A stretch of DNA of 28,077 bases, taken from positions 1-28,077 of the forward strand of contig JAJXVW010000001.1 of the NCBI GenBank assembly GCA_021781935.1, given 5' to 3'. The position numbers and the translations under genes were made by a program. The notes below the pieces were generated by a model that was given only the letters and a program-made list of their open reading frames with translations, ran no database searches and was not told the DNA's origin. The stretch is from a bacterium. GTDB taxonomy: Bacteria; Patescibacteriota; Minisyncoccia; Phycocordibacterales; Phycocordibacteraceae. Below are positions 1 through 28,077 of the stretch, one piece after another; within the stretch, counting starts at the first letter, position 1, and every line of letters begins with the position of its first letter.

Positions 1-1
1 A

Positions 2-58
2 TTTTCGAGCGACGCTTCGGCGCTTGAGACGATCATCCTGAACGCGATCGGGGCGTGA
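2..58 (+). CDS. 3' end of an upstream gene, truncated by the window edge (…FSSDASALETIILNAIGA*)
   Basis: Open frame from the window start to TGA at 56-58, converging on the mscS stop. Too short to identify. Confidence 0.3.
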   Translation, partial: FSSDASALETIILNAIGA

Positions 59-60
59 GG

Positions 61-1107
61 CTACGCTTTCGCGGTGTAGATCATGCGCGTCGGATAGGCG
101 AACGAGACCTTCTCCTGCGCGAATAGTTCGACGAGTCCGAGATTTATCTCCTGTTGCCGGTCCATGTACTGGTTGTAGTCGGCGCTGGTCACGTAATAGA
201 CCATCTGGAAATCGAGCGATGATGCGCCGAATCCGGCGAAGTGCACCCGATCCACGCGGATACCCTCGATGTTCGAGAGCATCTTTCTTATAAGCGGCGG
301 GAGGGCGGCGAGCGTCGGCGCCGGGGTCTCGTACGTGATTCCGAAATCCATCTGGATGCGACGTTCCCGCATGCGCTTGTAGTTGTGTACGCGTGCGGAC
401 GTCAGGTCGCGATTCGCTATGGAGATCTCCTCGCCCGTGAGCGCCGCGAGCCGCGTGGTCTTTATGCCGACGCGCTCGACGGTTCCCATCTCAGCGCCCA
501 CGATGATGAAATCACCTGCCTCGAACGGCTTATCGAGATAAATCGCGAATGAACTGAAGAGGTCGGCGAGGATGTTTTGCAGGGCGAACGCGATCGCGAT
601 GCCGCCTATGCCGAGCCCTGCTATCAGGGAGGTGATGTTTATGCCGACGTTCTGCAGGAGCAGGAGGAATGCGAATATCCAGAGGCAGATGTTCCCCATC
701 ACGATGAGCAGGTGTCGTGCGGCGCGCTCGCCTTCGTTCTTCACGCCGCGAGTGAGGATAAGCTCGAGCGCCTTCGAAGCGGCGCGCACGGCAAAATAGA
801 GCACCCAAGCGAGCATGAGTCCGTTCACGATGGCGACGACGATATCCGGCAGCGAAAGCATCTTGATGCCGATGTAAAGCGAGAGGAACCAGTAGAATGG
901 CGGTCGTATCGCCGTAACCATGGTAAGAATCGCGTCGTCTATCGTGTTGGCTGAGCTGACCGTCCACTGCTCGAACCGCCATATAAGCAACTTCTGTATC
1001 CACGAGAAGATGACTGCCGACACTACGGCCGCAAAGAGCGCCCAGAAGTATTGGGAGAGCGGATTCCCGAAATACGATGCAGAAAGGTTTAACGGTAACG
1101 GGGCCAT
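61..1107 (-). CDS. mscS: Small-conductance mechanosensitive channel (MscS family)
   Basis: Several TM helices, then family motifs: GLGIGGIAIAFALQNILADLFSS, DKPFEAGDFI, GTVERVGIKTT, FAGFGASSLDF, FAYPTR. Confidence 0.93.
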   Translation of the reverse strand: MAPLPLNLSASYFGNPLSQYFWALFAAVVSAVIFSWIQKLLIWRFEQWTVSSANTIDDAILTMVTAIRPPFYWFLSLYIGIKMLSLPDIVVAIVNGLMLAWVLYFAVRAASKALELILTRGVKNEGERAARHLLIVMGNICLWIFAFLLLLQNVGINITSLIAGLGIGGIAIAFALQNILADLFSSFAIYLDKPFEAGDFIIVGAEMGTVERVGIKTTRLAALTGEEISIANRDLTSARVHNYKRMRERRIQMDFGITYETPAPTLAALPPLIRKMLSNIEGIRVDRVHFAGFGASSLDFQMVYYVTSADYNQYMDRQQEINLGLVELFAQEKVSFAYPTRMIYTAKA

Positions 1108-1171
1108 ACTCTTGGTGTAGGCGACCGCGACGGATGTGTCAACCGCCTAAACCTGCTAGGATTCCTCTGCA

Positions 1172-1242
1172 CGGGCCGGCGTATGACGGTAGTACGCATC
1201 CTTTGGGAGGATGTTGACCGAGTTCGACTCTCGGCGGCCCGA
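1172..1242 (+). tRNA. trnP: tRNA-Pro(UGG), no encoded CCA, atypical core (G8, G14)
   Basis: Hand-folded cloverleaf: acceptor CGGGCCG/CGGCCCG plus A73, D stem GTAT/GTAC, anticodon stem CATCC/GGATG with loop TTTGGGA, T arm CCGAG-TTCGACT-CTCGG. Confidence 0.85.
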
Positions 1243-1244
1243 TA

Positions 1245-1640
1245 TCACACGATCTGCGGCAGATACCGCACGTATGCCCGCCCGTCCCGCTTCCGCAGCC
1301 AGACGAGGACCGCGTCCACCTGCCACTCGTTCTCGAGGTCACGTTCGGCCATGTACCACTCGGCGGTCCGCGCCACTTTCCGGATTTTCGCCTCGTGCAG
1401 GTTCACTGAAGGATCGTACTCATCGAGCGTGTGCTGTTCTCCGGGAAACGCCTCGCAGGCGATCGTCTTCACCTCGACGAAGTGCATGATCTTGTCTTTG
1501 CGCGCGATGAGATCGATCTCACCCGTCTTACGGGCCACATTATGCGCCACAATGAGAAAGCCGTGCCGATGGAGATACTCCGCAGCGACTTTTTCGCCGA
1601 GATCCCCAAGTTCTTTTCGGCTTTGACCGAAAAGTTTCAT
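1245..1640 (-). CDS. yraN: YraN/UPF0102 family putative endonuclease
   Basis: LGDLGEKVAAEYL, GEIDLIA and HFVEVKT motifs (PD-(D/E)xK-like). Confidence 0.9.
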   Translation of the reverse strand: MKLFGQSRKELGDLGEKVAAEYLHRHGFLIVAHNVARKTGEIDLIARKDKIMHFVEVKTIACEAFPGEQHTLDEYDPSVNLHEAKIRKVARTAEWYMAERDLENEWQVDAVLVWLRKRDGRAYVRYLPQIV

Positions 1641-1714
1641 GGCTTTAATGATAACAGCGCAGAATGGGAGTATTTCTCGGGATTCGGCGAAAAAGTAGAC
1701 AAAAGGTCAGTCCT

Positions 1715-1743
1715 TTATCCCCATATCCACTCTTTTATCAACA
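1715..1743 (+). promoter_or_regulatory. Three DnaA-box-like 9-mers (TTATCCCCA, ATATCCACT, TTATCAACA)
   Basis: 1715-1723, 1723-1731 and 1735-1743 differ from TTATCCACA by 1, 2 and 1 nt, in an AT-richer intergenic gap. Confidence 0.45.
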
Positions 1744-1757
1744 GGCATGCAATGGGC

Positions 1758-1805
1758 TTTTATAGCGCAAAAACGGCTCAGAAGGGCCGTTTTTGCGCTA
1801 TAAAA
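1758..1805. terminator. Perfect 20-bp inverted repeat; bidirectional terminator-like or cruciform
   Basis: TTTTATAGCGCAAAAACGGC, 8-nt spacer, GCCGTTTTTGCGCTATAAAA, just downstream of tRNA-Gly. Confidence 0.65.
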
Positions 1806-1874
1806 CTGATCGTTCCGTCAAAATCCTTTCGTGAACTCTTGCGGGTATGAGGAATACCTTCCCTGCTCTCCTTT

Positions 1875-1948
1875 TGGTGCGGCCACCGAGAATCGAACTC
1901 GGGTCTCGTCCTTGGCAAGGACGCGTTCTACCACTAAACCATGGCCGC
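1875..1948 (-). tRNA. trnG: tRNA-Gly(GCC) with encoded CCA
   Basis: Reverse complement GCGGCCATGGTTTAGTGGTAGAACGCGTCCTTGCCAAGGACGAGACCCGAGTTCGATTCTCGGTGGCCGCACCA folds as a canonical cloverleaf. Confidence 0.97.
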
Positions 1949-1959
1949 CTGACCAGCCC

Positions 1960-2655
1960 TTATGAGAGGTCGGGAGATATAGTTGCATAATATTCCCATT
2001 TCATCAATTCCTGTGGAAGAAGTTCCATCCACACGAGCATCTTTCGCTTCAGATACACGCTTGAAGCGGTGATCGTGCAGACGCCCCAGGTAAGCCGACG
2101 CGTCTGGCGCCTGCCCTTCACGCGCACACTCTTTGAGAACTTCCCCCAGGGCATCCCGGACTTCTGAGCCCAATAGGCTCTGCACACTTTTTCCTCAAGA
2201 TCAGGGTAAAGCAGGAGGTGGCCAGTAATCCTATCTTCTGGAACGCCACACACCTCGCGTAAGAAGAAATAGAACAAGCGTATCAGTGCAGGATCGGAGC
2301 TTGAAAGCTGGACATTAGTCCGTGGGCTCTTTGCCCCTTCTCTCCAGTACAACAGTACGCCCGCTATGAACGCGGGGTGATATTTCAGATTTTCAAATTC
2401 CGCACGCGCTTCGGATTCGGCGGTCTCGTAGGCGCGCTTGAGCTGTTGCCCGCGCACCCGGCTCAGTTCTTGGAGACGCACTGCACCCTCTTCGGCTGAG
2501 ATACGCGCGAGTCGGTGCCGTACATTCCTCGACCAATCAAGATCCTTGAACCAATCAGACAGCGTTGCTCTCGGGATTTGTAATGCCGCATGGATCTCTA
2601 GGTAGCTTTTACCCTGATTCCGCATGCGGGTAGCTATTTCCTTATCTTTTCGCAT
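1960..2655 (-). CDS. Hypothetical protein: N-terminal HTH plus degenerate LAGLIDADG-like domain
   Basis: HTH-like N-terminus (GKSYLEIHAALQIPRATLSDWF); LAGLIDADG-like helix FIAGVLLYWREG followed by LSSSDPALIRLF; TGG-TATACT -10 box 7 nt before the ATG. Domain call is pattern recognition only. Confidence 0.7.
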   Translation of the reverse strand: MRKDKEIATRMRNQGKSYLEIHAALQIPRATLSDWFKDLDWSRNVRHRLARISAEEGAVRLQELSRVRGQQLKRAYETAESEARAEFENLKYHPAFIAGVLLYWREGAKSPRTNVQLSSSDPALIRLFYFFLREVCGVPEDRITGHLLLYPDLEEKVCRAYWAQKSGMPWGKFSKSVRVKGRRQTRRLTWGVCTITASSVYLKRKMLVWMELLPQELMKWEYYATISPDLS

Positions 2656-2728
2656 CCTGTCCAGTATACCAAAAGGAGTCCGGAAATGAGGCGTGCAAGT
2701 AGATAAGAATTAGGTGGATGAATTCGTG

Positions 2729-2800
2729 TGCCCCGGCCAGGACTCGAACCCAGAATAACTGTTCCGAAGACAGTCGTGATATCCATTTCACCACCGGGGC
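2729..2800 (-). tRNA. trnR: tRNA-Arg(UCG), no encoded CCA
   Basis: Reverse complement GCCCCGG TG GTGA AATGGATA TCAC G ACTGT CTTCGGA ACAGT TATT CTGGG TTCGAGT CCTGG CCGGGGC A. Confidence 0.95.
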
Positions 2801-2851
2801 GCACATGGACAATACCACAGAAATGCCGTGTTTTTATGCTAGGATTCCGCT

Positions 2852-4315
2852 ATGCAATTCCGCGTTCCGGAGGAGGTCAGTAAAGTTTCAGGGACGCTGA
2901 GGACGGCCGGGTACGAGGCGTATCTCGTGGGCGGCTGCGTCCGCGATCTCCTCATCGGTCGGGAGCCGAAAGATTGGGATGTGACGACCAACGCCACCCC
3001 CGAGCAGATGCAGGCCCTGTTCCCCGAGTCCTTTTATGAGAATGACTACGGTACCGTGGGCGTGAAAACCGGGTCTGGAGACGAACGAACCGAGATAATC
3101 GAGGCGACTCCCTACCGCCTTGAGTCTGAATACTCTGACCGTCGTCGGCCGGACACGGTCGCATTCGGGACTTCGCTGCTGGAGGACCTTGCTCGGCGCG
3201 ACTTCACCATCAATGCGATAGCTCTCGATGAGTCAAAAGGACAAATCGTGGATCCATATGAGGGACAAAGGGACATAAAGGACAAGATACTCCGCACGGT
3301 GGGTAATCCTACGGAGCGCTTTGGCGAGGATGCGCTGCGCATGATGCGCGCCGTTCGACTTGTTGCCGAGCTGGGGTTCGGGATCGATGGCGATACGGCG
3401 GCGGCAATTGCCAATAATAGTAAGCATTTAGGCCATGTTTCACGTGAAAGAATTCGTGATGAGTTTGTGCGCATCCTAAAGTCTAGCCAACCCATGGAGG
3501 CGCTCGTCCTCTGTAACCGACTGGGACTGCTTGAGTTCATCGTTCCGGATCTCATTCGCGGCATTGGTGTGAGCCAGAACCAAGCGCATTCCTATGATGT
3601 CTTTGAACATAATCTCCGCACGATGCAGCACGCCGCGGATAAGGGCTGGTCCTTCGATATTCGTCTTGCTGGGCTTTACCACGACATCTCGAAGCCCGAG
3701 ACCCGACGCTGGTCGGACGAAAAGAGGGACTGGACCTTTCATGGACATGACGTGGTTGGTTCACGTGTAACAAAGAAGGCACTCGAAGACCTACGCTTTT
3801 CACGCGAAGCAATCGAAAAGATCGTCAAGCTAGTCCGTTGGCACATGTTCTTCTCGGACCCGGACCAAGTGACTTTGTCCGCGGTACGCCGAATTATAAC
3901 GAATGTAGGCACCGAGAATATCGACGATCTCCTCAAGCTCCGTATCTGTGACAGAATCGGAACTGGTCGGCCAAAAGAGCAGCCGTTTCGGCTCCGTAAA
4001 TACATGGCCATGGTAGACCAGGCGCTTCGCGATCCAATTTCAGTCGCAATGCTGAAGACTGATGGGAATCGCATCATGGAGACGTTCCACGAGAAACCTG
4101 GGCCAAAGATTGGCTTCCTGCTCCATGCGCTCCTCGAAGAGGTTCTCGATGATCCAACGCGAAATACGGAGCAATATCTCGATGCGCGCACTGAGGAACT
4201 CCGTAAGCTTCCCGCTGCCGAGCTTAAGGCACTCGGGGAAGCCGGTAAGAAGGCACGTGAAAAGCGTGAGGACGAGGAAGTCAGGGCAATAATGGAGCGG
4301 CACCACGTCTGCTAA
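2852..4315 (+). CDS. cca: tRNA nucleotidyltransferase (CCA-adding/poly(A) polymerase family) with HD domain
   Basis: LVGGCVRDLL, KDWDVTT, RRDFTINA, EDALRMMRAVR, SRERIRDE and LYHDISKP motifs. Confidence 0.92.
   Translation: MQFRVPEEVSKVSGTLRTAGYEAYLVGGCVRDLLIGREPKDWDVTTNATPEQMQALFPESFYENDYGTVGVKTGSGDERTEIIEATPYRLESEYSDRRRPDTVAFGTSLLEDLARRDFTINAIALDESKGQIVDPYEGQRDIKDKILRTVGNPTERFGEDALRMMRAVRLVAELGFGIDGDTAAAIANNSKHLGHVSRERIRDEFVRILKSSQPMEALVLCNRLGLLEFIVPDLIRGIGVSQNQAHSYDVFEHNLRTMQHAADKGWSFDIRLAGLYHDISKPETRRWSDEKRDWTFHGHDVVGSRVTKKALEDLRFSREAIEKIVKLVRWHMFFSDPDQVTLSAVRRIITNVGTENIDDLLKLRICDRIGTGRPKEQPFRLRKYMAMVDQALRDPISVAMLKTDGNRIMETFHEKPGPKIGFLLHALLEEVLDDPTRNTEQYLDARTEELRKLPAAELKALGEAGKKAREKREDEEVRAIMERHHVC
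3436..3451. promoter_or_regulatory. parS-like site inside cca (TGTTTCACGTGAAAGA)
   Basis: One mismatch to the ParB/Spo0J consensus TGTTNCACGTGNAACA. Confidence 0.6.
3757..3772. promoter_or_regulatory. parS-like site inside cca (TGGTTCACGTGTAACA)
   Basis: Reverse complement TGTTACACGTGAACCA has one mismatch to the consensus. Confidence 0.6.
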
Positions 4316-4324
4316 AGCTGAATT

Positions 4325-4377
4325 TGTTACACGCGAAACAATCAGTCAGGTGGGGAGCAATCGTTTCGCGTGTAACA
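4325..4377. promoter_or_regulatory. Two inverted parS-like sites (TGTTACACGCGAAACA 4325-4340; CGTTTCGCGTGTAACA 4362-4377)
   Basis: 1 and 2 mismatches to the consensus; together they form a perfect 15-bp inverted repeat. Confidence 0.6.
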
Positions 4378-4403
4378 TTACTATGTGAAACTACTATAGA
4401 GAA

Positions 4404-4726
4404 ATAAGAAGACCGCCCAAGGTTGGCTAGGCGGCGAAAGAGCGGGGGGCTTTAATTAGTGCCTAGGCCAGGAGAAATAGGGCGGTCTCTTGAATGTGCT
4501 TCGCTGTAGCGCGAATCCTGACTCATCTTTGTAAGAGCGGATACGCCGCGATGACCGTTAGTAGGTTCGCGAACAGGAGAGCTACGGATCGGAATGTGCT
4601 AGAAGGAACAACTCGAAAGAGAGGCGCCGAAAACTCAGGGCTCATCTCTCCTCCTTCATGCAGGATACTCTCGTAAAAGACAATGTAAATACGGTAGCTG
4701 TGGATATTGTCTTTTAGGAATGTCCT
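4404..4726 (+). ncRNA. Unidentified structured RNA candidate
   Basis: No credible ORF; TACTAT -10 at 4392-4397; nested stems with bulges and G-U pairs; CTC-GAAA-GAG tetraloop; repeated GAATGT(G/C)CT linkers. Boundaries approximate. Confidence 0.55.
4675..4715. terminator. Hairpin AAAAGACAAT…ATTGTCTTTT, probable bidirectional terminator (xth and the candidate RNA)
   Basis: 10-bp inverted repeat with A/T tracts on both sides, 15 nt beyond the xth stop. Confidence 0.5.
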
Positions 4727-4730
4727 TTAT

Positions 4731-5528
4731 TTATTCCAAATCGAGTGAGACAGGGCAGTGATCGGAGCCCATGATTTCAGGATGGATGTCCGCACGTTTC
4801 AAGTGCTTTGCGAGCGCTGCGCTCGCGAATATGTAATCGATGCGCCACCCTACATTACGCTCGCGAGCATGCTGCCAGTGGCTCCACCAGGTGTATTTTT
4901 CAGGTTCGTTCGGGTGGAAATGGCGGAACGTGTCGATAAAACCGGCCGTTTCCATCTTATCCGCTCCTTCGCGTTCTTCCTTTGTGTAGCCATGCTCTCC
5001 TTCGTTCTGCTTCGGGTGAGCGAGATCGATGGGGTGGTGGGCGACGTTCAGATCGCCGCAGAAAATAACGGGTTTTTCCTCCTCGAGGCGCTTCATGTAG
5101 GTAAGGAAGGCAGGATCCCACTGCTTGTGGCGCAATGGAAGCCGGGATAGGTCGTCTTTAGAATTCGGGGTATATACCGAGACTATCCATATCTTTCCCG
5201 TGTCGAGCGCGATGACACGACCTTCTTCGTTCAGGTCGCCATAGCCATCATCGTCGAGCTTGTACTTCTTCGCGATATCTTCCGGGATGCCGTAAAGGAC
5301 ATTCTCCGGCGTCCCCTTGTAAAAGATGGCCGTGCCGCTGTAGCCTTTCTTCTTGGCCGAATTCCAGAATTCTTCGTACTCAGGGAGATCGATAGGGGAC
5401 TGGTGCTGCTCAGCCTTCGTCTCCTGGAGGCAGACGACGTCCGGCTTGAGTTTCTTCAGGAAGGGAGCGAATTCTCCCTTCTTGCATACGGCTCGGATGC
5501 CGTTCACGTTCCACGAAACGATTCGCAT
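4731..5528 (-). CDS. xth: Exodeoxyribonuclease III / AP endonuclease
   Basis: MRIVSWNVNGIRA, CLQETK, EGRVI, CGDLNVAH, GWRIDY and GSDHCPV motifs. Confidence 0.96.
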   Translation of the reverse strand: MRIVSWNVNGIRAVCKKGEFAPFLKKLKPDVVCLQETKAEQHQSPIDLPEYEEFWNSAKKKGYSGTAIFYKGTPENVLYGIPEDIAKKYKLDDDGYGDLNEEGRVIALDTGKIWIVSVYTPNSKDDLSRLPLRHKQWDPAFLTYMKRLEEEKPVIFCGDLNVAHHPIDLAHPKQNEGEHGYTKEEREGADKMETAGFIDTFRHFHPNEPEKYTWWSHWQHARERNVGWRIDYIFASAALAKHLKRADIHPEIMGSDHCPVSLDLE

Positions 5529-5559
5529 GTGCGCATTCTAACGCAAAATAATGATGAAG

Positions 5560-5594
5560 AAGCTCCGACAGAAGCCAGAGCCTCTTCGGAGCTT
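5560..5594 (-). terminator. Intrinsic terminator after the small Cys-rich ORF
   Basis: AAGCTCCGA/TCGGAGCTT 9-bp stem, followed on the minus strand by a U-rich tail (TCTTCATCATTATTTTG). Confidence 0.55.
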
Positions 5595-5727
5595 ATGAGT
5601 GTGTGCGCGTCGAGTCTTGGTGCGACCGGTAGCACTGCCGGCATAGGCTGTGCTCATTGTCGGAAATACGCCCGCCGCGTCTTTTCAAAATCACGATAAA
5701 TCGCCCGCATTCGCAGTAGCGCGACAT
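5593..5727 (-). CDS. Small Cys-rich protein (44 aa; CxC…CxxC), putative Zn-binding; absent from the ORF track
   Basis: MSRYCECGRFIVILKRRGGRISDNEHSLCRQCYRSHQDSTRTHS*; perfect SD AGGAGGT 4 nt upstream; terminator immediately downstream. Confidence 0.6.
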   Translation of the reverse strand: MSRYCECGRFIVILKRRGGRISDNEHSLCRQCYRSHQDSTRTHS

Positions 5728-5790
5728 GGGAACCTCCTTTCATCCATAACCTCCTGTCCCCGCTATATCTATAGCACAAACGTAGGAGCA

Positions 5791-6705
5791 TTACCGTTTC
5801 GAATGGAAGCGCTTATGGATCTCGCGCAGGTGAGCGTCGGTGACGTGTGTGTAGATCTGGGTCGTATTGATCGACGCATGGCCCAGGAGCTGTTGTACGG
5901 AACGGATGTCCGCACCGTTCGAGAGGAGGTCGGTTGCGAAGGAATGACGCAGTACGTGCGGCGTTACCTTCTTCGTAATGCCGGCCATTGCCGCGTACTT
6001 TTTGATATGCCGCTGGATATCACGGGGCGTGATGCGGTGAAGCGACTTGGGGCGGCCGTCGACGAAGAGCGCTTCCTCCATGTCCGTGCGGGCTTTCAGA
6101 TAGGCGCGCACGGCCTCCTTTGCTGAATCTGAAAGGAATACGACCCGGACTTTCTCGCCCTTGCCGCGCACCGAGAGGTCATCGCGCGCGAGGTCGAGGT
6201 CGCTGTCGAGGCCGCAGAGTTCGGAAACGCGCAATCCGGTAGAGAAGAGGAGCTCAAGAATAGCCCTATCGCGCAGGAGAGCGAGCCGTTTCCACTCGTC
6301 CTTCTCGGTAACCAGCGCTTTTGCGGGAGCTCCCATAAGACGGTCAAGTTCCGAGTTTGAGATGAGGTCGAGATGGCGTTCGGGCAGCTTCGCGAGCTCG
6401 ATGCGTTCCGGGGATATGCCGTCGACCCCGCGTTTCCGAAGGAATTTGAGGAAGGCGCGTAGTGCGATCATGTAATAGTTCTGGGTGCGGCGCTTCATCG
6501 AGTCGCGCCCGGAACCGGGCTGGCGGTTCAACCACATGCGGAAGTCGCGGATGTTCTGTTCAGAGATGTCCGCAACCTTCCGTATCTCCATCTGCGCAAA
6601 ATAGCGGGTGAGATAGCGATCGTAGTTTTCGACCGTCTTCACGGCGCGACCGCGCTCGATTTCTATGTATTCGAGAAACTGGCGTTTCGCTGACTCGGCG
6701 TCCAT
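5791..6705 (-). CDS. xerC: Tyrosine recombinase, XerC/XerD family (likely start MDAES…, not 6909)
   Basis: Full catalytic set: STGLRVSEL, VRGKG, HVLRHSFAT, LLGH, TQIYTH. TGT-TATCCT -10 box 7 nt before ATG 6705. XerC versus XerD not resolved. Confidence 0.88.
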   Translation of the reverse strand: MDAESAKRQFLEYIEIERGRAVKTVENYDRYLTRYFAQMEIRKVADISEQNIRDFRMWLNRQPGSGRDSMKRRTQNYYMIALRAFLKFLRKRGVDGISPERIELAKLPERHLDLISNSELDRLMGAPAKALVTEKDEWKRLALLRDRAILELLFSTGLRVSELCGLDSDLDLARDDLSVRGKGEKVRVVFLSDSAKEAVRAYLKARTDMEEALFVDGRPKSLHRITPRDIQRHIKKYAAMAGITKKVTPHVLRHSFATDLLSNGADIRSVQQLLGHASINTTQIYTHVTDAHLREIHKRFHSKR

Positions 6706-6847
6706 TGCGTTTAGGATAACACTCATATTGTGCGCACATTCACGCAATCTGAGCGGATTCGAGGGCGGCCGGGGCTGCTGTCGGCCCCGGCTGTGGGGAC
6801 TCCGGCACACTTGCGCGATTTGGCAAGGTGTGGTAAGGTTCCCGCAC

Positions 6848-7114
6848 ATGCTTACCACTAAGAAAAAGGCGGCAGTAATAAAAAATGCCGCCCGCCACGA
6901 TGCGGACACCGGTTCTCCGGAGGTTCAGGTCGCGCTGCTTTCCAAGCAGATCGATGAGCTGGCCAAGCATTTGAAGCATAATCCGAAGGATTTCCATTCG
7001 CGCCGGGGGCTCTTGCAGATGGTGGCCGATCGCCGCTCGCACCTGCGCTATCTCGAGAATAACGACAAGCGGAAATATAACGCGGTCGTTAAGAAACTGG
7101 GATTGAAGAAGTAG
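6848..7114 (+). CDS. rpsO: 30S ribosomal protein S15 (true start ATG 6848)
   Basis: HDADTGSPEVQVALLS and DFHSRRGLLQMV motifs, 88 aa. Confidence 0.97.
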   Translation: MLTTKKKAAVIKNAARHDADTGSPEVQVALLSKQIDELAKHLKHNPKDFHSRRGLLQMVADRRSHLRYLENNDKRKYNAVVKKLGLKK

Positions 7115-7249
7115 GAGGAAGCGCGGGCTCCGGCCGGCGCTGGTGGTATCATGGGTCTGCGGTAATCTTGCCGCAAGATTTTAATAGAAATTCCGGGGCA
7201 GCGCGCCGCACAATCGGCCGCATGCTCTTACTCTGAATAGTTTTTACTT

Positions 7250-7762
7250 ATGGCAGTCATCAAACATCCGGCGCAGCGCGTAGGGGTTTTCATAGATACG
7301 CAGAATCTCTACCACAGCGCCAAGCATCTCTACAAGGCTCGCGTGAACTTCTCGAACATTCTTGAGGAAGCGGTCGGAGGGCGCATTCTCGTACGTGCGA
7401 TAGCCTACGTCATCAAGACGGAGGCCGGCGACGAGAAGAACTTCTTCGATGCGCTCACCAAGATGGGAATCGAAACCAAAGTGAAGGATCTCCAGATCTT
7501 CGCCGATGGCGCAAAGAAAGCTGACTGGGACGTCGGGCTCGCGATAGACGCGGTCAAGCTCGCGCCGAAGCTTGACACGGTCGTCCTTGTCACGGGCGAC
7601 GGCGACTTCGTACCGCTCATCCAGTACCTCGATCTCCATGAAGGATGCCAGGTCGAGGTCATCTCCTTCGGGAAATCGTCATCCGGGAAGCTCAAGGAAG
7701 CAGCGCACGCGTTCACTGACATGTGTGACGATCCGAAGCGGTTCACGATACGTTCTCGATAA
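7250..7762 (+). CDS. NYN-domain (LabA/DUF88, PIN-like) protein
   Basis: VFIDTQNLYH, KADWDVGLAID and LVTGDGDF acidic motifs intact. Confidence 0.9.
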   Translation: MAVIKHPAQRVGVFIDTQNLYHSAKHLYKARVNFSNILEEAVGGRILVRAIAYVIKTEAGDEKNFFDALTKMGIETKVKDLQIFADGAKKADWDVGLAIDAVKLAPKLDTVVLVTGDGDFVPLIQYLDLHEGCQVEVISFGKSSSGKLKEAAHAFTDMCDDPKRFTIRSR

Positions 7763-7771
7763 AGAAGCAGC

Positions 7772-7810
7772 ATAAACACACGCGGCCCCTCTGGGGCCGC
7801 GTGTGTTTAT
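7772..7810. terminator. Perfect 18-bp hairpin with 3-nt loop
   Basis: ATAAACACACGCGGCCCC-TCT-GGGGCCGCGTGTGTTTAT, right after the NYN stop. Confidence 0.75.
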
Positions 7811-7852
7811 AGGTGTGCTGCGTGACGCGGAGCATACGTTACACTAAACGAA

Positions 7853-9193
7853 ATGGCAGAGGTACCTCACCCGCCCGGTAATGCGGTTACCGACGAGCAC
7901 ATGAACGCGAAGGAGCCGGCGCGCTTCATCCGTACGTTCGCTGCGGACATGGAGAAGGTCAAAGCGGGGAAGCGCCCAGATCTTGTCCCGTATGCCGACC
8001 AGGAGCGCGAGGCCGGCAATGTCGCCGCATCGAAAGAAACGATGATGCACCCGGCGGTGCCACCACGGCCGCCGCAGTCCGAACCGCGCATGAGTGTACC
8101 GTCAACGCCTCTGCCAGTTCCGCCGCCGCCCGTTCCTGAGCCGGACACGCGGACAGAACCGGTATCCGTGGAGATGGCGAGGGCGCAGGAACCGGACATC
8201 CCCGACATGCTCGCCCCGCAAGCGCGCCTCGTCGCCGGGAGCGTGCTCCCGCCGCAACCGCCCGCGGAGGCGGTTGAAGAGACGCCGCCGCCGGAACCGA
8301 TCGAGAGAGCATCTGAAGCGCCATCCCCGATACACACCTACCGCGGCGATTTTACCGAGCGCATGAAGGATACGGAAGCTTCCGCCGCGACCGTGCTTGC
8401 TGCGGAACAGGATGCCGGGTTCTCTCCATTCGCAGCCCGAACGCGTCATTCACACGGGAATGCCGGCTATCTTATCGCAGGCGCGGTGCTTATCCTCTTT
8501 GGCGCTGCGGGTGCGTACTGGGGCTACATGCGGTATGCGTCGATCCCCGTTCCGGTAGTGCTCGCGCCGACCGTCTCGGCGCCGATATTTGTAGATACGG
8601 ATCAAATCGTGAGCGGGTCCGGATCAGCGCTCGCGGGAATGATCGCCGAATCGATGCGGACGCCGCTTACGAACGGCGCCATTCGTTTCCTTCATTTTCC
8701 GGCAAGCGCTTCCACTACGGAGAGCGTTTTCAGCGCGCTCGAGCTCCCGGCTCCAGGGGAGCTCCTGCGCAACATAAATCCAGCAGGGAGCATGGCAGGC
8801 ATCGTGAATGCCGGAGGCGTTTCGTCCCCTTTCTTCATCCTCTCAGTCGATTCATACAGCGAAACCTTCTCCGGCATGCTTGCGTGGGAGCCGCAGATGC
8901 TGAGCGCGTTTCCCGCGCTCTACCCACCGCTCGCGCCGCCATTGTCGGCGACAAGCACGACGCCAGCATCAACGACCCCGCGCGCGTTCGCAGCGACCTC
9001 TACGATGACGGCGACATCGACGCCGGGATTCGAGGATGTGACCATCGCGAACCATGACGCGCGCGCGTACTTCGACGCGTACGGACGCCCGCTCATCGTG
9101 TACGGATACTGGGATCAGCATACGCTCGTCATCGCGAGAGATGAGAACGCATTCACGGAGATTCTGAGCCGCCTCGCGAACTCGAAGAAATAA
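7853..9193 (+). CDS. Hypothetical membrane-anchored protein: Pro-rich N-terminus, one TM helix, Thr/Ser-rich extracellular domain
   Basis: 446-aa ORF; TM segment YLIAGAVLILFGAAGAYWGYM; TACACT -10 box 7 nt before the ATG. Confidence 0.8.
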   Translation: MAEVPHPPGNAVTDEHMNAKEPARFIRTFAADMEKVKAGKRPDLVPYADQEREAGNVAASKETMMHPAVPPRPPQSEPRMSVPSTPLPVPPPPVPEPDTRTEPVSVEMARAQEPDIPDMLAPQARLVAGSVLPPQPPAEAVEETPPPEPIERASEAPSPIHTYRGDFTERMKDTEASAATVLAAEQDAGFSPFAARTRHSHGNAGYLIAGAVLILFGAAGAYWGYMRYASIPVPVVLAPTVSAPIFVDTDQIVSGSGSALAGMIAESMRTPLTNGAIRFLHFPASASTTESVFSALELPAPGELLRNINPAGSMAGIVNAGGVSSPFFILSVDSYSETFSGMLAWEPQMLSAFPALYPPLAPPLSATSTTPASTTPRAFAATSTMTATSTPGFEDVTIANHDARAYFDAYGRPLIVYGYWDQHTLVIARDENAFTEILSRLANSKK

Positions 9194-9235
9194 GGTTCGG
9201 CGCTTGACGTCCGGTTCTCTGGTATATTGTCGGGC

Positions 9236-9592
9236 ATGACTACGCCCGTGTACCAAAAACGCCTCGAGGAGGAGAAAGAACGGCTTGAGTCGCGCATGGG
9301 AAGCGTCGGGCAGCGAAATCCCGCTGTCCCGAATGACTGGGAGATCGCTCCGACGACAGACAGCGGCGAGGCGGATCTCGTCGACCAGGCGGACATCGTG
9401 GTCGAGCGGGAACAGAAGGCCGCTATACTGCATGATCTTGAGGCGCGGTATGATGCGGTCCTTGCCGCTCTCGAACGCTTGGGGAAGGGAACGTATGGCA
9501 CCTGCGCTATCTGCGGGAAGAAGATCGAAGAAGCGCGGCTCGCAGCCGACCCGGCCGCGACAACGTGTCGGGAACATATGCGCGAATCATAA
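9236..9592 (+). CDS. DksA/TraR C4-type zinc-finger protein (start ATG 9236)
   Basis: Coiled coil with DLVDQA (DxxDxA), GTYGTCAICG…IEEARL…TTCREH. Confidence 0.88.
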   Translation: MTTPVYQKRLEEEKERLESRMGSVGQRNPAVPNDWEIAPTTDSGEADLVDQADIVVEREQKAAILHDLEARYDAVLAALERLGKGTYGTCAICGKKIEEARLAADPAATTCREHMRES

Positions 9593-9611
9593 GCTCGGGA
9601 GGTTGTCCCGA

Positions 9612-9643
9612 ACGGCCCGCGGCGAAGCCGCGGGCCGTGTTTT
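9612..9643 (+). terminator. Intrinsic terminator
   Basis: ACGGCCCGCGGC-GAA-GCCGCGGGCCGT followed by GTTTT. Confidence 0.7.
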
Positions 9644-9652
9644 AATGCAGTA

Positions 9653-11209
9653 ATGGCCGAGCTCGCACCTCCTGCCAGAAAGAAGCGCGACGAGAAGAGC
9701 GGATACGCGAAGACGCACGCCGCGCAGCCGGTCGGCGCGGCCGCAGAAATCGTGACAGTAGAAGCGGATCTCACGCGCGGGCTCCATGCATTCTCGATCG
9801 TGGGGCTTCCCGACAAGGCCGTCGAAGAAGCGCGCGACCGCATTTCAGCCGCGATACGGCACGCCGGATTCAAGAGCCCGAAGCAGCAGAATAAGCGCAT
9901 CGTGCTGTCCCTCGCTCCGGCAGACCTGAAAAAAGAAGGTTCGCAGTATGATCTCGCGCTTGCGGTCGCGTATCTCATTGCGGCCGGCGACATCGACGCC
10001 GTCCCCGCGACGACCCTTTTCATAGGAGAATTGGCGCTCGATGGCGCGCTCCGGCCGGTTCGGGGCGTACTTCCGCAGGTACTTGCCGCGAAGCGCGCGG
10101 GCATGGAGACCGTATACGTTCCGAACGAGAACGTGCGAGAGGCGGTGCTCGTCGGCGGGACCACCGTGCACGCGCCCGCCACGCTCGCGGAACTCGTACG
10201 GCACCTGAAAGGCGAGAGACGCCTCGCGTCCCGCAAAGGATTGCCGCCGCTTCGCGCACCGCGGCCGGCCGTCGATCTCTCCGACGTAAAAGGTCAGGAG
10301 AGCGCGAAGCGCGCGCTCGAGATCGCTGCGGCCGGAAGACACAATCTCGTGTTCTACGGTCCTCCGGGCACCGGGAAGACTATGCTTGCGCGGGCGCTCC
10401 CCGGAATATTGCCGCCGCTCACTGAGGGGGAAATGCTCGAGGTCACCGCGATTCATTCAACGGCGGGTCTTCTTTCTGCGGCAGAACCAATCGCCTGGCC
10501 GCCGTTTAGGTCACCGCACCACAGCGTTTCGCACGTCGCGATAGTCGGAGGCGGCGCGTTCCCGAAAGCGGGTGAGGTAACGCTGGCTCATAAGGGCGTC
10601 CTCTTTCTCGACGAGTTTCCCGAATTCGACGCCCGTGCGCTCGAGGCGCTGCGACAGCCGCTCGAGGATAAGGTGGTAACGGTTTCGCGCGCACGCGCAA
10701 CGGTGACGTTCCCGGCTGACTGCATGATCGTGGCCGCAATGAATCCGGCGGATACGCTTTCCGCGGATTCGGATGTCGCGCTGCGCGAGGCGCGCAAGCA
10801 ATCGCGGAAGATATCGCGTCCCATCGTCGATCGTCTCGATCTCTGGATAGCGGTGCCGCATGTGCCGCATGAGAGGCTCGCGGAGCTCGCGACGGGCGAA
10901 TCATCCGACACGGTTCGCGCCCGCGTCATGCGCGCCCGCGAGCGCGCTGCACGCCGCGCCGGCGTTGCCGGAGCGACGAACGCCGCGCTTTCCGGGCGCT
11001 CGCTCGATGAAGATGCCGCATGGACGCCAGAAACGAAACGAGCGCTTTCCGCCGCGGCGATGCGGCTCGACCTCTCGCCCCGATCCTATCACCGCAGCAT
11101 GCGCGTTGCGCGAACCGTCGCGGATCTCGCCGGCAGCGAAACCGTCGAACCCGAGCACCTCTTTGAAGCGCTCGCGTACCGTCCGAAGGGACTGTTCGGT
11201 TTCGAGTGA
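9653..11209 (+). CDS. comM: YifB/ComM Mg-chelatase-like AAA+ ATPase
   Basis: [26 protein letters not shown], Walker [31 protein letters not shown] and LSPRSYHR motifs. Confidence 0.92.
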
Positions 11210-11217
11210 CGGAAGCC

Positions 11218-12303
11218 CTAGTTGCAGGAGTAGCCGGAGACGGCTTCTCCTACGCGGCAGGTCGCCGCGAACAGGTTCTTGGCTCCGCGGATCTCGAAGT
11301 GAACGTGGGGGCCCGTGGTCATGCCCGTCATGCCGACGTAGCCGATGGTCTGTCCTTGGGAAACGATCTCTCCTGCGTGCACGGCCGGAGCGGACATGTG
11401 CGCGTAAAGCGTCTCGGTTCCGTTGCTGTGTTTCAGCACCACGTAGTTCCCGTAGCCCCCGTTCCAACCGCCGTTGTCGCGAGCGATGAGCACCGTACCG
11501 GCAGCCGCCGCGTGAATCGGCGTGCCGCGCGGCGCGCCGATGTCGACGGCGTTCCATCCATGAAGTCCTTGGGTCAGTATGCCGCCTGCAACGGGGCTCA
11601 GGTAATAGGAGGCGTAGAGGGGGCCGGTGCCGCCGAGGTACGGCTCCGCAGGTGCCCTGCCTCCCTTCACCCGTGCGGTGTTCCCGGCGACCGAGGAAAC
11701 GCCCGGTGCGGTGAGTTCTCCTCCCGGGATAATGATGCTTGAACCGACGGCGAGCGGAGCCGATGCGTCAAGACCGTTGTATTGTGCGATTTCCGTGGAA
11801 TCCGCCCCATACTTTTTTGCGAGCGACTTCAGCGTATCGCCTTGCGCGACCGTATGTTCGATCCCCGAGATGGGGAGGATGATGAGCGTGTCGCCCGGGT
11901 GTACGTCGCGCGTGCTCTTGAGGTCGTTTGCCCATACGATAGTGTTCACAGAGACGCCATACATCGCGGCGATCTGGGAGAGCGTATCACCTGGGCGCAC
12001 GACATATACGGAAATCTGATCGGCGGAGGGCGTGGCGATGACGTCGGGTATGTTCCCGGAAGGGCTGCCGTAGCCCATGAGCGCGGAATCATCAGTCGCA
12101 AGTGCGAGCGTAGCGCCCGCGTTTACGTTCGCGTTCGTGGGAGCGACGAGCGCAGGAGTGGAGGAGCTCGGGATGATGCCGTTTGATGCGGCGTTCGCGT
12201 TCGACGAAAACGGCCAAAACGCGTGCGCGCGGGTTGGCAGGAATGCCGCGGCTATGGCTATGAGCGCAAAGCCGGCGAGAAGTATCGCCACCTGCTCGAT
12301 CAC
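11218..12303 (-). CDS. LysM-repeat M23 family cell-wall peptidase (start uncertain: GTG 12303 preferred, 12438 possible)
   Basis: Signal peptide, two LysM repeats (YVVRPGDTLSQIA; HTVAQGDTLKSLA), M23 motifs HGWNAVD, YAHM and TGPHVHFE. Confidence 0.9.
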   Translation of the reverse strand: MIEQVAILLAGFALIAIAAAFLPTRAHAFWPFSSNANAASNGIIPSSSTPALVAPTNANVNAGATLALATDDSALMGYGSPSGNIPDVIATPSADQISVYVVRPGDTLSQIAAMYGVSVNTIVWANDLKSTRDVHPGDTLIILPISGIEHTVAQGDTLKSLAKKYGADSTEIAQYNGLDASAPLAVGSSIIIPGGELTAPGVSSVAGNTARVKGGRAPAEPYLGGTGPLYASYYLSPVAGGILTQGLHGWNAVDIGAPRGTPIHAAAAGTVLIARDNGGWNGGYGNYVVLKHSNGTETLYAHMSAPAVHAGEIVSQGQTIGYVGMTGMTTGPHVHFEIRGAKNLFAATCRVGEAVSGYSCN

Positions 12304-12455
12304 CTTATGTGGATTCCGAAACGGGTTACTGGAACCCTCTTCGGAAAGCTGCGGTTGGGTCTTGATAAGCGAAGGGAAGGACAAACGATCGTGCCTCCGA
12401 TGGAATCCGGGATGCACCCGAAAGCGCGGTGCTCTCACCAGACTCTTTACTACAA

Positions 12456-12477
12456 AAATGGCTTATATAAGCCATTT
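12456..12477. promoter_or_regulatory. Perfect 22-bp palindrome, candidate operator
   Basis: AAATGGCTTAT|ATAAGCCATTT between the divergent M23 and uvrD genes. Confidence 0.5.
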
Positions 12478-12660
12478 CTTTCATACTTCCGTTACAGCCG
12501 ATACGGGCAAGTATAGCCAAGATCGACCCCGGGTCAATGCGGTTCCTCTCGAGGTGTGGAGAGGGGTATAAGGATACGGATTGGTCGAATACGCAAGGGC
12601 TTCCAGCCTCTCTGGTACACGCGTGATTGGGGATAGCGATGTGTAGGGTATATTTCACGG

Positions 12661-14595
12661 GTGAAGCATCTTGACGGATTGAAAGACGCCCAAAAAACGG
12701 CCGTGCTCGCGCGTAACGGGCCCGTGTCGGTCCTCGCCGGGGCGGGTTCCGGGAAAACCCGTGTGCTCACGGCGCGGATTTATGAGCTCATCCGCGGAGG
12801 CGTCGCGCCGGAGGCTATTCTTGCGGTCACCTTCACGAATAAGGCGGCACGCGAGATGAGAGAGCGTCTCCGCAGTATGCTTGGCGCGGGTGAAGAAGAA
12901 CCGAGAGGGAGAGGCGCGCCCGCGGGACTCCCGTTCGTGGCGACCTTCCACGGGCTCGGTCGCGAATTGCTCGAGTCCTATGGCGCTATCATCGGGGTTC
13001 CCCGCTACTTCAGCGTCTACGACCGGGATGATTCGGAGAAGATCATCGCCGACGCGCTCAAGAAGCTCGATGTCTCGACGAAAGAGCTCTCGCCGCGCGC
13101 GGTCATGGGACGCATCAGCCGCGCGAAAGGGGCCGGCATCTCCGTGCGCGAGTTCTACGAGAAACAAGCGCGCTCGAGCTTCGGATCACGTATTGTCGCT
13201 GAGGCGTGGCAGGCCTATGAACAAGCGCTCGCCCGGGAGAAGGCGCTCGACTTCGACGATCTCATCGTGCGCCCGGTCCGGATGCTCGAAGAGCATCCGG
13301 ATGTCCTTGCGGCGGCTCAGGAACGGTGGCGGTACATTCACATAGATGAGTACCAGGACACGAACGCGCTGCAGGGCTGTCTCGCGAACCTTCTCGCGGC
13401 GAATCATCGGAACCTGTTTGTCGTAGGCGATATCGACCAGACCATTTACACCTGGCGCGGCGCCACCATCGAAAATCTCCTTGAGTTCGAGAAGCAGTAT
13501 CCCGATGCGCAGACCATTGTCCTCGAGCAGAATTATCGTTCGACGAAAAACCTCGTCGAGGCGGCGAACGCGATAATCGAGCGCAACACGCGCCGCAAAG
13601 AGAAGCGCTCGACCACGAACAATGGTACTGGCGAGCCGATCGTGATTCATGCAGCGATCAATGCTGAACGCGAGGCGCGTTGGATAGCGCGGAAGATCAA
13701 GAATCTCCTGCGGGCGGGCACCGCGCCCGAAGAGATTGCGATCCTCTATCGAACGAATTTCCAGTCCCGGGCGCTCGAGGAGGGCTTGTTGCGCGAGGGA
13801 GTCCCCTACAAGCTTCTCGGCACGCGCTTCTTCGATCGAAAGGAAGTGAAGGATACGCTCGCTTGGATCCGCCTTGCGCTCGACCCTGCGCGCGAGGCGG
13901 ACAGGGTACGCGCGGCGGGCAGCCCGCCGCGCGGGATAGGCAGGGTAACGCTCGCGAAACTCGCCGCAGGACAGCGCGGATCGCTCAAGAATGCAGAAGC
14001 AGCGAAGGTCGTCCAGTTCGAGAGCGTGATCGAAGAACTCGTCCGCGCGGCGGAACGGATGATTCCGAGCGAGTTCGTGAAGCTCGTAATCGAGAAGAGC
14101 GGCATGCGCCGCGCCCTCTTCGAAGAGGGGAACGAGGAAGATCGCGAGCGTTTCGAGAACGTCGAAGAACTTGCGAGCGTGGCGGTGCGCTACGACGGAC
14201 TCCCGGGGAAGGACGGTATTGCGAATTTTCTTGCGGAAGCGGCGCTTGCGAGCGACCAGGATGAGATGGACCGCACTGAGAAGCGCGGTGTCACGCTCAT
14301 GACCGTGCACGCGGCAAAAGGGCTCGAGTTCAAGGCGGTATTCGTTTCCGGGATGGAGGAGGGGCTCTTCCCGCACGACGGCATGGGAGAAGGGGAACGC
14401 GACGATGAGGAAGAGCGCCGGCTTTTCTATGTGGCGGTGACGCGAGCCAAGGATCGGCTCTATCTCTCGCTCGCGCGCATGCGAAAGATCTACGGCAGCG
14501 ATTTCCTTTCGGAGCCTTCCTCGTTCCTTGCGGACATAGATCGTTCGCTGGTCGTGTATGACGAGGATGACGGAGAATCGGTCATCGATTACTGA
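12661..14595 (+). CDS. pcrA: UvrD/PcrA ATP-dependent DNA helicase
   Basis: AGAGSGKT, TFTNKAA, IDEYQDTN, VGDIDQTIY, LEQNYRS, TVHAAKGLEF and EERRLFYVAVTRA motifs. Confidence 0.96.
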   Translation: MKHLDGLKDAQKTAVLARNGPVSVLAGAGSGKTRVLTARIYELIRGGVAPEAILAVTFTNKAAREMRERLRSMLGAGEEEPRGRGAPAGLPFVATFHGLGRELLESYGAIIGVPRYFSVYDRDDSEKIIADALKKLDVSTKELSPRAVMGRISRAKGAGISVREFYEKQARSSFGSRIVAEAWQAYEQALAREKALDFDDLIVRPVRMLEEHPDVLAAAQERWRYIHIDEYQDTNALQGCLANLLAANHRNLFVVGDIDQTIYTWRGATIENLLEFEKQYPDAQTIVLEQNYRSTKNLVEAANAIIERNTRRKEKRSTTNNGTGEPIVIHAAINAEREARWIARKIKNLLRAGTAPEEIAILYRTNFQSRALEEGLLREGVPYKLLGTRFFDRKEVKDTLAWIRLALDPAREADRVRAAGSPPRGIGRVTLAKLAAGQRGSLKNAEAAKVVQFESVIEELVRAAERMIPSEFVKLVIEKSGMRRALFEEGNEEDRERFENVEELASVAVRYDGLPGKDGIANFLAEAALASDQDEMDRTEKRGVTLMTVHAAKGLEFKAVFVSGMEEGLFPHDGMGEGERDDEEERRLFYVAVTRAKDRLYLSLARMRKIYGSDFLSEPSSFLADIDRSLVVYDEDDGESVIDY

Positions 14596-14642
14596 GCGGT
14601 CGAGTGGCGCGAAGCCCCAAGTACCGCTAGTGTATCCCTATC

Positions 14643-15413
14643 GTGATACGCGCTAAGAAATCGCTCGGCCAGAATTTCCTCATGCATGAGTCGACCGCTG
14701 CGCGCATTGCGGACGCCGCGGCACTGAGCCGTACCGACGCGGTGCTCGAGATAGGGCCCGGCACCGGCATGCTCACGCGGGCGCTCCTTTCGCGCGCCGG
14801 GAAGGTGGTTGCCGTCGAGGCAGACCGGGAGCTCGCGGCATCGCTTGAGGAAACGTTCGCGCGCGAGCTCGCTGACGGAACGTTCGTACTCGTCACAGGC
14901 GACGTCCGTGCGCTTGACCCCGCCGACTATTTCTCCGGTTCCTACAAGATCGTCGCGAACATCCCGTACTACCTTACCGGCGAACTCATGCGGCGTTTCC
15001 TTGAGGCACCCGTGCAGCCGGAATCCATAACCTTTCTCGTTCAGAAGGAAGTGGCTGAGCGCATCGCACGGGCGAAGAAGGAAAGCGTCCTCTCGCTCTC
15101 GGTGAAGGCGTTCGGAACGCCGCGGTATGTCTTCACCGTGCCGAGAGGCGCGTTCAAGCCCGTGCCGAAGGTGGACTCGGCGGTGCTCACCATCACGCAT
15201 ATCTCGCGCGACGCGTTCGCGACGCCGGCGCAAGAGGCGCGATTCTTCGCGCTCATTCACGCCGGGTTTTCCCATAAGCGCAAGCTGCTTGCCTCAAACT
15301 TGCAGGAGGCCGGGCTCAAGGAGCGGGGCGCGCTTGCCGCGATTGGCGTTCCCGAGACGGCTCGTGCGGAAGATCTTCCGCTCGCCGCCTGGCTCTCGCT
15401 CGTACGCGCATAA
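14643..15413 (+). CDS. rsmA: 16S rRNA dimethyladenosine transferase KsgA/RsmA
   Basis: AKKSLGQNFL, VLEIGPGTG, VANIPYYLTG and FKPVPKVDSAVL motifs. Confidence 0.96.
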   Translation: MIRAKKSLGQNFLMHESTAARIADAAALSRTDAVLEIGPGTGMLTRALLSRAGKVVAVEADRELAASLEETFARELADGTFVLVTGDVRALDPADYFSGSYKIVANIPYYLTGELMRRFLEAPVQPESITFLVQKEVAERIARAKKESVLSLSVKAFGTPRYVFTVPRGAFKPVPKVDSAVLTITHISRDAFATPAQEARFFALIHAGFSHKRKLLASNLQEAGLKERGALAAIGVPETARAEDLPLAAWLSLVRA

Positions 15414-15498
15414 TCGCGTCAGAGCCGCGCGTTATGCAGCTCGCGAAGGTGGAATCCTCTCCGGAGGAGCGCGCGACGAGGTATACTTTTCTTGTACT

Positions 15499-16551
15499 AT
15501 GGGGCCGATACTACGGAATTGGCGCGTATTCGCCGCATCGCTCTTCTCGATCGTGCTTGTGGCGGGCGCCTATGTCCTTGCGCGCGGCATCGCGAACCCT
15601 CCGGTAGCGCAGGCGTCGACCGAGAGCCAATTGCTCGCGGAAATAGCGGCGAAAGATTCGAACGGCGACGGGTTGCCCGACTGGGAGAAGATCCTATACG
15701 GCATCCCCGTCAACGCGACGACCACGGACTATTTCCATCTCGGTATGACGGACGGTGAGGCGGTCGCGAAAGGACTCATCGTCCCGAAGGCGGTCGTCGA
15801 CCTGCCGAGCGCGGCTTCGACAACCGCGACGACGACGCTTCTCGACTCCTCGCTCGGCCCGGCTCCCGCGAGCGGCACGCTCACCGATGTCTTCGCGAAG
15901 GATTTCTTCATGCAGTACGCAAATGCGAAGGAGCAGAATGGCGGACAGCCGCTTTCGCAATCGCAATTGAACGCAATCGCGCAACAGACATTGGCCGATC
16001 TCGCACAATCCGTAGCGCCGACGCCAGACTATAAGCAGATGAGCGACCTGACCGTGTCTGTCCCAGGAAAAGACGCGATGATTGCCTATGCTCAAGCCGC
16101 CGGCGCGGTATTGACTCAGCGCGCAAGTGGAGCAACCGCTAAGAGCGAGGTCGAGTATCTGTCCGAGGCGCTCCAGAATACTAATGACACAACGGCGCTT
16201 GACGAGATTGCGATCATCGCGAAGGATTATCGCCGAGTCGCAGTAGGTCTTTCGGCGCTCCCGGTGCCGCAAACGCTCGCTCAGGATGACCTCAATCTCA
16301 TAAATGCATTCGCGCGGCTTTCGGAGGCAATCCAGGATTTTACTCTGGTAACGAAGGACCCCATCCGAGCCATGCTCGCCATAAATGAATACCCGAACGA
16401 TGTACTCGCGCTCGGCGATGCGCTCATCAAACTGGATAGTACGTACCAAAGCGCTGATGTCGTGCTGCCTTCGGGGAGCCCTGGAGCAGCATTTCTCAAT
16501 ATCGTCTCGAGTGTCGCTGCGACGGAGGCAGCCTCTAGCACGAAACCATGA
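15499..16551 (+). CDS. Hypothetical exported/anchored protein with a TSP3-like Ca-binding motif (start ATG 15499, MGPILRNW…)
   Basis: N-terminal TM segment, DSNGDGLPDWE motif, helical C-terminus; stop overlaps the next start (ATGA). Confidence 0.78.
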   Translation: MGPILRNWRVFAASLFSIVLVAGAYVLARGIANPPVAQASTESQLLAEIAAKDSNGDGLPDWEKILYGIPVNATTTDYFHLGMTDGEAVAKGLIVPKAVVDLPSAASTTATTTLLDSSLGPAPASGTLTDVFAKDFFMQYANAKEQNGGQPLSQSQLNAIAQQTLADLAQSVAPTPDYKQMSDLTVSVPGKDAMIAYAQAAGAVLTQRASGATAKSEVEYLSEALQNTNDTTALDEIAIIAKDYRRVAVGLSALPVPQTLAQDDLNLINAFARLSEAIQDFTLVTKDPIRAMLAINEYPNDVLALGDALIKLDSTYQSADVVLPSGSPGAAFLNIVSSVAATEAASSTKP

Positions 16552-18191
16552 TGCACCGTTCCGTCGCCATGCTTCTTCTGTTGGTCGTCCTCGTAGTTGC
16601 GACGGGTTCGGGCGCATTCCTCGCGGCCCCGCGTGTGGCACACGCGAACGACTATAATGGCGATGTTCCGGAAATCATTACGCAGGTCTCGAGCACCTTA
16701 AGCAAAGTGGCGAACATTGCGACCGCCGCTTCGACGGCTGCTCTCCAGGTCGACAAGTACGTGCTTGAGCCGCTCGCCTTCATAGAATCAGGGAATTTGA
16801 TAAAATCCATAACCGCCGGCGTCCTCAACTTTGTCGCCGGGCAGACCAATGGCACGGGCGCCCCGCAATTCGTCCAGGACCTGCGCGGCTTTCAGCGTTC
16901 GGTCGCGGATACCCAGGAGCTCGCGTTCGTGAATCAATTCAGCGCGGATTCGAATTCGCCGTTTGCATCATCGATAAGTGCGTCGCTGGCGCAGGGTTAC
17001 GAGGAACAGACGAGTCTGCGCGGTTTCTTCGCGCAGAATCAATGCACGCTGAACGCCGTATCGCCGAACGTTAACGCCTTTCTTTCGGGAAACTGGTCGC
17101 AAGGAGGGACGGCGGCGTGGTTTGCGCTCACGACGCAGCCGCAAAACAACCCGTTCATTCTCTATCCGCAGGCACAAGCGGAGCTCTCCTCGCTCGTAGC
17201 GAACGCCACTAACGCGCAGCTCCAGGAGCTTAATTGGGGCAACGGCTTCCTCTCGTGGTGCGGGTCTACGGATTCGAGCAGCTCGGGTTCGAACGGCGGT
17301 ATCCAACAGGTCGCCGTCACGGGTTCGGGTGGGCAAGGGTATGTATCGCCGCAAGCCGGGCAGACGTGCATGCAAAAGAATGGGAAGCCGGGTGTTATCA
17401 AGACGCCGGGCTCGGTCATTAGCAACGAACTGAATCAGGTCGTCGGCGCGCCGTTGCAGAAGGTGGTGGCGTTCGGCAATCAGGTCGGCCCTGAAATCAA
17501 TGCGATTATGGGGAGCATCGCAACCGTGATGAATACGGTCAATTTCGCATCCGACCTGCTCGGCGGCGGAACGGGCTCCGGAGGTCTTGCCGGCGTCACG
17601 TCGCCTTCTTCTTCCGGCGGCGAGTCCGCGCTCTCGCAATACGCAAACCAAAACGGCTATCTCGGTGCGACGCAGGCAAGCGTCAGTCAGAATAGCGTGA
17701 GCCAGTCGCAGCTCTCCGGTTTTGAGAACCAGGTGAGCACGTTCCAGAACGATTGGGACGCCATTGGGAATGCCGCACAGGCAGCGAGCTCCTCCCTCGG
17801 GCAGCTCTCGAACGGATGCATATCACAGGCGAACGCCGCGCAGACGGCGCTTGACGCCGAGGTCGCTCCGGTTCTCTCGCAGGCGGCGCAGGCGGCGCTA
17901 ACCGTGAAAAATGCGAACGCGATGCTTGCGAAAATACAGGCTGAACAAGGATCGACGGCGCCCGGCTCGGCTGGTGCGCTTGCTGCCGATCTCGCAACGC
18001 TCGGAAATATGCCGCCTACGACCGCTGACGTGGCGAATGCCGAACAGGGAGCAACCGTACTCAACATCGCTACCTCGACGCCTCCGGGGTCGCTTACGGT
18101 TTCCGGCGGGTCGACCGTGGATCAGATGAATCTCATAACGACGAACGCGCATGCGCTCCTGAGCGCCTGCGCCGCGCCGACCGGCGGATAA
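16548..18191 (+). CDS. Hypothetical secreted protein (547 aa), Gly/Ser/Gln-rich
   Basis: Signal peptide ending AHA; Cys pairs, WNGGF-like LNWGNGFLSWC and IKTPGSVI segments; overlaps the upstream stop. Confidence 0.78.
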   Translation: MMHRSVAMLLLLVVLVVATGSGAFLAAPRVAHANDYNGDVPEIITQVSSTLSKVANIATAASTAALQVDKYVLEPLAFIESGNLIKSITAGVLNFVAGQTNGTGAPQFVQDLRGFQRSVADTQELAFVNQFSADSNSPFASSISASLAQGYEEQTSLRGFFAQNQCTLNAVSPNVNAFLSGNWSQGGTAAWFALTTQPQNNPFILYPQAQAELSSLVANATNAQLQELNWGNGFLSWCGSTDSSSSGSNGGIQQVAVTGSGGQGYVSPQAGQTCMQKNGKPGVIKTPGSVISNELNQVVGAPLQKVVAFGNQVGPEINAIMGSIATVMNTVNFASDLLGGGTGSGGLAGVTSPSSSGGESALSQYANQNGYLGATQASVSQNSVSQSQLSGFENQVSTFQNDWDAIGNAAQAASSSLGQLSNGCISQANAAQTALDAEVAPVLSQAAQAALTVKNANAMLAKIQAEQGSTAPGSAGALAADLATLGNMPPTTADVANAEQGATVLNIATSTPPGSLTVSGGSTVDQMNLITTNAHALLSACAAPTGG

Positions 18192-18194
18192 GCT

Positions 18195-20408
18195 ATGAAA
18201 CGCTTCGCGCTCATCCTCACCGCTCTCTGCACCTTCGGGCTTTCTGCCTACGCCCCGATCGCACACGCGCAGCCGTCGCCCTACGCGAATGCTCCTGCGG
18301 GAAATGGCACCACCGCTCCCTCTCTCGATCCGACGTTCCTTCAGCCGACAGAGCCGACGGTGACCAATCCGAACATTACCTGCACGAATTCTAACTGTAC
18401 GACAAATCCGGCCGGGGTCGATAATCCCACCTTGCCGAAGACCTACACGGATAACACGAGCACCTACGGATACATCATGTCCGAGATCATGGGGCTTTTC
18501 GCCTGGCTCCTGGGCACGGCGGCGCTCACGCTTGATTATGCGGCGTACTACACGGTCGTGCATGCCGGCGCGTTCCTCGGGAGCAATACTGCGAACGGCC
18601 TTTCTGCCATCGGCGTCGTGTGGCAGATATTCCGCAACATCGGCAACATCGTGCTCATCTTCGGATTTCTGGCGGTCGGTATCGAGATTATGCTCGGCAC
18701 GCAATCATATGGTGCGAAGAAGATGATTCCAATACTTCTCATAGCTGCCGTCTTTCTCAACTTCTCGCTCTTCATCTCCGAAGCGATCATTGACGTTGGA
18801 AACCTGTTCGCAACAGAATTTTATGCGCAGATAAACGGCGGGCAGGTCCTCACGCCGCAGCAGATTGATACCATGTCGGGCAACTCCGTTACGGCTGCAA
18901 TTCATGATGAGGGCATCAGCAACCGCATCATGCAGCAGCTCGGGCTCGCGGCGATTTACGGCGGAGCGCTCGATCAGCAGACGGGCTCCACGGGATCCGG
19001 AAAGGCAAATGCGATCCTTAACTCCAATTCCGCCTGGTATATCGGCTTCCTCGGCATCATGCTCTTTCTCATCGCCGCGTTCGTGATGTTTTCACTCGCA
19101 TTCATACTTATCGCGCGCTTCGTCATCCTTATACTGCTTATCGTCGTCGCTCCGATCGGATTCGCCGGACTCGCCGTTCCGAAACTCTCGAAGACTGCAA
19201 GCAGTTGGTGGAGCTATCTCTTCCAGCAGACCATCACGGCACCCATCCTCATGCTTCTTCTGTATGTGGCGCTTGCGGTCATCACGGACGCCAACTTCCT
19301 CTCCGGTTTCGGCGTGAATCATGGCGGCCAGAGCGCGGCGGATCTTTGGGACGGCTTCCTAACCGGACATTTTTCCGGATTCGCTTCGCTCGTCCTTTCC
19401 TTCCTCGTCGCGATGGGGCTCTTGCTCGCGGTCACGATTGCGGCAAAAAAAATGTCAGCCTTCGGTGCCGATGCGGCAATGAAATGGGGAACACGCCTTT
19501 CTGGTATGGGACTCACGGCGGCAGCTGTCGGGTGGACGGGAAGGCGTACGCTAGGTGCGATCGGACATTCTGGCGCTGCAGGCATTAGGAGGACAGGCTT
19601 CGGCCGAACGGCACTCGGTATGAGTGTGGCCAGCGGTCTCGAAAATAAGCTCGCAAAGAACAGCTTTGATTTCCGCAATACCAGCCTTGCGAAATCCGTT
19701 GGGCAGGCCGGGATTCAGTTCGGCAAGGGCCAAAAGGGTGGAGCAAAGAAGGAATATGAAGATCAGAAGAAAGCCTACGAAAAGGCAGCTGAGGAGTCGA
19801 TTCGCGAGCGCCCGAAGACAAAGGAGGAGCGGGAGGCAATCAGAGAGGCTGAAGAGAAGCATCGGAGCGCAACTGAGGAAAAGTCAGACGCGGTTACGGC
19901 GAAGAGTCGAGCCGAGCTCAATCATGCCTCGAGCGCAGAGGAACTCAAGCGACTTGAGACGCTCAGGGATACTGATCCGCAGTGGATGGCCAACCTCAAG
20001 AATTACAAGCAACTGCAGGATGCGCAGGAGGCAGAGAGAAAGAGCGCTACCGATCTCGCTTCGGCGACAACCAGGCTAGCAGATGCTGAGAAGGCAGAAG
20101 CCCAGGCAAAGAAGGAGCTCACGACTACCAGATCGGAAATTGAGACTCCAATTAAACGAGATTTCCGTAATAGGCAAGAGGCGTATGCCAATCGTCTTCA
20201 AGCATGGTCTCGGACGCGTTTCTGGGTTGGCGGTGGCGCTTTGCGCGATGCGGCGGGGACTGTGCGTAAGAATATAGGCAAGACGAAGAAGGAAAAAGAA
20301 GAAGGAGAACTCATCAAGACTTTAAATAAACTCGCGAAGAAGGCAGATGTCGAAGAAGGCGGAGGAGGGGCGGGCGAGGAAAAGAAAGAGACAGCGGGAT
20401 CACACTAA
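18195..20408 (+). CDS. Polytopic membrane protein, VirB6/TrbL-like, with a charged coiled-coil C-terminal tail
   Basis: Signal peptide, about 7 TM segments (WQIFRNIGNIVLIF; ARFVILILLIVVAPIGF…WW), then Lys/Glu-rich tail. The VirB6 call rests on topology, not a search. Confidence 0.65.
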   Translation: MKRFALILTALCTFGLSAYAPIAHAQPSPYANAPAGNGTTAPSLDPTFLQPTEPTVTNPNITCTNSNCTTNPAGVDNPTLPKTYTDNTSTYGYIMSEIMGLFAWLLGTAALTLDYAAYYTVVHAGAFLGSNTANGLSAIGVVWQIFRNIGNIVLIFGFLAVGIEIMLGTQSYGAKKMIPILLIAAVFLNFSLFISEAIIDVGNLFATEFYAQINGGQVLTPQQIDTMSGNSVTAAIHDEGISNRIMQQLGLAAIYGGALDQQTGSTGSGKANAILNSNSAWYIGFLGIMLFLIAAFVMFSLAFILIARFVILILLIVVAPIGFAGLAVPKLSKTASSWWSYLFQQTITAPILMLLLYVALAVITDANFLSGFGVNHGGQSAADLWDGFLTGHFSGFASLVLSFLVAMGLLLAVTIAAKKMSAFGADAAMKWGTRLSGMGLTAAAVGWTGRRTLGAIGHSGAAGIRRTGFGRTALGMSVASGLENKLAKNSFDFRNTSLAKSVGQAGIQFGKGQKGGAKKEYEDQKKAYEKAAEESIRERPKTKEEREAIREAEEKHRSATEEKSDAVTAKSRAELNHASSAEELKRLETLRDTDPQWMANLKNYKQLQDAQEAERKSATDLASATTRLADAEKAEAQAKKELTTTRSEIETPIKRDFRNRQEAYANRLQAWSRTRFWVGGGALRDAAGTVRKNIGKTKKEKEEGELIKTLNKLAKKADVEEGGGGAGEEKKETAGSH

Positions 20409-20417
20409 GATTAATGT

Positions 20418-21248
20418 ATGACCGACGAACCCAAAGAACTAACGCTTGAGGAAAGCCTGGAGCTGCTGCTCAGACAGCTCCCCCCAGCCGTCCGCCAAGT
20501 ATTTATTGGAGATACGATTCCTCAGGTGGTTCAGGTATTGATGCGCAAATACGGGATGCACGTTGACCAAGGAGCCGTTCTTGAGCGCGAGATCATTCAA
20601 CTCCTGCTCGGCGTCAAGGACCCGGATGAGTTCGCGAGCTCACTCTCTGAAGAGGCGAGATTTACGACGGATACGGTAAACGCGATAGCGAACGACGTAA
20701 ACGATCTCATCTTCGTGCCAATTAGAAAGAAAGAGATGCAGCAAACAAAAACTTCGGAACCGTTGCGAGTGGCGCAAGCACGTCCTGCGGCACAAGCGCC
20801 GAACTACGCGCCGCCGGCACCTCCGGTACCGCCGCAGGCGGTGTCGGTTCCTCCGCCGCTCGTGAACCGCGCGACCCCCGAATCGGTTGCACCGATGGCT
20901 CCGCAGTCAGCGCCACTCGAGTCTCGGGAGGGAGCGACGATGGACGCGGCGCGCCCACTCCGGCATCTGAATCTCCTTGAGCACGAGGACAGGAATGACG
21001 TTGAAGCCGCTCCAGCGCCCATGCTTGCGTCGGCTGTTCCGGTCGCCCGCGGGGGAGTTCCGGCGCCTCTTCCTCCCAAAGCAGCGCTTCCGCGACAGAC
21101 AGCCCCGGTGCAGCCCGGTCTCTCGCCTCGACCGGTGGTCGTCCGTCCGCCGGTGCCGCCGCCCCCGCACCTTCCGGGCGCACCGGAGCCCGAACCGCCT
21201 GCCCAAGGGAACTACCCGGCCGATCCATACCGCGAACCTATAGAATGA
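20418..21248 (+). CDS. Hypothetical protein: helical N-domain, Pro/Ala-rich linker, C-terminal DPYREPIE
   Basis: 276-aa ORF starting 9 nt after the previous stop. Confidence 0.78.
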   Translation: MTDEPKELTLEESLELLLRQLPPAVRQVFIGDTIPQVVQVLMRKYGMHVDQGAVLEREIIQLLLGVKDPDEFASSLSEEARFTTDTVNAIANDVNDLIFVPIRKKEMQQTKTSEPLRVAQARPAAQAPNYAPPAPPVPPQAVSVPPPLVNRATPESVAPMAPQSAPLESREGATMDAARPLRHLNLLEHEDRNDVEAAPAPMLASAVPVARGGVPAPLPPKAALPRQTAPVQPGLSPRPVVVRPPVPPPPHLPGAPEPEPPAQGNYPADPYREPIE

Positions 21249-21273
21249 ACGTCCCGGAAAACTCCCGAGCGGG

Positions 21274-21302
21274 TTGCGCTTTCGGCGCTATTCCTATATA
21301 TT
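21274..21302 (+). promoter_or_regulatory. Sigma70-type promoter of rpsL
   Basis: TTGCGC-17 nt-TATATT. Confidence 0.6.
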
Positions 21303-21335
21303 GCGACAGACCCAGACGCGGGTCTTATTTATTGC

Positions 21336-21746
21336 ATGGCCACCATCAACCAGCTCACCAAGAAGCGCCGCTCTGACAAGCAGCGGAAGTCGAAAGTACT
21401 CGCGCTCACGCGCGGCTTCAATGCGCTCAAGAACCGGCCGACGTACTATGCATCGCCGTTCAAGCGCGGCGTCTGTACGAAAGTGACGACGAAGACCCCG
21501 CGCAAGCCGAACTCTGCCATCCGGAAGATCGCCCGCGTGCGGCTCACGAACGGCATGGAGGTGACCGCCTACATCCCGGGCGAGGGACATAACCTTCAGG
21601 AGCACTCGGTCGTGCTCGTACGCGGCGGCCGAGTGAAGGACATCGGCGTGAACTACACCGTGGTCCGCGGCAAGCTCGATACCTCCGGTATCGAGAAGCG
21701 CCGCCGCGGTCGCTCGCGGTACGGCGCAAAGCGTCCGAAGGCGTAG
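21336..21746 (+). CDS. rpsL: 30S ribosomal protein S12
   Basis: [22 protein letters not shown] and [10 protein letters not shown] motifs. Confidence 0.98.
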
Positions 21747-21768
21747 ATTTTCCTCATACTGATTCATC

Positions 21769-22233
21769 ATGCGACGTCCTCTCAAGAAGAAGCGCACCTG
21801 GCAGCCGGATACGAAGTACCATTCGGAGCTCATAACCCGTTTCATCAATGCGGTGATGTGGGATGGCAAGAAAGACACCGCGCGCACGCTCGTCTACGAT
21901 GCGATGGCGAAGCTTGCCGCTGAAGGAGGCGACCCGCTCGAGACCTTCGATGCGGCGATACGGAACGTCTCTCCTCTTATGGAGGTGCGCTCCCGCCGCG
22001 TCGGCGGCGCGAACTACCAGGTGCCGCGCGAAGTCCCGCAGCAGCGGCGGCTCGCGCTCGCGTTTCGCTGGATCATCGGCAGCGCGCGCAGCGGCAAAGG
22101 CCGCCCGATGGCTGAGAAGCTCGCCGAGCAGATAAAGCTCGCCGCGAACAATGAAGGTGACGCGATCAAAAAGAAGGACGAGATGCACCGCATGGCGGAG
22201 GCGAATAAGGCCTTCGCGCACTTCGCCTGGTAA
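21769..22233 (+). CDS. rpsG: 30S ribosomal protein S7
   Basis: EVRSRRVGGANYQVP and HRMAEANKAFAH motifs. Confidence 0.98.
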   Translation: MRRPLKKKRTWQPDTKYHSELITRFINAVMWDGKKDTARTLVYDAMAKLAAEGGDPLETFDAAIRNVSPLMEVRSRRVGGANYQVPREVPQQRRLALAFRWIIGSARSGKGRPMAEKLAEQIKLAANNEGDAIKKKDEMHRMAEANKAFAHFAW

Positions 22234-22249
22234 ATCTTCGGATGAAGAC

Positions 22250-22279
22250 AAAAAACCGCCCCCTCGGGGCGGTTTTTTT
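22250..22279 (+). terminator. Intrinsic terminator after rpsG
   Basis: AAAAAACCGCCCC-CTC-GGGGCGGTTTTTTT. Confidence 0.85.
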
Positions 22280-22351
22280 GTATTAAGGATTTCGTGCCAA
22301 GCGCGGCGCGTCCGGCGTACCCTACTAGGAAGCTCTTTACGGGTGGATGTC

Positions 22352-22552
22352 ATGCCCTGGGGCAAGTTCTTGGCCATCATCGCGTGGCTGCTCGCATGGA
22401 CGCTCGCTATTCTCGCGCTCGTCGGGTACTTCGCACTCATCCTAGAGGGCCATTTGCGTGACATTGCAGAGTATCTCTGCTTTGCCGCAGCTGCAGCACT
22501 CTTCGTCATTATTATCCTGCTCCGCCGCTTCGTGCGGCGGGAGGAGCTCTAA
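22352..22552 (+). CDS. Small two-TM membrane protein (66 aa, MPWGKFLAII…)
   Basis: Two hydrophobic helices and a basic tail; a palindrome follows the stop. Confidence 0.6.
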   Translation: MPWGKFLAIIAWLLAWTLAILALVGYFALILEGHLRDIAEYLCFAAAAALFVIIILLRRFVRREEL

Positions 22553-22576
22553 CCCGGCCGCGTACGCGGCCGGGTT
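22551..22576. terminator. Perfect 26-bp palindrome / terminator
   Basis: AACCCGGCCGCGT|ACGCGGCCGGGTT. Confidence 0.6.
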
Positions 22577-22632
22577 TCTGCGTCGCGAAGGGTGCGCTAT
22601 GCTCTTGGCAGAAACCGTATAGGGAGAGGCCC

Positions 22633-22827
22633 ATGGTCGCGGTATGCGATGAGCGGTACATGCGAGCAAAACTGCGCGACAGCCGGCGTGCGAAGTCCAG
22701 AACGCGCCGCGCGCTCAGGAAGGCATTCGGCAAAAAACGCGGCGACGAGATCTTGGAATATGCCTGTGGCGTGGCCGAGGCGCGCTTGAAGAACGACAAC
22801 CAGCACATCTTCGGCGTCCAGAGCTGA
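22633..22827 (+). CDS. Small basic hypothetical protein (64 aa)
   Basis: TATGCT -10 at 22598, SD-like GGGAGAGG, and a terminator at 22836. Confidence 0.5.
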
Positions 22828-22835
22828 CCTATTGC

Positions 22836-22862
22836 AAGCGCCCCGCCGGGCGCTTGTCTTTT
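22836..22862 (+). terminator. Intrinsic terminator before fusA
   Basis: AAGCGCCC-CGCC-GGGCGCTT followed by GTCTTTT. Confidence 0.6.
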
Positions 22863-22924
22863 ACTGCAATTCCGCTACTATCCAAGGTAACGCCCCGGCG
22901 GCTTTTATTTTTGTAACCAAGTAT

Positions 22925-25102
22925 ATGAAGCGAGATTACCCATTGGAGAAGGTGCGCAATTTCGGCATCATCGCCCACATCGATGCGGGTAAGACGACCA
23001 CGTCTGAGCGCATCCTTTTCTATACGGGCATGAGCCACAAGATCGGCGAAGTGCACGAAGGAGAGACGGTCACCGATTGGATGGAACAGGAGCGCGAGCG
23101 CGGTATCACGATCACCGCGGCGGCCATCACCTGTTTCTGGACCCCGACTCACGCGCGCATGCAAGACGGCGTCGTCCAAGCAACCGACGGCACGAACCCT
23201 GCGCGCCACCGTTTCAACATCATCGATACCCCCGGACACATCGACTTCACCGCCGAGGTGCAGCGCTCCATGCGCGTACTGGACGGCGCGGTCGTCGTCT
23301 TTGACGGCGTTTCTGGCGTCGAGCCGCAGTCGGAGACGAACTGGCGCTATGCCGACGATGCGAATGTCCCGCGCCTCTGCTTCATCAACAAGCTTGATCG
23401 CACCGGCGCTTCCTTCGAGGATTCCTATAAATCCATCCTTGATCGTCTCTCGCCGAAGGCTATTCGCGCGCAGATCCCCATCGGGCTCGAGGGCGAGCAT
23501 GAGGGCGTCATCGACCTCATCACCATGAAGGCCTACTACTTCGAAGGCAACATGGGTCAGGAGGTCCGCGAGGCGGACATTCCGGAGAATCTGAAGGCGG
23601 ATGCGCAGAAGTATCGCAGCGAGCTCATCGAACGCGTCGTCGAACAGGACGATGCCGCGATGAACGCATACCTCGAGGGCAAGGAGCCGTCTGCGGAGGA
23701 GATCAAGGCGCTCTTGCGCAAGGGGGTAATCAAGAACGAGATATTCCCGGTCTATGCAGGCTCGGCCCTTAAGAACAAAGGCGTACAGCTCGTGCTCGAC
23801 GCGGTCGTCGACTACCTCCCGTCCCCGCTCGACCTTCCGGCGGTAACCGGTACGGACCCGAAAACCGGCAATCCGATAGAGCGCCACGCTTCCGACGATG
23901 AACCGTTCTCGGCGCTCGCATTCAAGCTTCAGACCGATCCGTTCGTCGGATCGCTCACCTTCTTCCGCGTGTATTCCGGTTCGGTGACTTCGGGTTCATA
24001 CGTTTACAACTCGACGACCGGTAACAAGGAACGAGTATCGCGCATCGTGCGGCTCCAGGCCGACAAGCGCGAGGAAGTCGAACAGGTCTTTGCGGGCGAG
24101 ATCGCAGCGGCCGTCGGCCTCAAGGACACGAAAACCTCGCATACGCTCTGCGATGAAGCTCACCCGATCATCCTTGAAGAGATCACCTTCCCGGAGCCGG
24201 TCGTTTCCGTGCGCATCGAGCCGAAGACGAAGGCTGACCAGGAGAAGATGGGTGTCGCCCTCAGAAAGCTTGCGGACGAGGACCCGACCTTCAAGGTCTC
24301 GACTGATGAAGAAACGGGAGAAACGATCATCAGCGGCATGGGCGAGCTCCACCTCGAGATCCTGGTCGATCGCATGAAGCGCGAGTTCAACGTAGTCGCC
24401 GACACCGGCAAGCCGCAGGTGGCGTACCGCGAGACCATCCAAGGTTCTTCGGAAGTCGAGAATAAGTACATCAAGCAGACGGGCGGCCGCGGTCAGTACG
24501 GGCACGTAAAGATTAAGATGAAGAAGCTCGAACCGCTTCCCGAGGGCGATGATGTGAAGATTCCGAAGAATGTCACACGCGAGGATCATTTCGAGTTCAT
24601 AAACAGCATCAAAGGCGGCGTCATTCCGCAGGAATACATCCCTGCCGTCGAGAAGGGCGTGCGCGAGGCCATGGCGCGCGGCGTCCTCGCCGGGTACCCG
24701 ATGGTGGACATCTCCATCGAACTCGTCGACGGCTCGTACCACGATGTGGACTCCTCCGAGGTCGCGTACAAGATCGCTGCTTCGCAAGCCTTCCAGGAGG
24801 CCGCACAGAAGGCCAAGGCCGTCCTTCTCGAACCGATAATGAAGGTCGAGGTAATCGTGCCGGATCAGTTCATGGGCGACATCACCGGCAACCTCTCAGG
24901 TAAGCGCGGGCAGATTGAGGGTATGGAAGAGCGCGGCATGAACAAGGCCGTCCACGCCATGGTGCCGCTTTCCGAGATGTTCGGCTACACGACGACTCTG
25001 CGCTCCATGACGGAAGGCCGCGGCTCGATGACCATGGAATTCGACCACTACGACGTGGTACCGACGAACGTCGCGCAGGACATCATCGCCGCGAGAAAGT
25101 AG
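22925..25102 (+). CDS. fusA: Elongation factor G (start ATG 22925, [12 protein letters not shown])
   Basis: [33 protein letters not shown] and GGRGQYGHV motifs. Confidence 0.98.
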
Positions 25103-25118
25103 TCGTTTCCGTGCGGAT

Positions 25119-25156
25119 AAAGCGCGGAGCCCCGATTCTCGGGGCTCCGCGCTTTT
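25119..25156 (+). terminator. Intrinsic terminator after fusA (17-bp stem)
   Basis: AAAGCGCGGAGCCCCGA-TTC-TCGGGGCTCCGCGCTTTT. Confidence 0.85.
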
Positions 25157-25178
25157 CGCGCAGTGGTATCATTCCCGC

Positions 25179-25550
25179 ATGCATTTCCTCGAGCGGTTAT
25201 TCGTCGGCCGCATCGCCCGACTCAATTATTTCCTCGGTTCGGTCATCGCGGGGCTAGCCGCGTGGGCCATCGTGCTCATCGTCGCGGTTCTGTTCGGCAG
25301 GACAGCCGGTGCGATCGCCCTCATGATCATATATGCGATTCTTATCCTGATTTCGTTCTCGCTCGTCGTACGAAGGATCCATGACCTCGGTTGGCGCGGG
25401 TGGTGGTCGTTTCTCATGCTCATACCATTCGTGAATCTCGCATTCGGGCTCTTTATCCTCTTCAGGCGCGGCGCGCAGATGCCGAATGCGTATGGACCGG
25501 TTCCTTCGGCGGCGGTCGATCTTCTTGGTTCACTCTTCCCGCGCGGGTGA
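25179..25550 (+). CDS. DUF805 (YhaH-like) inner-membrane protein
   Basis: GRIARLNYF, VVRRIHDLGWRGWW and PNAYGP motifs. Confidence 0.85.
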   Translation: MHFLERLFVGRIARLNYFLGSVIAGLAAWAIVLIVAVLFGRTAGAIALMIIYAILILISFSLVVRRIHDLGWRGWWSFLMLIPFVNLAFGLFILFRRGAQMPNAYGPVPSAAVDLLGSLFPRG

Positions 25551-25560
25551 AGCGAACCCC

Positions 25561-25589
25561 TTGCACATTTACTCCGGCTCTCGTATATT
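25561..25589 (+). promoter_or_regulatory. Sigma70-type promoter of tuf
   Basis: TTGCAC-17 nt-TATATT. Confidence 0.65.
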
Positions 25590-25700
25590 CCCTATAACGC
25601 ATCTTGGCGTCGCTCTTTGGCTTGTCTGCAGTTCTGCTCACGAGCCGGGAGTGTATTTCCGACTCCGTCGGGATTATTACTTACTTTACAGGTACGATTT

Positions 25701-26900
25701 ATGGCAGAATTCGCACGCACGAAGCCGCACATGAACGTGGGCACCATCGGCCACGTTGACCACGGCAAGACGACCCTCACCGCGGGTATCCTCCACGTCC
25801 TCCAGTTCCTGAAGGGCGAGGGCTACGACTCGCGCGCAGAGGAAGTCGACAAGATCGACAGCGCGCCGGAAGAGAAGGCGCGCGGTATCACCATCGCGCT
25901 CCATCATTCGGAGTACGAGACCCCGAATCGTCACTACGCGCACATCGACGCTCCGGGACACGCAGACTACATTAAGAACATGATCACCGGTGCCGCCCAG
26001 ATGGATGGCGCGGTACTCGTGGTCGCCGCGACCGACGGCGTCATGCCGCAGACGCGCGAGCACATCCTTCTCGCGAAGCAGGTGGGACTCAAGAAGCTCA
26101 TCGTCTTCCTGAACAAGGTGGACATGGTGGAAGAGGCTGACCTCATCGACCTCGTCGAAGAGGAAGTTCGCGAGCTTCTGACGAAGCAGGGCTTCGACGG
26201 CGCGAATACCCCGATTCTTCGCGGTTCGGGACTCAAGGCGCTCGAGTCGAAGGACATGAGCGACGAATACGCGCAAAAGGTAAAGGAGCTCGTCGATACG
26301 ATGGATTCCTACTTCGACCTTCCGGCACGCGAGACGGATAAGCCGTTCCTCATGCCGATCGAGGACATCTTCTCGATTGAAGGTCGCGGCACCGTCGTTA
26401 CCGGCCGCATCGAACGCGGCGAGGTGAAGGTGGGAGAGGAAGTCGAGATTGTCGGCATGAAGCCGACGGCGAAGACGACCGTCACCGGCATCGAGATGTT
26501 CAACAAGCAGCTCCAGAGCGGCCAGGCAGGCGACAACGCCGGCATTCTGCTCCGCGGCACGAAGAAAGAAGACGTGCATCGCGGCCAGGTGCTTGCGAAG
26601 ACGGGCTCCATCACCCCGCACACGGAGTTCGAATCGGAGGTCTACATCCTGAATAAGGATGAGGGCGGCCGCCACACCCCGTTCTTCTCGGGCTACAAGC
26701 CGCAGTTCTACATCGGTACGACCGATGTGACGGGCGAAGTCACCCTTCCGGACGGGAAGGAAATGGTCATGCCGGGCGACACGATCACCTTCAAAGTGAA
26801 GCTCACGGCCCCGATCGCGCTCGAAGAGCAGCGCCGCTTCGCTATCCGCGAAGGCGGCAAGACGGTGGGCGCGGGCGTCGTGACCAAGATCATCGCGTAA
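25701..26900 (+). CDS. tuf: Elongation factor Tu (start ATG 25701)
   Basis: [27 protein letters not shown] and GRHTPFF motifs. Confidence 0.98.
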
Positions 26901-26919
26901 GGCGATCGATAGCACTCGT

Positions 26920-27279
26920 ATGGCGGACACCAAGACGAAGCGCACCGTGAAGAAGGCGGCGGAAGCCGTACCGGAGCACAAGCTGCGCATCCGGGTTGCG
27001 GCATACGAGCACAAGATCCTCGATCTTTCGGTGAAGCAGATCATGGATACGGCCGCGCGTCTCGACGCGCAGGTAGTCGGCCCGGTGCCGCTTCCGACGC
27101 AGATAAAGCGCTGGACCGTAAACCGCTCGACGTTCGTCCATAAGGATGCGCGCGAGCAGTTCGAGATGCGCATCCATAAGCGCCTGATCGACATCCTGAA
27201 CCCTTCGCCGAAAGTTATCGAGGCGCTCACCAATCTCACCCTCCCGTCCGGCGTGACGATAGACGTGAAGATGGTGTAA
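26920..27279 (+). CDS. rpsJ: 30S ribosomal protein S10 with a Lys-rich N-terminal extension
   Basis: LRIRVAAY, GPVPLPT, KDAREQFEMRIHKRLIDI motifs. Confidence 0.97.
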   Translation: MADTKTKRTVKKAAEAVPEHKLRIRVAAYEHKILDLSVKQIMDTAARLDAQVVGPVPLPTQIKRWTVNRSTFVHKDAREQFEMRIHKRLIDILNPSPKVIEALTNLTLPSGVTIDVKMV

Positions 27280-27299
27280 CGAAGACGGACAGCCAAGAT

Positions 27300-27334
27300 A
27301 CGCAAAACGCCCCTTCGGGGGCGTTTTGCGTTTG
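27300..27334 (+). terminator. Intrinsic terminator after rpsJ (cUUCGg loop)
   Basis: ACGCAAAACGCCCC-TTCG-GGGGCGTTTTGCGT followed by TT. Confidence 0.85.
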
Positions 27335-27380
27335 CTCCTGGGTCGTGAGATATTTGTGTCGGGTAAAGGGAGATCCGCTC

Positions 27381-27608
27381 ATGAAGCACATAATTCGCGT
27401 GCGGCACAAGATCTGCCGCGCATGGTACTGGCGAAGGATACGCATGCACCGCATGCGCATGCATGAACTTCTAGCACAATGGGAAGTCTGGAAGCAGCAG
27501 TTTCCCGGCCAGCAGATGGTCGCGAACGATTACTACTTCCATAATCTCGCCATTCAGATGCGCATGCGGGCGTGGCTTTTCAGGAAGATTCGTCAACACG
27601 CCGTCTGA
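27381..27608 (+). CDS. Small basic hypothetical protein (75 aa, MKHIIRVRHK…)
   Basis: SD-like AAAGGGAG 8 nt before ATG 27381; Arg/Trp/Met-rich. Confidence 0.5.
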   Translation: MKHIIRVRHKICRAWYWRRIRMHRMRMHELLAQWEVWKQQFPGQQMVANDYYFHNLAIQMRMRAWLFRKIRQHAV

Positions 27609-27675
27609 CGGAATCTCAAAGAGGGTCGCGGGTGGAAACACTCGCGATTTTTCGATGCTCAACATTATTTCTGCA

Positions 27676-27709
27676 TACCATATTATTCACGGTCGTGAAT
27701 AATATGGTA
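27676..27709. repeat. Perfect AT-rich inverted repeat, 16-bp arms with 2-nt spacer
   Basis: TACCATATTATTCACG-GT-CGTGAATAATATGGTA. Confidence 0.8.
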
Positions 27710-27783
27710 AATGCATTTTCAGCACCTCGCATCTGCAGCACTTTTGAAACCGCTCTAGTTGGATTGCAAGAGCGGCAACCAAG

Positions 27784-27820
27784 ATACGAAAAGCCGCCCC
27801 AGAGGGGCGGCTTTTCGTAT
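27784..27820. terminator. Bidirectional terminator, 17-bp stem
   Basis: ATACGAAAAGCCGCCCC-AGA-GGGGCGGCTTTTCGTAT. Confidence 0.8.
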
Positions 27821-27877
27821 TGACGCCAAGACGGTTTTCGAGTTTAGTTCACCTTGGAACTAACCGGAGGAGGCGGT

Positions 27878-28077
27878 ATGAAACGGCTTCTCGACATCAG
27901 TGGAGCAGTTGCGCTCCTCAGCGTATCTTTGCCGCTTTGGGTGTGCATTATTCTTGCGATTCGCGTTTCAACGCGCGGTCCCGCATTCTTCTCGCAACAG
28001 CGTGTCGGAAAGGGCGGTAAGGAATTTCGTTTGTTTAAGTTCCGGACCCTTCTGCCGGGGAGAGAGAACTCAACGCG
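27878..28077 (+). CDS. Bacterial sugar transferase (WcaJ/WbaP-type polyprenyl-phosphate glycosyl-1-P transferase), 5' part; absent from the ORF track
   Basis: Own translation: MKRLLDISGAVALLSVSLPLWVCIILAIRVSTRGPAFFSQQRVGKGGKEFRLFKFRT…; SD GGAGGAGG. Confidence 0.85.
   Translation, partial: MKRLLDISGAVALLSVSLPLWVCIILAIRVSTRGPAFFSQQRVGKGGKEFRLFKFRTLLPGRENST

Follow-up and report, generated by a model that had tools for sequence, protein, structure and literature searches.

What does the 415-nt gap between the convergent genes cca and xth contain, and which of its strands is read? The window analysed here is a stretch of 28,077 nucleotides from the 524-kb metagenome-assembled genome (66 contigs, 60% G+C) of an ultra-small bacterium (CPR/Paceibacteria). 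In this window, cca occupies 2852–4315 on the plus strand and encodes a PolyA_pol head domain and an HD domain; xth, a member of the exonuclease III family, occupies 4731–5528 on the minus strand. The original prediction, made from the sequence alone, had placed between them a plus-strand structured RNA of three modules with its own promoter, repeated linkers and a possible pseudoknot. Every motif that it quoted is in place, and the strand and boundaries that we arrive at are different. The best explanation, to which we assign a probability of roughly 0.8, is a single-copy gene on the minus strand (roughly 4655–4398) whose product, a structured non-coding RNA some 255 nt long, is expressed from a conserved sigma-70-type promoter and ends in the P1/P2 hairpin and a U-run. 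The same estimate covers three further elements: the architecture of the RNA (a 5' part rich in pyrimidines and with little structure, a branched centre built from B2 and B3, and a long 3' hairpin), the DnaA-type box and 9-mers that precede the promoter, and the accumulation of the RNA above the flanking mRNAs.

The cca–xth gap and its surroundings

Most of 30 loci from the same genus retain cca and, after it, xth in the opposite orientation, with a gap of 310–500 nt between them. Gene order was used to collect the homologous gaps, since a BLASTN search of the gap against 60 relatives proved too insensitive and returned only the promoter-side 70 nt, in 3 genomes. Alignment of the gaps from the genus loci revealed a common element of 215–330 nt, in which the two sides of the stems change together, and a very strongly conserved block adjoining xth. 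The proximity of cca reflects this conserved gene order; the link to tRNA maturation that had been read from it found no support.

Two inverted parS-like 16-mers (4325–4340 and 4362–4377) are located between the cca stop codon and the terminator of the RNA, outside the RNA itself, which bears out the earlier claim that the RNA adjoins parS. Four of the six parS-like sites in the whole assembly fall within 3436–4377. In the relatives, a Bacillus-type parS 14-mer is found inside the RNA gene, and in most of them it coincides with a helix of the RNA (B5, see below). In relatives, the cca–xth RNA locus lies 25–57 kb from dnaA.

Promoter, terminator and transcript

Scans of positions 4250–4800 identified one sigma-70-type promoter and one terminator, both on the minus strand. 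The promoter is made of a −35 hexamer, TTTACA (4684–4689), and a −10 hexamer, TATCCT (4662–4667), separated by a 16-nt spacer. Conservation of the −35 hexamer extends from the genus to other families of the Paceibacteria, and all 24 homologs share the −10 columns, which read TAnnnT on the minus strand and A...TA on the plus strand. The start of the RNA is predicted from the −10 hexamer at approximately 4655, and its 3' end falls at approximately 4398–4402, in a U-run. The TACTAT at 4392–4397, formerly taken for a plus-strand −10 with a start near 4404, was not picked by the promoter scan; it falls within the U/A-rich tail of the minus-strand terminator, which follows P1 at 4396–4405. The 3' ends of the RNA read GGGyGGyUUUnUUGUUU in all homologs.

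Upstream of the promoter, on the same strand, the window carries a DnaA-box-like 9-mer, ATATCCACA (4699–4707), approximately 10 nt from the −35 hexamer and with one mismatch to TTATCCACA. The perfect TTATCCACA, the consensus DnaA box, occupies the equivalent position in most of the 24 homologs, and some Paceibacteria have two DnaA boxes in tandem. Still further upstream are two copies of a 9-mer, TAAARGACA in the minus-strand reading (4708–4716 and 4721–4729), which form a putative operator; they make an inverted repeat with another copy at 4674–4682, and the 9-mers near the promoter read TGTCyTTTA as repeats. The order in the relatives is almost invariant: TAAAGGACAC, the DnaA box, GTGTCCTTTACA, two variable positions (nn) and GTCCTTTA. 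The conserved block as a whole reads, on the minus strand, TAAAGGACAC, TTATCCACA, GTGTCC, TTTACA, 16 nt that include another TGTCCTTTA, and TAnnnT, with the DnaA box and both promoter hexamers at fixed mutual spacing across the relatives. DnaA is encoded in all 24 of the other genus genomes searched, and dnaA is absent from all contigs of the source assembly.

The known DnaA-regulated promoters include those of dnaA, mioC and nrdAB in E. coli and of sda in B. subtilis. The promoter described here resembles them in having a predicted DnaA box just upstream of the −35 hexamer at a conserved position, and the tandem boxes of some relatives are a further likeness. It differs from them in that it drives a non-coding RNA and in that extra conserved 9-mer repeats flank the predicted DnaA box.

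The window comes from a mine-drainage metagenome study and is present in three DNA runs of that study. In one metatranscriptome from that study (X4), 56% of the words sampled from positions 4380–4740 were present, against only 15% of those from 4000–5200. Over 4200–4900, X4 yielded a single contig of 222 nt, unstranded and with a word depth of 6, which is identical to 4415–4636; the depth on the cca and xth flanks within this range was zero. A DNA run, by comparison, covered 4200–4900 evenly, flanks included. Because DNA covers the entire region evenly while the flanks are empty in X4, carry-over of DNA was ruled out. The mRNAs on either side are less abundant than the RNA. The ends of the contig lie 15–19 nt inside both predicted ends of the minus-strand RNA (approximately 4655 and 4400). 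A transcript, for which the original prediction had called, was thus found, with silent flanks, and the stand-alone non-coding RNA that it proposed is supported by the features that mark an sRNA gene: it has a promoter and an intrinsic terminator, its transcript is discrete and no open reading frame is conserved.

Folded domains of the RNA

The interval originally proposed folds better than its dinucleotide shuffles on both strands, with z-scores of −3.6 (plus) and −3.2 (minus), in agreement with the earlier expectation. The minus-strand RNA of the window, taken alone, has a folding z-score of only −1.96. The helices P1, P2, B2 and B3 covary across 20–24 homologs from the genus, so that compensatory changes support both the 3' hairpin and the core of the centre; a covariation test of this kind had been suggested by the original prediction. 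RNAalifold run on the raw gapped alignments recovered only P1 and B3; it worked once the columns consisting mostly of gaps were removed.

The 3' domain (domain A, 4406–4491, minus strand) is formed by P1 (4410–4418 with 4480–4488) and P2 (4424–4432 with 4461–4470). In the letters of the plus strand, its outer stem pairs AAGAAGACCGCCC with GGGCGGTCTCTT (4406–4418 and 4480–4491), and its inner stem pairs TGGCTAGGC with GCCTAGGCCA (4424–4432 and 4461–4470). In a 20-sequence alignment (A3), 99.4% of the cells of P1 are paired, and 10 of the 16 pairs of the domain show compensatory change on both sides. Pairing across domain A amounts to 90.6% compared with 82.3% in shuffled alignments, and the covariation score is 0.392 compared with 0.227, a value reached by none of 500 shuffles. 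When the pairing partners were slid along the alignment, the 81–91% pairing of this domain and the central one fell to 32–64%. The first of the three predicted modules, which corresponds to P1/P2, is therefore supported by compensatory changes in the relatives. Domain A is the intrinsic terminator of the RNA, and on the plus strand it probably also serves as the terminator of cca.

P2 is closed by a C-rich apical loop of approximately 28 nt (4433–4460, minus strand) that contains an anti-Shine–Dalgarno-like motif. The motif of this genome is GCCCCCCGCUCUUUCG, a degenerate version (GCUCUUUC) of the genus consensus ACGCCCCUGCUCCUUUU, which can also be written GCCCCUGCUCCUUUU or CACCAUCnnACGCCCCUGCUCCUUUU. 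The columns of the apical loop are nearly invariant in alignments A1 and A3. The 3' end of the 16S rRNA is not assembled in the source genome.

The central domain (domain B, 4500–4590, minus strand) contains helix B2 (4517–4523 with 4560–4565) and hairpin B3 (4537–4549). In the plus-strand letters, these correspond to CCTGACT with AGTAGG and to GCGG/CCGC, respectively. B2, in which yCUGCC pairs with GGCAnGr, is 89% paired and exhibits swaps of C-G to U-A. B3, of the form GCGR-loop-YCGC, is 92.5% paired, with compensatory changes at three of its four pairs. Domain B is paired at 81.0% compared with 76.1% in shuffles, and its covariation score of 0.213 (0.137 in shuffles) was again reached by none of 500. 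The closing helix B1 and the hairpin B5 of this domain are less certain. Of the second predicted module, then, the core made of B2 and B3 stands, and the outer helices do not reach the same certainty.

The 5' part carries a boxA-like pyrimidine motif, UGUUCCUUC (4602–4610, minus strand), which occurs in relatives as a tandem GUUCUUUC. By inspection, the match to boxA appears better in a Taylorbacteria-type locus. An extra 5' hairpin (4612–4652, minus strand) exists in this genome only and is an insertion in alignments A1 and A2; it is the third predicted module, which thus turns out to be specific to this genome. It also bears a non-conserved 40-codon ORF behind AAGGAGG. The remaining motifs of the original prediction did not prove to be conserved in 23 relatives. 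These are the GAATGT(G/C)CT linkers, with copies of GAATGTGCT at 4492 and 4592 and of GAATGTCCT at 4718; the second CAGGAGA, at 4574 (the first is at 4469); and the pseudoknot between AGGAGAG (4575–4581) and CTCTCCT (4646–4652). By a rough estimate, approximately 0.2 exact 9-mer repeats are expected by chance in some 330 nt. A different pseudoknot, between the 5' end and the apical loop (AGGAG with CUCCU), was considered by inspection and set aside; it could form in several homologs, but not in L038.

Occurrence in the genus and beyond

Two covariance models were built, one for the 5' part with domain B (R2) and one for domain A (R1). With R2, 76 of 121 genomes of the genus (63 of the 93 of high quality) gave a match, always a single one, and the matches adjoin cca wherever this was checked. 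No match to R2 was found in 150 genomes from other genera of the order. In the window, R2 matches the minus strand at 4492–4655 with 50 bits and R1 matches it at 4399–4499 with 64 bits; as the R2 score is low, the copy of the window is a divergent member. R1 was rejected as a marker of distribution, since it picks up generic terminators on both strands in other families, and also one at 22242–22286 of the window.

The promoter reaches further than the RNA body. An exact match to the promoter block AAGGACAnnGTAAAGGAC with the adjacent DnaA box was obtained in about 25 further Patescibacteria records, labelled Paceibacteria, Kaiser-, Adler-, Taylor- and Nomurabacteria. In these records the block precedes an ORF-poor stretch of approximately 250–450 nt, different in sequence but with a GUUCUUU-type motif, which ends in a hairpin whose loop, by inspection, is often CCUCC or CUCC. 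Fourteen loci with the same type of promoter from other Paceibacteria were compared with Rfam and gave tRNAs only. Across the class, a promoter 21-mer allowing two mismatches matched 28 of 401 genomes compared with about 13 matches for the reversed control, a signal too weak to map the distribution. These sequence comparisons suggest either that the body of the RNA evolves fast or that the RNAs behind the same type of promoter in other families are not homologous.

Comparison with known RNAs

No described RNA family matches the RNA, and the literature searched contained no account of it. In a scan of the whole window against Rfam 15, two tRNAs alone reached gathering scores, and at E ≤ 10 the region 4250–4800 gave only two chance microRNA matches. 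The Rfam check named in the original prediction therefore left the claim of novelty standing: no family matched, among them 6S RNA (RF00013), RsaE, raiA, OLE, ROOL, the riboswitches and the ribozymes. The suggestion of a ribozyme-like RNA gained no supporting evidence. Nothing relevant emerged from the literature when it was searched for structured or non-coding RNAs, 6S RNA or SRP/Ffh in CPR/Patescibacteria.

The housekeeping RNAs were considered individually. The RNase P RNA of this genome lies on another contig (C25:5183–5520, 125.5 bits). ARAGORN found no tmRNA in the window, and five near-complete relatives carry their tmRNA elsewhere, at 86–110 bits; both identities were rejected. SRP RNA was rejected since no SRP proteins turned up in the genomes searched. 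The Ffh M domain (PF02978) was detected in none of 41 genus genomes and the SRP54-type GTPase (PF00448) in none of 61 genomes from 25 families, and the source assembly contains no SRP-GTPase motifs; as a positive control, the same tool recovered DnaA in 24 of 24 genus genomes. RF00169 and RF01854 also gave no match. 6S RNA is a long closed rod in which the 5' and 3' ends are paired and enclose a large central bubble. The RNA described here has three successive domains with ends that do not pair with each other, and it does not match RF00013; it was therefore rejected as a 6S RNA.

Alternative readings

The alternative that survives best accepts the RNA as real and makes it a protein-binding RNA: a decoy or carrier for NusB/NusE, a 6S/Ms1-like partner of the polymerase, or a mimic of the 16S 3' tail. 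We consider it unlikely. The tandem GUUCUUUC of the 5' part shares a UUCUUU core with the boxA of the rRNA leaders of the genus; these leaders carry UU(C/A)UUUGAAA(A/G)AC, and in the six genus genomes compared this core is all that is shared, the boxA tail GAAAAC being missing from the motif of the RNA in the genus. The CUCCUUU of the loop does resemble an anti-Shine–Dalgarno tail, abundance relative to the neighbouring mRNAs is typical of housekeeping RNAs, and no 6S RNA was detected in the source genome or in five near-complete relatives. Yet the architecture is unlike the closed rod of 6S RNA with its central bubble, and a body conserved within one genus only would be unusual for the partner of a universal protein.

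Considerably less probable is the plus-strand RNA of the original prediction, running from approximately 4404, behind TACTAT, to approximately 4726 at the AAAAGACAAT/ATTGTCTTTT hairpin. The minus strand is favoured because the only promoter and the only terminator lie on it, because the TAnnnT columns are conserved, and because the wobble pairs of P1 are G·U on the minus strand, where the plus strand would have A·C mismatches. In P1 we counted 15 G·U on the minus strand against 1 A·C in the 24-sequence full-length alignment, and 9 against 0 in the 20-sequence alignment A3. A census of all predicted pairs in a reduced full-length alignment counted 61 minus-strand G·U against 29 A·C, and the wobble pairs of B1 favour the minus strand as well. 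The helix B5 has the opposite bias: 21 of its minus-strand cells are A·C and would be G·U on the plus strand. This bias, however, is also explained by the parS consensus written into the gene, which contains the same asymmetry; homologs that have lost the internal parS keep the hairpin with different letters.

Folding energy lends the plus strand some support. Its minimum free energy is lower in the window (−118.8 compared with −99.7), and at full length it is the better one in 17 of 24 homologs; compared over the whole RNA and by domain, minimum free energy did not decide the strand. In five homologs, inspection also showed plus-strand G·U pairs in the supposed 3' hairpin. Against this, no promoter or terminator was called on the plus strand, and the supposed 3' hairpin (4667–4712) is itself the promoter and operator region, whose −35 and −10 hexamers are conserved in their spacing. 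With its end at 4636, the RNA contig would lack the last 90 nt up to the proposed 3' end at 4726, whereas the ends of the minus-strand RNA are missed by 15–19 nt only. We therefore retain the minus-strand gene.

It is slightly less probable still that the conservation acts at the level of DNA only, as part of a centromere or origin region, with the transcript an incidental by-product. Such a reading would accommodate the parS cluster at 3436–4377, the parS-like 14-mer inside the RNA gene of the relatives, the DnaA box with its 9-mer repeats, and the distance of 25–57 kb from dnaA. Binding sites, however, do not explain why paired positions 70–100 nt apart change together, nor why a hairpin is kept with another sequence where the internal parS has been lost. 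A discrete RNA that is more abundant than its neighbours also argues against a by-product. Genes at replication origins usually point outward. cca and xth, on the contrary, converge on the gap.

A gene for a small protein, either a 40-codon ORF (4523–4645, minus strand) with a strong Shine–Dalgarno-like AAGGAGG 4 nt before its ATG, at the 5' end of the RNA, or a 60-codon ORF (4494–4676, plus strand), can practically be dismissed, as no ORF is conserved across the 24 homologs, whose ORFs differ in frame, strand and length, the two ORFs of the window match no homolog ORF, the plus-strand ORF has no Pfam match, and alignment indels break the reading frame.

A possible role in regulation

With the minus-strand RNA gene as the preferred reading, its C-rich, anti-Shine–Dalgarno-like loop suggests by analogy a riboregulator of the RsaE/RoxS or CcnA kind under the control of DnaA. 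In such a model, base pairing of the exposed C-rich loop and of the UCUUUC repeats to purine-rich ribosome-binding sites would alter the translation of mRNAs. Synthesis of the RNA would be tuned by DnaA together with a second factor bound at the TGTCCTTTA repeats, and the level of the RNA would report the status of replication initiation from a locus near the origin. We put this trans-acting riboregulator, with synthesis tuned by DnaA and by the factor at the TGTCCTTTA repeats, forward tentatively; on balance it may well be wrong. The more specific version, a Paceibacteria-specific, origin-proximal riboregulator in which DnaA activity sets the level of the RNA and the loop throttles translation of a set of genes, is more doubtful again. 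The ribosome-binding site of dnaA was considered as a target and rejected: in the relatives, the ATG of dnaA follows approximately 8 nt after the −10, with no Shine–Dalgarno sequence, and the mRNA is apparently leaderless.

In RsaE/RoxS of the Firmicutes, C-rich loops pair with the Shine–Dalgarno regions of mRNAs. The RNA of the cca–xth gap is like RsaE/RoxS in being encoded by a stand-alone sRNA gene that possesses a promoter and an intrinsic terminator of its own, and in having conserved C-rich unpaired motifs, one of them in a terminal loop, that are predicted to be complementary to GGAG-type ribosome-binding sites. It shows no similarity to them in sequence or by covariance model; its length is about double, its centre is branched, it belongs to a different phylum, and it has a DnaA-box promoter and boxA-like repeats. 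CcnA of Caulobacter crescentus is a non-coding RNA from the origin region that is thought to be tuned by CtrA and has been proposed to free or hide ribosome-binding sites (PMC8959179). The likeness to CcnA lies in a non-coding RNA from the origin region, here a presumed one, whose promoter bears a site, here a predicted one, for a master regulator of the cell cycle or of replication; the regulator is CtrA there and, by prediction, DnaA here, and the two RNAs are not homologous. The raiA motif, OLE, ROOL and GOLLD were likewise recognised by conservation and covariation only and are restricted to particular clades. Compared with them, the present RNA is smaller (approximately 255 nt), has a clear promoter and terminator, evolves fast outside one genus and has no match in Rfam.

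To our knowledge, hardly any regulatory RNAs have been described from the Candidate Phyla Radiation, a group with tiny genomes in which little regulation is presumed. We describe here a conserved, covariation-supported and expressed RNA gene of this group that sits inside the parS cluster of the chromosome and has a DnaA-type box in its unusually conserved promoter. The recurring "empty" gap between cca and xth merits annotation as an RNA gene read in the direction opposite to cca, and the RNA is a candidate for a new Rfam family. If the proposed function is true, the RNA would link chromosome replication or segregation to protein synthesis in minimal, regulator-poor cells, and in the relatives the body of the gene would double as a ParB-binding parS site. 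The locus offers a testable entry to a possible coupling of replication or segregation with gene expression in these bacteria.

parS-like sites and 9-mer repeats around the RNA gene

When the entire assembly was considered, four of its six parS-like 16-mers were found grouped at cca and on its 3′ side. Two of these lie within the cca coding sequence (3436–3451 and 3757–3772), and the other two form an inverted pair (4325–4340 and 4362–4377) directly past the cca stop codon. In most homologs from the genus, the gene for the structured RNA itself contains the Bacillus-type parS 14-mer GTTCCACGTGAAAG (for example, at L016:1193–1312, a locus from a relative; columns 189–210 of A2, one alignment of the genus homologs), and there the 14-mer forms B5, a less certain hairpin of the central domain B. 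The RNA gene of the window and those of a few relatives lack the 14-mer, yet the hairpin is kept.

The 9-mer repeats near the RNA promoter are also grouped, with three of the genome's five copies of TAAAGGACA within approximately 2 kb around the promoter, including the one at 4721–4729. The other two of these three are exact copies within cca (3276–3284) and within xth (5293–5301), and may be additional sites for the same factor. The start of xth and a gene for a XerC/XerD-type tyrosine recombinase (5791–6909, minus strand) are separated by approximately 260 bp. No dif-like site was recognised within the cca–xth gap.

Open reading frame and terminator-like match

A 40-codon open reading frame (4523–4645, minus strand) starts 4 nt past a perfect AAGGAGG at the extreme 5′ end of the RNA. 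It was conserved in none of 23 relatives. R1, the terminator-like covariance model of the 3′ domain A, has a further match in the window (22242–22286, plus strand, 33.6 bits), which is probably an ordinary intrinsic terminator.

rRNA leaders and dnaA in relatives

In the genus, a boxA with the pattern UU(C/A)UUUGAAA(A/G)AC is present in the rRNA leaders, approximately 80–125 nt upstream of the 16S rRNA (L202–L207). Most of the leaders inspected at these loci have an ordinary promoter (TTGACG, N17, TATAGT) that lacks the TGTCCTTTA/DnaA-box block seen at the RNA gene.

The dnaA gene is on no contig of the 90%-complete assembly; in relatives (L242–L249), it lies 25–57 kb from cca. The ATG of the relatives' dnaA follows a TATACT −10 element by approximately 8 nt, and a DnaA box spans the start in one relative. 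This spacing and the position of the box suggest that the relatives' dnaA mRNA is leaderless and autoregulated.

Signal recognition particle pathway

The M domain of Ffh was found in 0 of 41 genomes of the genus, and an SRP54-type GTPase of Ffh or FtsY in 0 of 61 (this genome and 60 relatives from 25 families of the order). The same tool as in the SRP protein search found DnaA in 24 of 24 genus genomes searched. SRP RNA gave no match in this genome and the relatives searched, and no SRP-GTPase sequence motifs were found in this genome. If true, an order-wide loss of SRP and FtsY in free-standing bacteria would be remarkable.
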